IMG/VR virus record: IMGVR_UViG_2541047126_000026 | DNA: 39,662 nucleotides | Direction: 5' to 3' (one strand) | Origin: a virus | Lineage: Duplodnaviria; Heunggongvirae; Uroviricota; Caudoviricetes | In this document: in pieces, positions 1 through 39,662 of the stretch | How positions within the stretch are numbered: the first letter of the stretch is position 1 | How the letters are laid out: the number at the start of each line of letters is the position of its first letter | Program-made: the position numbers and the translations under genes | The notes under the pieces: generated by a model | What the model saw: the letters and a program-made list of their open reading frames with translations, nothing else | Databases searched by the model: none | What the model was told of the DNA's origin: nothing

Positions 1-738
1 TCACCCAATCTCTTTCAAACCGGTTTTAACAGTTTGTGGTTTTGGGTAAGGCTGGACTTTGAATAGCTTTGTGTTGAGGCGTTTTCTGGCCCTCTTGTTC
101 AGAAACCGGATGTAACGAAACTGTCGGAACTTATGAACACTGGCTCTGTCGATATTAGCCCTCAGATGTTCACCTCGTTGTCCGCCTCGTTTAATGGCAT
201 TCCTGCAAATCTCGTGATACCACTCGCCATCAAGTTCATAGAATGTTGATTCATGGCTGCCTACATAATCAAAATTGCTTGCCTGATACACGACACCAAG
301 ACAGCCACAACGCTCATCTGCAAACGACTGAACCCACTGTACCTGCGGATAAAGCTGTCTGATTAGCTTGAGCGCGTAACTGATTGCCCTTGATTCGGAG
401 TTTCTCGGCATACAGTCATGCAGCCATAGCCGGTTAAGCTCCATATATTCTCGGTTCTGCGTACCCGTTACGACGCGTGCACCACTGTTTGGGTTAAGGG
501 CGTAACCCCATTGCATTACGCCAACAAGTTCCCGTTCTGAAAATATGCCCAGATGAAGGTAGGAGTTATTTACGAAACGGTGGCTGTAATGTTTATTGAC
601 GATGACCAGTCTGGCCAGCCAGCAACTTATTGTCTCAACCCGCAACTCACGGGAGCCATAACCAACGATATTGTCGTTATAGCGAATAAGTTCAGGCGTG
701 CTGATGATTCGGGATGTGACTTGCTTTCTGTTCCCCAC
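1..738 (-). CDS. mom: Mom DNA modification protein
   Basis: 245 aa ORF; last gene of the Mu-ordered block, overlapped at its 5' end by a Com-like zinc-finger ORF; the sequence is consistent with Mom as I recall it. Confidence 0.75.
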
Positions 739-892
739 GACAGGATTTCCTTGTGTATGTGGGGTGCTCTGTGGCGCTCGGAGATGTGATTTGATTGAGG
801 GTTTTACAGCGCGGACATTTTACTTCCAGATAACTGAAACTGGCCCGTGCCAGTAGCTTATTGCAGTGTCGGCACCGTATGTTTCGATACAT
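692..892 (-). CDS. com: Com zinc-finger translational activator of mom (track ORF 692..937; ATG at 892 preferred)
   Basis: Contains [10 protein letters not shown]...VKCPRCK, a CxxC...CxxC finger like Mu Com; overlaps mom start by about 46 nt; AGGAGG about 10 nt upstream of the ATG at 892. The track start at 937 is TTG. Confidence 0.7.
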
Positions 893-937
893 GGCCGCAT
901 AACCTCCTGCTTTGTTGTTGATGCCTTTCTCATGCAA

Positions 938-1115
938 TCGATCGACAAAAACGATCGATTCGATTTGTTTAATTGATACAACAAATAGATTGAAAAGTCA
1001 TCAACAATGATTCAGGTAGGTGATTATTTACTTAAAGAAAACGAAGAGTTAGGTGGTGAAAACGATCATAAAATGATCATTTTATTGACTTTTTATATAG
1101 TGAAGGTAGGATCGC
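938..1115 (-). promoter_or_regulatory. Probable com-mom promoter/regulatory region with clustered GATC sites
   Basis: AT-rich; five GATC within about 175 bp (near 940, 953, 1064, 1075, 1110), two pairs in palindromes (CGATCG-acaaaaa-CGATCG and GATCA-taaaa-TGATC). Mu Pmom is regulated through upstream GATC methylation. Confidence 0.4.
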
Positions 1116-1305
1116 GCGTATATGTAGTATGTTTCAAATCAATGGGATACTACATACATAAAGAGCGACCCAGATAGCGCGAACTATTCTGGGCCGATTT
1201 AGACAATTTTGCATCAATGCTTTACTTCGAGCTCGTGGCGTATCCTATGATATTCCCCGGTCTCCTGTAAAGCAGAGATGCATAAAAAGGAGATCTTTAT
1301 CATGG

Positions 1306-1473
1306 ATGAAAGAGCCTGTTTGCCCTGCCTGTAAGACTCCCTTACAGCTCATCTATCGCCGTTCTCGATCTCAAAATGGCAAGACATACAAACCCAAAAA
1401 TGCTTCCTGTTTCAGGATGCTGATATGTCCTGCCTGTTCTCCCAGGAGGGAAAATACACAAAACGTGCATTAA
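1306..1473 (+). CDS. Candidate small zinc-ribbon protein (55 aa), not in the ORF track
   Basis: Hand translation MKEPVCPACKTPLQLIYRRSRSQNGKTYKPKNASCFRMLICPACSPRRENTQNVH; two CPAC motifs about 31 residues apart; AAGGAG 13 nt upstream (suboptimal spacing). Opposite strand to its neighbours. Confidence 0.25.
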   Translation: MKEPVCPACKTPLQLIYRRSRSQNGKTYKPKNASCFRMLICPACSPRRENTQNVH

Positions 1474-1511
1474 CAAACTCACCCGGCAGGGAAACCTGCC
1501 GGTCGGTATTG

Positions 1512-1757
1512 TTACATCATAGTACCGTCAGTTCCGGGCTGAACCGGCTCTGGTTGCTCTACGGGTTGAGGATCATTTTCCGTGCTGTTTTCAGCCGGAG
1601 AACGGCCAACCATTCGGGCCAGCACTTCATCAACATATGCGTCGATTTGTGCCTCAAAATCCTTGCGAACCTGCGCCTTCAGCACGCGGTTCACTTCTTC
1701 AGAATAAAGTGCCTGTTTGACAAGCTCTTCAGTAACCGTGCCTTTAATCTCTGGCAT
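1512..1757 (-). CDS. Hypothetical acidic 81 aa protein, cargo
   Basis: AAGGAG about 7 nt upstream of ATG; hydrophilic, Glu/Pro-rich C-terminus; no family recognised. Confidence 0.5.
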   Translation of the reverse strand: MPEIKGTVTEELVKQALYSEEVNRVLKAQVRKDFEAQIDAYVDEVLARMVGRSPAENSTENDPQPVEQPEPVQPGTDGTMM

Positions 1758-1792
1758 GAATATTCTCCTTTTGCAGGTATATTGCCCCGTTA

Positions 1793-1975
1793 TCAGAGCG
1801 GGGTCGGGTCGTTTGGGGATGACGGTGCCTGTGCTGTTTTACTGAGTTTTTCAGCTGCCGCATCATCAATTTTACGGCGAATATAATTTCTGATGACCTT
1901 ATAACCGCCGCTCACCAGATATAACGCACTGACCACTGCGCAGAAATAAAGCAGCATTGTATGAACGAATGTCAT
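1793..1975 (-). CDS. Hypothetical small membrane protein (60 aa), cargo
   Basis: Hydrophobic N-terminal segment LLYFCAVVSALYLVSGG followed by a basic stretch; plausible RBS upstream. Confidence 0.45.
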   Translation of the reverse strand: MTFVHTMLLYFCAVVSALYLVSGGYKVIRNYIRRKIDDAAAEKLSKTAQAPSSPNDPTPL

Positions 1976-2087
1976 ATAACCTTACCTTTGATATTGACTA
2001 CATAATTCGTTATCGGGTAAAAACATCGAAGCGACTGATAACCACTCCTTCGGGAGTATTTTTATTTTCCTTTATGGGTTAGGTAGC

Positions 2088-2125
2088 TCCCGCCAGCCAT
2101 ATCATGACCGGCGGGATTTTTTTAT
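2088..2125 (+). terminator. Hairpin plus T-run (CCCGCC...GGCGGG then ATTTTTTTA); loop is long, terminator-like on the plus strand only
   Basis: 6 bp GC stem with about 15 nt loop followed by a T-run; on the minus strand it is preceded by an A-run, so it does not look like the esterase terminator. Confidence 0.25.
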
Positions 2126-4161
2126 TCTGTTACCGCTTTTTTCACTTCCACCACAATGCTGTCAATCAGCACCGGGTAAGTTGCATTTTTTGTGATATCC
2201 GTTACGCGGAGTTTGTCCACCGGGAAAGTTCCTACTGGTGACTGCGTCAGGGTAAACGCGGCACCATCCTGACCATCAATAACCGGAATAACCTGAAGGC
2301 TGTTATTTCCTGCAAAACGGAAGGCCAGCGTATGCCATTCATTATCAAATGCACCAAAGGTTCCCAGTTTCTGGTTATTTGTTGCCACTTTTGCATTGTG
2401 GTACATCACATTCAGGTCTTTTGCGTCTGTCTGGATGTAGAACGATGCCAGCAGATTATTCCCTGCATCCCCTGTCAGGGTGACACCCTGCGGCAGAGAG
2501 GAAACCGGCCAGTAAAGCGCCATGACATACTGGTTTGCCACCAGGTCGCCCGGTACTTTAAAACGACAACTGATTAAACCACCATTTTTCAGCAGTTCAG
2601 CACCAGTACCGGCATCATGATCCAGATACCAGGATGATTTACCTGTTTCCTTGGTCAGTTTCATTGCCTTACCACCTGTGCCTCCTGCATCACTGATAAT
2701 TTCAGCTTTACCGCCAGCCGGCTCCCAGCCCTGGGCTTTCAGATTTCCTTCTGACTCACTGACACGATAAGACAGCAGTGTTGTGGTTACTGCTTCAGTT
2801 TCTGAAGGTGACGGCACTGGTGCTTCAGTTTCAGAAGATGGAACATCGGCTTTTACTGTGGTTCGCCCCGCATGAGTCAGAACTGCCGTGGCCAGACGGT
2901 CGGAAATAATCCCACGACGTGCCCATGAACTGAAATGGCTGGCCCGGTCCGCAGATGTCCAGGTGGCGGCACTGTTACGCCACGTTGAGCCGTAATAACC
3001 AATGGATTCAATATCCGGGTCTTCTGCCGGATTGTTGGTGGGTACATTCGCGTCATTTTCATCTGTCATTAATGGAACGAAATGAATGTTTTTATCTGTT
3101 TTGTTTTTGTAGCCGCCATAGATTGCCTGGTATGCCGGTTCATTTTTCTGTTTCCAGAAATACGTGGTATCGCCACAAATCCACGGAACGCCAGCAGCAC
3201 TGCCACCGGTACACTGTTCCGCCTGTTCAGCCAGGTCTGCGCGGAATTTTTCCACCATCGCCAGAAACAGCGCGGAATGCTCCGTCGGCTTCGCATCAAT
3301 ATCAAACTCGCCCTGCATCCACACCACAGCAAGCAGGCGGTTTTTCGGGTTCTTCGCCAGTGCCGCTTTTGTCCGGCTGATTAAGTCCTTATACAGCGGC
3401 TTATCCACACCCCAGCGGGCTGAGTCCTCTGAAGCACCCGTGCTGTCACTGTACGTGCCGTCAGCACCCGCCGTGAATGCAGAACCACCACGGCAGCAGG
3501 GAACCAGCAGAATCCCCGCATCTGCCGGAATAAACGGCAGCAGTTTTTTGGCAATGTGAAGCCCCTGACCCACGGTGCCATATTGCCCTTTAGCCACATC
3601 CGCTTTCGGGTGATTTTTTCCACTCATATCCTGCACATCATGCAGACAGTGGTCGGCCAGAATGATGTCGTTATACTGACAGGCTTTACCTCCCGGCGTG
3701 ACTGTACTGCGACGGGCTAACTGCATAATACGCGGTTCGGGGCGGTCATATGTCTCCGGCAGTGGCAGACCTTCACCGTAAGCCATACCGTTTGACTGAC
3801 CAGCAAGAACCACCACGTAATACCAGGAAGGGGAGCTGGAAGCAGTTTCATTTCCTGACGGACGGGTATGTGTTTCAGCATTATCCCAGTCTGACGGTTC
3901 AGCAGTGCCGGCAACATCAGCACTTAACGGAATGACCGCACCAATACCCGCTCCGGTAATTTCCACACTCGGATCACCGGATACTGGCCTTACCCACAGG
4001 CAATCCCGTGTATTAAAACTGATGAGACAGTCAGCAAATGTCATTCCTCCTTTTGTTTCGACCGGAGGAAAGGGAGCCTCAAGAAATGCCGCTGTACCAC
4101 CGGAAACTTTAACAGTAAAGTTTCCGGGCATTGATGATAGTTGAACCCATTTGGACGTCAT
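2122..4161 (-). CDS. Prophage NanS-p-like SGNH-hydrolase O-acetylesterase (N-terminal domain, esterase core, C-terminal lectin-like domain)
   Basis: 679 aa; GQSN motif in VVVLAGQSNGMAYGEG as in SASA/DUF303 sialate O-acetylesterases; extra C-terminal domain of about 250 aa; sits between gin and com where Mu has no gene. Confidence 0.65.
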   Translation of the reverse strand: MTSKWVQLSSMPGNFTVKVSGGTAAFLEAPFPPVETKGGMTFADCLISFNTRDCLWVRPVSGDPSVEITGAGIGAVIPLSADVAGTAEPSDWDNAETHTRPSGNETASSSPSWYYVVVLAGQSNGMAYGEGLPLPETYDRPEPRIMQLARRSTVTPGGKACQYNDIILADHCLHDVQDMSGKNHPKADVAKGQYGTVGQGLHIAKKLLPFIPADAGILLVPCCRGGSAFTAGADGTYSDSTGASEDSARWGVDKPLYKDLISRTKAALAKNPKNRLLAVVWMQGEFDIDAKPTEHSALFLAMVEKFRADLAEQAEQCTGGSAAGVPWICGDTTYFWKQKNEPAYQAIYGGYKNKTDKNIHFVPLMTDENDANVPTNNPAEDPDIESIGYYGSTWRNSAATWTSADRASHFSSWARRGIISDRLATAVLTHAGRTTVKADVPSSETEAPVPSPSETEAVTTTLLSYRVSESEGNLKAQGWEPAGGKAEIISDAGGTGGKAMKLTKETGKSSWYLDHDAGTGAELLKNGGLISCRFKVPGDLVANQYVMALYWPVSSLPQGVTLTGDAGNNLLASFYIQTDAKDLNVMYHNAKVATNNQKLGTFGAFDNEWHTLAFRFAGNNSLQVIPVIDGQDGAAFTLTQSPVGTFPVDKLRVTDITKNATYPVLIDSIVVEVKKAVTE

Positions 4162-4260
4162 AATAATCAGCCTGTTCCTGAATAAACTGAATTATCATAT
4201 CCACAGACCGATAAACGCCATTTTGCGTTAATTCAGTAAAGGCCCAACAAAGAGAGCGTC

Positions 4261-4821
4261 TTATTTTTCCGAAACGCTCGCAGGATAATAACGATAAAGG
4301 GTTGAAAGACCGATATCAAAAATAAGTGCCACCTGTCTTCGACTGACACCCCCGGCCAGTAAACGCCCGACCTGCTCGTATTGTTCCTGCGTGAGACGGC
4401 GGGGTCTGCCGCCGGTTCGTCCCCTTTCACGGGCAGCTGCAAGACCAGCCCGTGTCCGTTCGACAATTAATTCACGCTCCATTTCTGCCAGCGCACCCAT
4501 TATGTGAAAAAAGAAGCGCCCCATGGGGGTTGACGTATCAATGTTGTCAGTAAGACTACGAAAATTTATCCCCTGTTGCTGTAATTCATCTGTCAGCGCA
4601 ACAAGGTGGCGCATACTGCGCCCCAGCCTGTCCAGTTTCCAGACCATCAGCGTGTCACCGGGTTTTAGTTTCTTCAGTGCCCGCTTCAGTCCCGGCCGCT
4701 GTGTCGTTTTACCACTCATTTTGTCTTCAAAAATCTGCTCACATCCTGCACATTCCAGCGCATTTCTTTGTAAACCGGTGTTCTGGTCATTTGTTGATAC
4801 GCGTATATAGCCAATCAGCAT
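4261..4821 (-). CDS. gin: Gin/Hin/Pin/Cin-family serine DNA invertase
   Basis: 186 aa; N-terminus MLIGYIRVSTNDQNTGLQRNAL with catalytic Ser; very close to Mu Gin as I recall it; lies next to the invertible segment. Confidence 0.92.
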   Translation of the reverse strand: MLIGYIRVSTNDQNTGLQRNALECAGCEQIFEDKMSGKTTQRPGLKRALKKLKPGDTLMVWKLDRLGRSMRHLVALTDELQQQGINFRSLTDNIDTSTPMGRFFFHIMGALAEMERELIVERTRAGLAAARERGRTGGRPRRLTQEQYEQVGRLLAGGVSRRQVALIFDIGLSTLYRYYPASVSEK

Positions 4822-4851
4822 GTATTTACCTTCCTTAAAAAGAGGTGAAAA

Positions 4852-5271
4852 TGCCTTTTAAAACAGATATACGGTATCCCTGAAAACCTCGGTTTACGGG
4901 AAACGGTAAATAAGGCTGCTGATGCCCTGCCATCGGGTGGAACCGCCGTGGCAGCAAACAGACTCGCCACCCCAAGAAATATTAATGGTGTTCCTTTTGA
5001 CGGAACGCTGGATATCAACATCACGTCAGGAATGACGCAGTCAACCGCAGATGGCCGGTATGTACAGAATGTTCAGCTTGGAGCACAGAGCTATCATTCA
5101 CCCGGAGGCAATGAAATGTCATGGAATTACAGCGCACCTTCCGGTTGTATGCTTTCCGGAATTAACGTGCAGGAAACCGGCTCCCGGTCTGCGGACAATA
5201 TCGGTGGGGTCTATTATCGCCCGGTTCAGATTTATATTAATAATGCCTGGAGAACGGTAAGTTCAGTGTAA
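4852..5271 (+). CDS. Silent alternative tail-fiber C-terminal cassette (S'v-like)
   Basis: Encodes ...GLRETVNKAADALPSGGTAVAANRLATPRNINGVPFDGTLDINITSGMTQSTADGRYVQ..., homologous to the C-terminal part of the expressed fiber, then a divergent tip; wrong strand for late transcription in this orientation. Confidence 0.6.
   Translation, partial: CLLKQIYGIPENLGLRETVNKAADALPSGGTAVAANRLATPRNINGVPFDGTLDINITSGMTQSTADGRYVQNVQLGAQSYHSPGGNEMSWNYSAPSGCMLSGINVQETGSRSADNIGGVYYRPVQIYINNAWRTVSSV
4877..4902. other. gix-like crossover site 1, gin-proximal
   Basis: TCCCTGAAAACC-TC-GGTTTACGGGAA, an imperfect 26 bp palindrome resembling gix/hix; inverted relative to site 2; 27 bp (4889..4915) are identical to the reverse complement of 6239..6265. 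Confidence 0.6.
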
Positions 5272-5285
5272 ACCACAGAAAAGGG

Positions 5286-5304
5286 TGCTGAATGCACCCT
5301 CTGA
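5286..5304. terminator. Hairpin between the convergent S'v cassette and U
   Basis: AGGGTGC-tgaat-GCACCCT, perfect 7 bp stem; T-rich flank on the minus-strand reading. Confidence 0.35.
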
Positions 5305-5305
5305 A

Positions 5306-5827
5306 TTATTCCGGTTTTTCCGGCCAGGGAATCGCCTGGTAATGCCCCTCACTGGCAATATCATTAAAGTGCATTTCTTTAAGCTGTCGGATATACGCCA
5401 TCCAGCGCGTCAGCTGTAATTTATTTTCATCGCTAATCATGTCCAGTTTTAATTCTGTTTTCCAGTCATCCACGGTTTCGTTGGCTTCCTGGAGCAGCGA
5501 TGAGCGGCGATTTTCAGCAACCGTCTTCCAGTTTACCGGCACCTTTGATATCAGGCCATCAGAAAACTGCCAGTTACCGTCAATATTCACACCTTCCGGC
5601 AGTTCATCCACTTCAACAACAGTAAAACCTGCCGGATATAAAGCAGAGACATCTTCAGCAACAGAGCAGATAATACCCGTTACAGGCGAAATACAGAGTT
5701 TGTATTTCTTTGTGAAAAGCGGGATAGATTCATAAAAATCCCTTCCGTCCTCACTCTGGAAATACTGAACATCCTCACCATAGGGTTTGTGTTCCGGGTA
5801 ATATCGTTTTACGTTAATAAGCTCCAT
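5306..5827 (-). CDS. U: Tail fibre assembly protein (Mu U / Tfa-like); track ORF 5306..5938, internal Met start preferred
   Basis: Layout matches Tfa proteins (YPEHKPYGEDVQYFQSEDGRDFYE, PAGFTVVEVDELPEG, C-terminal PWPEKPE); AAGGTG RBS upstream of the MELINVKRYY start. Confidence 0.7.
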   Translation of the reverse strand: MELINVKRYYPEHKPYGEDVQYFQSEDGRDFYESIPLFTKKYKLCISPVTGIICSVAEDVSALYPAGFTVVEVDELPEGVNIDGNWQFSDGLISKVPVNWKTVAENRRSSLLQEANETVDDWKTELKLDMISDENKLQLTRWMAYIRQLKEMHFNDIASEGHYQAIPWPEKPE

Positions 5828-5906
5828 TATTTCACCTTGTTTTTGTTGAAAAGACAAAATCATCATATATTTATTCAGATAATCTGTTTTTTGAACTACT
5901 GCACTT

Positions 5907-6794
5907 TTATGCGCTGGAAGCTGTTTTCCACGAACCATCTATCAGAAACTGAACAGGTCGATAATATGCGGTTACCGTTGCATTACCATCACCAGCGACA
6001 TCAAGCCCTGTAAGTACGCATCCGTCAGGAACTTCAAAAATATTATATTGCATTCCAATCGTTGACCTTGAACCTCTTCGAATGCTTTGAACATAACGTG
6101 AGTCAGCCACAGACTGCGTCATCCCCGATGTAATATTTATATCCTGCGTTCCGTCAAATGGGACACCATTAATATTTTTTGGAGTGGCGAGTTTATTCGC
6201 TGCAACAGCCGTTCCGTTCGATGGCAGGGCATTCGCCGCCTTATTTACCGTTTCCCGTAAACCGACGTTATCGATAAAAGCGCCTTTATCCGGAATGTCT
6301 GCGCCGTTCTGCTCCCTGCGCAGGTAACGGTTATCACCTTCGCTTTTGCTGTAAACATCCAGATTATTACGGGCGGTTCCCGCATTCTCCAGGTCGGCAA
6401 GGTTCTGATCCTTCGCCAGAGCATTAACGTCACCGGGACCAAGACTGTTTTTTGTGGCAAGCGCCCCAAGACCAAGATAACCACGGGCAAGACGCTGGGC
6501 TTCCGCACCGGCATCAGCAATTTCTTTCAGGTTGTTTTTCCGGGAAAAGGCATTCGCAGCGATAATGGCTTTAATGGACAGCGTAAGCTGGTTTAACTGC
6601 GCCTTATCCGGCTGAATACTGGCTTCAGCCAGAATATTCAGCAGTTCGGCCTGGAGAATATTCAGCCAGTCCTGACCAATCCAGCTGATACCTTTTTGTC
6701 CGTCACCTTCGGTAAACCAGGTGGTGGTATTACTCTGCGCCGGTGCCAGCGCAGGCATATTCGCCACGCCGGAATTATTATCAACATGGAACAT
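5907..6794 (-). CDS. S: Tail fibre protein: constant part plus currently expressed variable tip (Mu S-like); track ORF extends to 6848
   Basis: Directly downstream of the gp48-like gene with TAATG stop/start overlap; C-terminal part lies inside the invertible segment and is homologous to the plus-strand cassette. Confidence 0.7.
   Translation of the reverse strand: MFHVDNNSGVANMPALAPAQSNTTTWFTEGDGQKGISWIGQDWLNILQAELLNILAEASIQPDKAQLNQLTLSIKAIIAANAFSRKNNLKEIADAGAEAQRLARGYLGLGALATKNSLGPGDVNALAKDQNLADLENAGTARNNLDVYSKSEGDNRYLRREQNGADIPDKGAFIDNVGLRETVNKAANALPSNGTAVAANKLATPKNINGVPFDGTQDINITSGMTQSVADSRYVQSIRRGSRSTIGMQYNIFEVPDGCVLTGLDVAGDGNATVTAYYRPVQFLIDGSWKTASSA
6252..6277. other. gix-like crossover site 2, inside the tail-fibre gene
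   Basis: TTCCCGTAAACC-GA-CGTTATCGATAA; left half identical to the half-site of site 1; inverted orientation relative to site 1. Confidence 0.6.
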
Positions 6795-7354
6795 TAAATA
6801 TTCCCCTCTTCGTGACTGTTTGCATATACGTAAATAAACGTCTGCCATGCAGGCTTATAACGGTTCAGAATACATTCCAGCGCACCGCCCTCATAAATAC
6901 GCAGCGGCGTGAGAATATCATCCAGCACATTCATATTCCGGTAGCCGGTTTCACTGTTTATCGTGACAATACTGACCCACTGTGAATCCGGTGATGGCTG
7001 GATATCTATTTCATAACCAAACTCTGCCGCAAACCGGATATAAAATTCACGGTTAAGAGAGGGTTTCATCCGGTATTTATTCCCTGCATAACGCTGACGT
7101 TCCTGAATGGTTGCGCCGGTCATATCACATTCCGGTAACCCCAGATAACGCTCCCAGTCTTCCAGCAGCAGACGGGATGAATCAGGAAAACGTTCTGCCA
7201 GCATCTGGTTACCGGTCCAGGAAACACGCTCCGTGGAATGACTGAGGCCCAGGCACAAAGCTGCAAGAACGGATGACGGCCGCTTATCCCATGCCAGCCC
7301 GTCAGGCAGCAACTGCAACAGGGCGCGCTGATGCGGGGTCAGGGTTACAGCCAT
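6794..7354 (-). CDS. Baseplate/tail protein (Mu gp48-like, DUF2313 type)
   Basis: 186 aa; between the baseplate J-like gene and the tail fibre, as in Mu. Confidence 0.65.
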   Translation of the reverse strand: MAVTLTPHQRALLQLLPDGLAWDKRPSSVLAALCLGLSHSTERVSWTGNQMLAERFPDSSRLLLEDWERYLGLPECDMTGATIQERQRYAGNKYRMKPSLNREFYIRFAAEFGYEIDIQPSPDSQWVSIVTINSETGYRNMNVLDDILTPLRIYEGGALECILNRYKPAWQTFIYVYANSHEEGNI

Positions 7355-8430
7355 GTGATTTCCCCCACGGTCAGCAACTCTGTATCTCCGGCCATCACGG
7401 ACTTCAGCGGACTGCGAACTTCAAAATCCTCCAGTCCTTTCACCCCTGCAACAGCCCGCCAGAATGATGAAGGCAATACAAGTCCACCCGGCCGCGATTC
7501 GTTATAAAGCAGGTCCGTTAATGCCTGTTTTACGGCAGCCTGATTTTCCGGCGTTTTGGGTACAATCCTGATCTCAAACGCCACCGGCTTATTGGTCAGC
7601 TTAAACACGCTGATTGTCGGCCCAAGTGGCTGACCAACGGGCTGGCCCGTCGCCGGATCATCATGACTGCGGATATAATCCGCCACCCGCTTCACATCAC
7701 CTTCTCCGGGGAAAATGTCAGGGTTATTATCCTGAACAAAAGTCACACCAACACTACCCGCCTCAGGCCATTCAGGCTTACACCATGCCCGCGTCACGCC
7801 CGGTACTTCCCGTGCCCAGCGTTCAAAATCATACTGTGTTCCCCCTGATGGCGGGTTCTGTACCCGGAATACCAGCCTGGACAGCAACTCCGGCACCGTT
7901 TCCACATCCGCACCACCGGTGAGTCCCGTGCCGGTAACCGTGGCTGTCTGGTTGATGCCCGCCTGTGGCGTGATAAAGGACAGGCGGGTTCCGGTCGGGG
8001 TATTTCCGGCGCGCCCCGCACTTTCCGCCTCCACATTAACATTCAGTGTTCCGGCTTTTCCGGTCGCAGAGCCGGTGATGCGGTACACAACACCATCGCT
8101 TCGCTGAAGGAGTACGCCTTCCGTGATCCCTGCATCCGTGGTCAGCATCAGTTGTACCGGTCCGTCAGCGCGGGAAGCCGGTTTACGGATGACACCCCAG
8201 AATGCGCAGTGTTTCAGGAGTTCGGCTTCATCAGCTTCTGTCGGAATTATCTGCCGGGAGATCCAGGCCAGATGTTCATGCTCCTGTGCTGACAGACCCG
8301 CCAGTGCATACGCAATGGCATTCAGGGTGGTTTCATTCACGCCCGGCTGCGAACCGGGCAGGCGCTGGCTGATATCCTGTTGTGTCTGTGTGATCAGTTG
8401 CGCCAGTGGTAAGGGCTGATAAGGCATCAT
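7345..8430 (-). CDS. Baseplate J-like protein (Mu gp47-like)
   Basis: 361 aa; position and size fit the Mu baseplate wedge protein. Confidence 0.75.
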   Translation of the reverse strand: MMPYQPLPLAQLITQTQQDISQRLPGSQPGVNETTLNAIAYALAGLSAQEHEHLAWISRQIIPTEADEAELLKHCAFWGVIRKPASRADGPVQLMLTTDAGITEGVLLQRSDGVVYRITGSATGKAGTLNVNVEAESAGRAGNTPTGTRLSFITPQAGINQTATVTGTGLTGGADVETVPELLSRLVFRVQNPPSGGTQYDFERWAREVPGVTRAWCKPEWPEAGSVGVTFVQDNNPDIFPGEGDVKRVADYIRSHDDPATGQPVGQPLGPTISVFKLTNKPVAFEIRIVPKTPENQAAVKQALTDLLYNESRPGGLVLPSSFWRAVAGVKGLEDFEVRSPLKSVMAGDTELLTVGEITWL

Positions 8431-8864
8431 TCCCCCTTCATATCAGCATAAAAAATCATCGGATGTCTGCTTCCGTCCGGCAGGGTGATTTTCACGGAAA
8501 GCGAAAGGCGATCATGCCCCACACGCATGGCATGACATACCACGGATGTGGCAGCACCGCTTTTATGCAGCCACGCCAGCGCTTCATCAGCATAGGCCTG
8601 TGCACGGCTGACCACGGAGGACAGCGTCTTTTCACGGCTTAACAGCCAGAGACGGGAGCCAATGGGGCGCTCCCGGAAACTGTCTCCCCACCATCCCCGA
8701 CGGTCACGGGTGCCGTCAGGGATTTCATCGGAATCCAGCGCCCGCCTGTCCGTAAACAGTGAAATAATGACCGCAGTCAGCAGGCTGTTATCCGTCAGAA
8801 GATCTGCGCCGTTCAGTTGCAGGGAACCACAACCCTGATCCCAGACGACAGCAATATCAGCCAT
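8427..8864 (-). CDS. Baseplate protein (Mu gp46-like); start at MADIAVVW preferred over track start 9077
   Basis: GGGAGG RBS upstream of the internal ATG; the track's long N-terminal extension overlaps the gp45-like gene in another frame. Confidence 0.65.
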   Translation of the reverse strand: MADIAVVWDQGCGSLQLNGADLLTDNSLLTAVIISLFTDRRALDSDEIPDGTRDRRGWWGDSFRERPIGSRLWLLSREKTLSSVVSRAQAYADEALAWLHKSGAATSVVCHAMRVGHDRLSLSVKITLPDGSRHPMIFYADMKGE

Positions 8865-9471
8865 TCTCTGGTCCTCCCGTTTTGCTGCCTTCACCGTTAT
8901 CGTGATGCACATGACCTGAATAGGTGATCCCGGCAATAACCGCTTCGGACATCGTGAACGCCCCCTGTGATCTTCCGGTGCCGTCAATGGACACATTGCC
9001 TTTGACATGCAGGTTCTTATCCACTGTGATATTACCGGTAAAGTGAGCCTCCGGTGTATCCACCTGAACACCTTCATCGGCGTAAATCTCCAGCGTCTTA
9101 CAGGTCACAATGATCCGGCCGTTCTTTGTCAGACGTATACGGTGCCCCTCATGGTGATACACGCCGGTATCTCCGGCGGTAAGTCCGGTCGGGCGACTGC
9201 GGCGGTCTTCCACCACAAGCACCACGGCCTGATCCCGTTGTCCGCCAGCACAGGCCAGAAAAACTTCCGCACCAGGCAGGGGGACGCTGATTTGCCCGTA
9301 CTGCTGGGGGCGTTCAACGTCATCAAAGGTTTCACCATCCATACCGGTGATTTGCACATTCTGGATTTTCAGCGTGTCCGTTGTGCCGGTCAGTACACCA
9401 CGCCCGAACAGCAGACGAACACCCCGCATCACGGGGGCCAGAAGGCGGCTGATGACTTCGTCATTCATCAT
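8857..9471 (-). CDS. Baseplate assembly/spike protein (Mu gp45-like, gpV family)
   Basis: 204 aa; synteny and size. Confidence 0.7.
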   Translation of the reverse strand: MMNDEVISRLLAPVMRGVRLLFGRGVLTGTTDTLKIQNVQITGMDGETFDDVERPQQYGQISVPLPGAEVFLACAGGQRDQAVVLVVEDRRSRPTGLTAGDTGVYHHEGHRIRLTKNGRIIVTCKTLEIYADEGVQVDTPEAHFTGNITVDKNLHVKGNVSIDGTGRSQGAFTMSEAVIAGITYSGHVHHDNGEGSKTGGPENG

Positions 9472-10585
9472 TGAATTTAATCCCCTGTTTTTTCATCTGT
9501 GCCCGCACGAAGGCGTCCACGTCACCCGCATTTCCGCTTCCGCTGTTTCCCGGCTCTGCCGGAACAATAAAGCCGTCACGGGGTGCCAGAATCAGACGGG
9601 TGGTTTCGCCGTGATTTGCATCCAGCGAAAACTCCACCTGACAGACAAGAAGATCACGCTCTTCCACTCCGGTGCGGGGAGCCGTGACAGCCGTCAGCAG
9701 GTTGATATCCCACAACTGGCCGTTCTCCCGAAACCAGTGCCGCACGGTGGCTGTCAGGCGCACAGAGCGGGCAACCGCCCGGCGCATTTCCCGGACAGCC
9801 CTCTGGCGTGCACCGTCTGCATCAACAGCATGATCCGCCAGCACAATTTTCGGTCTGTAACGGTGGATGGCACTGTCTGTCACCGTACCAACTGGTGCAG
9901 CCAGCGTTCCGGCTGTCAGTGCATCCCCGGCATGACCACCACCACGCCCGTGCCCCCGTACACGGTATTCACTGTGGCGCAGACGGTGATCCACGTTGTG
10001 ATCCAAATCCAGCAGATTTTCGCCCAGCGTCAGCGTGTCGCCACGCTGACTGCCGGCCTGAGTGAAAACCAGTTCACCGGCGGCATTACTGGTTACCAGG
10101 ACGCCTCTGTGTCTCGCGGCCCGTGTCAGCGCATCTGCCACGGTTTCTGAATTTTCCAGTGTGAAGGTGGAAAAGGGCCGGGCTGCCGTTGCATCATTTA
10201 CCTGCCAGCGCACCGTGACCCCGAACGGAGCACACAAATCTGAAGCAATGTGCTCCAGCGTGCGGTTCCTCCACTGGCTGCCCGGATGAATGGCTGAACA
10301 GTCCACCAGGTCACCGGTTTTATCCCGTCCGCTGAGCGTGATCTGAAAACGCGTGGCGCTGATGCGCTGCCGGACCTGATCCAGCCAGCCAGTGATCACA
10401 GGCTGACCGTCAATGCGCAATTCCAGAGACTGACCGGCACGGACGGATGACGGAAGGCGTACACCGGGCATCATTACCCCCAGTTCAAAGGAGCCCGCCA
10501 GATGTTCAAGAGAGCGACGAACACTCACCGTCAGCCAGCCGGAAAAAATCTCACCGCCCAGATACAGTTCAACCCTGCTGCTCAC
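9461..10585 (-). CDS. Baseplate hub protein (Mu gp44-like)
   Basis: 374 aa; synteny; overlapping stop/start with neighbours. Confidence 0.7.
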   Translation of the reverse strand: MSSRVELYLGGEIFSGWLTVSVRRSLEHLAGSFELGVMMPGVRLPSSVRAGQSLELRIDGQPVITGWLDQVRQRISATRFQITLSGRDKTGDLVDCSAIHPGSQWRNRTLEHIASDLCAPFGVTVRWQVNDATAARPFSTFTLENSETVADALTRAARHRGVLVTSNAAGELVFTQAGSQRGDTLTLGENLLDLDHNVDHRLRHSEYRVRGHGRGGGHAGDALTAGTLAAPVGTVTDSAIHRYRPKIVLADHAVDADGARQRAVREMRRAVARSVRLTATVRHWFRENGQLWDINLLTAVTAPRTGVEERDLLVCQVEFSLDANHGETTRLILAPRDGFIVPAEPGNSGSGNAGDVDAFVRAQMKKQGIKFNDE

Positions 10586-11939
10586 TAATCACCTCCACTG
10601 AATGGCCTCCGGGAATGAACAGCGGATCAACAATACCGTTACGGCGCACAAAACGTTGCCAGCCGGTACTGTTCCCGGTGGCACGGTACAGGGTCACCAG
10701 TGCAGGCTCGGTGGTACGTACAGTCACTACTGTTGCACCGGGTAGCTGAACTCCCCGTGTATTCAGATCCTCTGTCAGTGCCAGTCTGGCATCACGAAGC
10801 GTCAGCGCCGTGGCGGTATACCCCTGCCCGGACAGTGTCATCACCTGCCGTTCGAGCGCTTCGCTTAAGTCACGGTTAATGCGCTGAAGATCAACTGAAC
10901 TTTCCAGCCAGACAGGCCAGGTACGGTGGGCTGCGTCACTGTCCGGCAGGGTTTCCTGACTGAGAACCTGATCCAGCAGTTTTCCCACGGTCTGTGCCTG
11001 GGCCACCACGGCAGCACTCTGCATTACCGCCCGTATCAGACGAATATTCTTTTGTGCTGCCGGTGTCAGACCGATGAGAGTCTGCGGATTATCCTGCTCA
11101 TCCAGCACGTAACGCAGGGAAGATAATGTCCTGTACAGTTGCGGCATTCCCTGAGAGACGGCGGATGTCGTCCGGCCGATACTGCCACCGGGCCGGGTAT
11201 TCAGGCCTCCTGAAGACAGTGACGGCAGCGATGGCAGGGTGATCAGGGCACTGAAAAGCCCCGCAAAAGATGAGGCCATGCGGGAAGGTGCTGTCAGTAA
11301 TGCCGTGGCATTCCCTTTCAGCGCCGTGAACGTGGCAGTAAAGGCACTGATATCCTGTACAATCCCCATGCCGGAAACGGCATTTTCCAGGGCGGACACC
11401 TTATCACTGATGGTTTCGGTCATTGCCTGGACATCGTGCATTCCGTCAGAGATCACCGTCCAGCCCGCTTCCAGGGTTTCAAAAACCTGCCCGAGCGCGG
11501 TGGTACTCTTCTGCTCCAGAATGGCGGCCGTGTCCTGTGTGACAGCAGGTGCGGTATCATCACTTACCGGCGTGACATTAATGGTGAACTCAACCACGCC
11601 CTGTTCAGCGGCGTTATAACGACTTTCAAAGCTGTTTATCAGCACATTTAACGTGCCGTAATCCGGGTGAAGCAGCTCCCCGGCACCGGGAGCACGAAGG
11701 GCATCACGCAGACGATTTCGCTGCGTCTGAACATCATCCCCCATCACAAGTACACTGAACGTAAATTCAGCCAGTTTAGGTCCCAGATCGTCTGCCCCAC
11801 CGGTTTCCCGTAACGGATATTCCCGACGGACAATGTTTCGCCCGCCACGTTCGCGCTGCTCACGCCAGACGAGGAACGGCACACCACGGAACGCACCACG
11901 ACCGTCACCAGAGGCCATAATTCCCTCCGTTCCAGACAT
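10569..11939 (-). CDS. Mu gp43-like tail protein (DNA circularisation protein N family)
   Basis: 456 aa; immediately downstream of the tape measure gene. Confidence 0.65.
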   Translation of the reverse strand: MSGTEGIMASGDGRGAFRGVPFLVWREQRERGGRNIVRREYPLRETGGADDLGPKLAEFTFSVLVMGDDVQTQRNRLRDALRAPGAGELLHPDYGTLNVLINSFESRYNAAEQGVVEFTINVTPVSDDTAPAVTQDTAAILEQKSTTALGQVFETLEAGWTVISDGMHDVQAMTETISDKVSALENAVSGMGIVQDISAFTATFTALKGNATALLTAPSRMASSFAGLFSALITLPSLPSLSSGGLNTRPGGSIGRTTSAVSQGMPQLYRTLSSLRYVLDEQDNPQTLIGLTPAAQKNIRLIRAVMQSAAVVAQAQTVGKLLDQVLSQETLPDSDAAHRTWPVWLESSVDLQRINRDLSEALERQVMTLSGQGYTATALTLRDARLALTEDLNTRGVQLPGATVVTVRTTEPALVTLYRATGNSTGWQRFVRRNGIVDPLFIPGGHSVEVISEQQG

Positions 11940-13980
11940 TCACATCCAGTCCGTGACCGGACGTGTCATCAATATCAATACTGCGAGCCTGCCACCCTTC
12001 CGGGGCAACCAGCTCCACACGGGCAGAGGCTTTTTGTACCGCCTGTCCACTGCTTTCATCATCACTGCCCCGTAATTTCTGCCAGGCTTCAGTCAGCCAT
12101 CCCCCCAGATAGTTACCGAGATAGCTGCCCACCGTAGAACCAATGGCAATCCCCACAGGTCCGGCTGCCGCCCCCAGCGCACCACCGGCAATACTGCCTG
12201 CAAGAGAGCCGACCGCTTCTCCCTTGTCTGTGGCACTGGCGCTGCCATCCAGCAGAACCGGGGCTGCCATCGCGCCAGCCCACAGGGCACCGCCACCCAG
12301 CCGGCCGGCCAGTCCACCGGCACTGCGGAAAAAGCCGGAGAAACGCCCCAGCCCCATGCGGCTACCGACAGACGAAAGTAACCCACCGGCGCGCCCCATC
12401 ATGCGCCCCCAGAACCCTGCCCCACCAGAAGAGGGAGACGGTGGCACTGGGGACGGTGGCAGGGGAGGCGTGACCGGTCTTCCGCGCCCCGGTCCGCGTT
12501 TCCTGCGGCCCCGCCCCTGACGTCCGCCTGAGGAAGTATCGGTCGCGCCGGTGCCGGACAGTCCTCCTGTGGGCCAGTTTGTTACAAGTACTGGCTGAAC
12601 GGCTGCCGGATTTACCCCGGTAAGAAAGTTTATAAAACGTTGCCCTCGTCCCTGAGATGTGCCTGGTGGTGTTCCGGCCGGAGGAGAGCGCCGGAAAGGT
12701 GAAGTCAGGAAGGCCGCCGCTGATAATCCGTATCCCAGCAATGCAGCACCCGGACGTATAATCCCCATTCCGACAGCCCGCGCCATTTTCAGGGCACGGG
12801 TGGCGAGATACATGTACAGCAGGTATTTCGCGGCGGTCTGTGCCCCCTGACCAATGCGATCCAGCGCATCACCATAGCCCGCATCCCGCAGAGCCTGAAG
12901 CGTGTCGCGTACCTTTCTGATCGCCTGATAAAACCCTGTCACTGCATCACGGGCATACTCAAAGCCCTGGTTCATGGCTGATGCCGTGCTTTCCGCCAGG
13001 GAATGGTAACTGCCATCAGATTTGGCACTGTCAACCCATGAAAGAAATCCCCTGAGATTACCCTTCAGTTTTTCAAATGGCCCACTGTCCATCACATCCC
13101 GGGCAAACTGATCCCAGACGTCACCCATCATGGCCGTCAGGCCACTCCAGGAATTCATTGCGTCCTTTTGTGCTCCCCTGGCCTGTTCCGCCAGCGTCTG
13201 AAATAACAGGCGAATACTGTCCGGCCCAAGCAGCCCTTTTTCACCAAGTTTTCTGACCACTTTCTGGTCCACACCCAGACGATCAGCCAGCACGCGGTAG
13301 GCATTAATGCCGTAGGTGGCAAGAATATTTGCATCCGCTGCCTGAATACTGCCTCTTGCATACATCTGTTTCAGTTGCAGGGATGCCCCCTGTGCATCGG
13401 ACAGTGACCAGCCGCCCACGGCACCCTGATCCTGAAGCATGGTGACAAAATTTCGGGCCTCCCTGTCACTCATACCAAATCCCAGACTGGACGTATATTC
13501 CTGCATGACGCCAGCCAGCCCCCAGGTGGTTTCCTTCGCATTCTGTATTGCCCACCTGCGGACATCATCAGTTTTCGCCCGATCCCCTTTGTAAAGGGAG
13601 TTCAGGCGAATCATATAGGTTTCCATCTCCGCTGCCGGGCGAATAAATCCCCGGTTAAAGCCATATACAGCTGCACCACCGGCCAGCATTCCGTAAAGAT
13701 TGCTGATCCGCCCGATGGTGCCGGTAATACTGCCCTGAAGACGGTCAAAATCAGAAGTGACATGGCGGATACTGCCCCGCACCCCGGCCAGCGTGCGCTG
13801 CATCCTGCTTCCGAGTACATCTGTTTCCTGCCCGGCACGGCGGGCCGCATTTCCCAGACCACCCAGCCCCGCCTGGCCGGAGCGTGAGAATGCCCCCAGC
13901 TCCTGAGACCACTGGCGGGATTTGGCTGAGATATTGCCGAGCAAATCAACTATCAGAGATGCTCTGAGATTTCGGGCCAT
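11905..13980 (-). CDS. Tail tape measure protein
   Basis: 691 aa; Gly/Ala-rich C-terminus and a Pro-rich linker (PVTPPLPPSPVPPSPS); position between chaperone and baseplate genes. Confidence 0.75.
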   Translation of the reverse strand: MARNLRASLIVDLLGNISAKSRQWSQELGAFSRSGQAGLGGLGNAARRAGQETDVLGSRMQRTLAGVRGSIRHVTSDFDRLQGSITGTIGRISNLYGMLAGGAAVYGFNRGFIRPAAEMETYMIRLNSLYKGDRAKTDDVRRWAIQNAKETTWGLAGVMQEYTSSLGFGMSDREARNFVTMLQDQGAVGGWSLSDAQGASLQLKQMYARGSIQAADANILATYGINAYRVLADRLGVDQKVVRKLGEKGLLGPDSIRLLFQTLAEQARGAQKDAMNSWSGLTAMMGDVWDQFARDVMDSGPFEKLKGNLRGFLSWVDSAKSDGSYHSLAESTASAMNQGFEYARDAVTGFYQAIRKVRDTLQALRDAGYGDALDRIGQGAQTAAKYLLYMYLATRALKMARAVGMGIIRPGAALLGYGLSAAAFLTSPFRRSPPAGTPPGTSQGRGQRFINFLTGVNPAAVQPVLVTNWPTGGLSGTGATDTSSGGRQGRGRRKRGPGRGRPVTPPLPPSPVPPSPSSGGAGFWGRMMGRAGGLLSSVGSRMGLGRFSGFFRSAGGLAGRLGGGALWAGAMAAPVLLDGSASATDKGEAVGSLAGSIAGGALGAAAGPVGIAIGSTVGSYLGNYLGGWLTEAWQKLRGSDDESSGQAVQKASARVELVAPEGWQARSIDIDDTSGHGLDVNVWNGGNYGLW

Positions 13981-13982
13981 AC

Positions 13983-14165
13983 TTACTGCTTCGTTCTGAT
14001 GATTTTTTCTGTCTGTCGGCAGTGCCGGTAAAGTTGCGACAGGGGGAGGTTAAGCGCCCATTCCGGGCCACTTTTTGTCACCATCCCCAGGATAATTGCC
14101 GCTTCTTCAATCTGATCCCGACACTGCGCCTGATCGCCCCCGGTCAGCTGCCAGCTTTCCGGCAA
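13983..14165 (-). CDS. Overlapping +1-frame ORF at the 3' end of the chaperone gene; possible frameshift extension
   Basis: 60 aa ORF overlapping 14107..14165 in a different frame and ending 2 nt before the tape measure ATG. Confidence 0.3.
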   Translation of the reverse strand: MPESWQLTGGDQAQCRDQIEEAAIILGMVTKSGPEWALNLPLSQLYRHCRQTEKIIRTKQ

Positions 14166-14601
14166 GCGCGGTATCCAGCAGGCTGACCGCTGCCATCAGG
14201 CGGGAGAGATCGCGCTCGCTTAACTGTCCAATCTGACGGGGTGACAACGGACCTTCAATGTCTCCCACTGCGGCAATCTGACGGCGCAGCAGTGCAACAC
14301 CGCGTAACGACGGAGACGCTATCAGCATCGGGCCATTGTTTGTCTCCACCACGCGCTCGGCTTCTGCTTCTGCGTCAATACTGTCTTTCGCTGTCAGTTC
14401 CCGGAACGTGACACGATATTCACGGGTCTCACCAAACGGCAGACCATCAAGCAGATCCACATATCCCTTTGCCAGTTGCTCTGTCAGCCCGGCAGTGCGT
14501 GGATCAGCCCCCTCAAGTGCTTCCCGGATTGCCTCCATCACGGCTGCCTCGGAAACTGCCGTTTTTTTCTTACGTGTGGTCATTTTATTTTTCCTGATCA
14601 C
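14107..14601 (-). CDS. Tail assembly chaperone (Mu gp41-like)
   Basis: 164 aa, acidic; between tail tube and tape measure genes. Confidence 0.55.
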   Translation of the reverse strand: MIRKNKMTTRKKKTAVSEAAVMEAIREALEGADPRTAGLTEQLAKGYVDLLDGLPFGETREYRVTFRELTAKDSIDAEAEAERVVETNNGPMLIASPSLRGVALLRRQIAAVGDIEGPLSPRQIGQLSERDLSRLMAAVSLLDTALAGKLAADRGRSGAVSGSD

Positions 14602-14963
14602 TGAACACGGGTACTGGTGGCGCTGGCGAACTTCACGGAGATCTCCCCGCCACCGTCAAGCGAGGCCGGTTCACTGCTCCAGGCCTTCGTCATCATGTGG
14701 ACTTCGCCGGTATCCGCCACAAACTCGATAGTGACAGCAGTCCAGTTGTTGATTTCATCGGCGGCTGGTGAACCTTCTCCGCCTGCCGGAAATTTGCAGT
14801 CCAGTGTCGCTTCACGTGGTTTCTGGCGGTAACCATAGACTTTCGCGCCTTTCACCACTTCACGTTCAAAACCTGACGGAGAAAATGTAGCCCCCTCAAG
14901 CGTCTCGTATTCCTGACCGTTCACACGGATAGTGGCCGTGCCCTGATACTGTTTTCCGCTCAT
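14598..14963 (-). CDS. Tail tube protein (Mu M-like)
   Basis: 121 aa, directly downstream of the sheath gene. Confidence 0.75.
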   Translation of the reverse strand: MSGKQYQGTATIRVNGQEYETLEGATFSPSGFEREVVKGAKVYGYRQKPREATLDCKFPAGGEGSPAADEINNWTAVTIEFVADTGEVHMMTKAWSSEPASLDGGGEISVKFASATSTRVQ

Positions 14964-14971
14964 GCCTTACC

Positions 14972-16471
14972 TCACAAAATGAAACGGATCTGTGCTGCCA
15001 GGAAGCGGAACTGGTTAACCAGATCCGGCGTGCATAACACGTCAAGACGGTTTCGATCTGACGCATTACGCTCCACAAGCAGATTCTTTTTAAAGGTGTC
15101 CAGATTTTCGACCAGCCCGAGTTCCACCCACTCTTCACCCAGCGAAATTAACTGAAGCTTCATGATCTCCGGCGTCACGATATTCTGACCGGCACGAACG
15201 GGCGTCCCGTCATCAGCCAGTTTATGGCGCGGAAAACGTTGTGTGATAAAAGTACGCAGGGAATAACGCAGCCAGGAGAGGGTGTAGATGGTTTCCACAT
15301 CCAGATAGCTGGGATCACTTTCGCCGTACACGTTCTGGCGATACATGGTCACCTGACGTTCGATCTGAACCACATCACCGGCAGCCACACTGACCGTGGC
15401 AATCCCTCCCCACAGCAGACTGTTACGCTCTTCACGCGTCAGACGATCGGCCGGGGCCGGGGCCATGCGTGACGGAAGCGCCAGCGTCTGAAGCGGACGC
15501 GCAGGATCTGCCCCCAGAGACGGCGCACAGGTGGCGCAGACCGCCGCTGCCCAGAGGTAATCCGGTTCAGGGGCTTTGGGAATGAATGTGCAGGTCGCCA
15601 GAAAATCATTGCGTTTTGCCCCGAATGCCTGCACCTCACCAAACGTGCCGGTATGCGCCATCCACAGCACACCGTCAGACATTTTGGCCGGTCCCCAGCG
15701 TTTCAGAAGCTCATTACTGATGATTTTCAGGTTTGCATCATCCTTATAGGGCATGACGACATAGTTGTACTGGCGATCGCCCATACCCGCCACGCTTCGG
15801 GTGATATCCGGGTTAGTGGCTTTTGTTTTGGGATACCCAAGTTCAATGGTCAGTCCACCCGGTGTGGTTTCTCCGTCATGATAATTAACACGGATATCAT
15901 GTACGGAACATTCACCGGTAAAACGGGCATTAATTCCCATACTTCCCTTGAGTCCGCTGGCGTTATCTGCTACCTGACCTGCATAAGCACTGAAGGGCGC
16001 ATCAGCATCGGCATTAATAACAGAGACCAGAGCGTCAATAAGCTCCTTACCCTTCTGCCCTTTCGTGACAGCCAGCAGATAACGCCGACCGCCGATATAA
16101 ATGTGCAGAACACCATCCTGAGAGGCGGTGCCAATTATATTCATGAGACATGCCTGAGCCTGACCGGTGCCGCTCCCCTGAGCAATGGCATACAGTTCAG
16201 CATCAGGATTGATGGCGATAAATTCCGCCACCATCAGGGCAATCATGGAGCCGCGCCCCCAGAATTCTGTTGCCTGAGACGCACGGGTGATCCTGACCGG
16301 AACATCCAGAACACCGGCACCGTCCACGGCATTCTCTTTCATTCTCGCCTGACCAAACAGCAGCACACACTGACGCTGTGCCGGAGTGCCGGTGACAGCC
16401 ATGGAGTTATTAAACTCAACCTCAATCAGCGGTATACGGCGGTCATTACCGATCCCGTCAAAATTAATCAT
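14972..16471 (-). CDS. Contractile tail sheath protein (Mu L-like)
   Basis: 499 aa; size and position typical of myovirus sheath. Confidence 0.85.
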   Translation of the reverse strand: MINFDGIGNDRRIPLIEVEFNNSMAVTGTPAQRQCVLLFGQARMKENAVDGAGVLDVPVRITRASQATEFWGRGSMIALMVAEFIAINPDAELYAIAQGSGTGQAQACLMNIIGTASQDGVLHIYIGGRRYLLAVTKGQKGKELIDALVSVINADADAPFSAYAGQVADNASGLKGSMGINARFTGECSVHDIRVNYHDGETTPGGLTIELGYPKTKATNPDITRSVAGMGDRQYNYVVMPYKDDANLKIISNELLKRWGPAKMSDGVLWMAHTGTFGEVQAFGAKRNDFLATCTFIPKAPEPDYLWAAAVCATCAPSLGADPARPLQTLALPSRMAPAPADRLTREERNSLLWGGIATVSVAAGDVVQIERQVTMYRQNVYGESDPSYLDVETIYTLSWLRYSLRTFITQRFPRHKLADDGTPVRAGQNIVTPEIMKLQLISLGEEWVELGLVENLDTFKKNLLVERNASDRNRLDVLCTPDLVNQFRFLAAQIRFIL

Positions 16472-16713
16472 TGCGGTTTCTCCTTATCGGATGCCGGTTG
16501 GGCGACCGGTTTTTCTGTCGCAGTCGTTGCATCCGCAGATACAGCCGGAGCCTCTTCAGCGGCTTTTTCAGCCTGAATGACATCGCCGTCATCAAGACGC
16601 CGACACCAGAACGGCGTAAAGGGCTTTTCCTCCCCCTCCTGTGCCAGCGGGCGCATTGTGTCGGGATCACGAATCAGGCGTCCCGGCGCGGGTTTGATAA
16701 AGATGGTTTTCAT
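16468..16713 (-). CDS. Mu gp38-like small tail/head-proximal protein
   Basis: 81 aa; synteny only. Confidence 0.45.
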   Translation of the reverse strand: MKTIFIKPAPGRLIRDPDTMRPLAQEGEEKPFTPFWCRRLDDGDVIQAEKAAEEAPAVSADATTATEKPVAQPASDKEKPQ

Positions 16714-17274
16714 TTACAGTTCCTCCGGCGGTTCGACCGCCGTTGTCGTGTTCCCCGGCAAATCAATATGTGCCTCAAACGGCGGCGTACCGGGCGGCTC
16801 CACAAAGGTTTCGTAATGACGCAGGAAGTCGTCCAGCGAGCTGATATCGGTCAGCGGTGCGATCATTTCCTCGCAGGAGAAATAAAGCGCATACATCACC
16901 GCACCACTGTCCGCCTGGGTTTCGGTGTAACCGTTGACCGCCTTTTCAAAGTAAAGCGGTGAGGTTTTTTCTGTTCTGAAGCCGTTAAGCACGGCAATCA
17001 GCCGGGCCACAATCTGATACAGTCCGGGACGGCTGGCCTCACGCCCGTTGAGCATGTCGCCGATGACGTAGAACACCCAGTGACTGACCAGGCGACCACG
17101 GGTACGGCCTTCACCGGCACCCAGCCAGGCAACGTAGATCGCCGGGGCGTTAATCAGCATGGTGCGCAGTACGCTGTCGCTCCAGTCGCCGGGATGCGTG
17201 TCAACAGACACAAGTTCATTCCCGAAATACTCACGGATACGGGCGATGTATGCCTGTTCGGTTTCCGTAATCAT
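16714..17274 (-). CDS. Mu gp37-like protein (tail completion/neck)
   Basis: 186 aa; synteny. Confidence 0.5.
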   Translation of the reverse strand: MITETEQAYIARIREYFGNELVSVDTHPGDWSDSVLRTMLINAPAIYVAWLGAGEGRTRGRLVSHWVFYVIGDMLNGREASRPGLYQIVARLIAVLNGFRTEKTSPLYFEKAVNGYTETQADSGAVMYALYFSCEEMIAPLTDISSLDDFLRHYETFVEPPGTPPFEAHIDLPGNTTTAVEPPEEL

Positions 17275-17690
17275 ATGAAGCCCTTCTGGTTGCGCCCGAA
17301 TACCGCTGCATCAGACTGAACCAGTGGTAAATCCCCGGATTCAGGGGCCGCACCGTTCGTATCCACACCGACCGGCACATTGCCGTTCATGACATCTTTC
17401 AGCCAGGCCAGCGCTTCACGGTAACGGTCACGCACCTGATCGGAGGCTCGCTGATCGCACAGGTAATAAAAGGCAATCGCGCAACAGTGCTGAACAAGAA
17501 CGGCCGGAATAACCTCCAGCGGCAACGTGTAACGGGCGGACAGATAGCTGTCGATAAGGGCTGACGCATCTGTCAGCGCCCGGTTCAGCTTGCGCGTGTC
17601 CGGCTCATCCGAACGGGGCACAGCCAGTAACGGCCTGAGCAAATCCTCGCGGTAACGCGCCCGCATATCGGTTTCAGTGGCGTAATTCAT
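17271..17690 (-). CDS. Mu gp36-like head-tail joining protein
   Basis: 139 aa; synteny. Confidence 0.5.
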   Translation of the reverse strand: MNYATETDMRARYREDLLRPLLAVPRSDEPDTRKLNRALTDASALIDSYLSARYTLPLEVIPAVLVQHCCAIAFYYLCDQRASDQVRDRYREALAWLKDVMNGNVPVGVDTNGAAPESGDLPLVQSDAAVFGRNQKGFI

Positions 17691-18088
17691 GCGCGGGCCT
17701 TTTTCGCCTGTTTCGCTTTGTTACCGGTCTTTTTCCGGGGAGCATCCTGTCCGGCTTCGGCTTCGGCTTCGGCTTCGGCTTCGGCTTCGGCTTCGGCTTC
17801 GGCTTCGGCTAAATCTGTACAGGCCACTGCATGAACCACACCCGCCACGCTCCCCGCATCATCAGCAGACGTCTGTAGTATTCGCACAGTGAGGCATGGC
17901 TCCGCCTCCAGTCGGGCAAGCTGCTCCGGGGTGACCTCAACCTGCTGACGTCCACGCGTGAACAGGAACCCCGCACGACGAAACGCCGAACGACTGCAAC
18001 GCACTTCTGCCAGCACCGTGACAGAATTGTCACCACTGACCTGAAGACCTGAATCATCTGTTGCTGCCACAGTGTGATGTTCATTCAT
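17687..18088 (-). CDS. Mu gp35-like protein with (Ala-Glu)9 linker and basic C-terminal tail
   Basis: 133 aa; ...LAEAEAEAEAEAEAEAEAEAGQDAPRKKTGNKAKQAKKARA; directly downstream of the major head gene. Confidence 0.5.
   Translation of the reverse strand: MNEHHTVAATDDSGLQVSGDNSVTVLAEVRCSRSAFRRAGFLFTRGRQQVEVTPEQLARLEAEPCLTVRILQTSADDAGSVAGVVHAVACTDLAEAEAEAEAEAEAEAEAEAGQDAPRKKTGNKAKQAKKARA
17752..17810. repeat. Tandem hexanucleotide repeat (CGGCTT)n, about 9.8 copies
   Basis: Perfect tandem hexamer inside the gp35-like CDS, encoding (AE)n on the minus strand. Confidence 0.9.
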
Positions 18089-18131
18089 ATTTGCCCTCCG
18101 CAGGGGCCGGGCCGTAAGCCCGGCTCACCGT

Positions 18132-19079
18132 TTACAGATAATCCGCGACAACCAGCTCCAGCTTGCCCTTCATCTCGTTAGAGACGGTTGCGTTTCCGTC
18201 TGCGAACAGTTCACGCTCCAGCAGCTGCACCGCCTGTTTTTCCAGCGAGGTGGGGACAACAATATGGGTGGGTTTGATGCCGAGTTTGCGGCCACCGTCA
18301 GCGGTAAATTCGCGCATGGCTGACCAGCCGTGCCACAGTGCATCCAGCGTCAGCGGTGACTGCATCATGTAGGCCATCTGCCAGAAGCCGTAGCCCACAT
18401 TGCGACGGGCGGATGCACCAAACACAAATTCATTATCGGTGAATGCGCGACCTTCATCGACTTTGGTCTGGGCAACCAGTTCAGCCTTACGGCGATCCTG
18501 ATAAATCAGCGGTTTTACCGCGCGGGAGCAGTCAAGCAGATACCAGGCCGGACCGCTGTAATCAGCCTGTGCGCCGACAGAGCCGGTTTTTGCCACAAAC
18601 ATATTGCTGACCATCTGCGCATCCCCGGAGCCATCCACTTTAGGGTAAACCGGATGTTCGGTATCAAAGAAGTTCTGACCGTCATAGCAGGCCGCACTGA
18701 TCCCGTCACGCAGGGCAGCAAAGACCAGCTCATCCGGTTGTACCGCCGCAGCGCGCCCCATCTCCTGGAACAACGGGGAATAAATACCGAGGTTGTCGTC
18801 TTCGAAGTCATCGCGGCTAATGGCGACAGTGCCTTCAAAAGTTTTGTTCACGATGGCATAGCCATAGGCTTTCATCTTCTCGATGACGCGGGAGCCGATC
18901 CACTCACGGAACTGCGGGAACTGCCCCAGCCAGCCGTAGGTGTTGGATTTCGATGTGGAGGGCACGGTCATCGCAATTTTTTTATACTGCGACGGGGCCA
19001 TGGACATCCCGGCCTGAAAATCAGAACGGTAGCCCGTCATCAGGGCGGTGATCATCGCCGGTGTAATCGGGGTAGGCAT
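18132..19079 (-). CDS. T: Major head subunit (Mu T-like)
   Basis: 315 aa; position after the protease/scaffold gene. Confidence 0.85.
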   Translation of the reverse strand: MPTPITPAMITALMTGYRSDFQAGMSMAPSQYKKIAMTVPSTSKSNTYGWLGQFPQFREWIGSRVIEKMKAYGYAIVNKTFEGTVAISRDDFEDDNLGIYSPLFQEMGRAAAVQPDELVFAALRDGISAACYDGQNFFDTEHPVYPKVDGSGDAQMVSNMFVAKTGSVGAQADYSGPAWYLLDCSRAVKPLIYQDRRKAELVAQTKVDEGRAFTDNEFVFGASARRNVGYGFWQMAYMMQSPLTLDALWHGWSAMREFTADGGRKLGIKPTHIVVPTSLEKQAVQLLERELFADGNATVSNEMKGKLELVVADYL

Positions 19080-20203
19080 TATTGCATTTCCTCTTTCATT
19101 TTCAGGAACTCGGCTTCGGTTTTACCCAGCAGATGGGCAGCGGCGATATCTTCAGCCGACAGCGCAGCGGTGGCAGTCTTTTTATCCGGCACGGTCACGG
19201 TGTCGGTCTGAAGGCCGGTCAGGGCCGCAACCGGCTGTCGGGCGTCAAGCTGTGCAGAAAGTGCCGCAACACCAATCTGCCCACCCAGTTGTTCCAGATA
19301 GCCGCGTTCGCTTTTGAAGATGCGCCCTTCGGATTCAGCCTTGTCCAGCACCTGCTCCAGCGTGGTGCTGCCGTGCTGTGCCGACAGCGCAACGTATTCG
19401 GTACGCAGGGCGTTATACGTTTCAACGGGCACGTATTTCGTCAGATCAATACTGCCGCCAGCCGGTGTGCCTTTTGCGGTTTCCAGCTCTGCCGACAGAC
19501 TGGCGACCTGTGTTTTCAGGTTGTCGTGTGCATCCGCGCGGGTTTTGATCCCTGTGAGGGCAGACAGCGCCGCCGTGCCCAGCTCCGGCGTAAATTCGTC
19601 ACCGTCAGCCACGGTCAGACCGAGCGCTGTCAGCAACTGGCGTAATTGCTCATTCATGGAGGTATCCTTTAAAGGAGGGTTTAAGGCGTTATAAAGGTCA
19701 TCCGCCGACAGCGCGGCGACAGGATTCATGCCGGTCAGACCGGGGTCACCGGTAATAGCCAGCATCCGAAGTTCGACAGGTTCGCCGGTGCTCTCGTCAT
19801 AGCCAATCACCGGTGAAAACCAGGGGAATTCGTTATTACGCAGATGTTCAAGGGCCGGAGGGTTCCACTTCGGGCGCACCTCGAAGCCACGCTCTTCACT
19901 GAAGCGGAAGTTTTCCGGTGAAGCCATCACAAAACCGGCAGCCGGTGCCGGATGCCCCTTAATCAGGGTCTGGTGGTTGTAGTCAATTTTCACCGGCTGA
20001 TTGAGCGCCACAACCCGGGAGACCATGCGCTCAACGGCTGCATGGTTGATCAGCCAGCCCTCGGCCGGTTTTTCCGGGCGACCGTCACGGGCCTTTACCC
20101 GACCGGCTGGCATGATCTGACACCAGTCACCGTCCCCGTCTGCGGACAGGCTGATGGCATTCAGAATGGCATAAGCAAGTTTGGGCGTGTTTTTCGTCTT
20201 CAT
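19079..20203 (-). CDS. I: Head protease/scaffold protein (Mu I-like)
   Basis: 374 aa; position between G and T. Confidence 0.8.
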   Translation of the reverse strand: MKTKNTPKLAYAILNAISLSADGDGDWCQIMPAGRVKARDGRPEKPAEGWLINHAAVERMVSRVVALNQPVKIDYNHQTLIKGHPAPAAGFVMASPENFRFSEERGFEVRPKWNPPALEHLRNNEFPWFSPVIGYDESTGEPVELRMLAITGDPGLTGMNPVAALSADDLYNALNPPLKDTSMNEQLRQLLTALGLTVADGDEFTPELGTAALSALTGIKTRADAHDNLKTQVASLSAELETAKGTPAGGSIDLTKYVPVETYNALRTEYVALSAQHGSTTLEQVLDKAESEGRIFKSERGYLEQLGGQIGVAALSAQLDARQPVAALTGLQTDTVTVPDKKTATAALSAEDIAAAHLLGKTEAEFLKMKEEMQ

Positions 20204-20379
20204 TCCGGCAGCATAAGCCGGGAATTTTCAGGGCGGGTTTTGCGGGATTTCAGGAAGTGCTTCCAGGGGAAAAATACAAAGGCGCTTCACGCAGATTTTA
20301 AAGCCCGTTAAATTCAGGTTAGAAAATCACGACACGCGCCTGAAGGGGGTAAGGTAATGCATTTGCATACCTTAAACAA
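20204..20379 (-). promoter_or_regulatory. Intergenic region upstream of I; candidate activator-dependent late promoter (P_I equivalent)
   Basis: 176 bp non-coding gap in an otherwise overlapping gene array, at the position of Mu P_I; no motif verified. Confidence 0.3.
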
Positions 20380-20853
20380 TTAAGGCGTTTCTGTGGCCTT
20401 TTTAAAGCGTTTTCTGATTTCGTCCATGATCTCCTGCTCTGCCACCTGATCAAAGCCCATATACGGACGTGCACCAATGGCCGCCGGTCCCGGCGGCATA
20501 CCTGGCAGGCCACCCCACTGATGAATGGCCGCATAAGGCTCATTTGATCCAATCAGCGCCCAGGTGTCGCCATAATCCGTGGTCAGGCGTCGGGCCAGAT
20601 CGCCGTTCAGCGTCAGGATTTTGCCGGGCATGTATCCCTTACGGGTACGCCACTTGCGGTAAGGATCTGACCAGTCATGCCAGCGTTCGCCGTCCGGCTC
20701 TTTTTCCTGTTCAAACGCCATTTCTGACGATGACAGAAGGCTGGACGCCACACTGCGGGCCAGGTCTTTTCCGCCACCCACAAACTGAAGCCGGGCAAAG
20801 ACCCGCTGGAGACGCGTAACGTCAACAACGACGGCGGCATCAATGGATGACAT
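20380..20853 (-). CDS. G: Virion morphogenesis protein (Mu G-like)
   Basis: 157 aa; synteny between F and I. Confidence 0.7.
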   Translation of the reverse strand: MSSIDAAVVVDVTRLQRVFARLQFVGGGKDLARSVASSLLSSSEMAFEQEKEPDGERWHDWSDPYRKWRTRKGYMPGKILTLNGDLARRLTTDYGDTWALIGSNEPYAAIHQWGGLPGMPPGPAAIGARPYMGFDQVAEQEIMDEIRKRFKKATETP

Positions 20854-20890
20854 ATTGCCTCCGTATAAAATATGAATATAAAATAAGCAG

Positions 20891-20973
20891 GCGGTCAGTG
20901 TACGCTTAACTGGTAAAGTCGGTGCCTGCCTCCGGGTGGATCATGTATGCGGGTTCGACCCCCGCCACTGACC
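20891..20973. other. Structured intergenic element between F and G: 9 bp inverted repeat enclosing a GCGGG-TTCGACC-CCCGC hairpin
   Basis: CGGTCAGTG...CACTGACCG with an inner hairpin that resembles a tRNA T-arm; no D or anticodon arms. Confidence 0.3.
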
Positions 20974-20974
20974 G

Positions 20975-22306
20975 TTAATCAATATCTCCTTCCAGTACCT
21001 CAAGCATTCCGCCCCGGATATCCGATTTCAGCTTATCCATATTGATAACCCGGTAAGCATTCACAATCACATCCAGTTTATCCGGCTGACGCTTCAGGCT
21101 GTACGGCGCATTAACGGCAATCTGCACACTGCCATCCTTACTTTCCACGATATACATCAGATTGTTGTGGCGTTTATCCCACAGTACCGCTTTTGGCTTT
21201 GCCAGCATTGCCGGTAATCGCCCGAAATCCTCCGGCGTCAGGGCAATGCCGTCATTCTGATGTTTCATGCTGTCCGCATGGAGCACATTTTTACCGCTCA
21301 TCGCCAGCAGGCGGGCCGGTGGCGTTCCCGTCCGGCTTTCCACCGCCTGCGCAATACTTTCGGTCATAAAGCCCAGCGTGCGGATATCGTTACCGCCTCG
21401 CCGGGTTTTCATGATGTTTTTTGCCCAGATGCGGAACGCCAGCTGCCGCTCCGGGCTGTTGTTCATCTCCTGAACCACCATTTCCCGTAACGCCGGGCTT
21501 TTCACCTCGATCAACTTGCGGAGCAGCGCCTGGTCTGTGCCGAACGCCGCCGAACCGGGGTTATATGACCAGCCCACATCCGGTGTCATGGTTCTGGTGC
21601 CATCTGAATATGTGGTCACCGGCATTTCTCTGACTTCTCCGGTCTGCTTATCCACGCCAGCCTCAACATTGCGGGTGGAAAGATGATCCTGACCGGATGA
21701 AACGGATAACCCCATTGCATCCAGACGGGTCTGAGACAATGGCCGGACACGGCAGCGGCAGTTCCAGCCATTGGGTGGGTAGTGTGTATTCCAGAACGGA
21801 TCGTCATAGCGGAATACCAGCCCGTTAAGGGCGGAATGCGCCGGGCGGGTGCGGCTGTCCATCACCGCCACATACTGCCAGAACGGATGCGTGTCCGTGT
21901 TGTTCATCATCTGCGTGTAACGCCCGGCATTGTAAGCCACGCGGGTGTTCACGTTGTAAATCAGCGCCAGACGGCGGGGACTGCCCAGCTGCACTTCTTC
22001 TGCGTTACCGACGCTGTCCACCACAATCTGCTTTCCCCACCATCCCAGCTTTTGCAGGCGGGGTGTCAGTGTGCGGATAAATGCTTTCTGTGAAATCCCC
22101 TCATCAACAGCACGCTGCACTTCCGCCTGTAGTGTGGTCAGTACGTCCAGGCGTGCCACTTTTGCCGCCGTGAATGAACGGGCATGAACATCTGCGTTTG
22201 TTTCGAACCAGTTCCAGCTGATATGCGCCCCTTTGGCGCGGAAGTATGCCACCGCCTCTTTTGAGGGAAGGGTGGCGGCATAACCTAAATCAATCCCCTG
22301 TGCCAT
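20975..22306 (-). CDS. F: Head morphogenesis protein (Mu F-like)
   Basis: 443 aa; immediately downstream of the portal gene. Confidence 0.8.
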   Translation of the reverse strand: MAQGIDLGYAATLPSKEAVAYFRAKGAHISWNWFETNADVHARSFTAAKVARLDVLTTLQAEVQRAVDEGISQKAFIRTLTPRLQKLGWWGKQIVVDSVGNAEEVQLGSPRRLALIYNVNTRVAYNAGRYTQMMNNTDTHPFWQYVAVMDSRTRPAHSALNGLVFRYDDPFWNTHYPPNGWNCRCRVRPLSQTRLDAMGLSVSSGQDHLSTRNVEAGVDKQTGEVREMPVTTYSDGTRTMTPDVGWSYNPGSAAFGTDQALLRKLIEVKSPALREMVVQEMNNSPERQLAFRIWAKNIMKTRRGGNDIRTLGFMTESIAQAVESRTGTPPARLLAMSGKNVLHADSMKHQNDGIALTPEDFGRLPAMLAKPKAVLWDKRHNNLMYIVESKDGSVQIAVNAPYSLKRQPDKLDVIVNAYRVINMDKLKSDIRGGMLEVLEGDID

Positions 22307-23888
22307 CCAGCATCCCCTTCATCTCCGCAGCAAACATGGCATCACTGAGCAGCGTCATCAGGCGGGAATCATCCATTTCACGGTAAAGGGCAGGCAGGTC
22401 TGCCAGTGCCTCCGCCAGCCCCCGCGTTCTGATGGCTTCAATGACCGGCTCCAGTACCGGGTCGATGGCCTCCTGTAACCGGCGGGCAGGCACCGCATCC
22501 CCCATGTCGTCCAGTTCATCTCGGGGGCTGCTCTTCGCTTCCGGCAGTCTGGCAGCCAGCGCTGTCTGCTCTGTCTTTTCCTGTTTTTCCGGTGGCATCT
22601 CTTTGTCTGTCTGAGCAGGTTCATTGCCACTCTGACGGACACGGAAGATGGCTTCACCGGGGGCAGGCTGTGGAATACCGGTCTGCTCCCGTACCCAGGG
22701 ATCAGGAATATCCATCCCCGTACTGAGCTGCATCACCGCACTGGTGATTTTGGTGATATCCCCCGGCTCTTTTGTCTGGAAACAGATACGCGGCAGGCGA
22801 CGGATATCAATGGCGTGGGCGGTGTTCAGGGCATACAGCGGATACACCAGATCGCGGTTCAGCGTGGCGGCCAGCTGACGTAAATCAGAATCCCTGATTT
22901 CCCGGCGCACCTCGTTATGCACTTCACCCAGCGAACGTGCGCCCTTGTCTCCGGCTTCCGTGGTCAGCGTGCCGCCGAGGATAGCTTTGGAGATGGAACG
23001 CTCCCCCCACGAAATCATGGTTTCAAACGGATCGGCCTGACCGTTCGCGGCTGCCTGAAACTCCAGCGACATCCCGGCCGGGATGATCCCGCCTGTACGT
23101 CGCCCGATATCCATCACCGCCCGCATCAGGGCGCTTTTCTGCTCCGGCGTTGCCCCGGACGGGTATTTACCGACCTTCATCGGCAGGCCGTACACCTCCA
23201 GAAATTCAGCCAGATCGCGCACGGAATAGTTTTTGAAAATGAACGGCCAGATAAGCGTCCTGACAAGCCCCGTTGCGCCGCCGTAACCGGTGCGTGAACG
23301 TGACTGATGCACTATCCAGCCAAAGGGCTGAAACGCCACCCCGGCATGGCTGCCGTCACGCAGCCGCAGTTCGCTCAAATCATCCGGGTTAAGGCAGAAA
23401 TGCCCGCTGTCACGCCAGCGGATGGCGCGGATGATGTGCATTTTACCGAGCATCCCGTGCTCAATCTCCATGCAGGAATAGCCTTTCAGGATGGCATCGG
23501 TGGCATCAAACAGCATGGCATCAAACCAGTCGGCGGAATGCAGATATTCGTCGAGCATTTCCGCGTCCTTTTTCTCATTCGCGCTGGCGTTCGGTGGCGG
23601 CTCAATACTCCAGGGCACCCCCTGAATGGCAAGGCGTCGCTTGCCCAGCTCTGCAAAAAGGTGGGTATCCTTTTCTTCAATGTCAGCGGCCAGATCGGAC
23701 TGGGCAATCAGATCGCCACGTTCAGCCCCGCGAAGGCACTGTGCCGCCCGGTTCGGGGTGATACCCGAGGCCGGATGTTCAATATAACGGCTGGCAATCT
23801 GCGGAATATCCAGCGCGGCGCTCTGCATCTCCGGGTCAAAGGAGAAAGGTTTTCCGTCAAGATCAATTATACGTCCCACTACCAGCAC
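22290..23888 (-). CDS. H: Portal protein (Mu H-like)
   Basis: 532 aa; downstream of terminase large subunit. Confidence 0.85.
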   Translation of the reverse strand: MLVVGRIIDLDGKPFSFDPEMQSAALDIPQIASRYIEHPASGITPNRAAQCLRGAERGDLIAQSDLAADIEEKDTHLFAELGKRRLAIQGVPWSIEPPPNASANEKKDAEMLDEYLHSADWFDAMLFDATDAILKGYSCMEIEHGMLGKMHIIRAIRWRDSGHFCLNPDDLSELRLRDGSHAGVAFQPFGWIVHQSRSRTGYGGATGLVRTLIWPFIFKNYSVRDLAEFLEVYGLPMKVGKYPSGATPEQKSALMRAVMDIGRRTGGIIPAGMSLEFQAAANGQADPFETMISWGERSISKAILGGTLTTEAGDKGARSLGEVHNEVRREIRDSDLRQLAATLNRDLVYPLYALNTAHAIDIRRLPRICFQTKEPGDITKITSAVMQLSTGMDIPDPWVREQTGIPQPAPGEAIFRVRQSGNEPAQTDKEMPPEKQEKTEQTALAARLPEAKSSPRDELDDMGDAVPARRLQEAIDPVLEPVIEAIRTRGLAEALADLPALYREMDDSRLMTLLSDAMFAAEMKGMLDGTGD

Positions 23889-25543
23889 CCCCGATCAAAT
23901 TCATGATATGCCTCATCGTCATCACGATAACCGCCCTCCATGGCCCGCGACCGCTCCGGCAGCGCCTGACAGGCTGATTCATCCAGGATGAAGCCCTCCA
24001 TGTATGACGCCCGGTTTGCCATACAGAGCGCCACGGCAAAATCGCCATGGCGGCGGGCGTTCACAGCCGTTGCGTTCTGGTCCTTCGTACGCCCCTTGTC
24101 AATTTGCGGGATACCGTTCACCACCTTCACATGGCGCAAATCATCAAGCGTGGTCTGATGGCGGGCGACGAGGATATTCTGATCCTCAAACTCGGCCTTC
24201 AGTTTTGGCATCCACTCGCCGTACCACTTCGGCGATAACATCACGCAGTCGATGATGTCCGGGCCAAAGGCCAGCAGCGCGGCTTCGGCCAGATAGCCGC
24301 CGTTACCGGTGGCGTCGAACGCCGCACCGACCAGCGCCGGAACGCGGGTCAGGATGTACATCATCACCTGCTCCTGCTGGGCATACGGCAGGTTGCGCAG
24401 CTCCACGCGAAACACCTCGCGTTTTGCCAGGGATTCAGTGATTTCCAGCAGCACAAAACAGGAGAGGTCACCGATGCGGGCAAAGTCTTCCCCGAAGCTG
24501 AAGCGGGAACGGGGATTTAACGCCTCTAAAAGCGGTTTTAAATGTTCTTCACACCAGGTTAAAACCTCCGATTCACGCAGCCATGCGGCACGGCTGATGA
24601 AGTCGTCCGGGGCTTCAAACGTCAGAATCGGGATGTCGCGGAGCATCGCCATTTCAATAAGCGCGTGAGGAATATAGGCACCGCCGGATTTTTTCGGGAT
24701 ACAGCCGTATTCCTCGTCGGCATCCTCACGGGTCGGGGCGTTTTTGTAGAGATCATCACGCCACTTCTGCTCGCTTTCCGGTGACCATTCGCGGCCGGTG
24801 ACATAACAGATACGACGGTACAGCCCGTCCGCAATGGCATCATCCAGGGTAATGCGGTGGACGCTGTAATCCTTGCGCCCCTCGCGGGCTTCCTGAATGT
24901 ACTGATTAAACAGATTATCGACGCCGTTATGCGTGGAGATAATACGCACGCGCGCGCCCCACATGGTGAGCGCCATTGCCGCCTTGAGAAGCTCATCCAG
25001 TGACTCGTGGAACGCGGCTTCATCAATCACCACATCCCCCTGAAGGCCGCGCAGGTTTGACGGACGGGAAGACAGTGCCTGAATTTTGAATCCACTGTTC
25101 GGAAAGCGGATCATGTAGGTCAGAATTTCTTCTTTTTTATCCCGATCCCAGAAGGTCTGCTCATACACATCAGCATCTGCCAGCTGGTTAAAGGCACGGG
25201 AGAACAGTGCGCAGGCAGAAATATATTCCAGCGCCATCTCCTGCTTTGACCCCACATAAAACACATTGCGGCCACCACGCCGCTTAGGCTTTGCGGCGGT
25301 AATGACGTTACGCCCGGCTTCCGCCCAGGTAAGCCCGGTGCGGCGGGATTTTTCCGCGATGCAGACCTCGCTTTCATCCTCAAACCAGCGGGCCTGATAA
25401 TCCAGAAATACCGGCATATCACCGGGCAAATCAAGGCTGTCCGGCACATCCACGCCCAGCAGGGCTTTTTCACCGGCCAGATCAATTTTGCGGGTGGAGA
25501 CGGTATTCGTCAGTAAGGGGGAGAGTTCTTCGGCGTTATTCAT
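23879..25543 (-). CDS. Terminase large subunit (Mu gp28-like)
   Basis: 554 aa; first large gene of the late packaging block. Confidence 0.85.
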   Translation of the reverse strand: MNNAEELSPLLTNTVSTRKIDLAGEKALLGVDVPDSLDLPGDMPVFLDYQARWFEDESEVCIAEKSRRTGLTWAEAGRNVITAAKPKRRGGRNVFYVGSKQEMALEYISACALFSRAFNQLADADVYEQTFWDRDKKEEILTYMIRFPNSGFKIQALSSRPSNLRGLQGDVVIDEAAFHESLDELLKAAMALTMWGARVRIISTHNGVDNLFNQYIQEAREGRKDYSVHRITLDDAIADGLYRRICYVTGREWSPESEQKWRDDLYKNAPTREDADEEYGCIPKKSGGAYIPHALIEMAMLRDIPILTFEAPDDFISRAAWLRESEVLTWCEEHLKPLLEALNPRSRFSFGEDFARIGDLSCFVLLEITESLAKREVFRVELRNLPYAQQEQVMMYILTRVPALVGAAFDATGNGGYLAEAALLAFGPDIIDCVMLSPKWYGEWMPKLKAEFEDQNILVARHQTTLDDLRHVKVVNGIPQIDKGRTKDQNATAVNARRHGDFAVALCMANRASYMEGFILDESACQALPERSRAMEGGYRDDDEAYHEFDRGCW

Positions 25544-26124
25544 CAGGCTTTACCCAACAGAATCCCCTTAATACGGGACTCAAGCTGTTCACTCATCCCG
25601 TCCACGCCGCGCAGCTCGTCGGTGACGGCGTTTGCCATCTCTTCAGCAAATGCGGCCCGGATTTCTTTTTCACGCTTAATGCTGCGCTCGGCGGCACTTT
25701 CCGCACGCTGTGCTGACAGGAGGATGTCCTTAATAAGACGCATATCCACGTCGCTGTCACTGTTCAGGGATTCGGTCGCGGCACGCAGACGGCGGTACAT
25801 CAGGGCGCGGGACATCTCCAGAATCAGCGCTGTGGTTTCACCGGTTGGCTTGTCTCCCAGTTCGGCCATCATGGCTTTTGTCTGCTCGCGTAAATCACGC
25901 AGGTTACGGGCAATCAGCTCATTACGGGAGGCTTCCCGGCTGATGGCCGCCGGTGAAAGCTGCTGCTCTTCCGGCAGGCCCGCCTCACGGATCAGACGGT
26001 TGATTTCCTCGCGTATCTGGACCTGCGTCAGACGTTTTTCACGCAGCATTTCCAGCAGTGGCTTACGGATGCTGTCGGGGAGCAAATCCACCTTGCGCAC
26101 GCGTCCACGCGTCGGCTTGTCCAT
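25543..26124 (-). CDS. Probable terminase small subunit (Mu gp27-like)
   Basis: 193 aa; basic N-terminus, coiled-coil-like middle; immediately upstream of the large subunit. Confidence 0.6.
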   Translation of the reverse strand: MDKPTRGRVRKVDLLPDSIRKPLLEMLREKRLTQVQIREEINRLIREAGLPEEQQLSPAAISREASRNELIARNLRDLREQTKAMMAELGDKPTGETTALILEMSRALMYRRLRAATESLNSDSDVDMRLIKDILLSAQRAESAAERSIKREKEIRAAFAEEMANAVTDELRGVDGMSEQLESRIKGILLGKA

Positions 26125-26126
26125 CG

Positions 26127-26417
26127 TTACCCCCTTGCGCGTGGTTTCTTCACACCCGGAACGCTGGCGCGACCTTCCGCCACATCCTGACCCCGGCCGG
26201 TCAGTTCGGCGATGAAATAACCGTTAACGAGCGTGCGCTTACGCACCAGTCCCTGCTCGGCAAGCCAGGCAATGTGGGTGTGAACGGTGTCGCGGGACAC
26301 GCGGTGGCCGTAATCATCCAGACAGTCCTGGAGCACGGATTCACCCAGTTCACCGTTGTAATCTGCCAGCGACCGCAGAATGACCAGACGCTGATCTTCA
26401 GTAATGAAATCACTCAT
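26127..26417 (-). CDS. Mu gp26-like small protein, possible winged-helix DNA binding
   Basis: 96 aa; synteny. Confidence 0.45.
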   Translation of the reverse strand: MSDFITEDQRLVILRSLADYNGELGESVLQDCLDDYGHRVSRDTVHTHIAWLAEQGLVRKRTLVNGYFIAELTGRGQDVAEGRASVPGVKKPRARG

Positions 26418-26722
26418 TGCGTTTTTTTCCTTACAGCCTGCTCCAGCAGCAGTTCGTTCTGATAGGAGACAGAGCGGAGCGTGGCGTTCGTGGTTTTCAG
26501 TTCACCCCGCAGGGTCACGATTTCCACATTCAGACGGTTGACCTCGGCTTCTGTCGGCAGTGACGACAGGCGGGTTTCCACCTTCTCAACGCGGTCGGAG
26601 AGTTTTTCAAAGGCCTCGCGGGGGACAAACGTTTTGCGCATCAGCGCCATGAATATCCCGCCAGCGGTTGCCGTCGCCGAAAGGATCGGCACAACATAAT
26701 CTTTAACGATGCTGACCCACAT
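26414..26722 (-). CDS. Mu gp25-like protein with N-terminal transmembrane segment
   Basis: 102 aa; hydrophobic N-terminus then coiled-coil-like region; next to the lysis genes. Confidence 0.45.
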   Translation of the reverse strand: MWVSIVKDYVVPILSATATAGGIFMALMRKTFVPREAFEKLSDRVEKVETRLSSLPTEAEVNRLNVEIVTLRGELKTTNATLRSVSYQNELLLEQAVRKKTQ

Positions 26723-26933
26723 GACGGGCCTCCATGATGTTCTGGCAGTTCACACAACGGATGGCATCCGGCACAGCAACAAGACGTGCGGCGGGGATCT
26801 CTCCGCCACAGTCCGCGCAGACACGTCTGCCCGGAGCATCCATTGCCCGGCGCTTACGTGTCAGCCGGTTACAAAGGGCGCGTTCTGATCCCCGCTCCAT
26901 CACAGCCTGAGCACGATCTGAATCATCCATACC
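26703..26933 (-). CDS. TraR/DksA-family C4 zinc-finger protein; track ORF 26703..26996, internal start preferred
   Basis: CADCGGEIPAARLVAVPDAIRCVNC, a CxxC-x17-CxxC finger; the track start would overlap the o-spanin. Confidence 0.6.
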   Translation of the reverse strand, partial: GMDDSDRAQAVMERGSERALCNRLTRKRRAMDAPGRRVCADCGGEIPAARLVAVPDAIRCVNCQNIMEARHVGQHR

Positions 26934-26940
26934 TTTTTCC

Positions 26941-27312
26941 TTACTTCGTCTTTCCTGCCGGAACAGCAGGCGTTCCGGCCATATCAGTAAATTCATGTTG
27001 TCGCCGCGCCTCCAGACGACGAATACTGGCCTTGTCCACGTTGCAGTTCTTGATCACCGCCAGCAGTTGCAGGTTGTAAGTGACCGATGCCCCAAACGTG
27101 AACGGCTCCGGCGCAGGAGGGACCAGGCAGTCAGCCAGCCATTCAGCGGGGATCGGCACCGGCTTCACAGGCACGTATTTCACAGACGGCCCGGCGCACC
27201 CGATCAGCCACATCATCAGGAACAGGGGCAGAGGCCGCAGGCACTGCCGCCAGCGACCGGCGGACAACGCTCTGCTGCCCCTCGCTGTGCTGAATGTTCT
27301 GTTGTTTTTCAT
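26941..27312 (-). CDS. Outer-membrane spanin (Rz1-like lipoprotein); start inferred at MKNNRTF
   Basis: Lipobox LIGC followed by Pro-rich mature region (CAGPSVKYVPVKPVPIPAEW); overlaps the i-spanin 3' end in another frame. Confidence 0.55.
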   Translation of the reverse strand: MKNNRTFSTARGSRALSAGRWRQCLRPLPLFLMMWLIGCAGPSVKYVPVKPVPIPAEWLADCLVPPAPEPFTFGASVTYNLQLLAVIKNCNVDKASIRRLEARRQHEFTDMAGTPAVPAGKTK

Positions 27313-27541
27313 TCGTGGCCGCCTCACTGATTTGTGAAATGAGTTGCAGGGTGTGCTGCTGATTTGCCAGCACCTGACGCGCCTCATCCCGCTCACGCAC
27401 AAGCACCTGATTATTGTCTTCAAGGCGCTGCGTCTTCTGGTGCATTCCCCATATAGCGGCAACCAGTACAGCGATAATCCCCAGCGCCGCCATGCACGCC
27501 CCGGCAATCAGGGCCGGTAAGGCATTATTCACCGCAGCCAC
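27143..27541 (-). CDS. Inner-membrane spanin (Rz-like); start uncertain (GTG near 27541 or ATG near 27493)
   Basis: N-terminal transmembrane segment (ALPALIAGACMAALGIIAVLVAAIW), then a Gln/Glu-rich helical region; downstream of the endolysin. Confidence 0.5.
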   Translation of the reverse strand: MAAVNNALPALIAGACMAALGIIAVLVAAIWGMHQKTQRLEDNNQVLVRERDEARQVLANQQHTLQLISQISEAATNEKQQNIQHSEGQQSVVRRSLAAVPAASAPVPDDVADRVRRAVCEIRACEAGADPR

Positions 27542-27605
27542 AGGACACCCCGTAACAGCAGTACCGCACACAGCAGCGCTATCATGAGCGGTCGCCAGAG
27601 CCGGT

Positions 27606-28106
27606 TCAGACTTTCGGCAAGTCGTAGCGACATAACCATTCATCCGCCGAACGGCGGGCCTCAAGGCCGGGGAGTTTCACCCCCTTTGAATAAATCCAGC
27701 GGATATACTGCTTACAGGACGCGGGCATCTGCCCGGCATTGATCAGGCGCAGAAGCGTGGAGTTGCGAAAGTTCGTTTCACCGGCCCAGAAGATCCACGA
27801 AGCCAGCGCCACCGTCTGACCACGGGTAAGCGGCACCTGAACACGCCGATCAATGGCCGCAAAGGCCCATTTCATGTCCTTTTCCAGTAGTTCCAGGCAT
27901 TCTTCATCTGTCAGGGTCATACCCGGTTTCACATCCGGGCCGGTATGGCCGTAACAGATGGTGGGTGTACCGGTGGGATCGATATACGTGGAGTTTTCTT
28001 TCCCTTCCCAGTAACCGGTGTAATGCGTGGCAATCGTGAACGTCCCGGCACCGGCCAGAACAAGGGCAATCAGCTTTTTACGCAGTGGTGCGGGGAGTTT
28101 TGGCAT
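27606..28106 (-). CDS. lys: Endolysin, lysozyme family with N-terminal signal-anchor (SAR type)
   Basis: 166 aa; hydrophobic N-terminus KLIALVLAGAGTFTIA; catalytic E...D...T spacing in YWEGKENSTYIDPTGTPT as in T4-lysozyme-like enzymes. Confidence 0.8.
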   Translation of the reverse strand: MPKLPAPLRKKLIALVLAGAGTFTIATHYTGYWEGKENSTYIDPTGTPTICYGHTGPDVKPGMTLTDEECLELLEKDMKWAFAAIDRRVQVPLTRGQTVALASWIFWAGETNFRNSTLLRLINAGQMPASCKQYIRWIYSKGVKLPGLEARRSADEWLCRYDLPKV

Positions 28107-28177
28107 TGTTACGCTGTCTCATGATGTTCTCTGAGTCAGCGTAACGGTGAAGGAGAGGCGGCAGGCTTTGCGGAATA

Positions 28178-28603
28178 TCAGAAAAGTGGCGGTTGCGTTC
28201 TTGCCAGATGCAGACGGCGCTGTTCGCGTATGACGGTATAAATCTGGGTTTCTGACATCCGGTAATGGCGGCGAAGGGATTCAATTTTCTCGCCCCGGTC
28301 CCAGCGCGAAAATATCTCATTGTTTCGCAGCTCGGCAAAGAGAGATTCCCCGACCGGCAGGTAATAACCCCGTCCGCCCATATAGGCTGCCTGAGCCGCA
28401 GCCACCTTGCGTGCCAGTTTACCGGCCAGTACCGGCTCAATCCCCTGACGCTGAAGTTCTGCGCCGGTGACTTCAACCAGTTCTGACAGGGTCCGCGGCC
28501 AGTTCTTTTTGAGAACATCATCAGGGATGTCATCAAGGCGGTCGATAAGGGCGTGCAGTTGCTCACTGTCACCACCAAACATGCTCATCTGAGTTTCTGC
28601 CAT
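28178..28603 (-). CDS. Mor/C-family transcriptional activator of middle/late genes
   Basis: 141 aa; C-terminal HTH (ESLRRHYRMSETQIYTVIREQRRL) and overall layout of Mu Mor/C; located between GemA and lys. Confidence 0.75.
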   Translation of the reverse strand: MAETQMSMFGGDSEQLHALIDRLDDIPDDVLKKNWPRTLSELVEVTGAELQRQGIEPVLAGKLARKVAAAQAAYMGGRGYYLPVGESLFAELRNNEIFSRWDRGEKIESLRRHYRMSETQIYTVIREQRRLHLARTQPPLF

Positions 28604-28672
28604 ATCAGCCTCCGGTTCTCGCGTTCCCGGTAAGTTTAAAATAAAAATCCCGCGTTGTGGCGGGATTTGGAG

Positions 28673-29182
28673 TTAACGGGGAAGTGATTTTTCATACTGC
28701 CTGCAAACGGCGTCATACCCCATCAGCGTGCGTTCGGGCATTCCCATCGCGGCCAGCATTTTGCGGCGGTGCCATCGCTTGAGACGCTCCAGCACATCTG
28801 AGGCCAGGGCGGGGTGTTGCTCCAGCCACTGCCAGTTTGCCACACCTTCGCCGCCGTTCTGCGCGGCCGTCTGCGATTTCACCCAGCGGTTAAGGGCGGT
28901 TTCCGCACCATCAGAGATAAAGCCCTGCCGGTGCATCACCTTCCAGATGGCGCGAATTTTGGCGGTCACCGTACCCGGTTTTAAGGCCCGGTTAACCGGG
29001 TTCTGACGCACTTTAAAACCGCGTTTTTTGAAAACATCCAGCACGCGGGATAACTCATCCGGTGACATATCCCGGCAGCTGGTTTTGCCGGTGGCTGCCA
29101 GCAGCGCGGATGTATAAGTCTCATCATCCAGGGCAAGCTCGCGCTTTGCCACATGAATGGCGGATATCAGTTTTCCTCTCAT
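28673..29182 (-). CDS. gemA: GemA-like regulatory protein
   Basis: 169 aa; position immediately upstream of the Mor/C gene as in Mu. Confidence 0.65.
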   Translation of the reverse strand: MRGKLISAIHVAKRELALDDETYTSALLAATGKTSCRDMSPDELSRVLDVFKKRGFKVRQNPVNRALKPGTVTAKIRAIWKVMHRQGFISDGAETALNRWVKSQTAAQNGGEGVANWQWLEQHPALASDVLERLKRWHRRKMLAAMGMPERTLMGYDAVCRQYEKSLPR

Positions 29183-29475
29183 ACCGTATTTACCTTTTTA
29201 CGGACATGGAAAGCCTTTTCTGCCTCATCCCACCGGGCATGGTGTGTTGGTGGAATAATCATTATGTGCCAGCCATCTCTGGTTGTTATCCGGCAGAAAA
29301 ATTCACCGCTATATAACACAATGGCCTGCTGAATGAGCGCATCAGCCGCCCGTTCAACCGGATGTCTTTTATCAAAAAAGCAGATGATTTTTCGACATAA
29401 CCACCGGGTAATAACAAATGCGCCGAAAAAGGATGTGATATATAAGCACCAGAACAACAGAGAACTATTGTCCAT
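29179..29475 (-). CDS. Hypothetical membrane protein (98 aa), early accessory region
   Basis: N-terminal hydrophobic segment LLFWCLYITSFFGAFVITRWL; overlaps neighbours by a few nt. Confidence 0.45.
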   Translation of the reverse strand: MDNSSLLFWCLYITSFFGAFVITRWLCRKIICFFDKRHPVERAADALIQQAIVLYSGEFFCRITTRDGWHIMIIPPTHHARWDEAEKAFHVRKKVNTV

Positions 29476-29662
29476 TATCTTTCTCCTTATTCAGTCTTCT
29501 GCGACATTCGGCACAGTCATCAGGGCTTTCAAATGTATCCGGCTCGCGATTATGAGCCAGATATAACCACCGCCTACATATACTGATATTATCGCCAGTT
29601 TTAAAAAAATGATGCTTCTTAGCCATCAGAGGGCGCGCCCATCCAGCGGGTAGACTATTCAT
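29465..29662 (-). CDS. Hypothetical small Cys-containing protein (65 aa)
   Basis: Cys residues arranged C-x22-CxxC; possible metal-binding; no family recognised. Confidence 0.4.
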   Translation of the reverse strand: MNSLPAGWARPLMAKKHHFFKTGDNISICRRWLYLAHNREPDTFESPDDCAECRRRLNKEKDNGQ

Positions 29663-30029
29663 TTGCTTTATCCTCCATACTGGACAAAATCATCTGTATT
29701 AATGTCGGGCGTGGAGATATACGCATTTCATTAAGCGTCTGAAGGGCAGCAACAGCTGCCTGTTTATCGGTGCCTTTGGCAATTTCCGCAAGAGAATGCA
29801 CAATCCATAACGGACTTAACGCCACGACTGAATCCAGAATCATGTCATCCATAATAATTTCTGACACATCCCGCTTATCACATTCCTTATCCATAAAAGA
29901 AACGATTTTTTCCACATCTTCCGGTTTCATGCCTCCGGCGATAAGAAATTTGCGATACTCATAAGACGATCTTAATTCAATACTCATATTCATCTCCTGT
30001 AACTCTGACAAGGACGTGATTTTTCTCAT
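29655..30029 (-). CDS. Hypothetical protein (124 aa)
   Basis: ORF in an operon-like array; acidic; no family recognised. Confidence 0.45.
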   Translation of the reverse strand: MRKITSLSELQEMNMSIELRSSYEYRKFLIAGGMKPEDVEKIVSFMDKECDKRDVSEIIMDDMILDSVVALSPLWIVHSLAEIAKGTDKQAAVAALQTLNEMRISPRPTLIQMILSSMEDKANE

Positions 30030-30211
30030 TTATGTTTTCCAGTAATACGGATATATATGTCGATAAGAAGATTCATAATAAACAGGAAGAGCGACATCCT
30101 GATAAAGAACCAAATATCTGGCATCATGGACAGGTTTCCTGTAATCGCAAATATAAAACCAACCCCCAACACCGGAACGAAAATTGCGAAAAATACAAGT
30201 CTCTTTATCAT
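30026..30211 (-). CDS. Hypothetical small membrane protein (61 aa, two predicted TM helices)
   Basis: LVFFAIFVPVLGVGFIFAI and SLFLFIMNLLIDIYI hydrophobic segments. Confidence 0.45.
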   Translation of the reverse strand: MIKRLVFFAIFVPVLGVGFIFAITGNLSMMPDIWFFIRMSLFLFIMNLLIDIYIRITGKHK

Positions 30212-30759
30212 GGCGTTAACTCCCGTAATACAGCGTCCTCGGCAGTCCGGCGATGGTGATAAATAAAATTCACCGTACTCTCGGATAATTCAAATTTCTC
30301 GCCTATTTCCCGGAAGGTAAGACGTCGTGGTGATTCAGCATCCCGTAATTCACGAATAAGATGAACATCATCGTCAGGTATACGGGTGAAGGGCAGCAAT
30401 TCTCCGTATTTTTTCATGCTTACGCCAATATATCGCGCCCGATTGTGGACAGAATCCCGGTCTCGCCCCAGATATTCTCCTATTTGCTTACCGGTCATCG
30501 TTCTGGCATTTTTTCGGATAAATTTATCTTCATCATGTTTAAATCTTGGACGTTTGCATTTGAGCAACTCCGGGTAAGTACCGCGTAATAAAACAATCCG
30601 GTTATGTACACCCCAGAAACTTCTTTTTACCCTGACAGCAATATCCTTAACCGGGGTGGATGGATAAAGCGCAATCAGCAGCGCATCTTCTTCAGGTGTC
30701 CACGCACGGACATGAGCAGGTGCCTGACCTTTTCGCCCCATGGGTTGTAAAATCATCAT
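30208..30759 (-). CDS. Hypothetical DNA-binding protein with Myb/SANT-like and HTH-like segments (183 aa)
   Basis: WTPEEDALLIALY resembles a SANT/Myb helix; two more HTH-like stretches (TGKQIGEYLGRDRDSVHNR and LTFREIGEKFELSESTVNFI). Confidence 0.45.
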   Translation of the reverse strand: MMILQPMGRKGQAPAHVRAWTPEEDALLIALYPSTPVKDIAVRVKRSFWGVHNRIVLLRGTYPELLKCKRPRFKHDEDKFIRKNARTMTGKQIGEYLGRDRDSVHNRARYIGVSMKKYGELLPFTRIPDDDVHLIRELRDAESPRRLTFREIGEKFELSESTVNFIYHHRRTAEDAVLRELTP

Positions 30760-30762
30760 ACA

Positions 30763-31278
30763 TCACCCCCTGACTCGCTTTTCAGCAGCATAAAACTCAT
30801 CAGACAGAATTTCGGTCATTTTCTGATTTGCGGGTTTTACGCCGCACTCAAGGTAAATCACATCGTCAACGCAGAACCACTTCACAGGGCCAAACATGAT
30901 TGCCGAGAAATCAATACCCAGCCAGAACAACAGTGCATCGGTTCTGGCATACGTGACGGGCGAATATTCACGCCACAGACTGTTAAGTTCGTCAGAGGCA
31001 ACGCGCAGGGCTTTGGGAATACGTGATGTGCGCGGTGTGCAGCTCCAGCCATTCGACGCAGTCGGTTTTCGCCATAAGTCGCGATGAAAAGGATATTTGT
31101 CATCCATAAAGCGCAGCCCTTTAAAACAAAAGCCACTGATACCGGATACAAATACCGACCGGCACGCAACATTCAGCACGGCCTCAAGGCGTTTTGCCTC
31201 ATCCTTAACTTTCTGGCAGTCCTGCTGATATTTTTGCCACGCGGCCAGCGCGGAAGGGTTTGATGTTTTAAAGAACAT
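30763..31278 (-). CDS. Hypothetical protein (171 aa)
   Basis: ORF with 1 nt stop/start overlap with the upstream gene; no family recognised. Confidence 0.45.
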   Translation of the reverse strand: MFFKTSNPSALAAWQKYQQDCQKVKDEAKRLEAVLNVACRSVFVSGISGFCFKGLRFMDDKYPFHRDLWRKPTASNGWSCTPRTSRIPKALRVASDELNSLWREYSPVTYARTDALLFWLGIDFSAIMFGPVKWFCVDDVIYLECGVKPANQKMTEILSDEFYAAEKRVRG

Positions 31279-31811
31279 TACGCCACCTCCGCAGATATCC
31301 CGGCAGGCGCGGCCGTCCGGTCAACAATCAGGTAACGCAGAACGCGCGAGGTGATATTCCAGCCGCTTAAACCGCAGATAATGACACCCAGGCGTATGTC
31401 GATATACGCCATCACAAACTGGGGCACGCCTTCTTTCATGGCCTGCTCATCAACTTCAGCCACCACATAAACGGTTTCACAGGTCAGAACGCCCTGAGCA
31501 AATTCCCACGCCATTGACGGAATATCATGCCCCTCAATCCACGGCAGGGATTTTCTGAAGCTGCACCACTGAACATCATCAGCCGCACCTTCCTGGCTGC
31601 ATTTGCGACGAACCGGCTGCACCGGGCGGGGACGCGGAATATCATAAAAACCGTTACATTCCGTCAGCACCCCGGCATCGACCGCATCACGCAGAAAATA
31701 AACCATCGAGGATGGCGGCATATTCATTTTTTCAGCCAGAATGCCGCAGGTCAGACGCCCGTAAATACTCAGCCAGTTTTTAACCCCTTCAAGCACTTTT
31801 GCATCAATCAT
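31278..31811 (-). CDS. Hypothetical protein (177 aa), possible N-terminal winged helix
   Basis: ORF in the early operon; no family recognised. Confidence 0.45.
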   Translation of the reverse strand: MIDAKVLEGVKNWLSIYGRLTCGILAEKMNMPPSSMVYFLRDAVDAGVLTECNGFYDIPRPRPVQPVRRKCSQEGAADDVQWCSFRKSLPWIEGHDIPSMAWEFAQGVLTCETVYVVAEVDEQAMKEGVPQFVMAYIDIRLGVIICGLSGWNITSRVLRYLIVDRTAAPAGISAEVA

Positions 31812-31814
31812 GAA

Positions 31815-32357
31815 TTATTCCTCCGTCAGCGCCACATATTCAGAATGTTTAATCTCCTGGCATTCTTCAGGAATACCCCCTTTTATTTCCCTGCCATAAG
31901 CGCCTACTTTAAACACCACGCACAGGGCATCACGGGAGAGCGACGGGGTCCACCAGGAGTCCATGTTAAACATGGAGGGGATTCTCATTACCCCCAGCTT
32001 TTCACAGAGCCAGACAAGGAAATCAGGACGCTTTCTTAACTCGCGTTCAGCGGCTTCAATCATTGCGGCAATCGCCGGTCCTTCAGGGCATGACTCATCA
32101 GGTCTGGCAATAAAGCACGGTCCGTCCCCGATAAAAGCCACATCATCGCGCTTACGCCAGCCCGCAGGCAGAGCACCAGAAAAATAAAACTCACTGATTA
32201 CGTCCATGGCAAACGGCTTTAAGCGCAATCCGGCAGCGCCTGTATTTTTCAGTAATGCCCGAAGAATACTGTTGCGTAGCGGTAAAACAGTCTGTTGATA
32301 TTTGGTGAAATATTTATTTGTCTGCACACGGTCTAATTTGAAATAAAAATATGCCAT
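31815..32357 (-). CDS. Hypothetical protein (180 aa)
   Basis: ORF directly downstream of gam; no family recognised. Confidence 0.45.
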   Translation of the reverse strand: MAYFYFKLDRVQTNKYFTKYQQTVLPLRNSILRALLKNTGAAGLRLKPFAMDVISEFYFSGALPAGWRKRDDVAFIGDGPCFIARPDESCPEGPAIAAMIEAAERELRKRPDFLVWLCEKLGVMRIPSMFNMDSWWTPSLSRDALCVVFKVGAYGREIKGGIPEECQEIKHSEYVALTEE

Positions 32358-32454
32358 ATATCCTGTTCCTTATTTTCAGTTTACAGGCGCAGGCAGTCCC
32401 CTGACGCGAGCGCCATACTTAAAACGATGTGATATTTAAAGATTTAATGCGGTG

Positions 32455-32985
32455 TTATTTATTCAGTCCGGCGTCCTGTTCAAAAGGCTCGACATAAAAA
32501 CTTTCAGCGCCTTTATTCACCTTAATACCGGCAATGCCTTTCACTGCATCCGGCTCCGCCAGGACCGCTTCCTTGTTCACTTCCTCTTTCGTGCGGATGA
32601 ATCGCTCAAGCCCCATACGGCGCAGCATTTCAATCACACCTTCCACATCACGGCTGACGCTGCATGATGGATTTCCCAGCCGCCATGACACTGTTCCGGT
32701 GGTCAGATTGGCTGTTTTGGTTTTGCCGCCGTTCGTCAGCTCATCGCGGTTGGTTTTGCACCAGTCCTGAATCCCCTTAAAAAGCACTTTGATTTCTTTT
32801 TTAAGGTTTTCAATCTGCGGCGTATAACGGGCGGTGATTTCTGCCACTTCATCATTCATCGCTGTTTCCAGGCGCAGCGCCTCTCGCTGAATATCGCCCA
32901 GGGTGCGGATATCGCGGCTGACCTCTTCACGGGTCTGCGGTGCCGCCTCTGCTGCGGCCTTTAATTTTGTAACGCGTTTTGCCAT
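32455..32985 (-). CDS. gam: Gam host-nuclease inhibitor (Ku-like DNA end binding)
   Basis: 176 aa; strong match to Mu Gam as I recall it (LGDIQREALRLETAMNDEVAEIT, NRDELTNGGKTKTANLTTGTVSWR, FIRTKEEVNKEAVL). Confidence 0.85.
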   Translation of the reverse strand: MAKRVTKLKAAAEAAPQTREEVSRDIRTLGDIQREALRLETAMNDEVAEITARYTPQIENLKKEIKVLFKGIQDWCKTNRDELTNGGKTKTANLTTGTVSWRLGNPSCSVSRDVEGVIEMLRRMGLERFIRTKEEVNKEAVLAEPDAVKGIAGIKVNKGAESFYVEPFEQDAGLNK

Positions 32986-32996
32986 TTTGTTTTTCC

Positions 32997-33290
32997 TTAT
33001 TGCAGTGTGCCTGATGCTTTATGCACGCGGTGGCGTTTAATGATGGCATCCGCCCCAAAAGCCTGTACAGATGCCTGAAATTCCGCTGAGAGAAACTGAA
33101 TAAGTTCAGGACTGTGATACTGGAGAATACTTGCATAAACGTCACAGAGTGACGTCGGCCTGTTATTCGTATCACGTTCTGTTTTTACATCCACACCAAT
33201 CTTTTCATGCACTTCAACACAGTCATTGCCTGCCGGTTTTTCGTCATGCGAAACATGCTTAAATTCAAAAATAACGCGTACTTTGCTCAT
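32997..33290 (-). CDS. Hypothetical small early protein, paralog A; track ORF to 33317
   Basis: Begins MSKVRVIFEFKHV at the internal Met; shares its N-terminal motif with the adjacent upstream gene. Confidence 0.45.
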   Translation of the reverse strand: MSKVRVIFEFKHVSHDEKPAGNDCVEVHEKIGVDVKTERDTNNRPTSLCDVYASILQYHSPELIQFLSAEFQASVQAFGADAIIKRHRVHKASGTLQ

Positions 33291-33294
33291 GGAA

Positions 33295-33567
33295 TTACCC
33301 CTGCTGATTAAATTCATTACCTTTAATAACCCCGGAACGCATGCTCATATCTTTCATGAGCGCACTGGCTTTCATTGCCACAAGTTCAGCAAAGTCTCTG
33401 CTTTCCGCGAGCATAACCACCCCAAAAATCATGGCGGGTCCATCACCTTTCTGCTTTATCCCGGTTGAACGTATGTCCAGACTTACCCCCATGCGCACTG
33501 TTCCATCAGCGTTTTTATGGATAACGTGCTCCTTGTATTCGAAAATAATGCGTACGACTTTACTCAT
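33295..33567 (-). CDS. Hypothetical small early protein, paralog B (90 aa)
   Basis: Begins MSKVVRIIFEYKEHV; N-terminus paralogous to the downstream gene. Confidence 0.45.
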   Translation of the reverse strand: MSKVVRIIFEYKEHVIHKNADGTVRMGVSLDIRSTGIKQKGDGPAMIFGVVMLAESRDFAELVAMKASALMKDMSMRSGVIKGNEFNQQG

Positions 33568-33845
33568 CCTCTGGTCCTCGTTCTGTTTGGATAACTGACC
33601 CGGCGTCTGACCTCACGGCAGAACCGAATCATGGCATTAAAGGCTTCTTCCTCCGTCACCGCTTCCGGTATCCCCGGAACCAGTAACTGCTCCTGTTCAT
33701 CACGTCCATGACGCGCCATAACCTCAATCACATGCCGTACCGTGGCAGGCTTTCCGGCAACTATCGGCAATGCACCTTCCGGCAGGACGTAACCAAACTC
33801 AATAAGACCACTCGACCACGCCCATGCAATGAGATTTTTTTTCAC
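33564..33845 (-). CDS. Hypothetical early protein (93 aa)
   Basis: ORF in the early operon; synteny only. Confidence 0.4.
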   Translation of the reverse strand: MKKNLIAWAWSSGLIEFGYVLPEGALPIVAGKPATVRHVIEVMARHGRDEQEQLLVPGIPEAVTEEEAFNAMIRFCREVRRRVSYPNRTRTRG

Positions 33846-33846
33846 C

Positions 33847-34113
33847 TCACACCTCCCAGTAAACCGTGCAGCCGCTGATGCGGGTGGCCTTCACACGGCG
33901 GCGCAGGCCGTTGGTCTGTATGGTGATTTCAATTTCACCGGTTCCCTGCACGTTGCCTACCGGCGGCGTGGTTTTCAGTGCAAAACGTTGTGGGTAGCGC
34001 TTACTGCGTTCCAGTACCGCACCGGCAAGTTCGGTCAGACGGCGCGCGCTGTTCAGGGAGTCGAATAAATTCATTTTGTTACCGCAGGATTGCATATTCA
34101 TATAACACCTCAT
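33847..34113 (-). CDS. Hypothetical early protein (88 aa; start uncertain)
   Basis: ORF in the early operon; synteny only. Confidence 0.4.
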   Translation of the reverse strand: MRCYMNMQSCGNKMNLFDSLNSARRLTELAGAVLERSKRYPQRFALKTTPPVGNVQGTGEIEITIQTNGLRRRVKATRISGCTVYWEV

Positions 34114-34341
34114 TTAGCTGACTTGTTTCGCACCAACAGAACGGCATATTCCGCTGTAAACTTCTGTCGCACCTTCGCGATCAAGTCCGGCAGATATCAC
34201 CATTCGTGTGCGGTCATTAAATTCAAAAAGTAAATCGCCACATTCTTTATTTTCGGCCAGTGAAATCACCTTCACGTTATCGAAATTAACCAGGTAAAAG
34301 CGTCCGTAAATATCAGGAATATAAAATACCGCCATAATCAC
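34114..34341 (-). CDS. Small early protein at the Kil position (75 aa)
   Basis: Immediately downstream of B and the same size as Mu Kil (74 aa); positional inference only. Confidence 0.35.
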   Translation of the reverse strand: MIMAVFYIPDIYGRFYLVNFDNVKVISLAENKECGDLLFEFNDRTRMVISAGLDREGATEVYSGICRSVGAKQVS

Positions 34342-35270
34342 ACCTGTGAGAGTAATTCAGGGTTGGTATAAACCTCTTTAAAGGCCGCATTAATATGTTT
34401 TTCTGTCAGCGCCGCACCTTCACCGCTGGCGGTGAGCCACGCCTGGTTAAGCGTATGTGTCAGAACGCGTAACGCTCCCGGCTTTTCAGCGATAGCCTGC
34501 ATGACGGCCAGCTCGGCCTCACCACTGATACCCCATGCCCTGGCAATGGCCAGCACATCCGCCTTTTTGGCCTTGCGAAGTTGTTTTGTACGGGCAAGAC
34601 GGCTGAACAGGCGCGATAAATCATCAAAGGCGCGGCGTCCACCTTTAAACAATCCGCGCGGGTTACCAATAAGCACCATCCCGATCCCCGTGGCGTCCTG
34701 AATTGCCCGGAGTTGCTCCAGACCGTCAATACCAAGATGATCCGCCTCATCCACAATCACCAGTCCACGCGTTCCCATCAGGCGACGGCGGATGGCGCGG
34801 GATAATGCCCCTTTGTTCGCGCGGGTGTAATCAATCCCCAGCGCATCGGCCAGCTCCAGCAGACACTCCGTGACGCTGGAGTGCGCGGGTGACAGGGTGA
34901 TCATCCAGGTGTTTGGTTGCTCCTGGCAGTAATTACGGGCGGTGGCCGTTTTACCTACCCCCGGCACGCCCACAATGACGTTAATACAGCCCATCAGGCG
35001 AACCGCCTGAAACAGTGCGCGCAGCTCCTGAACTGTCTGCGTTTCCACAAACTGCGGCGGTTCCGGCAGTGCGCTTTGTTTATTCCAGTTCTCATACCAG
35101 GAACGCAGGGAAGCAGCCACAGCGGCGTTATCGCCTTTATATTTCCCCTTGCGGAAAGCCGATAATGTGCCGTCGGAAATTCCCGCCTCTCTGGCGATGG
35201 CATACTGCGTCAGTACGCCGCCATCAATAAGTTCATCAATGGTCTTGATTACATCGTTAATATCAGTCAT
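34338..35270 (-). CDS. B: MuB-like ATP-dependent target DNA activator
   Basis: 310 aa; Walker A GVPGVGKT; N-terminal HTH; directly downstream of the transposase. Confidence 0.9.
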   Translation of the reverse strand: MTDINDVIKTIDELIDGGVLTQYAIAREAGISDGTLSAFRKGKYKGDNAAVAASLRSWYENWNKQSALPEPPQFVETQTVQELRALFQAVRLMGCINVIVGVPGVGKTATARNYCQEQPNTWMITLSPAHSSVTECLLELADALGIDYTRANKGALSRAIRRRLMGTRGLVIVDEADHLGIDGLEQLRAIQDATGIGMVLIGNPRGLFKGGRRAFDDLSRLFSRLARTKQLRKAKKADVLAIARAWGISGEAELAVMQAIAEKPGALRVLTHTLNQAWLTASGEGAALTEKHINAAFKEVYTNPELLSQV

Positions 35271-35340
35271 ATTATTAACCTCTCATTTGATACCTTGTTT
35301 AATCAAATAACCTGAGTCGCCGCTCGGGTTATTTTTTATT

Positions 35341-37431
35341 TCAGGCCAGCGGGTCATTTTCTTTTAATTTCGCTTCGAGCAACTGCAATCCCCGCTGGAA
35401 ATTGCGCTCGTATTCTTCATCAGGCTCATCATCAACGGCAGGTTGCTGAACGGCCACCGTATTACCTACCGGGCGATAGATGTTTTCCAGCCAGGGCTCC
35501 TGCGGCTTGTGCTCCAGCACGTTGACAACCTCATCCTCGGCATCACGGATTTTTTCCTCTGCGCGTTTACGCATGCCTTTAAGGCGTTGCTGCTGTTTGT
35601 AGTATTCCGCGCTAACCGGGAAGGCTTCGCGTTTATTACCGTCCCATACCGCCTCGCAAATCACGCTGCCATCCAGGCGACGTACGGTAATTCGTTCGGC
35701 ATCATGAATGTCATAGCTGATAAGCACCTTGCGGCCATGCTCATCACGCAGCTCGGGCGCGTAGTAAATATTATTCAGCCAGCGTATTTCACAGCGTCTT
35801 ACAGGGCGTTCCACCATCGGCCGGAACATGTCCCGCAATTCCACATCGGACAGCCATTCAATTTCCGTGTCCTCTTCCGCCAGGCGTTTTTTTCTGAACT
35901 CCGCCGGGCTGTAATGCTTGCCGTTCGGCTTCACCGGTAATTCATCGTGCGGCCGGTTGTTGTACCACTCAACACCATCACGAATGGCATCAATCAGTTC
36001 AGACCAGGACGGTAAATCACGCATCGCTGACTGCTGCCGGGCGTTCAGCCGTTTGCCCTGTTGCAGGGCAGTAAATGCCGAGCGTAAATCGCGGTTGGTT
36101 TTGCGTAACGTCTCGCGATCTGCACCTTTCCCGAAATAGGTGCGGTATTTACGGGCTATGCGCATCGGTAATGTGCGGTTAAGCCGTTCGATAATGCCTC
36201 GTCCCTGCGGATTACCGGCAATCCCGGTCGGGTGATTAATCCCCAGTCGCGGCAGTATCCCCACAACCTCCTTATCCAGGATGTCGGCGGTTTCCCCGGA
36301 GCCGTTATCCGAGTAATACAGAAACGGTTTGCCGTGATGGCGAATGCCGTGCTGTATGGCACCGGCTACGGCGAAAACATTTTCAGCCAGGTCAAGGCTC
36401 CAGCCCACCACAAAGCGCGTGCCACCGTCGATAACAAAGGTCACTTCCGGTGCAAATGGCCGACCGTGAACCGGGTGTGCGCATTTCAGCTTCATGCCGT
36501 GACCGTCACCAATCCAGACATAATTCACCGGCATTCTGGACCAGTCGCGGCGCGTGAATCCCTCAAGCTGACGGTATTCACTGCCGGTCACCCGGCCTTT
36601 TTGTTTCACCACTTCCGGCAGTTTCTTCATTGCGCGGCGAATGGTGTCATAAGAGGGCATGATATCGAGCATATAAGGCTCATCAGCGTGCCGGAGCCGC
36701 CATTCAGCAACAAAATCCTCGTAAGCCTCGGTCATTGGTCGGCCGTTTGACTGGCGATACTGCGCCAGAAATTCGGGCAGCCAGTTAATATCTTCGGCTT
36801 TTATTTCCTGGCGTTTACCCGGTGCCAGTAAAAGCAGGCGTTCAGCGGCGTTCTGTGCCTTGTTAAAGGCCGCAATCCATCGCTTCAGCGTGATTTCACT
36901 CAACGCGCGGCTGTTTCCCTTTTTGGCGTTCGCCGTCTCAACCATTGCCACAATGCGCTCGTCCAGCTGTGAACGTGCCAGGTTGTCAACGATAAACCGG
37001 ATAGCCTTCGCGCAGCTGAAACCGGGTTGTTGCGCGACTTTCATCACTTCGCTGACGATCGCGATTCGTGCATCAGCCACCTGGCGCTGGTTTTCAGTCA
37101 GGGCATTGAGGCGTTCGACCATCAGTTGTGGTGATCCGCGATATGCCTCCACCGCATCAACCACGTCAGATGAGCGTCTGGCCTTTGTCACCACCGGAGC
37201 CGGTGATTCATCGGCTTTTTGCGTCATCAGTTGCAGGGCATAACGTTCACGTAATGCCTGCTGCGTCACTTCAGGTAAACAGTCGATGCTGTATTCAGTT
37301 GCTTTAGAGCCTGAGCGACGACGGGAACAACAGCTTTTCCCTTGTACGTAACGTTGTAATGCCTGGCGAATACCTTTTGTTGTAGCAGGCATTCCGGGCG
37401 CGCCAATCAGTTCTTTTGCAATGACATACAT
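35341..37431 (-). CDS. A: MuA-like DDE transposase
   Basis: 696 aa; N-terminal end-binding region, DDE core, acidic C-terminus; between ner and B. Confidence 0.9.
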   Translation of the reverse strand: MYVIAKELIGAPGMPATTKGIRQALQRYVQGKSCCSRRRSGSKATEYSIDCLPEVTQQALRERYALQLMTQKADESPAPVVTKARRSSDVVDAVEAYRGSPQLMVERLNALTENQRQVADARIAIVSEVMKVAQQPGFSCAKAIRFIVDNLARSQLDERIVAMVETANAKKGNSRALSEITLKRWIAAFNKAQNAAERLLLLAPGKRQEIKAEDINWLPEFLAQYRQSNGRPMTEAYEDFVAEWRLRHADEPYMLDIMPSYDTIRRAMKKLPEVVKQKGRVTGSEYRQLEGFTRRDWSRMPVNYVWIGDGHGMKLKCAHPVHGRPFAPEVTFVIDGGTRFVVGWSLDLAENVFAVAGAIQHGIRHHGKPFLYYSDNGSGETADILDKEVVGILPRLGINHPTGIAGNPQGRGIIERLNRTLPMRIARKYRTYFGKGADRETLRKTNRDLRSAFTALQQGKRLNARQQSAMRDLPSWSELIDAIRDGVEWYNNRPHDELPVKPNGKHYSPAEFRKKRLAEEDTEIEWLSDVELRDMFRPMVERPVRRCEIRWLNNIYYAPELRDEHGRKVLISYDIHDAERITVRRLDGSVICEAVWDGNKREAFPVSAEYYKQQQRLKGMRKRAEEKIRDAEDEVVNVLEHKPQEPWLENIYRPVGNTVAVQQPAVDDEPDEEYERNFQRGLQLLEAKLKENDPLA

Positions 37432-37432
37432 A

Positions 37433-37681
37433 TCATGACGCCTTTCTCATATAGCTCTTAACCTGGTATCTACTGGGCCAGATTTCTTCAGGCGATACCC
37501 CAAGAGCATCAGCAATTATTTGCTGATACGGTCGGCAAGGAGTACGTAATACGCTTTTCAGCGAATCCCTGCTGTAACCAGCCTTTAAAGATAAAGAGCG
37601 CAGTGATAAGCCAGCCATGTGTAAGCGCGCCTTGATGATTTCAGGCGGCCAATCGTGATCTGAAACTTCTCTTCTACTCAT
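37433..37681 (-). CDS. ner: Ner-like DNA-binding regulator
   Basis: 82 aa; matches Mu Ner as I recall it (QQIIADALGVSPEEIWPSRYQ); stop abuts the A start. Confidence 0.8.
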   Translation of the reverse strand: MSRREVSDHDWPPEIIKARLHMAGLSLRSLSLKAGYSRDSLKSVLRTPCRPYQQIIADALGVSPEEIWPSRYQVKSYMRKAS

Positions 37682-37871
37682 ACTTCCTCTATTCTAAAAA
37701 GTTACCCGCGCGGATATTCGTGCGGATATCTGCACGGGTAAATAATGCATCACTAAAAATACCAAATCAAGGTATTTTTGGTATTTTGGCTAATTTTTGC
37801 TTTTATCCTTATTTTTCAATTGGATAAATAGAAAGAAACCTTTCCTTAGAAAAGCACCAAGAGGTATCTTT
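37682..37871. promoter_or_regulatory. Divergent early/repressor promoter and operator region with repeated motifs
   Basis: Between divergent ner and c: GCGGATAT twice within an imperfect palindrome centred on GATATC (about 37709..37730); AAAATACC-n7-GGTATTTT palindrome with a second GGTATTTT copy (about 37758..37795). Confidence 0.5.
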
Positions 37872-38402
37872 ATGTCGCAGGGAAAAGAACCTGTTATTGA
37901 ACGTATTGGAATGCTTACAAAGCGCTACCCTTCAAGAAGTGCAGCTGCCAGAGCGTGGGGAATCAATATCAACACATTAAACAGCTATTTCAAGGGAGGA
38001 CAAACACAACCAGCCCCCAGAGAAAGTATCCTTATACGAATTTCTGAAAGTGAAGGAGTTAGTCTTGAGTGGCTTAAAGAGGGCAAGGGTGAATCACCAA
38101 ACGATGTTGGTATTTGTGGTAATTTTGGTTGTTCTGGTGATAAGGGAGATCAACTTACACAGATGCTTTCATTCCTTACGAAAGACGAACGAGAACAGTT
38201 AACCAATCTCCTTGCTCGCAAAGGTGTAGAGACGGTTCTGACACTGCTGGATAAAGAAAACCAGGATTTATTACAACTAGAAGGCAGGAAGCGCCTGGCT
38301 GCGTTGATGATTGTAGATATGCCAGACGATTGCGTCAGAGAGATTTTGGAAAAAACCGAGACAAGTAGGCAATCAAATCCGGTAGAATCTAAAGCGGGTT
38401 AG
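37872..38402 (+). CDS. Putative prophage repressor (c-equivalent); start at MSQGKEPV, track ORF begins 37797
   Basis: Only plus-strand gene of the element, divergent from ner at the position of Mu c; AAGAGG RBS upstream of ATG 37872; HTH-like stretch SRSAAARAWGININTLNSYFKG. Confidence 0.6.
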   Translation: MSQGKEPVIERIGMLTKRYPSRSAAARAWGININTLNSYFKGGQTQPAPRESILIRISESEGVSLEWLKEGKGESPNDVGICGNFGCSGDKGDQLTQMLSFLTKDEREQLTNLLARKGVETVLTLLDKENQDLLQLEGRKRLAALMIVDMPDDCVREILEKTETSRQSNPVESKAG

Positions 38403-38652
38403 TTTGGCGAGGCTGGCCCGTATGTTAGTTGCCATATAGATTTAATGAAGTTTTAAACGCTTTAAAAAGTTGAGATCGCAGTATCAAAAGTTTTGCCGAT
38501 TTTAGAATAAACGATTAATTATTGCACAATCGGTATCAAATAGACTTTAAGCGCTCATCCAGACATCACCTGTTTTATTTCAGTATCTTACAGGTGATTT
38601 CACCTCCTTTCACTAAAACCCTCGTTGGTATCAAATGATTCACCTGGTTACA
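38403..38652. repeat. Prophage left-end region with three GTATCAAA(A/T) repeats, candidate transposase-binding sites
   Basis: GTATCAAAAG at 38481, GTATCAAATAG at 38533, GTATCAAATG at 38628, about 171, 119 and 24 bp from the inferred terminus; terminal CA at 38651..38652. Confidence 0.5.
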
Positions 38653-39662
38653 TATTCTCGGCTTAACCGACCGTGCAACCTCAACACATTGGTTTCAACT
38701 GCCGTCACCACGTTCTCTGGAAAATCTGTCGGTAATGAAGTCTTCACGTTATCCAGTGCTGCCGGAATCATTCTGGCAAAGTCACTCAGGATTTCATGCA
38801 TCTGCACTTCCGGGAATCTCAGCACCTTTGCTGTCGCCAAAAAATGTCGCGGATAAATTTTATCGATTGCCGTTTTTTTGCCTTTGGATGCGTTAAGCCC
38901 CATTGCCAGTTTGAGATCGCTGATGTGTATTCCCGTACCGCCAAGGACCGGAAATGCTGAAATGATGTCGTAAAATGGCGTGAGTCGATAACTGCCGCCA
39001 GCCTGAATAAATACGGAGAAGTTTTTTGCATGGCCATCCGTTGCGCCAATCAACCACTGGAAGACCTGGAATTTCATAAAATCATAACGATCGCGAAGCG
39101 CCTCGCTGAACCCCATCAAAAAAGCCATGATCCGCGCGATGCCTGGGCCTCCATCTGATTCATATTTCACCGATGAAGGTAAACCGAATGTCTGACACAT
39201 ATCCTCCTGTGGCAAGCGAAGTAAAACCGTTCGCTCAGCATTCCAACGCCTGTCAAAACGTTCGACCGCTAACGCGCGCACATTTCCCGCTTTAATGATT
39301 TCTGCGTCCGGGACATTCAACCCAAGTTCTTTCGCCAGCAGCAGACAGTAATACTCATTATCAACGCTTTGGCTGAGATCGAGCGTCGCATTGGGCTGCC
39401 TGATTTCCCCAATCGGTAATTTAATGATGTGCGTCGTCGGCGTTATTCCTTTCGGAATGCACCAGTCATTGCCTATTCTGAGCAGTGCTGTCTTCTCCTG
39501 TGCGCCAGCAACCGAGATGCGAAAGTCATTTTCTTCTCTAATCATGCCTAGCGGGATATCTGCTTTATAAGCCGTTAATACTTCTTCAAGTCTGACTTCA
39601 GTAAGCTTTTCCCATGCCATTATCGGACGCGTTACGGTTTCGTCTTCGGGTATTAACGTCAC
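38640..39662 (-). CDS. hipA: HipA serine/threonine kinase toxin, 5'-truncated by the window edge, with altered last three codons
   Basis: 340 aa matching the C-terminal 340 residues of E. coli HipA as I recall it, except the end reads ...LSREYVTR where K-12 reads ...LSREYGSK. Confidence 0.85.
   Translation of the reverse strand: MTLIPEDETVTRPIMAWEKLTEVRLEEVLTAYKADIPLGMIREENDFRISVAGAQEKTALLRIGNDWCIPKGITPTTHIIKLPIGEIRQPNATLDLSQSVDNEYYCLLLAKELGLNVPDAEIIKAGNVRALAVERFDRRWNAERTVLLRLPQEDMCQTFGLPSSVKYESDGGPGIARIMAFLMGFSEALRDRYDFMKFQVFQWLIGATDGHAKNFSVFIQAGGSYRLTPFYDIISAFPVLGGTGIHISDLKLAMGLNASKGKKTAIDKIYPRHFLATAKVLRFPEVQMHEILSDFARMIPAALDNVKTSLPTDFPENVVTAVETNVLRLHGRLSREYVTR

Follow-up and report, generated by a model that had tools for sequence, protein, structure and literature searches.

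Mom is a toxic DNA-modification enzyme by which Mu-like phages escape many restriction systems. Regulation of mom by the host factors Dam and OxyR is a textbook example of methylation-sensitive repression. Pmom of phage Mu has three GATC sites; OxyR (MomR) represses the unmethylated DNA, C activates transcription, and Com controls translation. Transcription of Mu mom depends on Dam, and OxyR binds the DNA only in its un- or hemimethylated state. The Mu GATC pair that is homologous to the one discussed here is bound by OxyR and lies upstream of the C site. In the host gene agn43 (Ag43), the operator is located at or downstream of the transcription start. To our knowledge, Dam/OxyR control of mom is known essentially from Mu alone. 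Published work places Mu mom under Dam and OxyR control and reports its phase variation as not known (PMC2909390). In P22 gtr, every half-site with GATC has two of them at a distance of 13 bp, and OxyR no longer binds once they are methylated (PMC2909390). The signature of the pap system, finally, consists of two GATC boxes 102 bp apart and a PapI-like gene (PMC2909390).

The window, i.e. the whole stretch of 39,662 nucleotides that was analysed, represents a Mu-like E. coli prophage in reversed reading, which is assigned from the literature context to the Sp18 type of O157 Sakai. Its com region is 100% identical to that of E. coli O157:H7 strain Z1825, and a 441-bp query spanning the control region retrieved close relatives from 233 of 5426 complete E. 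coli genomes, among which O157 and other STEC strains are frequent. The Gin-invertible G segment (window ~4882-6269) is oriented opposite to that of strain Z1825, which also carries an IS3 insertion that the window lacks. Structural genes are found to the right of gin, and those for the transposase close to the right end of the window (Table 1). The control region itself is an AT-rich intergenic stretch of 413 bp (893-1305) between the leftward com and a rightward zinc-ribbon gene. As in Mu, an overlapping com-mom operon lies directly downstream of the GATC region, which bears out the location upstream of com-mom given in an earlier note on this DNA. Mom of the window shares 79% identity with Mu Mom (BLASTP, E = 2e-141) and Com shares 47% with Mu Com (BLASTP, E = 7e-15); the com start codons are equivalent, the first Cys occupying position 7 of the window protein and position 6 of Mu Com. 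The Mor-family late activator C of Mu also has a counterpart, since the phage encodes a 141-aa homologue with 39% identity to Mu C and 27% to Mor, the gene of which precedes lys as in Mu. It is the only Mor/C-family gene annotated in the window, versus two in Mu. The regions upstream of lys and I (28093-28180 and 20193-20260, minus strand) have in common, by eye, the motif TCCGCAAARCC-N20-TAYGCT, which may provide the resident C homologue with a binding site and a -10 box and which differs from the ATAACC-type C sites of Mu.

Table 1. Coordinates of genes and control elements in the window, ordered from left to right.
Feature	Position	Strand	Remarks
mom	1-738	-	245 aa, overlaps com end
com	692-892	-	ATG at 892
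com RBS AGGAGG	903-908 (908-903)	-	
Variable stretch between operator and RBS	923-935	-	window reads GCATGAGAAAGGC
Proximal palindrome AATCGATCG/ACAAAAA/CGATCGATT	936-960		perfect, 25 bp, two Dam sites 13 bp apart
OxyR-like extended site, 46 bp	941-986	-	14/20 to ATAGnTnnnAnCTAT-N16-ATAGnTnnnAnCTAT
Half-site H3 ATCGTTTTTGTCGAT	955-941	-	16 bp after H2; 7/10; GATC at both ends
Half-site H2 ATTTGTTGTATCAAT	986-972	-	GATC-free
Candidate com-mom promoter ATGACT (1001-996), 17 bp, TATCAA (978-973)	973-1001	-	by eye, in nearly invariant sequence
Half-site H1 ATTGTTGATGACTTT	994-1008	-	22 bp upstream of H2
Candidate C-type site ATAATCACCTACCTG	1013-1027	-	resembles C-site part of Mu Plys ATAATCCCGCACCTG, 3 mismatches
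Distal palindrome AAAACGATCAT-AAA-ATGATCATTTT	1059-1083		GATC 1064 and 1075, 11 bp apart
Sigma-70-like promoter TTGACT-16-TAGGAT	about 1085-1113	+	away from com, toward zinc-ribbon ORF
Mini transcription unit	1160-1271	-	sigma-70-like TTTACA-18-TAGGAT (1271-1242), invariant CGAAGTAAAGCATTGATGC
Zinc-ribbon ORF, CPxC...CPxCSP	1306-1473	+	55 aa; divergent from com; far boundary of control region
Cargo block	1512-4161	-	nanS-p-like sialate O-acetylesterase (SASA + DUF6645, 679 aa), DUF1378, DUF826
gin	4261-4821	-	
C/Mor-family gene	28178-28603	-	141 aa, directly before lysozyme gene

Within this intergenic region, GATC occurs at 940-943, 953-956, 1064-1067, 1075-1078, and 1110-1113. With five sites in 174 bp, this is the densest GATC cluster of the whole window, and the earlier claim of five sites within about 175 bp holds in full. 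The same is true for the two palindromes that were said to contain four of them, as both were found exactly as described: CGATCG-N7-CGATCG (939-957) inside the proximal palindrome and GATCA-N5-TGATC (1064-1078) within the distal one, a palindrome with 11-bp arms and one mismatch. The statistical significance of the cluster by count is moderate. Over the whole window, GATC is under-represented, with 126 sites versus 155 +/- 11 expected, and in 21% of trials with uniform placement of 126 sites, an equally dense cluster arises at some position of the window. For the AT-rich segment (31% GC), dinucleotide-preserving shuffles lead to 1.1 expected sites and a probability of 0.0014 for at least five. 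A GATC-free stretch of 4.2 kb is present in the early region (29972-34178). The strongest evidence against chance is comparative rather than based on the count, and it is valid for the proximal pair only. The cluster is a composite of two separate parts, which are best considered one after the other.

The proximal palindrome matches GATC sites II and III of Mu mom at an equal spacing of 13 bp. In the Mu mom control region (AF083977), which reads cgacGATCgaatcaattaaatcGATCggtaatacaGATCgattatgccccaataacc...taagat, the GATCs follow each other at distances of 18 and 13 bp and lie at about -87, -69, and -56, as deduced from the -10 box and the promoter feature of the record. The corresponding window sequence is gtatcaattaaacaaatcgaatcGATCgtttttgtcGATCgattgc. 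Common to both are the palindrome AATCGATC-N9-GATCGATT with its 13-bp spacing as well as an upstream ATCAATTAAA motif that is, however, shifted by 8 bp in the window. In a Smith-Waterman comparison, the proximal pair is the best match to the Mu control region within the 413-bp intergenic region; its score of 28 was reached in none of 500 shuffles when the proximal 108 bp were considered and in 2.4% when all 413 bp were. An equivalent of Mu site I was not found, as the window reads AATT 18 bp upstream of the pair. Instead of the complete Mu set (I-III; 18 + 13 bp), the window only has the pair 953/940 with its 13-bp distance.

The window was further scanned for pairs of OxyR dimer half-sites (consensus ATAGnTnnnAnCTAT) separated by N16, corresponding to the extended binding mode, or by N7, with a maximum score of 20. 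H3 has the form ATCG-N7-CGAT, i.e. a single OxyR half-site bracketed by the two Dam sites, and H2 is placed 31 bp upstream of it. Together, they form the only N16 match of at least 14/20 in the 39.6 kb (986-941). The only N7 match of at least 14/20, also at 14/20, is made up of H1 and H2 (1008-972); this full OxyR-like site is free of GATC and would be insensitive to methylation. For comparison, the Mu region with the three GATCs scores 13/20 (N7) and 14/20 (N16), so that the 46-bp OxyR-like site is another likeness between the two phages. Against shuffles of the intergenic region, the 14/20 matches have P values of 0.03-0.04 each (N16: 0.04) and 0.007 jointly, and against shuffles of the proximal 138 bp of 0.002-0.004 (N16: 0.002). 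Consensus matches of 13-14/20 in AT-rich DNA are weak, and such a match does not prove OxyR binding.

The arrangement also resembles that of P22/Salmonella gtr, where two GATCs likewise lie 13 bp apart in one OxyR half-site (window H3, 7/10) and the half-sites are spaced for extended, reduced-form binding, three of them (H1, H2, H3) following in a row in the window (PMC2909390). If the window start lay near the pair, the operator would overlap the promoter region in both systems. They differ in that gtr has GATC pairs in half-sites A and C, whereas those of the window are confined to one of three, and in that the three gtr half-sites are equally spaced (~32 bp, inferred from GATC coordinates), compared to 22 and 31 bp in the window. 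With agn43, the window may share a single OxyR operator with Dam sites that acts as a pure repressor site, possibly at or after the start, while agn43 is a host gene with three GATCs. Moreover, gtr is phase-variable with an activating OxyR position and agn43 undergoes heritable ON/OFF switching, OxyR shielding the GATCs from Dam in such switches, whereas the window is known from its sequence alone. A pap-type Lrp-Dam switch was considered as well, given the GATCs in T-rich contexts (GATCGTTTT, GATCATTTT) and their two groups about 110-135 bp apart; it was rejected, as the groups in the window are 111-135 bp apart rather than 102 bp and the annotation shows no PapI-like gene nearby. The palindrome sequence was not found in any paper, and the methylome and Sp18 papers give no site-level data.

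Comparison with relatives sets the proximal pair apart. The 32 loci of the window class comprise 17 distinct upstream sequences, in which a block at ~987-936 is nearly invariant; it coincides with H2 to H3, and both proximal GATCs are fully invariant. Changes within the block are limited to single bases at 972, 968, 966, and 962 (each in a minority) and at outer-arm position 939 (one sequence). The 13 bp beyond it toward com (935-923), by contrast, show the lowest conservation within the proximal region. In the JE86 subclass, the divergent gene is a different one and the distal sequence is unrelated, but ~125 bp upstream of com are common, including the block.

For a wider footprint, a search with a Mom profile against one genome per species and IMG/VR gave 92 loci, 85 of which were usable. 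A 13-bp GATC pair is located upstream of com in 60 of these 85 mom loci and an 18-19-bp pair in 48. The loci with the 13-bp pair span about nine sequence classes that can otherwise barely be aligned. Several patterns can be distinguished: 18+13 in the Mu type and several enterobacterial genera, 13 alone in the window type, 18 alone in the type of locus L058, and 31+13 in Edwardsiella and loci L047, L048, and L056. Two half-sites separated by N16 score 13-15/20 in six further classes, those of L046, L047, L056, L012, L058, and L011. Since the pair recurs across classes with changed arms, it is the pair and not the hairpin arms that is conserved. GATC is missing altogether from the 200 bp before com in four loci, namely those of Endobugula and Parathalassolituus, both marine gammaproteobacteria, and the viral contigs L097 and L100; the alphaproteobacterial mom locus of Azospirillum has one. 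In L014, L015, L016, L096, L097, and L100, of which the named ones are marine gammaproteobacteria, the GATC pair is absent upstream of com, and a different, conserved leader-like pattern CACAGTG..CACTGTGAACC..AAGGCT..(GC hairpin)..AGCCTATCA is common to these loci.

The three distal GATCs have a different context. The distal palindrome is separated by 2 bp from the -35 box of the rightward sigma-70-like promoter, and GATC 1110-1113 overlaps the -10 box. This promoter is conserved in strain M18 and in L046 and L047, with an invariant -35 box and the -10 sequences TACGAT (M18), TAAGAT (L046), and TATAAT (L047). The distal pair, on the other hand, is absent from the JE86 subclass, L046, and L047, and half of it is lost in M18. 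No OxyR-like match was detected at the distal palindrome, whose spacing of 11 bp does not match that of an OxyR half-site. Because conservation of the palindrome is limited to the window subclass and L047 has lost GATC 1110, the distal sites appear to form the other arm of a divergent region; from their sequence context, all three would belong to the rightward zinc-ribbon promoter and not to the conserved mom control. They might render this promoter Dam-sensitive.

The zinc-ribbon ORF has homologues with 43% identity at the equivalent position in L046 and L047; counterparts are located at 1295-1480 (minus strand) in L046 and at 1548-2012 in L101. PGAP annotates 1007-1473(+) as a frameshifted gene, which is intact at 154 aa in Sakai-type strains (phrog_26524). 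An explanation of this stretch as coding sequence was rejected, as homologues in diverged relatives exist for the last 55 aa only, while the 5' part overlaps conserved promoters and hairpins. The 154-aa or frameshifted extension across the regulatory region is thus probably an annotation artefact. Between the distal GATCs and the ORF, the arms of an inverted repeat at 1119-1158 (ATGTATGTAGTA...TACTACATATAC) are conserved in L046 and L047 with a differing loop of 16-19 nt, and the repeat is half deleted in M18. It is followed by the mini transcription unit at 1160-1271, a candidate for a ~75-nt sRNA or an insulating terminator. This conserved unit runs antisense to the 5'UTR of the zinc-ribbon gene, and both strain STEC1587 (L006) and L047 have two tandem copies of it; the arms of its stem-loop (1166-1196), after which a U-rich tail follows, differ among relatives yet stay complementary. 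The unit has no Rfam match, an Rfam search of 600-2200 returned nothing credible, and RNAalifold on the upstream terminator/sRNA candidate was uninformative due to an alignment disturbed by indels.

While the upstream neighbour of the Mu operon is gin, the window thus has a divergent zinc-ribbon gene, a terminator-containing region, and the cargo block. The cargo block lies between gin and com on the strand of com and is missing from Mu and L046. Its trio of esterase, DUF1378, and DUF826 is typical of Stx/lambdoid phage late regions. The earlier note had regarded the GATC region as sitting next to an inserted cargo block. The block is indeed extra relative to Mu; however, it is present in all E. 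coli relatives examined (36-100% identity) and parted from the GATC region by the divergent gene and by a hairpin at ~1483-1502 that looks terminator-like in both directions by eye, so that it is not a recent neighbour.

A further departure from Mu concerns the com-mom promoter. The proximal GATC pair is 27 bp closer to the com ATG than in Mu (-51 versus -78), and the 47 bp between the last GATC and the ATG consist of poorly conserved sequence and the RBS. In Mu, the space between pair and com accommodates the C site, a -35 box, a T-tract, a -10 box, and a 22-nt leader; in the 47 bp of the window, no ATAAYC motif, -35 box, T-tract, or -10 box was found. The promoter arrangement can therefore not be as in Mu, where the operator is upstream of a TTAT-N6-ATAA/ATAACC C site and a weak promoter, ~55-90 bp before the start. 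As neither a C-binding site nor a promoter fits between pair and com, the operator is probably situated over or after the promoter. Several candidates were examined. The nearly invariant ATGACT/TATCAA was noticed by eye; a sigma-70 consensus scan, in which no promoter near the operator qualified, missed it because TATCAA lacks the final T. ATGACT could instead serve as the -10 box of a C-type late promoter. The C-type site at 1027-1013 is partly conserved in relatives, but a search with the Mu Plys C-site motif gave three window matches versus 1.2 expected, which is not significant, and the motif shared by the lys and I upstream regions of the phage is absent upstream of com (by eye). With a C homologue that is only 39% identical and a different lys/I motif, this C-type site is doubtful.

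In L046-L048, which belong to the 'near' class like the window, a TATACT/TATAGT -10 box follows 7-9 nt after the pair, which places the pair in the -35/spacer region. A corresponding promoter just downstream of the pair was rejected for the window, in which GAGAAAGG replaces TATACT in the most variable stretch, and is kept as a minor option. For com-mom transcription, a start at ~960-990 is favoured, with roughly even chances of being correct. A start at ~916 would be considerably less probable, and read-through from ~1235 less probable again, as would be a start elsewhere. Judging from the -10 box downstream of the pair in L046-L048, the promoter position is not conserved, and the favoured start could be wrong. 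Nonetheless, the candidate starts at ~989, ~966, and ~916 all put 941-986 between -70 and +49, which argues for methylation-sensitive OxyR repression by occlusion or roadblock.

Several other explanations have to be weighed. The earlier note had treated all five GATCs as one element. They could form a single extended Dam-sensitive com-mom region, with OxyR or another factor on both palindromes or a switch between alternative sites. In line with this, all five lie in a single intergenic region as a locally enriched cluster, 17 loci of the window subclass have retained the distal sites, and the distal pair is followed by ACCAC...T-tract...TAAGTA, which resembles Mu Pmom including its 44-nt distance. 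Yet, the latter similarity (1057-1031) is not significant (score 20, P = 0.25), and the corresponding promoter candidate (1057-1029, ACCACC-17-TAAGTA) was rejected, being conserved neither in M18 nor in JE86. The 11-bp spacing without an OxyR-like match, the flanking conserved promoter of opposite orientation, and the ten loci of the JE86 subclass, which retain com-mom and the proximal block but not the distal sites, also make the single element rather improbable, and this part of the earlier claim is not supported, the distal pair being lineage-specific. What stands is the proposal of a Mu-type logic with another site arrangement, but for the proximal pair alone, on the basis of its homology to Mu II/III, the OxyR half-site, and its invariance. 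The proximal palindrome might in turn be the operator of another dimeric protein, such as the C/Mor activator, a phage regulator, Fis, or SeqA, with the GATCs being incidental to an ATCGAT-type site. Its perfect 9-bp inverted repeat has more symmetry than OxyR needs, a start near 916 would give the palindrome the position of the Mu C site relative to com, and Fis binds to several sites at Mu Pmom (PMC3378877). The GATCs and their 13-bp spacing nevertheless persist across unrelated classes in which the arms change, for example to GATCaatattaccGATC in L048, the upstream regions of lys and I in this phage have no such palindrome, and the homologous Mu pair lies in the Dam/OxyR-controlled GATC region. 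We regard this explanation as unlikely.

Alternatively, the palindromes could act as RNA or terminator hairpins, either in the com mRNA leader or as a plus-strand stop for antisense transcription from the host flank. In a scan, 936-960 with the subsequent CGATTTGTTT was indeed recognised as a terminator-like element of the plus strand, and the RNA stem folds at -11.4 kcal/mol. However, the z-score amounts to only -1.8, the stem is not preserved where relatives retain the GATC pair, and the Mu homologue, which is upstream of the start inferred from the promoter annotation of the record, would not be transcribed, making a hairpin function very unlikely. That the cluster arose by chance or represents a non-functional relic in AT-rich intergenic DNA would agree with the frequency of equally dense clusters in uniform placements, the lost site I, and a prophage that may be decaying, as suggested by the frameshift annotated in the zinc-ribbon region. 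Given that the proximal GATCs and their surroundings are invariant in the 17 distinct sequences while the flanks vary, and that the 13-bp pair recurs in such a large share of the mom loci, this reading is highly improbable.

Taken together, the five GATCs are explained best, and with moderate confidence, by a two-part divergent control region that combines a relocated Dam-sensitive OxyR operator of com-mom with the distal sites of the zinc-ribbon promoter. From the sequence features, homology, conservation, and motif scores observed, we infer OxyR binding, Dam sensitivity, the promoter position, and the direction of the effect for the window. The stretch 941-986 with GATC 940 and 953 is most likely the Dam-methylation-sensitive OxyR operator of com-mom, and the Dam/OxyR logic has very probably been retained by two sites and not five. 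As long as these GATCs are un- or under-methylated, OxyR would bind and silence the toxic mom operon. An OxyR tetramer on 941-986 would occupy a repressing position and could block transcription by occlusion or as a roadblock. Full Dam methylation would then evict OxyR and allow late transcription, which may start at ~960-990 from ATGACT/TATCAA, possibly with the C-type site at 1013-1027. In this way, OxyR would act as at gtr or agn43 and not from upstream of the activator as in Mu.

Conceivably, OxyR could also choose between H1+H2, the methylation-insensitive position, and H2+H3, the methylation-sensitive one, in a gtr-like switch, with Mom being bistable or phase-variable and the distal sites putting the zinc-ribbon gene under coordinated Dam control. 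We consider this two-position model quite unlikely. If true, Mom modification would be bistable or phase-variable among lysogens or induced cells, and the three distal Dam sites would bring the divergent zinc-ribbon gene under coordinated Dam control.

With regard to the favoured two-part control region, the system of the window seems to be a refinement of a known mechanism and not a new one. By the comparison, a pair of Dam sites 13 bp apart that forms one OxyR half-site constitutes the conserved core of mom control in enterobacterial Mu-like elements. Lineages differ in how many extra sites they have and in where the promoter lies with respect to the operator. The common Sp18-type prophage may hence provide a natural test case, both for the sufficiency of two sites within a single half-site and for the question whether an operator placed at the promoter acts like that of Mu, agn43, or gtr.

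Follow-up and report, generated by a model that had tools for sequence, protein, structure and literature searches.

Gene content between gin and com

The window, by which is meant the whole stretch of DNA analysed (39,662 nucleotides), is a Mu-type transposable prophage of an O157:H7 E. coli, which hosts at positions 1512-4161, on the minus strand, a module for a putative sialate O-acetylesterase. The module is made of three intact genes flanked by gin and com/mom. Its features and flanks are the following, with the corresponding genes of strain Sakai:

1-738, minus strand: mom, right flank of the module (Pfam Mom; 72% nucleotide identity to Mu mom)
692-937, minus strand: com, right flank of the module (Pfam Zn_ribbon_Com)
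1483..1502, minus strand: GC-rich hairpin CCGGCAGG-TTTC-CCTGCCGG, seen by direct reading of the sequence, 10 nt past the DUF826 stop
1512..1757, minus strand: DUF826 gene, 81 aa, acidic, pI 4.3 (ECs_4995; Pfam 2.8e-15)
1793..1975, minus strand: DUF1378 gene, 60 aa, predicted single-pass membrane protein (ECs_4994; Pfam 1.2e-38)
2122..4161, minus strand: ORF of the predicted nanS-p-type sialate O-acetylesterase, 679 aa (ECs_4993; Pfam SASA and DUF6645; matches to 3PT5 and 6YP6)
2125..2787, minus strand: C-terminal lectin-like jelly-roll domain (DUF6645), residues 459-679 (Pfam 3.8e-70; 6YP6 2.9e-112)
2872..3825, minus strand: catalytic domain of SGNH type II (SASA/NanS-like), residues 113-430 (Pfam, solved structures, active-site blocks)
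3826..3876, minus strand: linker 1, residues 96-112, Ser/Thr/Pro-rich, containing SSSP and bearing the recombination junction with lambdoid alleles
3877..4161, minus strand: Mu-lineage-specific N-terminal domain, residues 1-95, in place of DUF1737 (no Pfam match)
4162..4260, minus strand: gin-esterase intergenic region, with a ribosome-binding site and the conserved block TGAATTAACGCAAAA at 4221-4235 (from the sequence)
4261..4821, minus strand: gin DNA invertase, left flank of the module (Pfam Resolvase and HTH_7; 72% nucleotide identity to Mu gin)

The Mu-like set recognised by Pfam comprises MuA, MuB, a Mu-type portal, the I protease, the gpT head protein, GemA, gp48, gin and com/mom; inverted repeats are found at 4882-5066 and 6088-6272, and gin goes with an invertible tail-fibre segment. 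The window was identified as the Sp18 prophage: ECs_4993-ECs_4995 of Sakai, in a record annotated "prophage Sp18, Mu-like phage", are 99.1% identical over 3.4 kb; genes and prophage type are shared, and the differences are allelic only. Sp18 is an apparently intact (predicted intact) Mu-like prophage that is not induced by mitomycin C (PMC2669165). As Sp18 has already been described, the genes of the module are not themselves new. The products of ECs_4993-ECs_4995 are labelled "hypothetical protein" in that record and "DUF6645 domain-containing protein" in newer RefSeq genomes; no paper discussing them was found in the literature searched, and Rangel et al. 2016, Rangarajan et al. 2011 and Saile et al. 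2016 may mention the Sp18 copy.

Between the stop of gin and the start of com lie 3323 bp, versus 94 bp in phage Mu (NC_000929; gin end 35673, com start 35768). An earlier note, made from the sequence alone, had put this extra DNA at about 3.3 kb, and the coordinates and features that it gave for the region are all present where it placed them, including the acidic protein of 81 aa and the membrane protein of 60 aa. Alignment to Mu is confined to gin and mom (about 72%), the DNA between genes having diverged too far for the insertion boundaries to be mapped.

A single hydrophobic segment (residues 3-21, Kyte-Doolittle 2.0) is seen in the DUF1378 protein, which is 53% identical to the ORF just after nanS-p in phage 933W; the DUF826 protein shows 47% identity over 51 aa to the 933W ORF that precedes holin S. 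Both small genes may be functionally tied to the esterase. The hairpin at 1483..1502 is likely to mark the end of the module transcript; a scan for consensus promoters and terminators did not pick it up, gave promoter counts no higher than in shuffled sequences, and yielded no site that could be assigned to the module. The block TGAATTAACGCAAAA is conserved ahead of the divergent genes of the NCCP/M3 type and occurs just once more in the window, upstream of the Mu I-protease gene, a post hoc and weak observation. The late-promoter box of the Mu C protein, which we take to be TTAT-N6-ATAA, has 0 matches in the window, so that either this motif is wrong or the lineage uses another site, and no k-mers common to the putative late-promoter gaps were found. 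Any timing of expression given here for the module is accordingly putative.

Domain architecture of the esterase

Pfam searches of the 679-aa protein gave SASA (6.5e-12, above the cut-off) and DUF6645 (3.8e-70), and a search of solved structures gave the sialate O-acetylesterase NanS (3PT5, 2e-118, residues 104-428) and the C-terminal lectin-like domain of NanS-p (6YP6, 2.9e-112, residues 459-674). All four active-site blocks of NanS, as defined for 3PT5 (PMC10792757), are kept: GQSNG at 121-125 (Ser123), RGGSAF at 224-229, MQGEFD at 282-287 and SHFS at 408-411 (His409). The catalytic residues of NanS itself are Ser19/His301, plus Gln18 (PMC9063846). By analogy, Ser123 would serve as nucleophile and His409 as base, with Gln122 and a Gly in the oxyanion hole and no catalytic Asp. 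These matches support the assignment of the protein as a NanS-p-like SGNH/SASA sialate O-acetylesterase with a lectin-like C-terminal domain, which the earlier note had proposed from the GQSN motif; the profile match and the conserved catalytic Ser and His, on which that note had made its proposal depend, were both found. No signal peptide is present, and modelling of the whole protein (679 aa) by single-sequence AlphaFold2 was uninformative (mean pLDDT 33).

The chromosomal NanS (YjhS) shares with the window protein identical GQSN, RGGSAF, MQGEFD and SHFS blocks and a Ser-His dyad lacking a catalytic Asp, but is a single-domain enzyme of about 326 aa that belongs to the nan regulon, is not phage-borne, and has neither the N-terminal nor the lectin-like domain. 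A closer likeness is found with the NanS-p of lambdoid Stx phages (933W z1466/933Wp42; phi24B gp84, which is vb_24B_21, PDB 6YP6). Against the NanS-p of 933W and 1717, identity is 81-82% in the catalytic domain and 79-80% in the lectin-like domain. Esterase activity of the 933W enzyme on Neu5,9Ac2 and on mucin glycans has been established experimentally (PMC8065619), and an identity of 81% to assayed enzymes suggests that 9-O-acetyl sialic acids are the probable substrate in the Mu-like phage as well. The lambdoid and Mu-like enzymes have in common a three-domain layout, Ser/Pro-rich linkers, the absence of a signal peptide and the adjacent DUF1378 and DUF826 genes. They differ at the N-terminus, where the Mu-like enzyme lacks DUF1737 and has an unrelated all-beta domain instead.

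The earlier note had expected a DUF1737 profile match in the window protein. This family was not detected by Pfam there or in the M3 and CP55 variants, with the 933W control scoring 4.3e-18, and alignment of the N-terminal domain to DUF1737 by hhalign gave a probability of 0.3%. The domain matched no Pfam family and no other phage record. It is predicted to be a small all-beta, cupin-like barrel over residues ~1-70 (AlphaFold2 pLDDT 80-89 over residues 1-70, from an alignment of four sequences only), and fold searches returned generic cupin matches only; DUF1737 is built of a helix plus three strands (bioRxiv 10.64898/2026.04.10.717836). Conservation of the N-terminal domain is 61% in the M3/NCCP type and about 28% in Salmonella Mu-like prophages, and no paralogue of it was found among the structural genes of the phage. 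In protein databases its matches were all incomplete proteins at contig ends, from E. coli, Shigella and Salmonella; full-length proteins are missing from these matches, probably because of how clusters are represented. Pattern scans of genome and metagenome contigs for the Salmonella-type domain gave no match. With dN/dS of 0.1-0.2, this all-beta domain of about 70-95 aa is under purifying selection and limited to enterobacterial Mu-like prophages.

An "SSP" autoproteolysis motif has been reported for phi24B gp84. The SSSP of linker 1 was considered as a counterpart; it is absent in the M3, NCCP and CP55 alleles and was not relied on.

Correspondence with the lambdoid block, distribution and mosaicism

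In the lambdoid phages 1717 and 933W the order nanS-p, DUF1378, DUF826, holin is seen, and the three-gene module of the Mu-like prophage is the same block as that located between stx and holin in these phages. Among phage records, DUF1378 occurs in 309 and a NanS-like SASA in 348, with a near-identical breakdown by organism; in the DLP12 prophage region examined in K-12, which is without nanS-p, the DUF1378 and DUF826 genes are absent. The genomic setting differs from that of the lambdoid enzymes, the genome being that of a Mu-like transposable myovirus and the site being gin-com/mom, not stx/Q-holin S. Lying outside the stx/Q-holin interval, the Mu-like module cannot be under pR'/Q antitermination control.

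In 38/38 related Mu-like loci the tail-fibre/gin end is followed immediately, on its downstream side, by the esterase gene; two of these loci end within SASA. In the loci where the downstream flank is present, the order is DUF1378 - DUF826 - com - mom, one locus having DUF826/com/mom inverted, and no relative without the module was found among the Mu-like relatives inspected. In a distant Salmonella Mu-like prophage, an N-terminal domain of 28% identity is fused to SASA downstream of gin. [quoted passage not shown] The module is a fixed component of an entire lineage of enterobacterial Mu-like prophages, and of the "cargo cassette" of the earlier note what stands is that the DNA is extra relative to Mu, not that it is a sporadic insertion.

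DNA similarity to lambdoid nanS-p alleles extends over exactly 2133-3816, setting in at about 3816; identity jumps across linker 1, where dN/dS is high; every domain of the esterase has dN/dS of 0.1-0.2. The CP55 protein shows 96% identity to that of the window in the N-terminal domain, falling to 69% for SASA and 46% for the C-terminal domain. In three other related loci (L016, L017 and L019), the corresponding values are 96-97%, 67% and 38%, with 59% for DUF1378 and 95-99% for DUF826. These comparisons show that the catalytic and lectin-like domains, together with DUF1378, are traded with the lambdoid pool, and that the N-terminal domain stays on the Mu backbone.

Function of the module and its biological meaning

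The region is very probably the Mu-like-phage version of the lambdoid nanS-p/DUF1378/DUF826 block, encoding an esterase of three parts. In the mechanism proposed, the protein would reach its substrate only after phage-induced lysis, since it has no signal peptide, and its jelly-roll domain would probably keep it on sialoglycans. The released enzyme would remove O-acetyl groups from mucin sialic acids or from free Neu5,9Ac2; sialidases could then cleave the de-O-acetylated sialic acids, and sibling lysogens that survive could use them. In the lambdoid phages, NanS-p is a capsid decoration, DUF1737 of phi24B gp84 docking the enzyme on the capsid (preprint, bioRxiv 10.64898/2026.04.10.717836), and the earlier note was apt in raising association with the virion. 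Given this role of DUF1737, and given that the N-terminal domain is tied to the Mu backbone while the other domains are swapped, we infer that the N-terminal domain is an adaptor, a candidate phage-type-specific anchor through which the esterase would be attached to the virion of the Mu type or, failing that, to some partner specific to Mu. Anchoring of the Mu-like esterase to the virion is itself considered possible but rather doubtful. The fuller proposal is more speculative still and, on present grounds, unlikely: the N-terminal domain would dock the unit of esterase and lectin onto a Mu-type virion, sialoglycan editors would thus be carried by two unrelated morphotypes (lambdoid phages by way of DUF1737, Mu-like myoviruses by way of the new domain), and DUF1378 and DUF826 would aid the assembly or release of the unit.

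The module could also be a pure lysogenic-conversion ("moron") module with no role in the virion, the esterase being made from the prophage, for instance by read-through from gin, which is constitutively expressed, or freed by lysis, and feeding lysogens on O-acetylated sialic acids, and the N-terminal domain merely serving for oligomerisation or as an additional glycan binder that by chance is passed on with the Mu backbone. This is a serious possibility, if somewhat short of an even chance. The esterase gene comes next downstream of gin and shares its strand, with a 99-bp gap that has no recognisable terminator; the module sits at the accessory right genome end beside com/mom, where morons accumulate, and NanS-p has been found experimentally to give lysogens a growth advantage (PMC8065619). 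The resemblance of the N-terminal fold to small cupins, which commonly dimerise, and the lack of a paralogue in the structural genes point the same way. However, a live lysogen cannot expose to an extracellular substrate an enzyme that has no signal peptide, and the homologous position in the lambdoid NanS-p is occupied by a proven capsid anchor (bioRxiv 10.64898/2026.04.10.717836). The strict binding of the N-terminal domain to the phage type while the other domains swap fits a virion adaptor and would not readily be expected of a module for generic oligomerisation.

The same swapping bears on whether the protein might be a tail-associated receptor modifier, mounted close to the tail fibres, that de-O-acetylates a bacterial surface polysaccharide (O-antigen or sialic-acid capsule) to aid adsorption, since the catalytic and lectin-like domains are exchanged with lambdoid phages that have other tails and receptors. 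That reading is improbable, even with the gene placed right after the tail-fibre/invertible segment and gin, with SASA known in phage tail proteins (PHROG tail family phrog_25867, 4.4e-05; a minor tail protein of Arthrobacter phage Giantsbane, 31% identity), and with the idea raised for NanS-p in a review (PMC8065619). Against it stands the location of the phi24B enzyme on the capsid, not the tail. To our knowledge, moreover, the O-antigen of E. coli O157 is not sialylated. The earlier note had named a surface polysaccharide receptor as one possible target, and such an action is unlikely because both domains are about 80% identical to proven 9-O-acetyl sialic acid enzymes, which act on Neu5,9Ac2 and mucin sialoglycans (PMC8065619). 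That the module is a decaying remnant of lambdoid recombination with no present function is hardly credible. O157 genomes are rich in lambdoid nanS-p alleles (a median of 3 places and up to 12 in genomes with any match), which gives ample chance of illegitimate exchange, but the reading frames of all three genes are uninterrupted in >200 genomes as well as in divergent relatives, purifying selection acts on every domain, and the active-site blocks are intact; these conservation data effectively refute a remnant.

A functional analogue of the proposed virion-borne esterase, with no homology claimed, is given by the haemagglutinin-esterases of influenza C, corona- and toroviruses, which combine a virion-associated sialate-9-O-acetylesterase with a lectin domain for O-acetylated sialic acids (PMC3266934). 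The SGNH fold is common to them and to NanS (PMC9063846). They are envelope glycoproteins of eukaryotic viruses that serve reversible receptor binding, whereas the phage host is a bacterium and not a sialylated cell, and association with the virion has been shown for the lambdoid NanS-p and is a proposal for the Mu-like enzyme.

What is new here is the match in gene order to the stx-holin block, the replacement of DUF1737 by a Mu-specific N-terminal domain, and the mosaicism with the lambdoid pool. [quoted passage not shown] This copy belongs in allele counts and knock-out designs, and a census based on domain architecture would miss it because it lacks the DUF1737 of the usual three-domain architecture. 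The exchange is a natural experiment, in which the capsid-docking domain has been replaced along with the change of virion type while enzyme and lectin are traded, and it bears on whether the particle or the lysogen benefits. The finding also delimits a compact, unannotated domain restricted to Mu-like phages, whose binding partner can be sought directly. If this domain does not bind virions, the Mu-like gene is simply another ordinary NanS-p allele in a known prophage. If it is an anchor, NanS-p would be primarily a structural accessory of phages for life in mucus, a counterpart of the haemagglutinin-esterases and not a gene for lysogen nutrition, and its swappable design of anchor plus enzyme would parallel the modularity of tailspikes.

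The gin-com module and its relatives

ORF reading and Pfam searches placed the module and its flanks as follows:

1-738, mom, flanking the module together with com (Pfam)
692-937, com (Pfam)
1007-1177 and 1306-1473, plus strand, pieces of a split ECs_4996, within 938-1511
1512-1757, minus strand, DUF826 ORF, 81 aa (ORF reading and Pfam)
1793-1975, minus strand, DUF1378 ORF, 60 aa (ORF reading and Pfam)
2122-4161, minus strand, esterase ORF, 679 aa (ORF reading)
2788-2871, linker 2 of the esterase
4261-4821, gin, on the other flank (Pfam Resolvase and HTH_7)

The three ORFs that the earlier note had placed at 1512-4161 were all recovered there on the minus strand, and the extra DNA that it had claimed relative to Mu was confirmed by the distance from the gin stop to the com start, 3323 bp in the window versus 94 bp in Mu, from which the module is absent. 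For SfMu, PCR from gin to mom is reported to give 1.5 kb (PMC4406740). Elsewhere the window has the gene set of a transposable Mu-like myovirus, with MuA, MuB, Mu portal, I protease, gpT head protein, sheath, GemA and gp48. Its invertible tail-fibre segment is framed by two inverted repeats, 4882-5066 and 6088-6272 (81% complementary). Since the orientation of this segment (4882-6272) is opposite in the window and in Sakai, and also varies among near-identical IMG/VR contigs (L001, L008-L011), Gin is evidently active.

The same three genes had been described as inserted cargo, a view that was not upheld in so far as the insertion is not sporadic: the module was present in every relative inspected, and a search for relatives devoid of it found none. 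A count over 5426 complete E. coli genomes gave 233 with the com-mom end of the phage type, 205 with the window's N-terminal domain type (residues ~1-95 of the esterase, hereafter N-domain), and 167 with the whole 3.4-kb module stretch at high identity. Gene order was compared in 38 related loci (3 RefSeq genomes, 34 IMG/VR contigs and 1 Salmonella contig) and, as far as the contigs reach, was in all 38 gp48-like, tail-fibre assembly, (gin), N-domain-SASA-lectin, DUF1378, DUF826, com, mom, except that in contig L025 DUF826, com and mom are displaced and inverted. Several relatives have lost gin, which would freeze the invertible segment; this loss is secondary, because a vestige of the 3' end of gin persists in them. 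The module was found in no other isolated phage among 50,697 phage records. Two Stx prophage records of ~93 kb (Stx1a and Stx2c; LC727895.1, L004, and LC727881.1) contain a whole transposed Mu-like phage of the window's type, annotated with a 4-bp target duplication, so that nanS-p genes of the lambdoid and of the Mu type occur together in one composite prophage.

The stretch at 938-1511 is the most variable of the gin-com interval among relatives, with a different ORF in strain M3 and an extra 66-aa ORF in CP55 and NCCP 13983. In the window, small indels near 1155-1175 break up the gene that lies there in Sakai, ECs_4996 (plus strand, 154 aa), whose product ends in a C-terminal CxxC...CxxC resembling a zinc ribbon; the region of this gene overlaps the DNA upstream of com/mom, with GATC clusters at ~940-965 and 1060-1090 resembling the Dam/OxyR-controlled mom promoter of Mu. 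In two database matches (H102, NZ_CP116067.1, strain DETEC-S792; and H101), similarity to the window begins at com (~688-725), and the annotation beneath the match includes a DNA cytosine methyltransferase; in such relatives mom may have been replaced by another DNA-modification gene.

The esterase and its accompanying small genes

Pfam assigned residues 116-312 to SASA (6.5e-12) and residues 524-642 to the lectin-like DUF6645 (3.8e-70), and searches against solved structures matched residues 104-428 to the chromosomal 9-O-acetyl-N-acetylneuraminate esterase NanS/YjhS (3PT5, 2e-118) and residues 459-674 to the lectin-like C-terminal domain of phi24B NanS-p (6YP6, 2.9e-112). The four active-site blocks of 3PT5 (17-GQSNA, 120-RGGSAF, 178-MQGEFD and SHFS-303; PMC10792757) are all found in the window protein (GQSNG 121, RGGSAF 224, MQGEFD 282, SHFS 408). 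NanS catalysis uses Ser19 and His301, with an oxyanion hole formed by Gln18 and a Gly, and without a catalytic Asp (PMC9063846); the counterparts of Ser19, His301 and Gln18 are Ser123, His409 and Gln122. As the SASA match is significant and the catalytic Ser and His are conserved, the earlier assignment to SGNH/SASA O-acetylesterases with a lectin-like C-terminal domain stands, and the protein is probably active as a sialate O-acetylesterase. The substrates of the EDL933 NanS-p enzymes, among them 933W z1466, have been shown by experiment to include Neu5,9Ac2 and mucin sialic acids with one, two or three O-acetyl groups (PMC8065619).

The small proteins, previously described as acidic (81 aa) and membrane-bound (60 aa), fit these descriptions: the former is a DUF826 protein (Pfam 2.8e-15) with a pI of 4.3, and the latter a DUF1378 protein (1.2e-38) with a single hydrophobic segment at residues 3-21. 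Homologues of both (53% identity for DUF1378, 47% for DUF826) occupy, in unchanged order, the interval from nanS-p to holin S of lambdoid phages 1717 and 933W, so the inserted block is syntenic with the stx-to-lysis block of lambdoid phages. Of the records in the phage collection, 309 have DUF1378 and 348 a NanS-like SASA domain, with almost identical organism breakdowns and constant spacing; in the K-12 DLP12 prophage region examined, neither small gene was found and nanS-p is absent. Both small genes accompany the esterase, and no lysis cassette, in the Mu-like phage; their having travelled with the esterase is an indication, not proof, that they work together with it.

A domain specific to the Mu-like lineage

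DNA similarity to lambdoid nanS-p alleles (78-81%) is confined to 2133-3816 (residues ~116-676). The profile check proposed in the earlier note gave a divided answer, SASA being present and DUF1737 absent: Pfam detected no DUF1737 in the window protein or in two divergent Mu-like alleles (933W control, 4.3e-18), and profile-profile comparison of the N-domain with DUF1737 gave a probability of 0.3%. Residues 1-110 had no Pfam match even at E = 10, none by tblastn in the 50,697 phage records other than two Mu-like phages inserted in Stx prophages, and only near-identical E. coli fragments in a search of 5.8 billion proteins. The N-domain is 58-61% identical in divergent Mu-like prophages of M3 and NCCP 13983, and a profile search of 1.84 billion representatives retrieved two Salmonella enterica proteins in which it is 26-28% identical, each continuing through a linker into a SASA domain, recognised by its initial AGQSN. 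The gene for one of the two belongs to a Mu-like prophage, where it is preceded by gp42-gp48 (tail and baseplate), a tail-fibre gene, a fibre segment in inverted orientation and gin; two small ORFs of 58 and 87 aa without a Pfam match (L042 9426-9910, GCA_037428405.1) separate it from gin, and the contig stops within the esterase gene. Within the N-domain, dN/dS is 0.11-0.20 (unsaturated comparisons). On these results the N-domain is a real domain, and it is the real difference from lambdoid NanS-p.

Identity to the window protein, by part

CP55 (Mu-like): N-domain 96%, SASA 69%, C-terminal domain 46%
M3 / NCCP (Mu-like): N-domain 61-62%, SASA 70%, C-terminal domain 72-73%
933W / 1717 (lambdoid): N-domain ~20% (unrelated), SASA 81-82%, C-terminal domain 79-80%
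IMG/VR contigs L016, L017, L019: N-domain 96-97%, SASA 67%, C-terminal domain 38%; DUF1378 59%, DUF826 95-99%

As judged from these alignments, the N-domain tracks the Mu backbone; the catalytic and lectin parts depart from it. The part-by-part identities of the three IMG/VR contigs delimit the exchanged block as linker 1 through the end of DUF1378. Moreover, dS jumps between domains, from 0.14 (N-domain) to ~2.2 (SASA) against CP55, and from 0.06 (SASA) to 0.47 (C-terminal domain) against the JNE allele, which marks both Ser/Thr/Pro-rich linkers as recombination joints.

Expression, function and the virion-anchor question

A scan for consensus promoters and terminators yielded none assignable to the module, and a candidate C-protein box, TTAT-N6-ATAA, had no match. 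A conserved block, TGAATTAACGCAAAA, lies at 4221-4235 (minus strand), 60 nt upstream of the esterase start. As TGAAnTnnCGCAAAA, it has only two copies in the window (2 observed against 0.32 expected, for a pattern derived post hoc), the other being at 20238-20252 (minus strand), 35 nt upstream of the I-protease gene, where Mu has its late promoter PI. Ahead of the divergent esterase genes of the M3/NCCP type there is a similar TGAATTTCCGCAAAAC. The block at 4221-4235 could be a late-activator site; we regard it only as a lead.

No signal peptide was found in the window protein, so it would reach extracellular sialoglycans only after lysis. By extension from the lambdoid homologues, it would there strip 9-O-acetyl groups, the lectin-like domain retaining it on the glycan, and sialic acids would become open to sialidases and the E. 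coli nan pathway.

A 2026 preprint shows phi24B NanS-p (gp84) to be an abundant structural protein, whose DUF1737 binds as a hexamer in the hexon at the centre of every capsid face; cleavage at the linkers follows later (bioRxiv 10.64898/2026.04.10.717836). In Mu-like phages, exactly the DUF1737 position is taken by a lineage-specific N-domain, kept while the remainder is exchanged with lambdoid phages. The most economical reading of this replacement is that the N-domain is a phage-type-specific adaptor, like the head-binding domains of tailspikes, a proposal that we would nevertheless place clearly below an even chance. Its main rival, which we would place a little short of even, is that the N-domain plays no part in the virion and that the genes serve lysogenic conversion only; NanS-p is reported to give lysogens a growth advantage (PMC8065619). 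The rest of the probability goes to lesser rivals and to other roles.

Linker 1 (3826-3876) contains, just ahead of the catalytic domain, an SSSP reminiscent of the motifs with SSP that have been put forward as sites of autoproteolysis in phi24B gp84; it is not conserved in the M3, NCCP and CP55 alleles. SASA also distantly matches a 'minor tail protein' of an actinobacteriophage, Arthrobacter phage Giantsbane (H146, MN703412.1; 31% over ~197 aa) and, weakly, the PHROG tail-protein family phrog_25867, which suggests that SASA esterases are built into virions of other phage groups too.

The Sp18 prophage and its ORFs are already in public records, with newer annotations as 'DUF6645 domain-containing protein' or 'sialate O-acetylesterase'; in the literature searched, three key subscription papers being outside our reach, no mention was found of ECs_4993-4996 or of NanS-p linked to Mu-like phages. 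The window gene agrees with the NanS-p family in catalytic domain, active site, lectin domain and accompanying small genes, and departs from it twice, in having no DUF1737 domain and in not lying in a lambdoid late region. It is an ordinary enzyme in an unexpected yet widespread carrier, and its unannotated replacement domain makes the choice between phage structural protein and lysogen nutrition factor directly testable.

Follow-up and report, generated by a model that had tools for sequence, protein, structure and literature searches.

The 1.4-kb segment described here corresponds to the G segment of Mu and belongs to an Sp18-type Mu-like prophage of Shiga-toxin E. coli (STEC), and we are highly confident that it acts as an active Gin/gix switch of the tail-fibre tip. 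It lies in a stretch of DNA of 39,662 nucleotides, which was analysed as a whole and is referred to below as the window. The switch is real, active, and already known: an "invertible host-specificity region" of the Sp18-type Mu-like prophage was mentioned by Asadulghani et al. 2009 (PMC2669165). A literature search returned no experiment on the Sp18-type segment, including on the Gin dependence of its inversion, and the inversion is deduced from the comparison of assemblies. The sole unusual point of the segment is its single chaperone gene for two tips.

The window gives 98–100% matches, with identical gene content, to O157:H7, O111, O103, and O26 genomes, and along the prophage it is a mosaic, 98–99.5% identical to the Z1825 copy. 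The switch would set the receptor-binding tip on the virions of a transposable prophage that is common in STEC of these types, and would therefore bear on the hosts within the reach of the phage. It also accounts for a recurrent 1.4-kb difference among otherwise identical STEC assemblies and explains fragmentary annotations such as "phage tail protein, missing N-terminus", a 67-aa "tail fiber protein", and a "frameshifted" pseudogene.

The first-pass annotation had proposed a Gin-type invertible segment with gin immediately adjacent to it. The gene is indeed there, and the type of segment is supported by an intact serine invertase, inverted sites, an in-frame fusion, and the presence of both orientations in genomes. 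The gin gene (positions 4261–4821, minus strand) encodes a serine DNA invertase of 186 aa, lies 68 nt from the proximal core, and is transcribed away from the segment. Its product matches Pfam Resolvase (1.4e-51) and HTH_7 (1.7e-14), having the N-terminal catalytic domain and the C-terminal HTH of the small serine recombinases, with the catalytic-serine motif YIRVSTNDQ at residues 5–13; its identity with Mu Gin is 75% over 181 aa, and with PinE of e14 72%. Taken in windows of 30 nt, the first 240 nt of the gene show 67–87% identity to Mu gin. The 5′ part of gin contains candidate Fis-like 15-mers, whose positions and spacing are not conserved, and the motif is highly degenerate.

Two 26-bp gix-like sites lie in inverted orientation, as had been proposed, and have the same 2-bp core (TC/GA). 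The gin-proximal site (positions 4877–4902, core TC at 4889–4890) reads TCCCTGAAAACC-TC-GGTTTACGGGAA, and the site within the fibre gene (positions 6252–6277, core GA at 6264–6265) reads, when reverse-complemented, TTATCGATAACG-TC-GGTTTACGGGAA. Alignment to Mu gix, taken from the Mu record (TTATCCAAAACCTCGGTTTACAGGAA), shows agreement at 20 of 26 positions for the former and 22 of 26 for the latter, with the TC core common to all. The crossover in the fibre ORF falls at the position homologous to the boundary of the Mu G segment in S (FIDNVGLRETVN here, FIQNLGLQETVN in Mu). A search of the whole 39.6-kb window with a half-site matrix gave no gix-like site besides these two, and therefore just two states are possible. 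A third gix site that would flip tfa alone was also considered and was rejected, there being no such site in the window.

The perfect identity shared by the sites, previously given as 27 bp, exists and is 28 bp long (4889–4916 versus 6265–6238); it spans the core, the inner half-site, and 14 more bp within the segment. The outer half-sites, by our count, have just 6 of 12 positions in common. The weaker homology, described earlier as about 100 bp, is likewise present and is longer, since the arms of the inverted repeat measure 185 nt: the left arm (positions 4882–5066, with 5′ parts of Sv′) is 81% complementary to the right arm (positions 6088–6272, with 5′ parts of Sv), in which the perfect run occupies positions 6238–6265. 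A 28-bp perfect inverted repeat together with 185-nt arms within 1.4 kb is far above chance.

The layout is that of the Mu G type, in which the fibre gene has a constant 5′ part that lies outside the segment, and alternative 3′ parts on opposite strands inside it; as had been described, Sv and tfa are on the minus strand and a promoterless Sv′ is on the plus strand. The constant N-terminal part of the fibre protein S, Sc (positions 6264–6794, minus strand), responsible for baseplate attachment, is homologous to Mu S: residues 1–198 are 46% identical to residues 1–191 of Mu S, and the fibre start MFHVDNNSGV aligns with MFYIDNDSGV of Mu. Sv (positions 5907–6263, minus strand; 118 codons and a stop) is the tip expressed in the orientation of the window and supplies the C-terminal portion of the 295-aa S ORF. 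Over its last ~65 aa, it shares 40% identity with the Mu S tip, and the 295-aa Sc-Sv CDS is annotated in RefSeq.

Sv′ (positions 4891–5271, plus strand; 126 codons and a stop) is the alternative tip, joined to Sc after inversion. Its frame is open from position 4849, without a start codon, and is preceded by an in-frame stop at 4846. Flipping the segment in silico joins Sc and Sv′ in frame into a 303-aa fibre, which is an intact annotated CDS in the flipped RefSeq genomes. Sv′ has homologues in the Mu S tip and in P2-type H tips, and Sv and Sv′ differ strongly over the last ~70 aa. Both tips are intact and under purifying selection (dN/dS 0.11–0.14), with a value of 0.11 for Sv′ against a 79%-identical allele (0.09–0.11 against diverged alleles) and of 0.14 for Sv.

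From core to core, the segment measures 1,375 bp versus 3,059 bp in Mu, which bears out the earlier description of a compact segment of about 1.4 kb, under half of Mu G; the layout itself is not unusual, a single tfa being present in 18 of 24 Gin-linked cassettes sampled from IMG/VR and being the commonest arrangement there. The segment is compact because its tips lack the middle part of Mu S (~245 aa, residues ~192–436) and because it has a single tfa. Both features, short tips and a single tfa, are common among Gin/Pin-linked cassettes.

The tfa gene (positions 5306–5827, minus strand) encodes a U-like tail-fibre assembly chaperone of 173 aa (Pfam Caudo_TAP, 1.3e-18; 67.8 bits against PF02413, above the cut-off of 22.1). 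The protein matches PDB 5yvq_B (Mu U, E 1.7e-15) and is 28–31% identical to Mu U and U′. A chaperone gene of its own behind each tip (S-U, S′-U′) is not the arrangement found here: the window has one Caudo_TAP gene, and tblastn with a Tfa panel detected no second tfa in it, so that this tfa is the sole copy. A second tfa elsewhere in the prophage was considered and rejected, as none was found.

An untranslated spacer of 79 nt with 75% A+T (positions 5828–5906, minus strand) extends from the S stop to the tfa start. The corresponding gap is 2 nt in Mu S-U and 1–3 nt in SfMu and a P2-like phage. On the other side, the stops of tfa and Sv′ are only 34 nt apart, and between these convergent stop codons lies a hairpin (positions 5280–5302) that the terminator scan reports as terminator-like on the minus strand; it folds at −14.7 kcal/mol on both strands (z = −2.9 and −4.0). 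A Citrobacter braakii relative (L011) has a textbook bidirectional terminator at the equivalent place.

We observed both orientations of the segment in public genomes. When the window is inverted in silico at the cores, it matches Z1825/Z1826 of E. coli O157:H7 with 100.0% identity across 2,701 nt, the best match in the window's own orientation being 99.7%. Among complete E. coli genomes with matches at coverage of at least 80%, 183 carry the flipped orientation (state B) and 27 that of the window (state A). The labels "expressed" and "silent", given to the two tips in the first-pass annotation, apply only to the state of the window, and the other state is the commoner one. Both states were also seen in draft assemblies and IMG/VR contigs, and the double lysogens Z869, 07_3636, SMN197SH3, OkiPb01679, and 8479 have two copies each, in opposite states. 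In RefSeq, genomes differ in the strand on which the Tfa protein WP_000420351.1 is annotated with respect to gp48 and the fibre. In the public genomes, the junction of both orientations falls inside the 28-bp identity. Prophage insertion sites vary between strains, and therefore many lysogens are independent events; the insertion site of strain 2-6-2, for which a counterpart in the opposite orientation was sought, is unique among 5,426 genomes.

Taken together, these data suggest the following model. Gin would bind both inverted gix-like sites and exchange strands at the TC/GA core, and this exchange would invert the 1,375-bp segment, with Fis and an enhancer probably taking part in catalysis. 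The late tail operon would run on the minus strand through gp47, gp48, and Sc and across the site at 6264. State A, that of the window, would yield the 295-aa Sc-Sv fibre and then Tfa; state B would yield the 303-aa Sc-Sv′ fibre, ending at the hairpin, with Sv and tfa oppositely oriented. To judge from their sequences, both tips are diverged copies of one Mu-S/P2-H-type distal domain, so that a flip should alter receptor specificity, and a change of host range should follow.

In state B, the sole tfa of the phage is antisense to the fibre operon and lies behind the hairpin. As to the supply of Tfa to the Sv′ fibre in this state, our guess, made with slightly less than even confidence, is orientation-independent transcription: tfa would be expressed in either orientation from its own promoter, located in or upstream of the 79-nt spacer, and one Tfa would serve both tips. 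The length of the gap is consistent with this, being 79 nt here and 69–95 nt in other single-tfa cassettes (C. braakii L011, L058, L087, and L098), and only 1–3 nt where every tip has its own tfa (Mu, SfMu, the P2-like phage). The hairpin between the convergent genes points the same way, as does the independence of the tfa allele from the tip allele; in L008, tfa is 97.7% identical to the one here and the adjacent Sv is different and Mu-like.

The promoter itself is where this reading meets resistance. A sigma-70 scan of the minus strand at positions 5828–6263 was empty, and the phage's own late-promoter motif CTGAWATYCCGCAAARCCYGCC, derived from the regions upstream of the lysozyme and protease genes, has no match within the segment. 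The spacers hold weak matches only (8–9 of 12), which we estimate to be no more than expected by chance in A+T-rich DNA, and weak hexamer pairs in six unrelated spacers were accordingly rejected as promoters. Moreover, the spacer is missing altogether from one single-tfa type (L084/L092).

It is also conceivable, if unlikely, that the Sv′ fibre needs no Tfa, or only a trace of it, to fold and function, so that a flip would toggle between a Tfa-associated and a Tfa-free fibre. State B is the prevailing one in lysogens, and these were formed at many different insertion sites. In Mu, the orientation is reported to be inherited from the infecting virion, as PMC4406740 summarises it; if the same holds here, the prevalence of state B suggests that Sv′ virions are infective. 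Sv′ is still 97% identical where the tfa beside it is only 64% identical, and cassettes that combine two or three tips with one tfa are common. Against this, the same tip type has its own tfa 1–3 nt downstream in the P2-like phage and SfMu and is followed by tfa in C. braakii, the Mu fibre is described as gp49 plus gp50 (PMC11915804), and the conservation of Sv′ is shared with gin as one mosaic block.

Were there no Tfa in state B, either this tip type assembles without a chaperone or inversion toggles between Tfa-associated and Tfa-free fibres, and such a toggle would add a second level of control over host range or infectivity. An asymmetric switch in this sense, in which in ~87% of sequenced lysogens a Mu-S/P2-H-type tip is expressed and the sole tfa lies the wrong way round behind a terminator-like hairpin, seems to us doubtful. 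Of the 24 Gin-linked cassettes sampled, 18 have a single tfa with two or three tips, and therefore the answer for Tfa in state B would cover a whole class of prophage switches.

Less probable still is that particles formed in state B are without properly assembled fibres, so that the switch would in part turn infectivity on and off and the excess of state B would reflect a biased inversion equilibrium. The antisense position of tfa in state B, for which no promoter was found, fits such a scheme, and biased equilibria of up to 90:10 are given for other prophage invertible segments (supplement of PMC4272514). However, Sv′ is intact and, in comparison with diverged alleles, under purifying selection, which would be hard to explain for a tip that is never used.

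Whichever way Tfa is supplied, the flip itself could in principle belong to the past, the two orientations being old polymorphisms fixed in separate phage lineages after flipping had ceased. We consider this very improbable. The 183:27 skew does depart from the ~1:1 expected of a freely reversible switch at equilibrium, and we count it against an active switch; the outer half-sites are degenerate, and the Fis-dependent enhancer expected in the 5′ part of gin could not be identified with confidence, its motif being too degenerate. On the other hand, the flipped window is identical to Z1825/Z1826 over 2.7 kb, a closer fit than any match in the same orientation gives, the opposite-state copies of the double lysogens are each at least 99% identical to the query, gin is intact and nearly invariant across alleles, and the 28-bp identity is kept within arms whose remaining sequence is 81% alike. 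That inversion results from RecA-dependent homologous recombination of the 185-nt arms, in place of Gin, is hardly credible: the arms are long enough to be detected as repeats and the junction data cannot tell exchange at the core from exchange elsewhere in the 28 identical bp, but these are the sole perfect stretch and, with a remainder of 81% identity, a poor RecA substrate, the gix core is the exact point where the identity starts, a gene for a dedicated invertase is only 68 nt distant, and many Gin-linked cassettes whose arm sequences are unrelated show this arrangement too.

Among the closest known systems, the Mu G segment (Sc-[Sv U / U′ Sv′]) lies in the same gene order (gp47, gp48, S, segment, gin, then com and mom), and the TC core of gix and its inner flank GGTTTAC.GGAAACGGTAAA are common to both systems, as is the crossover at a homologous codon of S; Mu S and U have their homologues here in the distal tip domain and in Tfa. 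The differences, apart from segment length and the missing middle part of S, are that Mu has U plus U′ with 2-nt coupling and the window one tfa behind a 79-nt spacer, that the outer half-sites of the two gix sites of the window, unlike those of Mu, differ from each other, and that a 3.3-kb cassette (SASA/DUF6645, DUF1378, DUF826) is located here between gin and com. Sp18 of E. coli O157:H7 Sakai and the related Mu-like prophages of STEC belong to the same element family as the window, which holds the minority orientation among them.

The P segment of e14 (pinE; stfP-tfaP / tfaE-stfE) and other Pin-type cassettes, found in P2-like and defective prophages, are also compact (1.3–2.2 kb) and lie beside a gp48/YmfQ-type baseplate gene; many of the Pin-type cassettes have two or three tips and a single Caudo_TAP gene. 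Unlike the window, e14 has two tfa genes and unrelated collar-type tips, and its site has the core TT (AAACCTTGGTTTGGGAGAA; supplement of PMC4272514) versus TC here. The phase variation of the "Mu prophage" of EPEC E2348/69 (PMC4272514) was considered as a precedent and rejected: it concerns another element, of the pix type, whose core is TT and whose segment measures 1.9 kb.

A protein-guided scan of GTDB species genomes gave few relatives, of which those of Citrobacter braakii alone were informative. The relative L011 combines three gix-like sites and three tips with one tfa, resembling multi-site systems of the type of Min of p15B, whereas the window has two sites only; L055 and L087 also carry three tips each, as in multi-site inversion systems.

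Comparison across genomes indicates that the 1.4-kb segment is a real and evidently active Gin/gix switch, probably of host range. The window is a Mu-like prophage with genes read from the minus strand, and the RefSeq annotation of near-identical copies is concordant with our map. The first-pass annotation placed the expressed fibre tip, a U-like chaperone and an opposite-strand alternative tip between two sites, with the invertase gene adjacent, and all four were found: Sv, tfa (5306–5827, minus strand; a Caudo_TAP protein homologous to Mu U), Sv' (4891–5271, plus strand) and gin (4261–4821, minus strand; Resolvase and HTH_7 domains). The Gin protein shares 75% identity with Mu Gin and 72% with PinE.

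The sequence of the site at 4877–4902 is TCCCTGAAAACC-TC-GGTTTACGGGAA, and that of the site at 6252–6277, reverse-complemented, is TTATCGATAACG-TC-GGTTTACGGGAA; both boundaries of the Mu G segment, taken from the Mu record, are TTATCCAAAACCTCGGTTTACAGGAAACGGTAAA. Identity to Mu gix is 20 and 22 of 26 positions, the core and inner flank being common to both, and the window sites therefore have the Mu core and inner flank. This alignment, with the same TC core, bears out the earlier claim of two 26-bp gix-like sites in inverted orientation. The claimed repeat needs adjustment: the perfect run is real, though of 28 bp rather than 27 (4889–4916 against 6265–6238, beginning at the core), and the weaker homology extends over 185-nt arms (4882–5066 and 6088–6272, 81% complementary) rather than about 100 bp. 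The two cores lie 1,375 bp apart, versus 3,059 bp in Mu, in line with the proposed segment of about 1.4 kb, under half the size of Mu's 3 kb. A half-site matrix scan revealed no third gix-like site in the 39.6 kb of the window.

The best start of the fibre gene S is at 6794 (minus strand; MFHVDNNSGV, aligning with MFYIDNDSGV of Mu), which gives 295 aa and matches the RefSeq annotation; gp48 (6794–7354, minus strand), gp47 and the remaining baseplate genes come next. Fibre residues 1–198 share 46% identity with residues 1–191 of Mu S, and the crossover falls at homologous codons (FIDNVGLRETVN in the window fibre, FIQNLGLQETVN in Mu). In both tips, the final 65–70 or so aa can be aligned to the distal tip of Mu S, whose structure is solved (PDB 5yvq); the middle part of Mu S (~245 aa) is missing from the window fibre, which is one of two reasons for the small size of the segment. 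Sv' is open from 4849, after a stop at 4846, and has no start codon, and it can therefore be expressed only via fusion to Sc, the constant N-terminal part; inversion at the cores in silico yields an in-frame 303-aa fibre. Both tips are intact in all alleles examined, with dN/dS of 0.09–0.14 versus diverged alleles and up to 0.49 among near-identical ones. All in silico hallmarks of the invertase family were found apart from a clear Fis-dependent enhancer in the 5' part of gin, where there are candidate Fis-like 15-mers whose positions and spacing are not conserved.

Both orientations exist, as the first-pass annotation implied. When the stretch 4200–6900 is flipped in silico, all of its 2,701 nt align to E. 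coli O157:H7 Z1825 and Z1826 with 100.0% identity, and without the flip the best match reaches 99.7%. Among complete genomes with matches at ≥80% coverage, 183 carry the flipped state B (Sc-Sv'), the commoner one, versus 27 with the window's state A (Sc-Sv); five E. coli strains (Z869, 07_3636, SMN197SH3, OkiPb01679 and 8479) carry two prophage copies each, in opposite states. Depending on the genome, one and the same tfa protein accession is annotated either on the strand of the fibre gene and gp48 or on the other strand, and the picture is repeated in draft assemblies and IMG/VR contigs. The inversion junction falls within the 28 identical bp, a position that fits exchange at the core but would also allow exchange elsewhere in the run. 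Prophage insertion sites vary from strain to strain (that of strain 2-6-2 is unique among 5,426 genomes), so that many lysogens are independent events and not one clone recounted; this variation is consistent with ongoing transposition. The comparative case for flipping is strong, and the sites, Gin, the in-frame fusion and the two orientations support the proposed Gin-type tail-fibre switch.

The element is of the Sp18 type of STEC Mu-like prophage, whose invertible host-specificity region is already on record (Asadulghani et al. 2009, PMC2669165); the initial interpretation, though correct, is therefore no novelty. Our literature search found no published experiment on the flipping of this element. 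Phase variation of a "Mu prophage" in EPEC E2348/69 (Goldberg et al. 2014, PMC4272514) was rejected as evidence, the cassette there being a different one, of the pix type with a TT core.

What remains of interest is the supply of Tfa to the alternative tip, a general question for such cassettes. The strict Mu G-segment layout has a chaperone for each tip, and in a P2-like phage and SfMu the Sv'-type tip has its own tfa 1–3 nt downstream, whereas here the segment contains two tips and one tfa, with no second copy elsewhere in the window. A cryo-EM study of Mu describes its fibre as composed of gp49 and gp50 (PMC11915804). In state A, the minus strand reads Sc-Sv, a 79-nt spacer (75% A+T), tfa and a hairpin (5280–5302); in state B, the operon runs through Sc-Sv' into the hairpin, with tfa and Sv oppositely directed. 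We tentatively favour expression of tfa in either orientation, with a probability of somewhat under half. The fibre–tfa gap is 69–95 nt in other single-tfa cassettes (Citrobacter braakii, L058, L087 and L098), in contrast to the tight coupling of fibre and tfa in two-tfa systems. A promoter scan of the spacer and Sv found no sigma-70 consensus, the phage's own late-promoter motif (derived from upstream regions of the lysozyme and protease genes) has no match in the segment, and weak hexamer pairs, seen in the window spacer and five unrelated spacers, were judged no better than chance. That Sv' folds without Tfa, or with little of it, seems unlikely. Sv' is 97% identical even beside a tfa of only 64% identity, its conservation extending to gin as a single mosaic block, and the E. 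coli allele L008 combines a different, Mu-like Sv with a tfa sharing 97.7% identity with the window's; by this allele comparison, tfa does not track the tips. A partly defective state B with a biased equilibrium is slightly less likely again. The ranking, headed by orientation-independent expression, is approximate, with some weight left over.

The compact single-tfa design is common. IMG/VR loci (within L033–L110, duplicates retained) in which a relative of Gin accompanies a recognisable repeat number 24, with cassettes of 1.3–2.2 kb; in 18 of them two or three tips (three in L055 and L087, for example) go with only one full-length tfa-like gene of the Caudo_TAP type, and 6 have two such genes. 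A 21-aa remnant in L092 and L105 suggests loss of a second tfa copy. The Citrobacter braakii ATCC 51113 locus (L011, 5812–8223) is a small multi-state form of the same switch, with three gix-like sites (~5820, 7856 and 8223), three alternative tips, one 229-aa tfa product with a DUF4376 domain, and a textbook bidirectional terminator between convergent genes. In E. coli L007 and L008 (3210–3250 in each), the Mu-like Sv allele is followed immediately past its stop codon by an in-frame relic of the final 11 codons of another tip (INGSWRTAGSA*), resembling the window Sv end (IDGSWKTASSA*); it looks like a trace of tip replacement through recombination.

Several other observations concern the prophage at large. 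A 3.3-kb insert absent from Mu separates gin from com (692–937) and mom (1–738), both read from the minus strand; its minus-strand genes (1512–4161) encode DUF826 and DUF1378 proteins alongside a 679-aa protein with sialate O-acetylesterase (SASA) and DUF6645 domains. The trio is similar to the NanS-p esterase region that lambdoid Stx phages carry downstream of stx, and the insert therefore looks like a cargo cassette common to different phage types. Genomes of Stx2c- and Stx1a-converting phages (LC727881.1, 35677–75644, and LC727895.1) are annotated as containing an insertion of this same Mu-like phage, a prophage within a prophage; its Sv' allele shares only 84% identity with the window's. 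One of the two copies in strain 8479 is on a 167-kb second replicon. A 22-nt minus-strand motif, CTGAWATYCCGCAAARCCYGCC, occurs upstream of the head protease and lysozyme genes (20232–20253 and 28160–28181), twice versus 0.01 expected by chance; unlike the CCATAACCCC box common to four Mu late promoters, it is probably a binding site for the phage's late activator. The Z1825 copy (L006, 19567–20843) has an IS3-family insertion and a "tRNA-OTHER" annotation between the genes for the minor head protein and for virion morphogenesis, and aligns patchily with window ~19663–20045 (94% over 954 nt).

What the first reader, a model, noticed from the sequence alone, without database searches (positions are those of the whole stretch)
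13983..14601. Possible programmed +1 frameshift linking the tail chaperone to a downstream overlapping ORF
A 60 aa ORF overlaps the last 59 nt of the chaperone gene in the +1 frame and ends 2 nt before the tape measure ATG. That geometry matches the G/GT-type chaperone frameshift conserved in tailed phages. I did not find an obvious slippery heptamer.
Basis: partly seen in the sequence, partly recalled or inferred. Interest (0 to 1): 0.4.

Follow-up and report, generated by a model that had tools for sequence, protein, structure and literature searches.

The report
Mu-type tail chaperone frameshift site
This is the well-known programmed ribosomal frameshift that Mu-like phages use to make a longer second version of their tail assembly chaperone; the copy in this E. 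coli prophage carries the same slip sequence as phage Mu, so it is ordinary and merely unannotated.

Summary
On the minus strand, a +1-frame ORF overlaps the 3' end of a Gp41_Mu-family tail assembly chaperone (14583-14107). It fills the otherwise empty 126-nt gap and stops 2 nt before the tape measure ATG (13980).

The same nine bases sit at the same place in phages Mu, D108 and SfMu. The curated Mu GenBank record annotates that site as a verified -2 translational frameshift (Xu, Hendrix and Duda 2004).

- The core G_GGG_CGA is present in all 61 distinct slip regions found in 92 related loci.
- It is the only invariant block in an anchored alignment of 25 diverse relatives.
- In every annotated relative checked, the +1 frame stays open to the tape measure start while the -1 frame closes.
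- No start codon is conserved in the +1 ORF.
- The 51-codon extension is homologous to Mu's (E 1e-21) and under purifying selection (dN/dS 0.09-0.22).

Best explanation: a minority of ribosomes slip back 2 nt on the G run, giving a 200-aa chaperone-extension fusion alongside the 158-aa protein. The direction (-2 rather than +1) is inferred from Mu. The finding is already known biology and of low interest.

The parts
14107..14583 (-). Tail assembly chaperone, zero-frame product (158 aa; Mu gp41 homologue, analogous to lambda gpG). The ORF listing gives an upstream alternative GTG start at 14601.
   Evidence: Pfam PF23746 Gp41_Mu, E 7e-32, and PF10109 Phage_TAC_7, E 1e-5. PHROG 508 tail assembly chaperone, E 5e-46. 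RefSeq annotates the same 477-nt CDS as 'phage tail assembly protein'. About 47-49% identical to Mu gp41.
14134..14142 (-). Shift site CGG GGG CGA (Arg148-Gly149-Arg150 in the zero frame). A run of five G is followed by the rare Arg codon CGA. Proposed event: the P-site tRNA-Gly moves from GGG (14139-14137) back 2 nt to GGG (14141-14139), and decoding resumes at GGC (14138-14136).
   Evidence: The identical 9-mer sits at the same codon phase in Mu, D108 and SfMu. [C/A]GG GGG CGA or NNG GGG CGA is present in frame in 91 of 92 related loci; the exception, L054, has an indel in the run. The core GGGGCGA is found in all 61 distinct slip regions. It is the only invariant block in an anchored alignment of 25 representatives with mean identity 45%. 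RGR is invariant in the chaperone protein alignment while the flanking residues vary. CGA is 6.7% of Arg codons in this window's ORFs.
13983..14138 (-). Extension segment reached only by frameshifting (51 codons, GDQAQCRDQIEEAAIILGMVTKSGPEWALNLPLSQLYRHCRQTEKIIRTKQ, plus TAA). It is the equivalent of lambda's T segment and of Mu/D108 '41.5'. The predicted -2 fusion protein is 200 aa (...LAADRG-GDQAQ...).
   Evidence: BLASTP against the Mu extension: 53% identity, E 1e-21, with similarity starting at the GG of the slip site. PHROG 12783, E 4e-38. DNA match to D108 gene 41.5. dN/dS 0.09-0.22 and an excess of third-position changes against relatives at 85-89% DNA identity. Not annotated in RefSeq.
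13983..14195 (-). Full stop-free stretch of the +1/-2 frame (70 codons plus stop). It overlaps the chaperone by 89 nt.
11905..13980 (-). Tape measure protein gene (691 aa). Its ATG lies 2 nt after the stop of the extension.
   Evidence: Pfam PF20155 TMP_3, E 2e-18. RefSeq 'tape measure protein'.
14598..14963 (-). Tail tube protein gene, immediately upstream of the chaperone.
   Evidence: Pfam PF10618 Tail_tube, E 6e-31.
14972..16471 (-). Tail sheath gene. It completes the conserved order sheath - tube - chaperone (with its extension) - tape measure.
   Evidence: Pfam Phage_sheath_1, E 7e-35, and Phage_sheath_1C, E 6e-23.

Best explanation
The window carries a Mu-like prophage of E. coli. Its tail operon runs sheath, tube, chaperone, tape measure on the minus strand.

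Most ribosomes translate the chaperone gene to its own stop at 14107 and make a 158-aa protein. A small fraction pause with tRNA-Gly on GGG (14139-14137) in the P site and the rare Arg codon CGA in the A site. The tRNA then slips back two bases onto the overlapping GGG of the five-G run, and translation resumes at GGC in the -2 (= +1) frame. It continues for 51 codons to the TAA at 13985-13983, just before the tape measure ATG. The product is a 200-aa fusion of the chaperone with a C-terminal extension (...AADRG-GDQAQCR...).

By analogy with lambda G/GT, the chaperone part would coat the tape measure protein. The extension would recruit tail tube subunits. Both products would be needed in a fixed ratio and absent from the finished virion.

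Shown here: the geometry, the family membership, the identity of the shift site with Mu's, its deep conservation, the lack of an independent start, and purifying selection on the extension.

Inferred from Mu and lambda: that the shift happens, that it is -2, its low efficiency, and the roles of the two products.
For: - Family and position. The chaperone is Gp41_Mu (E 7e-32) and lies between tail tube and tape measure. The whole region is a Mu-like prophage with Gam, Mor, gpT head and a DNA circularization protein, and it is present in 228 of 5426 complete E. coli genomes.
- Shift site. CGG GGG CGA is in the zero frame 35 nt before the stop, identical to Mu, D108 and SfMu. GenBank AF083977 annotates Mu_56 as 'verified -2 translational frameshift in PMID 15469818; tail assembly chaperone frameshift product'. 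Reviews and papers state that Mu uses -2. Reported efficiency is about 2.2% in vivo and 14% for the isolated site in a cell-free system.
- Conservation. The core G_GGG_CGA occurs in 61 of 61 distinct slip regions from phages and prophages of Escherichia, Pasteurella, Vibrio, Shewanella, Klebsiella and Alteromonadaceae. It is the only invariant block among 25 representatives.
- Frames. In the 10 annotated relatives the +1 frame stays open until 15 nt before to 16 nt after the tape measure start. Across 91 of 92 loci it extends 64-142 nt past the chaperone stop (L054 is the exception), and in the closer relatives the -1 frame closes within a few codons.
- Narrow permissive window. In some relatives the +1 frame opens only 3 codons before the GGC codon, and the zero frame closes 3 codons after the GGG. 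The shift must therefore happen on the motif.
- No independent start. No start codon is conserved in the +1 ORF. Mu has none for 28 codons past the site.
- The extension is a real coding sequence. E 1e-21 against Mu's, PHROG 12783 E 4e-38, dN/dS 0.09-0.22.
Against: - No protein evidence exists for this prophage. The shift itself and its direction rest on homology with Mu.
- No stimulatory RNA structure was detected around the site in the window (z +0.15 for 70 nt downstream; z +0.62 for 121 nt). No conserved upstream element was seen either.
- Relatives about 80% identical have only four G (AAG GGG CGA). On that sequence a -2 re-pairing would be imperfect, so the five-G run may not be the essential feature.
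- I could not read Xu et al. 2004 directly. The exact Mu shift position is taken from the sequence and the GenBank note.
Confidence: 0.75

Rival explanations
1. The recoding event and the two products are the same, but the ribosome shifts +1 rather than -2. With GGG in the P site and the slowly decoded CGA in the A site, tRNA-Gly moves forward one base to GGC and reading continues at GAU. The fusion is 199 aa (...AADRG-DQAQCR...), one glycine shorter.
For: - The family-invariant core is G_GGG_CGA, not the five-G run. Variants with AAG, CAG or TCG before GGG CGA occur in several independent prophages. On these a -2 slip would land on AGG or CGG, with a first-position mismatch, whereas a +1 slip onto GGC is unaffected.
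- CGA is rare, at 6.7% of Arg codons, as expected for a hungry-codon +1 site.
- Reporter assays cannot separate -2 from +1.
Against: - At the identical nine-base site in Mu the shift is annotated as verified -2 and is cited as such in reviews.
- The five-G run in the window allows perfect GGG-to-GGG re-pairing at -2.
- CGA is also forced by double coding: Arg in the zero frame and Gly-Asp/Glu in the +1 frame. Its invariance therefore does not by itself argue for a hungry codon.
Confidence: 0.17
2. The downstream ORF is a separate small gene, as annotated in D108 as '41.5' and grouped as PHROG 12783. It would be translated from its own start (TTG 14165 in the window) with no frameshift.
For: The D108 record annotates 41.5 as an independent CDS. 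PHROG 12783 treats such ORFs as a family of about 54-aa proteins. The window has a TTG 9 codons upstream of the slip site.
Against: - No Shine-Dalgarno sequence lies before the TTG (upstream sequence ctgctggataccgcgc).
- No start codon is conserved across relatives. Mu and SfMu have none until 28 codons past the site, and L010, L049, L078 and L087 have none for 16-32 codons.
- Homology in the +1 frame begins exactly at the GG of the slip site.
- Independent initiation would not explain an invariant G_GGG_CGA.
Confidence: 0.03
3. RNA polymerase slips on the G run, adding two G or dropping one. A minority of mRNAs then carry chaperone and extension in one frame.
For: The site is a homopolymer run. 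Loss of one G gives an in-frame fusion, as seen in a few database sequences (P0001, P0099-P0101; L054).
Against: - By general knowledge, productive transcriptional slippage in bacteria needs longer runs, typically 8-9 A or T. Here the run is five G, and only four in functional-looking relatives.
- Slippage would not explain the invariance of the following CGA.
- The Mu event is classed as ribosomal frameshifting in the recoding literature.
Confidence: 0.02
4. The overlapping ORF is a chance open frame in non-coding spacer DNA, with no product.
For: An open frame of 70 codons is not very rare in DNA of this composition, and the octamer alone is not enriched.
Against: Homology to Mu's extension at E 1e-21, dN/dS 0.09-0.22, the frame kept open in all relatives checked down to about 34% chaperone identity, and a tightly packed operon elsewhere.
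Confidence: 0.01

Closest known systems
Phage Mu gp41 / gp41 frameshift product (GenBank AF083977 features Mu_41 and Mu_56; Xu, Hendrix and Duda 2004, PMID 15469818)
   Same: Same Pfam family (Gp41_Mu). Same gene order: sheath, tube, chaperone, tape measure. Identical shift site CGG GGG CGA in the same codon phase. Extension of the same length (51 codons after the site) and 53% identical. The extension ends just before the tape measure start.
   Different: The chaperone is only about 47-49% identical and carries a 14-residue longer N-terminus. The zero frame continues 10 codons from the GGG to its stop, against 8 in Mu. The extension stops 2 nt before the tape measure ATG, against 14 nt in Mu. 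There is no experimental evidence for this prophage, and RefSeq does not annotate the fusion.
Phage lambda G / GT tail assembly chaperones (Levin, Hendrix and Casjens 1993; Xu et al. 2013, 2014)
   Same: Two products from overlapping ORFs directly upstream of the tape measure gene, made by low-level programmed frameshifting. The presumed roles are chaperone on the tape measure plus recruitment of tube subunits.
   Different: Lambda shifts -1 on a G GGA AAG heptamer (own knowledge), whereas this site reaches the +1/-2 frame on a G run with no heptamer. There is no detectable sequence similarity. Lambda has a non-contractile tail.
Phage P2 E / E+E' (Christie et al. 2002)
   Same: A contractile-tail phage with a frameshifted chaperone pair between tube and tape measure. 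It shares the broad Pfam family Phage_TAC_7, 'E, or 41 or 14' (Mu record note).
   Different: P2 uses a -1 shift on a T-rich heptamer (own knowledge). The similarity is only marginal (PF10109 E 1e-5, barely above cut-off).

Membership tests
G/GT-type tail assembly chaperone frameshift (Xu, Hendrix, Duda 2004) | Gene pair located between the major tail/tube gene and the tape measure gene | tested here: met
   Tube 14963-14598, chaperone 14583-14107, extension to 13983, tape measure from 13980.
G/GT-type tail assembly chaperone frameshift (Xu, Hendrix, Duda 2004) | Second ORF overlaps the 3' end of the first in another frame, lacks its own conserved start, and ends near the tape measure start | tested here: met
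   89-nt overlap in the +1 frame; stop 2 nt before the tape measure ATG. No conserved start codon or Shine-Dalgarno sequence across 25 representatives.
G/GT-type tail assembly chaperone frameshift (Xu, Hendrix, Duda 2004) | Conserved slippery sequence inside the overlap | tested here: met
   CGG GGG CGA at 14142-14134. The core is invariant in 61 of 61 distinct slip regions.
G/GT-type tail assembly chaperone frameshift (Xu, Hendrix, Duda 2004) | Both the short and the frameshift-extended protein are made | not testable with these tools
   Needs proteomics or expression constructs. The only indirect support is purifying selection on the extension.
Mu gp41 family with -2 frameshift | Chaperone belongs to Pfam Gp41_Mu (PF23746) | tested here: met
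   E 7e-32, 110 bits against a cut-off of 27, full-length profile match.
Mu gp41 family with -2 frameshift | Extension homologous to the Mu/D108 '41.5' segment | tested here: met
   BLASTP E 1e-21, 53% identity. PHROG 12783 E 4e-38. blastn hit to D108 41.5.
Mu gp41 family with -2 frameshift | Shift site identical to Mu's and in the same phase | tested here: met
   CGG GGG CGA is in the zero frame in the window, Mu, D108 and SfMu.
Mu gp41 family with -2 frameshift | Direction of shift is -2 (one extra Gly at the junction) | not testable with these tools
   Annotated as verified for Mu. Sequence alone cannot separate -2 from +1.
Canonical -1 frameshift on an X XXY YYZ heptamer (lambda, P2, most tailed phages) | Extension lies in the -1 frame and is reached from a heptanucleotide slippery site | tested here: not met
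   The -1 frame closes 29 nt past the chaperone stop, and the conserved ORF is in the +1/-2 frame. No heptamer is visible in the sequence of the overlap; no pattern scan was run.
Transcriptional slippage recoding | Long homopolymer run (about 8 or more) at the frame junction | tested here: not met
   The run is 5 G in the window and 4 G in some relatives.

The most novel reading that the evidence does not exclude
The invariant element of this family is G_GGG_CGA rather than the five-G run. Related prophages about 80% identical at the protein level have AAG GGG CGA, where a -2 slip cannot re-pair perfectly. The family may therefore use +1 in some members, or a mixture of -2 and +1 at one site. 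The window's site would then yield two fusion isoforms differing by one glycine. That would make this a natural series for studying what sets the direction of a frameshift.
Probability: 0.15. Interest if true: 0.35.

Novelty: already known. Interest (0 to 1): 0.1.

Why it matters
Practically, it is an annotation fix. RefSeq leaves a 126-nt gap here, and in hundreds of E. coli, Shigella and Salmonella genomes it calls only the 158-aa protein. A joined CDS with ribosomal slippage, as in the curated Mu record, should be added.

Biologically it adds nothing new. The Mu tail chaperone frameshift has been known since 2004 and was long cited as the only natural programmed -2 shift in bacteria.

The comparative set assembled here gives a clean definition of the conserved signal, G_GGG_CGA, with no conserved flanking sequence detected. 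It also turns up natural four-G variants that could be used to probe -2 versus +1 slippage.

Tried and rejected
- Genome collection scan. The genome-contig scan with the chaperone protein found no confirmed relatives, because the peptide patterns were too specific. I used phage records and viral contigs instead.
- Primary literature. Xu et al. 2004 is not held in the library. A full-text search for the motif GGGGGCGA returned only irrelevant hits, and the one phage paper used it as a ribosome binding site. I found no printed statement of the exact Mu slip sequence. It is taken from the Mu and D108 sequences plus the GenBank note.
- Stimulatory RNA structure. The 70 nt downstream of the site in 25 representatives gave a mean z of only -0.95 and +0.15 for the window. 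A 121-nt fold around the window site gave z +0.62. I rejected this as evidence for the window.
- Family and structure libraries for the extension. There was no Pfam hit, no NCBIfam hit and no solved structure. Only PHROG 12783, of unknown function, matched.
- -1 frameshift. Rejected because the -1 frame closes after 29 nt.
- Independent start at TTG 14165. Rejected because it has no Shine-Dalgarno sequence and is not conserved.
- Search for an already annotated fusion protein of this prophage. None carries the -2 junction. The only full-length fusions are single-base-deletion variants.
- Structure prediction was not attempted. The fusion is a composite sequence and the family assignment was already secure.

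Full report
**1. What is in the sequence**

The genes of this region lie on the minus strand. The order is:
- tail sheath, 16471-14972
- tail tube, 14963-14598
- an ORF listed as 14601-14107
- a 60-aa ORF, 14165-13983
- a 691-aa tape measure protein, from 13980

Pfam confirms the sheath, tube and tape measure assignments. It places the middle ORF in Gp41_Mu (PF23746, E 7e-32), the Mu tail assembly chaperone family. RefSeq starts this gene at the ATG at 14583, giving 158 aa.

The overlap is 59 nt, the frame offset is +1, and the stop TAA at 13985-13983 lies two bases before the tape measure ATG. The +1 frame is in fact stop-free from 14195, so 89 nt of overlap are available for a shift.

**2. 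Context**

The window is a Mu-like prophage of E. coli. The region is 100% identical to strain CV261 and at least 99% identical in 184 chromosome or plasmid records. It is present in 228 of 5426 complete genomes, including many O157:H7 strains.

The CV261 annotation shows Gam, Mor, lysozyme, portal-like and head morphogenesis proteins, a Mu gpT head subunit, sheath, tube, 'phage tail assembly protein', tape measure, DNA circularization protein, baseplate, tail fibre, an invertase-type recombinase and Com. The element sits next to a truncated oppF.

RefSeq annotates nothing in the 126 nt between the chaperone and the tape measure gene.

**3. The shift site**

The overlap does contain CGG GGG CGA at 14142-14134, which forms codons 148-150 (Arg-Gly-Arg) of the chaperone.

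Phages Mu, D108 and SfMu have exactly the same nine bases in the same phase, 29 nt before their chaperone stop. This holds even though the surrounding DNA is too diverged for blastn to align more than 58 nt.

The curated Mu GenBank record AF083977 carries a two-piece joined CDS, Mu_56. Its note reads 'verified -2 translational frameshift in PMID 15469818; tail assembly chaperone frameshift product'. The recoding literature says the same: Mu uses -2 frameshifting for its gpGT-like protein. It was for years the only known natural programmed -2 case, with an efficiency of about 2.2%. A recent preprint measured 14% for the isolated site in a cell-free system.

On the five-G run a -2 slip is easy to picture. 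tRNA-Gly on GGG (14139-14137) re-pairs perfectly with GGG two bases upstream (14141-14139). The next codon read is then GGC, followed by GAU, CAG and so on in the new frame.

**4. Comparative test**

I collected 92 related loci. They comprise 12 from phage and E. coli records and 80 from viral contigs.
- In 91 of them the chaperone carries [C/A]GG GGG CGA or NNG GGG CGA in the zero frame near its 3' end. The one exception, L054, has indels in G runs.
- Collapsed to 61 distinct slip regions, all 61 have G GGG CGA. Fifty-three have the full five-G run.
- An ungapped alignment of 25 diverse representatives was anchored on the site. They come from Escherichia, Pasteurella, Klebsiella, Vibrio, Shewanella and Alteromonadaceae phages and from metagenomic contigs. 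Mean identity is 45%, and GGGGCGA is the only invariant block.
- In the protein alignment, R-G-R is invariant while the neighbouring residues vary. This is the usual signature of a nucleotide-level constraint.
- In the 10 annotated relatives the +1/-2 frame is open from the site to between 15 nt before and 16 nt after the tape measure start. Across the 91 loci it extends 64-142 nt past the chaperone stop, whereas in the closer relatives the -1 frame closes quickly.
- In some relatives the +1 frame opens only three codons before the GGC codon (L010, L078). In others the zero frame ends three codons after the GGG (L010, L011). The change of frame must therefore take place on the motif itself.

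**5. The extension is a real coding sequence without its own start**
- The 51-residue extension aligns with Mu's from the very first residues, the GG of the slip site. Identity is 53% and the E-value 1e-21. It matches PHROG 12783 at E 4e-38.
- Against relatives at 85-89% DNA identity, substitutions fall mainly on third codon positions of the +1 frame (for example 4, 1 and 11 at positions 1, 2 and 3). dN/dS is 0.09-0.22.
- No ATG, GTG or TTG is conserved in the +1 ORF. Mu and SfMu have none for 28 codons past the site. The window's TTG at 14165 has no Shine-Dalgarno sequence.
- The D108 annotation of a separate gene '41.5' and the PHROG family are best read as gene-caller artefacts of the same recoding event.

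**6. Mechanism and what remains inferred**

The best explanation is a low-frequency -2 ribosomal slip at CGG GGG CGA. It would yield a 200-aa fusion (...LAADRG-GDQAQCR...) in addition to the 158-aa chaperone. By analogy with lambda G/GT, the shared part would bind the tape measure protein and the extension would recruit tube subunits.

The direction of the shift, its efficiency and the protein functions are inferred, not shown. I found no stimulatory RNA structure near the window's site (z +0.15 and +0.62) and no conserved flanking sequence.

The A-site codon CGA is rare here, at 6.7% of Arg codons, which fits a pause-driven slip. However, CGA is also nearly forced by double coding: Arg in frame 0 and Gly-Asp/Glu in frame +1.

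The main rival is a +1 slip from GGG to GGC, which gives a fusion one Gly shorter. It gains some weight from natural variants with only four G: AAG GGG CGA in L034-L039, CAG GGG CGA in L041 and L042, and TCG GGG CGA in L060 and L064. On those sequences a -2 re-pairing would be imperfect. Independent initiation, transcriptional slippage and a chance ORF are each very unlikely, for the reasons given under the rival explanations.

**7. Comparison with what is known, and novelty**

This is the Mu instance of the conserved tail-chaperone frameshift described by Xu, Hendrix and Duda in 2004. It meets every membership feature that can be tested from sequence: family, position, overlap geometry, identical shift site and a homologous extension. 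Only the protein-level features are untestable here.

It differs from lambda and P2 in reaching the +1/-2 frame without a heptamer.

A search of 5.8 billion proteins found almost only the 158-aa form. No entry carries the -2 junction for this prophage. The few full-length fusions (P0001, P0099-P0101) lack one G of the run and so read ...RGDQ or ...RGEW.

The finding is therefore correct but already known biology. Its value is as an annotation correction. Interest is low.

Noticed in passing
L034-L037 and L039 (slip site about 27 nt before the chaperone stop at 1174 or 1168); L041/L042; L060/L064: Mu-like prophage relatives have only four G at the shift site: AAG GGG CGA (chaperone about 80% identical), CAG GGG CGA or TCG GGG CGA. 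The +1-frame extension is intact. A -2 slip would re-pair on AGG or CGG with a first-position mismatch, so these members may shift +1 or tolerate the mismatch.
   Followed up: partly
L010:1055-1124, L011:1010-1079, L012:1040-1109: Shewanella and Vibrio Mu-like phages have a long hairpin whose closing stem starts 6 nt after the CGA of the shift site. Individual z-scores are -4.4, -1.7 and -5.6. The closing stem is kept with two compensatory changes among the three sequences. The window and the enterobacterial relatives show nothing comparable. It may be a clade-specific frameshift stimulator.
   Followed up: partly
P0001, P0099, P0100, P0101; L054:1040-1240: A few database proteins and one viral contig have chaperone and extension fused in one frame, consistent with the G run having lost one G (junction ...RGDQ or ...RGEW). 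L054 has a second indel in another G run further on. These are either homopolymer sequencing errors or defective prophages that would make only the fusion.
   Followed up: partly
window about 20909-20988 (+), between the head morphogenesis gene (ends 20975) and the virion morphogenesis gene (starts 20853): RefSeq annotates a 'tRNA-OTHER' at the corresponding place in strain CV261 (L095:14013-14092, opposite strand to the phage genes). ARAGORN finds no tRNA anywhere in the window.
   Followed up: partly
window 17687-18088 (-): The 133-aa protein downstream of the major head gene, which RefSeq calls 'HI1506-related protein', contains a perfect run of Ala-Glu dipeptides (AEAEAE..., about 11 units) encoded by a GCnGAn hexanucleotide repeat. 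The repeat could vary in length between strains.
   Followed up: no
window 13980-13995 (-): The tape measure ATG is preceded by only a weak purine stretch (GAAGCAGTAAGT ATG). It lies 2 nt after the extension's stop but 126 nt after the stop used by most ribosomes. How the tape measure gene is efficiently initiated here is unclear. Mu has an AGGAAA Shine-Dalgarno sequence at the equivalent place.
   Followed up: no
L095:35176-35985 (E. coli CV261), just beyond window position 1: In the identical copy in strain CV261 the prophage end abuts a truncated oppF. This is consistent with Mu-type transposition into the opp operon.
   Followed up: no

Follow-up and report, generated by a model that had tools for sequence, protein, structure and literature searches.

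Eight genes between gam and gemA of a Mu-like prophage probably form a mosaic of exchangeable accessory genes

[quoted passage not shown] The eight ORFs (61-183 aa), all on the minus strand, are tightly packed, as the preliminary description had it, and its assignment of the block to the semi-essential early region of a Mu-family phage agrees with the gene order, in which B, a kil-like gene, three small ORFs, gam, o1-o8, gemA, mor and lysozyme are all on the minus strand, giving a series of co-directional small ORFs downstream of A and B that includes gam and ends at gemA/mor. The upstream boundary is gam (32455-32985; Pfam Phage_Mu_Gam, E=1.5e-41; 57% identity to Mu Gam, a host-nuclease inhibitor) and the downstream boundary is gemA (28673-29182; Pfam GemA, E=4e-30; 43% identity to Mu GemA), both on the minus strand, and the RefSeq annotation names the flanking genes as A, B, Kil, Gam, gp16/GemA, Mor and lysozyme. 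In addition, many STEC genomes carry an Sp18-like Mu-like prophage to which the whole window is 100% identical. [quoted passage not shown]

Within the block, consecutive ORFs overlap by 1-11 nt or are separated by gaps of 3 nt, a ribosome-binding site of the GGAGG/AAGGA type precedes every start, and o8 overlaps the start of gemA by 4 nt. The start of o6 is probably M15 (29987), which has an AGGAG site, agrees with the RefSeq protein of 110 aa and is the residue at which the PHROG alignment begins; o5 and o6 would therefore be separated by 38 nt, without overlap. In a sequence scan, sites resembling promoters or terminators were not enriched within the block, and a hairpin resembling an intrinsic terminator (28645-28668, minus strand; 9-bp stem plus T run) was located directly after gemA and before mor, both of which argue for a single transcription unit. 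At this hairpin, the early transcript carrying the block is likely to end or to be attenuated. The genes o1-o8 are probably co-transcribed, and, by analogy with Mu, their timing would be early. Between gam and o1, an alignment showed a conserved non-coding element 3' of gam (32358-32454, minus strand), in which an AT-rich tract precedes an inverted repeat (GGCGC...GCGCC); the element is also present in Mu and SfMu irrespective of the gene that comes next. Its predicted fold was as stable as those of shuffled sequences (z=-0.02), and it matched no Rfam family.

Sequence comparison indicates that all eight ORFs are real genes. Seven of them matched PHROG families with E values from 2.2e-32 to 2.2e-105, the match of o5 being weak (phrog_19804, E=1.3e-5); every exact protein was present on at least 1000 contigs; and the dN/dS ratios against the diverged sibling prophage L021 were 0.06-0.36 across the block. 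That o5, o7 and o8 might be chance frames in a part of a decaying prophage that is untranslated or has degenerated is suggested by their short length (61-98 aa), low GC content and lack of Pfam matches, and by the weak PHROG match of o5, but we regard this as highly improbable: their dN/dS ratios were 0.26, 0.06 and 0.14, respectively, they have good ribosome-binding sites and translational coupling, o7 has homologues 55-65% identical over several enterobacterial genera in which His, Cys and Trp residues are invariant or nearly so, and o8 matched phrog_17269 over its full length (E=2e-32). In addition, the related prophage Sp18 of O157 Sakai is described as intact and Mu-like, with DNA that is efficiently packaged (PMC2669165).

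The gene-content comparison that the preliminary description had called for, made over 125 related loci, supported exchangeable accessory genes and spoke against one new system. The genes o1, o2 and o3 were present in every combination and therefore do not form an obligate module, and in sibling prophages o5-o8 were swapped for other small ORFs, the replacements also belonging to PHROGs without assigned function. The GC content was 0.355-0.46 in o4-o8, as against 0.52-0.57 in gam, o2, gemA, mor and lysozyme. The block may thus be described in two parts, a backbone of o1-o4, which would be common to the Mu/SfMu lineage, and a low-GC, strain-variable cassette zone of o5-o8.

Of the eight genes, o2 (31278-31811; 177 aa) is the most conserved; its product shares 67% identity with Mu gp11 over the full 177 aa (BLASTP), carries a C-terminal Gp11_C domain (PF25754; E=7.9e-40, 135.5 bits against a cut-off of 27) and matched phrog_1949 (E=2e-105), with at least 61% identity among 10 diverse aligned members. 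Its N-terminal region of about 60 aa may be an HTH, as hinted by HTH_10 matches (E=0.05-0.16), and o2, the slowly evolving anchor of the backbone, may bind DNA through this region. The neighbouring gene o3 (30763-31278; 171 aa) encodes a member of the Mu gp12 family (PF26885), as judged from 55% identity to Mu gp12 over residues 1-168 (E=1e-66) and from the assignments of its relatives, since PF26885 is precomputed on all 46 of them and RefSeq uses the name 'Mu-Gp12 family'. The product of o4 (30208-30759; 183 aa, pI 9.9) matched phrog_323, 'transcriptional regulator, D5-like' (E=6.3e-59), and its residues 66-168 align with residues 1-92 of Mu gp9 (E8) at 30% identity (BLASTP, E=2.3e-8), which places it in the same family. 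Three repeat units in o4 could be aligned to one another, one of them an extra N-terminal module relative to gp9. The Myb/SANT-like and HTH-like segments seen earlier in this protein appear to be real resemblances that remain below the Pfam thresholds (HTH_AsnC, 22.4 bits against 27; Myb_DNA-binding, 14.7 against 24.4; Sigma70_r4, 19.4 against 24.1), and RefSeq uses the Myb/SANT and AsnC-type HTH names inconsistently for the same protein. In sibling prophages, o4 occurs as two allelic forms, about 71% and about 97% identical. Taken together, o4 is a basic protein of the Mu gp9/E8 family with three HTH-like modules and probably binds DNA.

The remaining backbone gene, o1 (31815-32357; 180 aa), matched phrog_2260 over its full length (E=1e-74) and gave no match to the Pfam family DUF5420 (PF17457) at E<=0.1; three of its relatives (P0004, P0006 and P0014) scored 12-16 bits against PF17457, below the gathering threshold of 26 bits. 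A profile of the o1 subfamily nevertheless retrieved four proteins (P0066, P0068, P0073 and P0075) over their full length, with E values of 1.6e-9 to 6.5e-6, all of which have precomputed PF17457 assignments, and the motifs YFK.D, PD.RYKEGK, P.FS.W..LG and EIK.SEF.ALTEE are colinear in the o1 subfamily and the PF17457 proteins. The profile of phrog_2260 matched both o1 and the DUF5420 protein of locus L131. Unlike DUF5420 proteins, o1 has lost the RYKEGK motif (PDESCPEGP in o1). Like o1, SfMu ORF11, a DUF5420 protein, occupies the slot between gam and the gp11 homologue; the two share 40% identity and the C-terminal motif IKHSE[FY]VALTEE. Based on the profile search, the common PHROG and the same genomic slot, o1 is a divergent member of the DUF5420 family, which has no assigned function, and a homologue of SfMu ORF11. 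The gene is optional, since Mu and some sibling prophages lack it, and its model has a predicted alpha/beta fold.

The families of o1/DUF5420 and gp12 (o3) appear to be distant paralogues, a relationship that is new here and is supported, not overwhelmingly, by profile comparison and models. Alignment of the two families with hhalign gave E=1.2e-4, and 3.1e-4 and 3.9e-6 in the two directions over about 155 columns, with scores of 30-40, as against at most 18 for all controls (unrelated families, reversed profiles and 30 column-shuffles); the probabilities were 40-87%, and a shallower alignment gave E=0.17. The AF2 models of o1 and o3, made independently, have the same order of secondary-structure elements, the o3 model being confident in only one of five runs; neither model had a significant fold neighbour in the PDB, and a PDB search by sequence found nothing. 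In the mosaic, o1 and o3 would thus be alpha/beta-fold paralogues flanking o2.

An alternative reading is that o1, o2 and o3, possibly with Gam, are one module acting on Mu DNA ends or replication, in which gp11 would be the DNA-binding core and the DUF5420/gp12 paralogues its interchangeable partners, and which could correspond to 'arm', a function of the Mu SE region that is defined genetically and has not been mapped. The order gam, o1, o2, o3 is fixed in at least 40 loci, the intergenic element after gam is conserved whichever gene follows, and Mu has o2 and o3, other phages have o1 and o2, and the window has all three. In loci L035 and L037, which carry an o1 homologue, gp12 is deleted and the C-terminus of gp11 ends in NGKQ, the final four residues of Mu gp12, and in SfMu gp12 is split and the DUF5420 gene is intact, both of which are compatible with redundancy between the paralogues. 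However, 14 loci have gp11 with neither the o1 nor the o3 family, L128 has a DUF5420 gene after gam without gp11, and DUF5420 is found in non-transposable temperate phages beside a CII-like gene, with no gam on the fragment, indicating that these parts occur independently. We therefore consider a single module improbable.

Of the four genes of the cassette zone, two encode the small membrane proteins noted in the preliminary description: hydropathy plots predicted two transmembrane segments in o5 (30026-30211; 61 aa, pI 10.4), which has the lowest GC content of the block (0.355) and is missing or replaced in four loci (L004, L006, L008 and L009), and one N-terminal segment, followed by a soluble domain, in o8 (29179-29475; 98 aa), which occurs as two alleles about 50% identical inside otherwise near-identical prophages. 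The acidic product of o6 (29655-29987 from M15; 124 aa if read from 30029) matched phrog_1988 (E=5e-44) and shares 37% identity with SfMu gp14 (ORF14; E=1e-16); in related Mu-like phages, members of this family turn up again in the variable DNA upstream of gemA, and in L128 one lies just before gemA. The Cys-containing protein of 65 aa noted earlier is o7 (29465-29662), a small basic protein matching phrog_2358 (E=2.6e-33), the family of which comprises 17 clusters of 44-72 aa (full-length members, 62-72 aa), found in Enterobacteriaceae only (E. coli, Salmonella, Citrobacter, Buttiauxella, Scandinavium and Trabulsiella). In its alignment W8, H17 and H18 are invariant and C29, C50 and C53 nearly so. 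The protein had no Pfam match and its Cys/His spacing fitted none of the motifs tested; the conserved His and Cys residues are a possible metal-binding site. No Muvirus counterpart was found for o5, o7 or o8.

Comparison with Mu and SfMu corrects the earlier view that none of the eight products resembles a Mu protein, since five of them have counterparts in one phage or the other (o2, o3 and o4 in Mu, as gp11, gp12 and gp9; o1 and o6 in SfMu). ORF11 and ORF14 had been described as unique to SfMu (PMC4406740), which is ruled out by these homologues. The Mu SE region (AF083977), with gp9 (E8), gp11 (E10-12), gp12 (E13) and gp13-gp15, has the same gam-gemA position and belongs to an early transcript; Mu lacks o1 and o5-o8 and has instead gp13 (Cys-rich), gp14 and gp15, none of which showed similarity to the proteins of the window. 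The HTH protein of Mu, gp9, has two modules and is encoded upstream of gam, whereas o4 has three and lies downstream of the gp12 homologue; gemA of Mu is preceded by a gap containing a semi-early promoter, and in the window o8 overlaps gemA instead. In SfMu, the split gp12 homologue is unannotated, and o4 (at this position), o5, o7 and o8 are absent. As for o2, o3 and o4, the functions of Mu gp9 and of gp11-gp15 are unassigned; because the Mu counterparts are themselves uncharacterised, the block is not a set of eight clear homologues of characterised Mu genes. None of the eight products was assigned a function by any tool, in line with the earlier view of them as proteins without known function.

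Mu Kil and Aqs1 of Pseudomonas phages of the DMS3/JBD type are small, dispensable, host-directed effectors of transposable phages, and a Kil homologue is annotated by RefSeq upstream in the same gene array of the window; none of o1-o8 showed resemblance to these effectors in sequence or fold, and the analogy is positional only. Effectors of this kind lend some colour to the possibility, which we hold to be unlikely though the least so of the alternatives, that the block or part of it serves host takeover or counters host defences, for instance through inhibitors of restriction or abortive infection or through membrane proteins for superinfection exclusion. For example, deletion of the SE region, in which the block lies, relieves host killing in Mu (PMC3325207). 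Furthermore, the low-GC distal half swaps cassettes between near-identical prophages, as accessory or arms-race loci typically do, two divergent o8 alleles sit in conserved surroundings, and o5 and o8 are small membrane proteins. On the other hand, searching the eight proteins against PADLOC-DB revealed no credible match, the sole match being that of o4 to a homing-endonuclease model (E=0.008, 13.8 bits), and none of their PHROG matches fell in the 'moron / host takeover' category. The PDB was empty by sequence, and by fold for the modelled o1 and o3; the dN/dS ratios are all low, and there is therefore no sign of diversifying selection within alleles; and o1-o4 are a conserved backbone, not a variable one. 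No positive evidence was thus obtained for the anti-defence functions or uncharacterised systems expected of this region in the preliminary description, the presence and absence of genes being that of independent cassettes, not of a multi-gene system.

Read as a mosaic of accessory genes, the block belongs to the dark matter already familiar from phages and lies in a region already recognised in Mu-like phages. Its products may be dispensable modulators made early in lytic growth. Of these, o2 and o4 would be expected to act on DNA or transcription, as suggested by their sub-threshold HTH matches and a PHROG label, and o1, o3 and the proteins of the cassette zone to bind targets of host or phage origin; the latter are read as probable binders, not enzymes, because no conserved catalytic-looking residues or enzyme-family matches were found. 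The functions of o1-o8 would then be of the host-modulating kind long attributed to the Mu SE region.

Pfam searches confirmed gam (32455-32985; Phage_Mu_Gam, E=1.5e-41) upstream and gemA (28673-29182; GemA, E=4e-30) downstream, both on the minus strand. Between them lie the eight minus-strand ORFs of the preliminary description, here named in transcription order: o1 (31815-32357, 180 aa), o2 (31278-31811, 177 aa), o3 (30763-31278, 171 aa), o4 (30208-30759, 183 aa), o5 (30026-30211, 61 aa), o6 (29655-30029, 124 or 110 aa), o7 (29465-29662, 65 aa) and o8 (29179-29475, 98 aa). All starts are preceded by a Shine-Dalgarno motif, and the junctions are overlaps of 1-11 nt or gaps of 3 nt. The true start of o6 is most likely M15 (29987, giving 110 aa), which has a well-spaced AGGAG, agrees with the 110-aa RefSeq protein and coincides with the beginning of the PHROG alignment at residue 15. 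Seven of the eight ORFs matched PHROG families with E values of 2.2e-32 to 2.2e-105, the match of o5 being weak (1.3e-05); the exact protein of each ORF was present on at least 1000 contigs; and comparison with a diverged sibling prophage (L021) gave dN/dS values of 0.06-0.36 across all eight, similar to those of gam (0.13) and gemA (0.22). By these three lines of evidence, all eight ORFs are genuine genes. The features described earlier for individual proteins were also borne out, with two transmembrane segments in o5 and one N-terminal segment in o8 by hydropathy, conserved Cys and His residues in o7, and three tandem Myb/HTH-like units in o4. The length of phrog_2358 (146 positions) raised the idea that o7 and o8 are one split gene, which was ruled out by full-length o7 homologues of 62-72 aa in several genera and by the match of o8 to its own full-length PHROG. 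A search for repeats within the block revealed nothing beyond short, chance-like matches.

Chromosomal segments of many Shiga-toxin-producing Escherichia coli, including O157:H7 strains, match the 3.2-kb block at 100% identity, and matches to the block were present in 233 of the 5,426 complete genomes of this species. RefSeq annotates one identical copy as a Mu-like prophage on the minus strand, in the order HTH regulators, Mu transposase, AAA ATPase (B), a small ORF, Kil, three small ORFs, Gam, the eight ORFs, gp16/GemA, Mor, lysozyme and spanin-type genes, followed by the head genes. Sp18 of O157 Sakai has been reported to be an intact Mu-like prophage, the DNA of which is packaged efficiently (PMC2669165), and from the resemblance in layout we infer that the window prophage is Sp18-like. 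Upstream of gam, two small ORFs, u1 and u2 (32997-33567), have at their N termini the common motif MSKV(R)VIFE[FY]K (E=8e-4 over 15 residues by BLASTP) and may be tandem paralogues; neither showed similarity to Mu early proteins by BLASTP at E<=1.

None of the eight proteins had been thought to resemble a Mu protein, a claim that did not hold for o2, o3 and o4, which matched Mu gp11, gp12 and gp9/E8, respectively, in a BLASTP search against the Mu proteins (AF083977). Specifically, o2 matched gp11 over its full length (67% identity, E=3e-80; Pfam Gp11_C, E=7.9e-40); o3 matched gp12 (55% identity, E=1e-66), carries the RefSeq name "Mu-Gp12 family" and has precomputed PF26885 assignments on all of its relatives; and residues 66-168 of o4 matched gp9/E8 (30% identity, E=2e-8), the protein also matching phrog_323, "transcriptional regulator, D5-like" (E=6e-59). 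In SfMu, ORF11 (annotated DUF5420) is 40% identical to o1 and occupies the identical slot, flanked by gam and the gp11 homologue, and ORF14 is 37% identical to o6 (E=1e-16). Both SfMu ORFs were described as unique to that phage (PMC4406740); judged by these similarities they are not, which corrects the published view. The remaining proteins, o5, o7 and o8, were without a Muvirus counterpart. Public records label all eight proteins "hypothetical" or give them inconsistent DNA-binding names, and in Pfam, NCBIfam and PADLOC scans of the block the only outcomes were Gp11_C for o2 and, for o4, HTH/Myb matches below threshold. We found no functional study of DUF5420, Gp11_C, Mu-Gp12 or Mup11/Mup12 in the literature. 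When gp11 relatives were sought in one genome of each species, one locus was found, in Citrobacter braakii; therefore, the gp11 family is narrow, at least at the level of exact peptide patterns. Clustering at 90% identity placed the unrelated o1 and o2 in one cluster of 2,247 members, which is presumably an artefact, perhaps of a read-through or fused gene call across the 3-nt gap, and its counts need to be read with caution.

The o1 family is small: a set of 5.8 billion proteins contained 14 clusters at 90% identity, and one of 1.84 billion contained 26 representatives at E<=1e-3. The threshold of Pfam DUF5420 was not reached by o1; since the o1 profile retrieved full-length proteins carrying PF17457, and phrog_2260 is common to o1 and these carriers, we regard o1 as belonging to DUF5420 in divergent form. 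Motifs of the family alignment are N-terminal YFK.D, the loop PD.RYKEGK (degenerate in o1) and C-terminal EIK.SEF.ALTEE, the conservation of which is striking. With AlphaFold2, o1 was modelled confidently (pLDDT 94, pTM 0.85) and o3 acceptably (pLDDT 83.8, pTM 0.78; confident in only one of five runs). Both models have the same order of elements, namely a strand, a long helix, a strand pair, two helices, a strand pair, a strand and a terminal helix, with an extra strand pair following the first pair in o1 and a loop at that point in o3. Comparing the profiles of the two families gave E=1.2e-4, with 3.1e-4 and 3.9e-6 depending on direction, over about 155 colinear columns, significance being reached only once the o1 alignment was deepened (a first hhalign comparison with a shallow alignment gave a non-significant E=0.17). 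Unrelated families, reversed profiles and 30 column-shuffles scored at most 18, versus 30-40 for the real comparison. Thus, gp12 and o1/DUF5420 probably have a distant paralogous relationship. No solved structure is a significant neighbour of their modelled fold. In a sequence search of the PDB, o2, o3, o4 and the o1 profile had no match at E<0.1.

The preliminary description had further raised the prospect of uncharacterised systems in the block, a reading without support from the compared loci, in which the genes are separately gained and lost. Among 125 related loci, classified by architecture with family HMMs, the order gam-o1-o2-o3-o4(-gemA) occurred in about 40, the Mu type gam-o2-o3 in about 14, gam-o2-o3-o4 lacking o1 in about 12, gam-o1-o2 lacking o3 in about 12 and gam-o2 alone in 14, and every combination of o1, o2 and o3 presence was found. 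DUF5420 also follows gam in the absence of gp11 (L128), and it adjoins a CII-like gene in non-transposable temperate phages (L130 and L131). At L035:4538-5089 and L037:3415-3966, the gp11 homologue departs from its usual C-terminal sequence, the L035 protein ending in GVNNGKQ, similar to the VNNGKQ end of Mu gp12 (last four residues NGKQ), suggesting that a fresh in-frame deletion took out nearly all of gp12 in these DUF5420-carrying phages. In SfMu (L007, NC_027382), a Mu gp12 homologue lies in two frames (1995-2363 and 2431-2562, minus strand) within an unannotated gap of about 500 bp between SfMu gp12 and gp13, and is either a pseudogene or the product of a sequencing frameshift; Mu orf12 was reported to lack a homologue in SfMu (PMC4406740). 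The idea that gp11 is always accompanied by at least one of the DUF5420/gp12 paralogues was ruled out by the 14 gp11-alone loci and by DUF5420 without gp11, also outside Mu-like phages. Because every combination occurs, DUF5420 is found elsewhere, and gp12 is deleted or split in some phages, o1, o2 and o3 are gained and lost independently; an obligate o1-o2-o3 module is not supported. In a more distant Mu-like phage, an extra 192-aa ORF lies between gam and the DUF5420 gene (L040:3336-3914), the N-terminal half of which looks by eye like a small MazG-type nucleotide pyrophosphohydrolase.

GC content is 0.355-0.46 in the distal genes o4-o8, versus 0.52-0.57 for gam, o2, gemA, mor and lysozyme, and cassette swaps could be read in sibling prophages otherwise 92-100% identical. 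In these siblings, other small ORFs (phrog_6925, phrog_6158 and others) stand in place of o5 or are joined with it, and o6-o8 are replaceable, sometimes by a reverse-strand gene; o1 is absent from some. For example, just upstream of gemA, o7/o8 are replaced by a plus-strand gene for a DUF2513 protein (phrog_585; L008:2065-2475) or a phrog_32893 protein (L009:1530-1769), both being moron-like insertions transcribed against the early operon. The PHROG matches of the replacement ORFs were all of unknown function, and one ORF had no match. The o8 gene (window 29179-29475 compared with L010, L012, L019, L021, L022, L028 and L030) has two alleles of about 50% protein identity, with saturated dS and a dN/dS of 0.14, flanked by genes that are 92-100% identical. 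A similar two-form pattern was observed in o4 (about 71% versus 97%) and in u1, just upstream of gam (about 60% versus 99%), suggesting sharp recombination boundaries. The variation across o4-o8 is characteristic of cargo or accessory genes.

The block is a co-directional, tightly packed array within which neither promoter-like nor terminator-like sites are in excess. Directly after gemA, a strong minus-strand intrinsic-terminator-like hairpin (28645-28668; 9-bp stem, then TTATTTT) separates gemA from mor, whereas in Mu mor overlaps gemA inside the early operon. In addition, only one Mor/C-family gene is present, with lysozyme directly after it, so that the middle/late regulatory layout differs from that of Mu. 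A conserved non-coding stretch, an AT-rich tract followed by GGCGC-N19-GCGCC, lies after gam in the window (32358-32454, minus strand), Mu (L002:6326-6423), SfMu (L007:3612-3702) and others, the next gene being o1, gp11 or DUF5420; this stretch may serve in protein binding or RNA processing. A structured RNA at the gam-o1 intergenic hairpin was rejected, its folding energy equalling that of shuffles (z=-0.02), and Rfam had no match anywhere in the window.

The SE (semi-essential early) region of Mu has for some four decades been known to supply host-killing and host-modulating functions, with most of its ORFs unassigned. It comprises 14 ORFs, few of them with an assigned function, within a long early transcript, and host killing is relieved when it is deleted (PMC3325207; PMC4553209). 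The assignment of the block to this region, and of its proteins to the category of unknown function, stands. By analogy, the eight proteins would be made early in lytic development, each being dispensable on its own. With a pI of 9.9 and three HTH modules, o4 would bind DNA, as may o2 through an N-terminal HTH (E=0.05-0.16); o5 and o8 would act at the inner membrane; and o1, o3 and the cassette proteins, in which no conserved catalytic-looking motif was found, would bind host or phage components. Anti-defence activity is possible; the PADLOC scan of the block gave nothing credible, and none of its PHROG matches falls in the host-takeover category. A joint reading, to which we assign a probability of only about 12%, is that DUF5420 (o1) and gp12 (o3) form an unrecognised early-protein superfamily with an alpha/beta fold without a significant solved neighbour, the near-invariant C-terminal helix of which (E-I-K/L-x-S-E/D-F/Y...) would dock onto a conserved host target, such as a DNA-repair or defence nuclease at the stage of Gam action, and that at least one of o5-o8 is a counter-defence or exclusion factor of new mechanism. 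Should any small protein of the block inhibit a host repair or defence pathway in a new way, this would be useful; nothing in our results lifts the odds beyond the prior that holds for early accessory genes of phages in general.

In transposable phages, the SEE region has been described as long and poorly conserved, with many small uncharacterised ORFs (PMC8705779). The block is a member of this well-known kind, and databases have contained its sequence for years. The new elements are incremental: a table of correspondences with Mu and SfMu, the probable paralogy of DUF5420 and gp12, the predicted fold of which lacks a solved neighbour, and the partition of the block into backbone and cassette. 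These results tidy the map of the Sp18-like prophage of many Shiga-toxin E. coli, with gp11, gp12, the gp9-like protein and DUF5420 as backbone and o5-o8 as cargo, and connect DUF5420 with gp12, both of them orphan families, through probable paralogy.

What the first reader, a model, noticed from the sequence alone, without database searches (positions are those of the whole stretch)
32997..33567. Adjacent small early genes with a duplicated N-terminal motif
Two neighbouring genes start MSKVRVIFEFKHVSH and MSKVVRIIFEYKEHVIH and diverge afterwards. This suggests a tandem duplication followed by divergence, or domain shuffling on a common N-terminal module.
Basis: seen in the sequence. Interest (0 to 1): 0.4.

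Follow-up and report, generated by a model that had tools for sequence, protein, structure and literature searches.

The report
Tandem paralogous Mu-like early genes
Two neighbouring small early genes of a Mu-like E. coli prophage are very diverged full-length copies from one fast-evolving, uncharacterised gene family, and their shared first ~11 residues are that family's most conserved strand and a point where gene bodies are swapped; this is a tidy but ordinary case of phage accessory-gene evolution.

Summary
On the minus strand, P1 (33295-33567, 90 aa) and P2 (32997-33290, 97 aa) start MSKVVRIIFEYKEHVIH and MSKVRVIFEFKHVSH, 12 of 17 identical. They lie between Kil/w93 and Gam in the early operon of a Mu-like prophage. 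Pairwise similarity stops after residue about 17. Profiles show the proteins are homologous over about 76-83 residues: hhalign gives 93% probability, and the signal survives removal of the N-terminus. A P2-superfamily HMM picks P1 and nothing else among 5359 segments.

P2 is the conserved gene just upstream of Gam or DUF3164 in Mu-like prophages of E. coli, Salmonella, Klebsiella and Serratia. It is hypervariable there while its flanks are 89-98% identical. P1 is an extra copy found only in E. coli. P1's body is closest to a Klebsiella/Salmonella subtype, while its N-terminus matches the local E. coli type. P2 allele classes are DNA-identical through codon 11 and then diverge. The motif is therefore both the family signature and a recombination boundary.

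The P2 model is a long beta-hairpin plus two helices with no informative structural match. Function is unknown; an accessory host-takeover or counter-defence role is inferred. Interest is low to moderate.

The parts
33295..33567 (-). P1: 90-aa early gene (PHROG 4107, unknown function). It is the E. coli-specific extra copy of the family.
   Evidence: ORF. phrog_4107 E 1.1e-61. 41 homologues, all E. coli where a source names the organism, at least 73% identical over full length. dN/dS 0.39. Hit by the P2-superfamily HMM at 14-24 bits over positions 1-83.
32997..33290 (-). P2: 97-aa early gene (PHROG 2230, unknown function). It is the conserved family member immediately upstream of gam.
   Evidence: ORF. 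phrog_2230 E 1.1e-39. 161 cluster-level homologues in E. coli, Salmonella, Klebsiella and Serratia. AF2 pLDDT 85.4. dN/dS 0.35.
33517..33567 (-). P1 codons 1-17 (MSKVVRIIFEYKEHVIH): N-terminal family motif, predicted beta-strand 1.
   Evidence: M1 S2 K3 V5 I8 F9 E10 Y11 invariant in 21 sequences. Strand 4-18 in the low-confidence model.
33246..33290 (-). P2 codons 1-15 (MSKVRVIFEFKHVSH): N-terminal family motif, predicted beta-strand 1. Codons 1-11 are also conserved at synonymous sites across allele classes.
   Evidence: In the 85-sequence alignment V6 and F8 are invariant and K3, I7, F10 are nearly invariant; the consensus has E in the next column, where the window P2 has K11. Strand 4-21 in the model. 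DNA identity 100% through codon 11 between L003 and L034. Nucleotide diversity 0.004.
33291..33306 (-). P1-P2 junction: last P1 codons (CAG CAG GGG), stop TAA, 4-nt spacer TTCC. It contains the AGGGG ribosome-binding site of P2 and lies in the least diverse stretch of the region.
   Evidence: Sequence. Constant 4-nt spacing in the IMG/VR loci. Diversity 0.00-0.05.
33564..33567 (-). ATGA overlap of the w93 stop with the P1 start (translational coupling).
   Evidence: Coordinates. The same overlap joins w93 to the single family member in L068 and in Salmonella L044.
33564..33845 (-). w93: upstream neighbour (PHROG 1518), variably present. Its 3' end plus the N-terminal motif form the constant left border of the cassette.
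32455..32985 (-). gam (host-nuclease inhibitor Gam, PF07352): downstream neighbour and right border of the cassette.
   Evidence: PF07352 E 1.5e-41. 57% identical to Mu Gam.

Best explanation
P1 and P2 are tandem, full-length paralogues of one family of small (about 10 kDa) cytoplasmic early proteins. The family is specific to Mu-like prophages of Enterobacterales.

The ancestral state is one copy, placed between w93/Kil and Gam (or DUF3164) in the early operon. In the E. coli lineage a second, very divergent family member (P1) sits in front of the resident one.

The shared motif, MSK-(V)-R-[VI]-I-F-E-[FY], is beta-strand 1 of a fold made of a long beta-hairpin followed by two helices. It is the most conserved segment of an otherwise fast-evolving protein. 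Together with the w93 3' end and ribosome-binding site, it is also the constant left border behind which gene bodies are exchanged, added or lost by recombination between related phages. That is why the two neighbours look alike at the start and unrelated afterwards.

Shown: paralogy, family distribution, hypervariability in a conserved context, the recombination boundary, purifying selection, and operon placement.

Inferred:
- The proteins are dispensable accessory factors made early after induction that bind a variable host or defence target through the variable hairpin tip and C-terminal tail.
- The doubly hydrophobic strand 1 (V-I-F-x-F) is a core or dimer interface.
For: Homology:
- hhalign P1 family against P2 family: 84.6% probability over 42 columns, 87.6% over 65 columns, and 89.5-93.3% over 75-76 columns as the P2 alignment deepens.
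- After removing the N-terminal motif the match stays collinear, score 27.3, E about 5e-5. None of 300 column shuffles reach it (maximum 18.6), and the reversed control scores 6.5.
- Five neighbouring gene families and Mu gp5-gp9 all give at most 0.4% probability.
- The P2-superfamily HMM, run on 5359 six-frame segments from 57 loci, hits only P2-like ORFs and then P1 (14-24 bits, positions 1-83). The next hit has E 3.9.
- BLASTP of P1 against E. coli allele-2 P2 aligns residues 1-80 with 1-84.
- Predicted secondary structure is similar: P2 has strands 4-21 and 24-39 and helices 48-58 and 60-77, pLDDT 85. P1 has strands 4-18 and 24-38 and a helix 57-73, low confidence.

Distribution:
- There is a single copy upstream of Gam or DUF3164 in Salmonella, Klebsiella and Serratia, and no P1 there.
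- P1 and P2 occur together in about 271 of 274 places in complete E. coli genomes.
- Single-copy E. coli variants exist: L036 and L068.

Fast evolution:
- P2-like proteins are 28-86% identical where flanking DUF3164 and w93 are 89-98% identical.
- Mean dN is 0.10-0.15, against 0.013-0.017 for MuB and Gam. dN/dS is 0.35-0.39, so the genes are coding and under purifying selection.

Recombination boundary.

Operon: no promoter on either strand and no terminator on the coding strand. An ATGA overlap and a 4-nt spacer indicate translational coupling.
Against: - The P1 family alignment is very shallow (Neff 1.3). hhalign probabilities stay at or below 93%, and the P1 structure model is poor (pLDDT 58), so fold identity is not demonstrated.
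- Column shuffling is a liberal control because it destroys secondary-structure periodicity.
- Hypervariability could reflect relaxed constraint on a dispensable gene rather than an arms race; dN/dS is below 1.
- Synonymous-site conservation of P2 codons 1-11 could reflect constraint on the translation-initiation region rather than a recombination breakpoint.
Confidence: 0.75

Rival explanations
1. Chimera only. P1 and P2 share just a transplanted N-terminal module of about 15 residues (domain shuffling or partial gene conversion), and their bodies are evolutionarily unrelated.
For: Pairwise similarity ends at residue about 17, and the remainder is at chance level. P1's N-terminus and body have different nearest relatives. 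L068 shows a P1-like 5' end fused to a P2 body. P2 allele classes switch from 100% to about 65% DNA identity after codon 11.
Against: The body-only profile comparison is still significant and collinear. Body-only P1 HMM hits P0163 at 18 bits, E 8.7e-6 among 84 sequences. BLASTP of P1 residues 28-72 against P0163 residues 31-75 gives E 2.3e-4. Length and secondary-structure order match. Unrelated neighbouring families score at most 0.4%.
Confidence: 0.12
2. Recent in-situ tandem duplication of the resident E. coli P2 gene, followed by extremely rapid divergence of the upstream copy. Only the N-terminus was held constant.
For: The genes are adjacent, in the same orientation and of similar length. 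P1's N-terminus matches E. coli P2 at 9 of 12 positions and the Salmonella type at 5 of 12 (my count from the sequences). P1 is restricted to E. coli.
Against: Without the N-terminus, E. coli P2 proteins rank 43-83 of 84 against the P1 profile (at most 0.6 bits), while the Klebsiella/Salmonella subtype ranks first. The two 5' ends differ at most synonymous sites. P1 is under purifying selection, dN/dS 0.39, not free drift.
Confidence: 0.1
3. Chance or convergence. MSK plus a hydrophobic strand is a common start for small, highly expressed phage proteins, and the resemblance has no evolutionary meaning.
For: The match is short (17 residues). MSK starts are common, possibly for translation efficiency (own knowledge). 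The single-comparison E-value is only 8e-4.
Against: The score is higher than any of 9453 N-terminal pairs in the window. The motif is invariant within both families. A motif regex found only these two genes in each of about 40 related loci. Profile homology extends well beyond the motif.
Confidence: 0.03

Closest known systems
PHROG 2230 and PHROG 4107 (phage and prophage protein families of unknown function)
   Same: P2 matches phrog_2230 end to end (E 1.1e-39). P1 matches phrog_4107 end to end (E 1.1e-61).
   Different: PHROGs keeps them as two separate families, each labelled 'unknown function'. The profile evidence here joins them into one superfamily.
Semi-essential early region genes of phage Mu (kil, gp6-gp9, gam)
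   Same: Same operon position between B/kil and gam. Same style of short, tightly packed, translationally coupled genes. Dispensability of this region in Mu is textbook knowledge, not tested here.
   Different: No Mu protein is a detectable homologue. BLASTP finds nothing, the A4 HMM finds nothing in the Mu locus, and hhalign gives at most 0.4% for gp5-gp9. The resemblance to Mu gp7 that I saw by eye was not supported.
Mosaic accessory-gene hot spots of temperate phages (variable cassettes between conserved flanks, for example P2/P4 defence hot spots, PMC9122126)
   Same: A highly variable gene sits between conserved flanks. Alleles are about 60% or even about 30% identical where neighbours are 89-98% identical, with sharp identity breakpoints.
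   Different: Here the alternative cassettes are all homologous members of one small family. The left breakpoint lies inside the coding sequence, after codon 11. The genes are in the lytic early operon, not lysogen-expressed, and no defence or anti-defence function is known.

Membership tests
P2 superfamily (PHROG 2230-like, MS(N)K-V-[RQ]-V-I-F-x-F... about 97 aa) | Full-length profile match to the family | tested here: met
   P2: phrog_2230 E 1.1e-39 and first row of the 85-sequence alignment A4. P1: A4 HMM 14-24 bits over positions 1-83, E 1e-5 to 1e-2 among 5359 segments. hhalign 89-93%.
P2 superfamily (PHROG 2230-like) | Position immediately upstream of Gam or DUF3164 in a Mu-like early operon | tested here: met
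   P2: yes in the window and in all loci examined. P1: one gene further upstream, so it is adjacent to the family member rather than to gam.
P2 superfamily (PHROG 2230-like) | Shared fold (long beta-hairpin plus two helices) | tested here: inconclusive
   P2 model is confident (pLDDT 85.4). P1 model is poor (pLDDT 58.3) with matching hairpin and last helix, but the first helix is modelled as a strand.
Phage Mu gp7 (E6) family | Detectable sequence or profile similarity | tested here: not met
   HMM bits at most 1.8. hhalign probability at most 0.4%.
Mu Gam (PF07352) and Kil (PF26843) families | Pfam domain match | tested here: not met
   No Pfam family for P1 or P2 at E up to 1. The neighbours carry these domains instead.
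Known anti-phage defence system components (PADLOC-DB) | HMM match to any defence-system protein | tested here: not met
   No hits at E up to 1.
Known anti-defence or host-takeover proteins with solved structures | Sequence or fold match to a characterised inhibitor | tested here: not met

The most novel reading that the evidence does not exclude
The family is a diversity cassette of the Mu-like early operon: a hypervariable counter-defence or host-takeover inhibitor. Its conserved N-terminal strand would serve two purposes. It would be an oligomerisation interface, possibly allowing P1-P2 heterodimers. Its 5' coding sequence, with the w93 junction, would be a built-in recombination anchor that lets phages swap, stack or drop alternative bodies. 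Carrying two divergent cassettes in tandem, as in the E. coli O157-type prophage, would broaden the range of targets neutralised.
Probability: 0.2. Interest if true: 0.55.

Novelty: new member of a known kind. Interest (0 to 1): 0.3.

Why it matters
Its importance is modest. It joins two 'unknown function' PHROG families into one superfamily. It defines a small, fast-evolving gene family that marks the position upstream of gam or DUF3164 in enterobacterial Mu-like prophages. It also gives a clean example of a conserved N-terminal coding segment that is both a structural core and a recombination boundary for cassette exchange.

The prophage is found in 232 of 5426 complete E. coli genomes, and many of the listed examples are O157:H7 or other STEC strains. 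If the family proves to be a counter-defence or host-takeover factor, the natural allele series (about 25-97% identity) would be a ready-made specificity panel.

Tried and rejected
- **Mu gp7 (E6).** It looked similar by eye (MAKVIIEIK..., similar length). HMMER and hhalign do not support it, so I dropped it.
- **No Mu homologue.** BLASTP of all window early proteins against Mu gp5-gp12 finds no Mu homologue of P1 or P2. Only Gam, gp11 and weakly Kil correspond. My first attempt read the wrong record and is void.
- **Isolated phages.** tblastn of P1, P2 and a Salmonella-type member against 50,697 phage records found only two Stx phages carrying an inserted Mu-like element. The family is essentially known only from prophages.
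- **Locus scans.** The search for related loci with the 85-sequence alignment failed because no stretch was conserved enough. The MuB-anchored genome scan returned only 11 distant loci, none with a family member.
- **DNA-repeat or RNA-element explanation.** Rejected. The two 5' ends share no exact run longer than 7 nt, and neither gene's DNA cross-hits the other.
- **Literature.** Two searches found nothing on these genes.

Full report
**Context.** The window is almost entirely a Mu-like prophage read on the minus strand. The early region runs as follows:
- transposase A, 35341-37431
- MuB, 34338-35270
- a 75-aa gene, 34114-34341
- a Kil-family 88-aa gene, 33847-34113
- a 93-aa gene, here called w93, 33564-33845
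- the two genes of the finding
- Gam, 32455-32985 (PF07352, 57% identical to Mu Gam)
- a 180-aa gene
- a Mu gp11 homologue

The same 1-kb region occurs in 232 of 5426 complete E. coli genomes. Many of the listed examples are O157:H7 or other STEC strains, and every gene there is annotated 'hypothetical protein'. There is no promoter-like site on either strand and no terminator-like site on the coding strand in 32300-34400. w93 and P1 overlap by ATGA, and P1 and P2 are 4 nt apart with P2's AGGGG ribosome-binding site inside the end of P1. The genes are therefore internal, translationally coupled members of the early operon.

**Observation.** P1 (33295-33567, 90 aa) starts MSKVVRIIFEYKEHVIH. P2 starts MSKVRVIFEFKHVSH at 33290 and ends at 32997 (97 aa). 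The mechanical ORF reaches an upstream ATG at 33317, but all homologues begin at MSK or MSNK.
- BLASTP gives 12/17 identities with two 1-residue gaps, E 8e-4.
- The score of 45 exceeds every one of 9453 pairs of N-terminal 20-mers from the ATG-started ORFs of at least 60 aa in the window (maximum 38). It was reached by 22 of 20000 shuffles.
- After residue about 17, pairwise similarity is at chance level.
- The DNA of the two 5' ends differs at most synonymous sites. This is protein-level conservation, not a recent repeat.

**Is the similarity limited to the N-terminus?** No.

The P1 family is narrow: 41 clusters, all E. coli where a source names the organism, at least 73% identical over full length. 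The P2 family looked just as narrow at first. An exhaustive HMMER search then found distant full-length relatives, such as MSNKVQVIFTFE.... A profile-seeded search expanded these to 161 clusters, mainly Salmonella enterica, plus Klebsiella and Serratia, at about 14-40% identity to P2.

As the P2 alignment deepened, the hhalign match to the P1 family lengthened:
- 42 columns at 84.6% probability
- 65 columns at 87.6%
- 75-76 columns at 89.5-93.3%, E 2e-6 to 3e-7

With the N-terminal motif cut off both alignments, a collinear 51-53-column match remains (score 27.3, E 3-5e-5, probability 67-73%). None of 300 column-shuffled controls reach that score (mean 10.3, sd 2.2, maximum 18.6), and the reversed alignment scores 6.5.

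Specificity controls were clean. Alignments of five neighbouring gene families (w75, w88, w93, Gam, w180) and Mu gp5-gp9 give at most 0.4% probability against either family.

Independently, a P2-superfamily HMM was run over 5359 six-frame segments from 57 loci. It hits only P2-like ORFs and then P1 ORFs (14-24 bits, model positions 1-83). The next hit has E 3.9.

The AlphaFold model of P2 is confident: pLDDT 85.4, pTM 0.71, strands 4-21 and 24-39, helices 48-58 and 60-77. The P1 model is poor (pLDDT 58.3). It shows the same hairpin (4-18, 24-38) and the last helix (57-73).

I conclude that P1 and P2 are full-length, very diverged paralogues, with confidence about 0.85 for homology.

**Copy number and gene order.**
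- 41 IMG/VR loci were fetched with the P2 family. Nearly all of those that extend far enough upstream carry P1 and P2 with the same 4-nt spacing.
- In complete E. coli genomes, P1 is found at 271 places and P2 at 274.
- Exceptions are L036, which has a w93 remnant followed directly by P2, and L068, which has w93 followed directly by a single family gene.
- In Salmonella, Klebsiella and Serratia Mu-like prophages there is always a single copy. It sits immediately upstream of Gam or of DUF3164, which replaces Gam there, and is often preceded by a w93 homologue with the same ATGA overlap. There is never a P1.

One copy is therefore the general state, and P1 is an E. coli-lineage addition.

**Rate and mode of evolution.**
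- Across Salmonella-type loci the family gene is 28-86% identical while flanking DUF3164 and w93 are 89-98% identical.
- In E. coli, P2 has two allele classes about 60% identical in protein (dS 0.86 between classes). Their MuB, w75, w88, w93 and Gam flanks are about 97-100% identical, and the adjacent P1 is about 92% identical.
- Mean dN of P1 (0.10) and P2 (0.15) is 6-10 times that of MuB and Gam (0.013-0.017). dN/dS is 0.39 and 0.35 against 0.10, which indicates real coding genes that are constrained but fast-evolving.
- Frameshifted, truncated and fused variants exist, for example P0036, an in-frame P1::P2 fusion. This is consistent with dispensability.

**The N-terminal motif as a boundary.**
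- L003 and L034 are DNA-identical from upstream through P2 codon 11. They then drop to about 65-70% identity until the stop codon and Gam ribosome-binding site.
- Across 30 haplotypes, the least diverse stretch of the whole region is the end of P1, the ribosome-binding site and P2 codons 1-8 (nucleotide diversity 0.00-0.03).
- In L068, the gene after w93 begins ATG AGT AAA ATC GTA CGC, which is the P1-type 5' end with the extra codon, and continues as a P2 body.
- With the N-terminus removed, P1's profile is closest to the MSNKVQVIFTAECE subtype of Klebsiella and Salmonella (P0163, 18.1 bits). E. coli P2 proteins rank 43-83 of 84.
- P1's N-terminus is nevertheless the E. coli type: 9 of 12 positions match E. 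coli P2, against 5 of 12 for the Salmonella type (my count from the sequences).

The N-terminus and body of P1 thus have discordant relatives. The simplest reading is that the conserved strand-1 coding segment, together with the w93 junction, is the left recombination border of a cassette. P1 would then be a foreign allele stacked in front of the resident one, or its N-terminus has been homogenised with the resident copy. I cannot separate these two options. A translation-initiation constraint on codons 1-11 is an alternative explanation for the synonymous-site conservation.

The most conserved columns of the 85-sequence alignment are strand 1 (K3, V6, I7, F8, F10, and a consensus E in the next column), V35, the P48 / A53 / I55 / L56 / P61 / I63 / E70 helical core, and G79. 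The hairpin distal half, the loop and the C-terminal tail vary.

My committed inference (probability about 0.4-0.5) is that these are dispensable early accessory proteins. They would act as host-takeover or counter-defence binders whose conserved strand and helices form the scaffold, probably a dimer, and whose variable surfaces track a variable target. This rests on operon position next to Kil and Gam, small size, hypervariability in a conserved context and analogy. It is not shown.

**Verdict.** The 'duplication and divergence' interpretation is supported, with the refinement that the N-terminal motif is the family signature and a recombination border. This is an ordinary kind of phage accessory-gene evolution in an uncharacterised family, so interest is low to moderate.

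Noticed in passing
window 32997-33317 (-): The mechanical ORF for P2 starts at an upstream ATG (33317, MNLISRGNSM...) and overlaps the end of P1 by 23 nt. The start supported by homologues and the ribosome-binding site is 33290. Similarly, 116-aa 'P1' database entries (P0001, P0013) carry a spurious N-terminal extension; in L019, where w93 is deleted, the P1 ORF extends upstream to 116 aa in the same way.
   Followed up: yes
P0036; also P0053, P0061, P0062, and L032, L043, L061, L062, L064: There is a natural in-frame P1::P2 fusion, with P1 residues 1-49 joined to P2 residues 80-97 at a shared 'FG'. Several frameshifted or truncated copies of both genes occur in E. coli and Salmonella prophages. 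This suggests the genes are dispensable or that those prophages are decaying.
   Followed up: partly
L034-L042 versus L003 (equivalent to window 32997-33257): P2 exists as two allele classes about 60% identical in protein within flanks that are mostly 97-100% identical. The switch points are after codon 11 and at the stop codon. 26 of the 233 matching E. coli genome records have a best P2 match of only 60-80% DNA identity, which fits the second class.
   Followed up: yes
window 33564-33845 (-) (w93): w93 matches phrog_1518, labelled 'host nuclease inhibitor', and some RefSeq records use that name for it. It has no Pfam domain and is unrelated to Gam, so the label may be spill-over from the nearby gam gene. 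The gene is variably present: absent or only a remnant in L019, L036, L059, L062, L064 and Serratia L046.
   Followed up: partly
L044, L058-L062, L064-L066 (Salmonella and Klebsiella Mu-like prophages): These relatives carry a DUF3164 protein (212 aa) exactly where Gam sits in E. coli, Serratia and Mu, followed by DUF5420. This suggests non-orthologous replacement of Gam.
   Followed up: no
window 33847-34341 (-): The Kil-family gene (phrog_2679; homologues carry PF26843 in related loci) is the second gene after B here (88 aa). It is preceded by a 75-aa gene of unknown function (phrog_3375). In Mu itself kil directly follows B.
   Followed up: no
LC727881.1 and LC727895.1 (L002): The only 'phage' records matching this region are two Stx-converting phages annotated as carrying an inserted Mu-like phage with a 4-bp target duplication. 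That is a Mu-like element transposed into a lambdoid Stx prophage.
   Followed up: no
E. coli complete genomes: Up to 4 copies of this Mu-like early region occur in one genome (for example strain 48 from deer, NZ_CP166879.1), and one copy is on a plasmid.
   Followed up: no
window 31815-32357 (-): A 180-aa gene between gam and the gp11 homologue has no Pfam hit and no Mu counterpart. A few related loci carry only a distant version at this position (23-38% identical in L019 and L061).
   Followed up: no

Follow-up and report, generated by a model that had tools for sequence, protein, structure and literature searches.

Three direct repeats at the left end of an Sp18-type Mu-like prophage are, with a probability of about 0.9 in our estimate, the L1, L2 and L3 sites of that end, where the DDE transposase of the prophage itself, a protein of 696 aa, would bind. 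We analysed a stretch of 39,662 nucleotides (the window), and sequence comparison identifies the element within it, which interrupts hipA, as an Sp18-type prophage of the kind found in Shiga-toxin E. coli. The prophage runs along the minus strand of the window, with its genes in the order c, ner, A, B ... com, mom. The features that matter here, with their strands, are the following.

1..738, minus strand: mom, whose stop codon is the first triplet of the window.
34338..35270, minus strand: MuB-like AAA+ transposition ATPase, 310 aa (Phage-MuB_C, AAA_22).
35341..37431, minus strand: DDE transposase A, 696 aa; its N-terminal DNA-binding domain is of the Mu type, and it also has a Mu C-terminal domain.
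36847..37059, minus strand: codons ~125-195 of A, a helix-turn-helix segment, the counterpart of MuA I-beta and the part swapped in nature between homologues P0093 and P0004.
37433..37681, minus strand: Ner-like regulator, 82 aa (HTH_35).
37797..38402, plus strand: c-like repressor; a shorter RefSeq form maps to 38402 from 37872 (37872-38402).
38479..38494, minus strand: L3, third putative site; core TTTGATAC at 38481-38488, nucleotides 165-172 from the terminus.
38531..38546, minus strand: L2, second putative site; core TTTGATAC at 38533-38540, within CTATTTGATACCGATT.
38547..38625, minus strand: L1-L2 spacer, with three AGGTGA copies and an inverted repeat (38562-38573 / 38590-38601).
38626..38652, minus strand: L1, terminal putative transposase site, and left terminus; 5'-TGTAACCAGGTGAATCATTTGATACCA, core TTTGATAC at 38628-38635.
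38653..38656, no strand assigned: TATT, the first four bases of hipA, presumed to be one copy of a 4-bp duplication.
38653..39662, minus strand: host gene hipA, interrupted by the prophage; 100% identical to O157:H7 hipA until 38653.

The left 300 bp of the element are 100% identical to those of Sp18 of O157:H7 Sakai, and gene order and sizes match as well. This near-identity in end sequence and gene content places the element in the Sp18 type. Sp18 has been predicted to be intact, with its DNA packaged (PMC2669165), and phages of this type occupy variable chromosomal and prophage sites, Stx phages included (PMC10132054). We saw the identical left end at many different chromosomal positions in Shiga-toxin E. 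coli. Sakai Sp18 sits in sorM, whereas the copy studied here sits in hipA, the toxin gene of the hipBA toxin-antitoxin pair; because the prophage is inserted there, hipA is broken in the source strain. The hipA junction of the window was found in none of 5426 complete E. coli genomes (no match covering at least 80% of the junction query).

Homology to intact hipA ends at 38653, which puts the left terminus of the prophage at 38652. The sequence read inward from this point, 5'-TGTAACCAGGTGAATC, is common to seven independent insertions, every one of which has a different flank: those of the window and of Sakai, four on further chromosomes, and one within an Stx2c phage. The left terminus is thus 5'-TG. 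The original prediction had placed the terminus at 38652, and the end of hipA homology, the seven insertions and two empty-site reconstructions described below all agree with it.

Counted over the whole window, the motif GTATCAAAW occurs on the plus strand at 38481-38489, 38533-38541 and 38628-38636. The three copies are packed into 156 bp of a single strand, against a mean expectation of 0.40 copies per 39.7 kb window on both strands, and none of 100 shuffles reached four copies. Their starts lie 24, 119 and 171 bp from the terminus (38652 minus each start coordinate), so both the same-orientation repeats and the distances first reported for them are exact. On the phage's own strand, the minus strand of the window, the motif reads TTTGATAC and takes up nucleotides 18-25, 113-120 and 165-172 from the terminus, giving core spacings of 95 and 52 bp. 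A fourth copy, GTATCAAAT, was found between genes A and B (35285-35293) on the minus strand, opposite to the left-end sites. An internal-site role was rejected, since this copy shows no conservation in the related prophages L017, L019 and L020; it is probably a chance copy. Scanning the end region for promoters and terminators gave hits at chance level.

Because the first triplet of the window is already the mom stop codon, the right end falls outside. A search for the right end within the window found none, and we took it instead from six other copies of the prophage (L001-L006); in Sakai Sp18 the right end falls 128 bp further than the point where the window starts. In the six copies this end has the form TATAGCGCGGCGATTTT-TTTGATAC-CGATTTGCATTTCA-TTTGATAC-..., and another TTTGATAC follows on the inner side. 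These three cores occupy nucleotides 18-25, 40-47 and 75-82 from the right terminus, with 22 bp between R1 and R2, and they are inverted relative to the left end, so that they point inward. The arrangement as a whole, with the right end supplied by the six other copies, is thus one of direct repeats at one end and inverted repeats at the other, and the motif expected there in inverted orientation is present three times. The core of L1 lies at the same distance from its end (nucleotides 18-25) as that of R1, and a 12-mer of L2, TTTGATACCGAT, is common to R1 and, in some copies, also to R2.

All six insertions whose other end was read finish 5'-TATAGCGCGGCGATT, read inward. The right terminus is 5'-TATAGCG (L001-L006), meaning that the transferred strand ends TA-3' as opposed to the canonical CA-3'. 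In several of the relatives compared (L009, L010, L011 and L017-L021), 5'-TA is found at both ends. The neighbourhood of the right end also varies in gene content. In some Sp18-type copies mom is replaced by a different gene, with the three right-end sites unchanged: in L006 the replacement (38179-39231) is annotated in RefSeq as a DNA cytosine methyltransferase, and in L001 a different, unannotated sequence (~1850-2900) is at the mom position. The DNA-modification module seems to be exchangeable.

The target duplication is 4 bp in all six of the other Sp18 insertions (gatg, taaa, ataa, agaa, ggcg and aatt). A prophage of a sister lineage, L021, likewise has a 4-bp duplication (ttca), and GenBank record LC727881 annotates one of this length. 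We rebuilt the empty sites for mhpD and ycaI by removing the element together with one 4-bp repeat; each matched the intact gene at 196 of 196 positions in thousands of genomes. These matches indicate that the termini are exact and that the duplication is 4 bp, giving precise ends with a short target duplication at independent insertions. A 5-bp duplication with a right terminus of TGTATAGCG fits L001, and is excluded by the other five insertions and by the two empty-site tests. In the window, TATT at the start of the hipA segment is presumably one copy of the duplication, as judged from the other insertions; its partner would fall beyond the window start.

We then compared the ends with those of phages whose transposases are related to that of the window. 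For three of them, transposase identity to the window protein and core positions, counted from the terminus, are as follows.

Yersinia vB_YpM_5: transposase 79% identical; left cores at 18, 122 and 164; right cores at 18, 40 and 75.
Yersinia Tongde: transposase 56% identical; left cores at 18, 124 and 165; right cores at 18, 40 and 75.
Klebsiella Kp4866-3: transposase 56% identical; left cores at 18, 88 and 130; right cores at 18, 40 and 74.

The motif TTTGATAC is kept in all three phages (with a single-base change in three of the Kp4866-3 copies), in the midst of DNA that is not the same. In these phages and in Sp18, the terminal core lies at 18-25 at both ends, so that the terminal site is equidistant from the two cleavage points. 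An alignment of 24 sites revealed a strongly conserved A-TTTGATAC-Y-R and a weak AA six bases upstream, with nothing else conserved. Each site thus has one strongly conserved block of 8-10 bp, which counts against reading the repeats as transposase sites, given that the Mu consensus is in two parts and 22 bp long. More distant phages carry other cores in the same place. Pseudomonas VW-6B, whose transposase is 47% identical, has TTCTGGAC at 18-25 of its right end, the only end usable, since its record and that of Klebsiella ST405-OXA48phi1.1 are trimmed at the left. Its right terminus, TGTAGCGCGGCGA, is canonical and otherwise nearly identical to that of Sp18. SuMu (transposase 43% identical) has the core TTTTGCATA in the same register.

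Motif and transposase are also linked by prophages in which both have changed. In a prophage found in Shigella and E. coli (L015, L016 and L021), the transposase is 76% identical overall to that of Sp18, with identity of 85-97% after residue 200 and of 37-45% in residues ~121-200. At its ends TTCAAGATA replaces TTTGATAC, and the left cores start at 19, 90 and 142. The TTCAAGATA motif is found at all three left-end sites in two lineages, and at six sites in the sole lineage for which the right end was read. The latter is represented by L021, a complete prophage with a related, though not identical, transposase: all six of its sites are TTCAAGATA, its right end keeps the 18/40/75 register, and its TTCAAGAT core is in the same register as the cores of Sp18.

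To extend this comparison, 120 database homologues were grouped by residues 101-210 of the transposase, and the motif of three groups was predicted before the DNA was inspected. P0004 and P0066, which are 64-66% identical to Sp18 in residues 121-200, each have TTTGATAC three times at the left end. P0093, 39% identical to Sp18 in the same residues, goes with three left-end copies of TTCAAGATA in the same register. Compared with each other, P0093 and P0004 are 33-40% identical within residues ~125-195 and 97-100% identical outside them, apart from two N-terminal windows at 87-93% and a divergent C-terminal tail from ~640. From their sequences, the pair appears to be in effect a natural domain swap, with the left-end motif following the exchanged segment. 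It had been suggested that the motif is unlike the Mu consensus and that the element probably has its own end-recognition specificity. The first point is borne out, as the repeats bear no resemblance to the Mu ends. The second gains support from the 22% identity of the transposase to MuA and from the fact that the motif changes together with a segment of ~70 residues, which would give the element a specificity of its own. The cassette alone may set this specificity.

The transposase matches HTH_Tnp_Mu_1, Mu-transpos_C and, weakly, rve in Pfam. It is 22% identical to MuA over the full length and colinear with it (hhalign probability 97.9%), and residues ~125-195 align with the helix-turn-helix of MuA subdomain I-beta. 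A structure model of residues 75-265 is of moderate confidence (mean pLDDT 68), and a Foldseek search with this model gave no significant match. The protein belongs to cluster P0001 (99% identical; 7044 member sequences); a scan of genome contigs with the transposase found only two loci. As in Mu-type transposable phages, a DDE transposase with Mu N- and C-terminal domains is adjacent to a MuB-like ATPase.

Elsewhere in the prophage, com lies just upstream of mom, and between the invertase region and com/mom there is a 679-aa gene (2122-4161; DUF6645 in RefSeq) at a place where Mu has no gene; it is possibly cargo. In other copies a 'tRNA-OTHER' is marked by RefSeq where the head-morphogenesis gene is followed by that for virion morphogenesis (17922-18002 in L003, corresponding to ~20854-20974 of the window). 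ARAGORN found no tRNA anywhere in the window.

The stretch between L1 and L2 is not itself a transposase-site repeat. AGGTGA occurs four times within 38566-38645 (three times in the spacer and once in L1) and 25 times across the whole window. In vB_YpM_5, Tongde, Kp4866-3 and L015, the spacer resembles that of Mu, CCGGGAGGA..TTGGAT..CGGGAT (CCGGGAGG...CGGGAT), and the Sp18 type of spacer is also present in the prophages of P0004, P0066 and P0093. A role in packaging or in binding a host factor is a guess, and the spacer may be a swappable module with such a role.

These observations suggest how the ends would work. Monomers of A would dock on sites of ~16 bp with the form AAnTnA-TTTGATAC-YR, three at the left end (18, 113 and 165) and three at the right (18, 40 and 75), all facing inward. 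The core 8-mer would be read by the helix-turn-helix of residues ~125-195, the counterpart of MuA I-beta, and a second subdomain presumably also contacts the six sites. As L1 and R1 are equidistant from the termini, a synapsed complex could set the DDE centres on each terminal 3' A. The adjacent MuB-like ATPase would then deliver target DNA, with joining staggered by 4 bp. Binding by the A protein, the contacts between residues and bases, and the number of essential sites are what we infer from these comparisons.

One alternative is that IHF or another architectural protein of the host binds the repeats and bends the ends, with no docking of transposase. Of the IHF consensus, WATCAANNNNTTR, the WATCAA part is present in the plus-strand core, GTATCAAA, and host bending proteins are known to act at the ends of Mu. 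However, the TTR part of the consensus is completed in none of the three copies, and the sister lineage has TTCAAGATA, which lacks WATCAA, at the same six positions, a change that accompanies the transposase and not the host. The fixed 18-25 register at both termini also suits a catalytic complex better than a bending protein. We therefore regard this explanation as very improbable, although the sites could additionally be contacted by a host factor, given the overlap of TATCAA in the core with the WATCAA of IHF.

Equally hard to sustain is the idea that the repeats are pac signals, or operators for the repressor or Ner. Mu does have its pac site near the left end, and the repressor gene of the window ends only ~80 bp from L3. 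A packaging signal, though, is needed at one end only, and the right end, at a distance of 39 kb, has three inverted copies of this motif as well. Repressor and Ner vary widely (40-71% identity) among phages that keep TTTGATAC, and the motif tracks the transposase segment instead of either regulator. Chance recurrence of an A/T-rich word, in a non-coding end that is itself rich in A and T, can be given almost no weight: the one further, unconserved copy inside the phage (35285-35293) indicates that single copies do arise by chance, but with ~0.4 copies expected in 39.7 kb on both strands, three were found in 156 bp of one strand, three more are present at the other end, and the positions are conserved across four phages.

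We thus favor the reading of the repeats as Mu-like L1, L2 and L3 transposase-binding sites, as first proposed, a reading to which the sequence evidence from both ends lends support. In itself this claim adds little, because sites of this kind are to be anticipated in a Mu-like phage and six have been attributed to Sp18 before. Transposase-site repeats in Sp18 are an expected feature of a known phage, and no new kind of element is involved. What may be new are the joint swap of cassette and motif, the right terminus ending in TA, and the duplication of 4 bp; text searches of the literature for the motif, or for Mu-like phages that duplicate 4 bp of target, gave nothing relevant. A broader interpretation, which we put forward tentatively and at slightly less than even odds, is that Sp18-type phages form a MuA-related lineage with naturally orthogonal pairs of transposase and ends, in which a ~70-residue helix-turn-helix cassette is exchanged, the stagger is 4 bp, and TA-3' is tolerated.

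Several uses follow from these results. For annotation, the exact left boundary is now fixed for a very common prophage of Shiga-toxin E. coli, whose transposase cluster holds >7000 sequences. Near-identical transposases with different end motifs would map DNA specificity to one small domain, and the P0093/P0004 pair could yield orthogonal tools for Mu-type transposition. The 4-bp duplication shows that members of the MuA family can differ in their target stagger.

The Mu consensus, YGTTTCAYTNNRAARYRCGAAAR, is a two-part sequence of 22 bp with an RCGAAA half-site. In the Mu sequence itself, CGAAA starts at 22, 127 and 167 from the left end and at 22, 44 and 57 from the right, the last of these inverted. 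The Sp18-type phage shares with Mu three sites per end, L1 and R1 at equal distances from the termini, L2 and L3 set off from L1 by a long gap, an R1-R2 spacing of 22 bp, a left terminus of 5'-TG, and the gene order c, ner, A, B ... com, mom. The spacing of the repeats had been said to mirror that at the left end of Mu. This holds for the layout, with a terminal site, a gap and two inner sites, and fails for the distances: L1-L2 is 105 bp in Mu and 95 bp in the Sp18-type phage, and L2-L3 is 40 bp and 52 bp, respectively. R3, moreover, is direct in the Sp18-type phage and inverted in Mu.

The phage also differs from Mu proper in the sites, the termini and the enzyme. In place of the 22-bp MuA consensus, all six cores are TTTGATAC, which is unrelated to YGTTTCAYTNNRAARYRCGAAAR. 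The termini are TG on the left and TA on the right, with 4 bp duplicated, as opposed to TG...CA and 5 bp. At 22% identity, the transposase is not closely related to MuA. According to a passage in the KS10 paper, Mu, FluMu, Pnm1 and Sp18 have six putative transposase-binding sites each (PMC2628397). The reference number given there leads to an unrelated entry, and the probable source for the Sp18 sites is Morgan et al. 2002 (J Mol Biol). The target stagger of Mu is 5 bp (PMC3362531).

Among other transposable phages, those of the D3112/B3 type from Pseudomonas have three 22-bp repeats per end (PMC4378225), and Burkholderia KS10, whose termini are not TG...CA, has four repeats of 15 nt (PMC2628397). 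In both cases the putative sites were likewise found as direct repeats just inside one end with mirrored counterparts at the opposite end, whereas the motifs differ and the transposases are ~30% identical to that of the window. The end sites of Tn7 TnsB differ in that they belong to a cut-and-paste, non-phage system with another number and spacing of sites.
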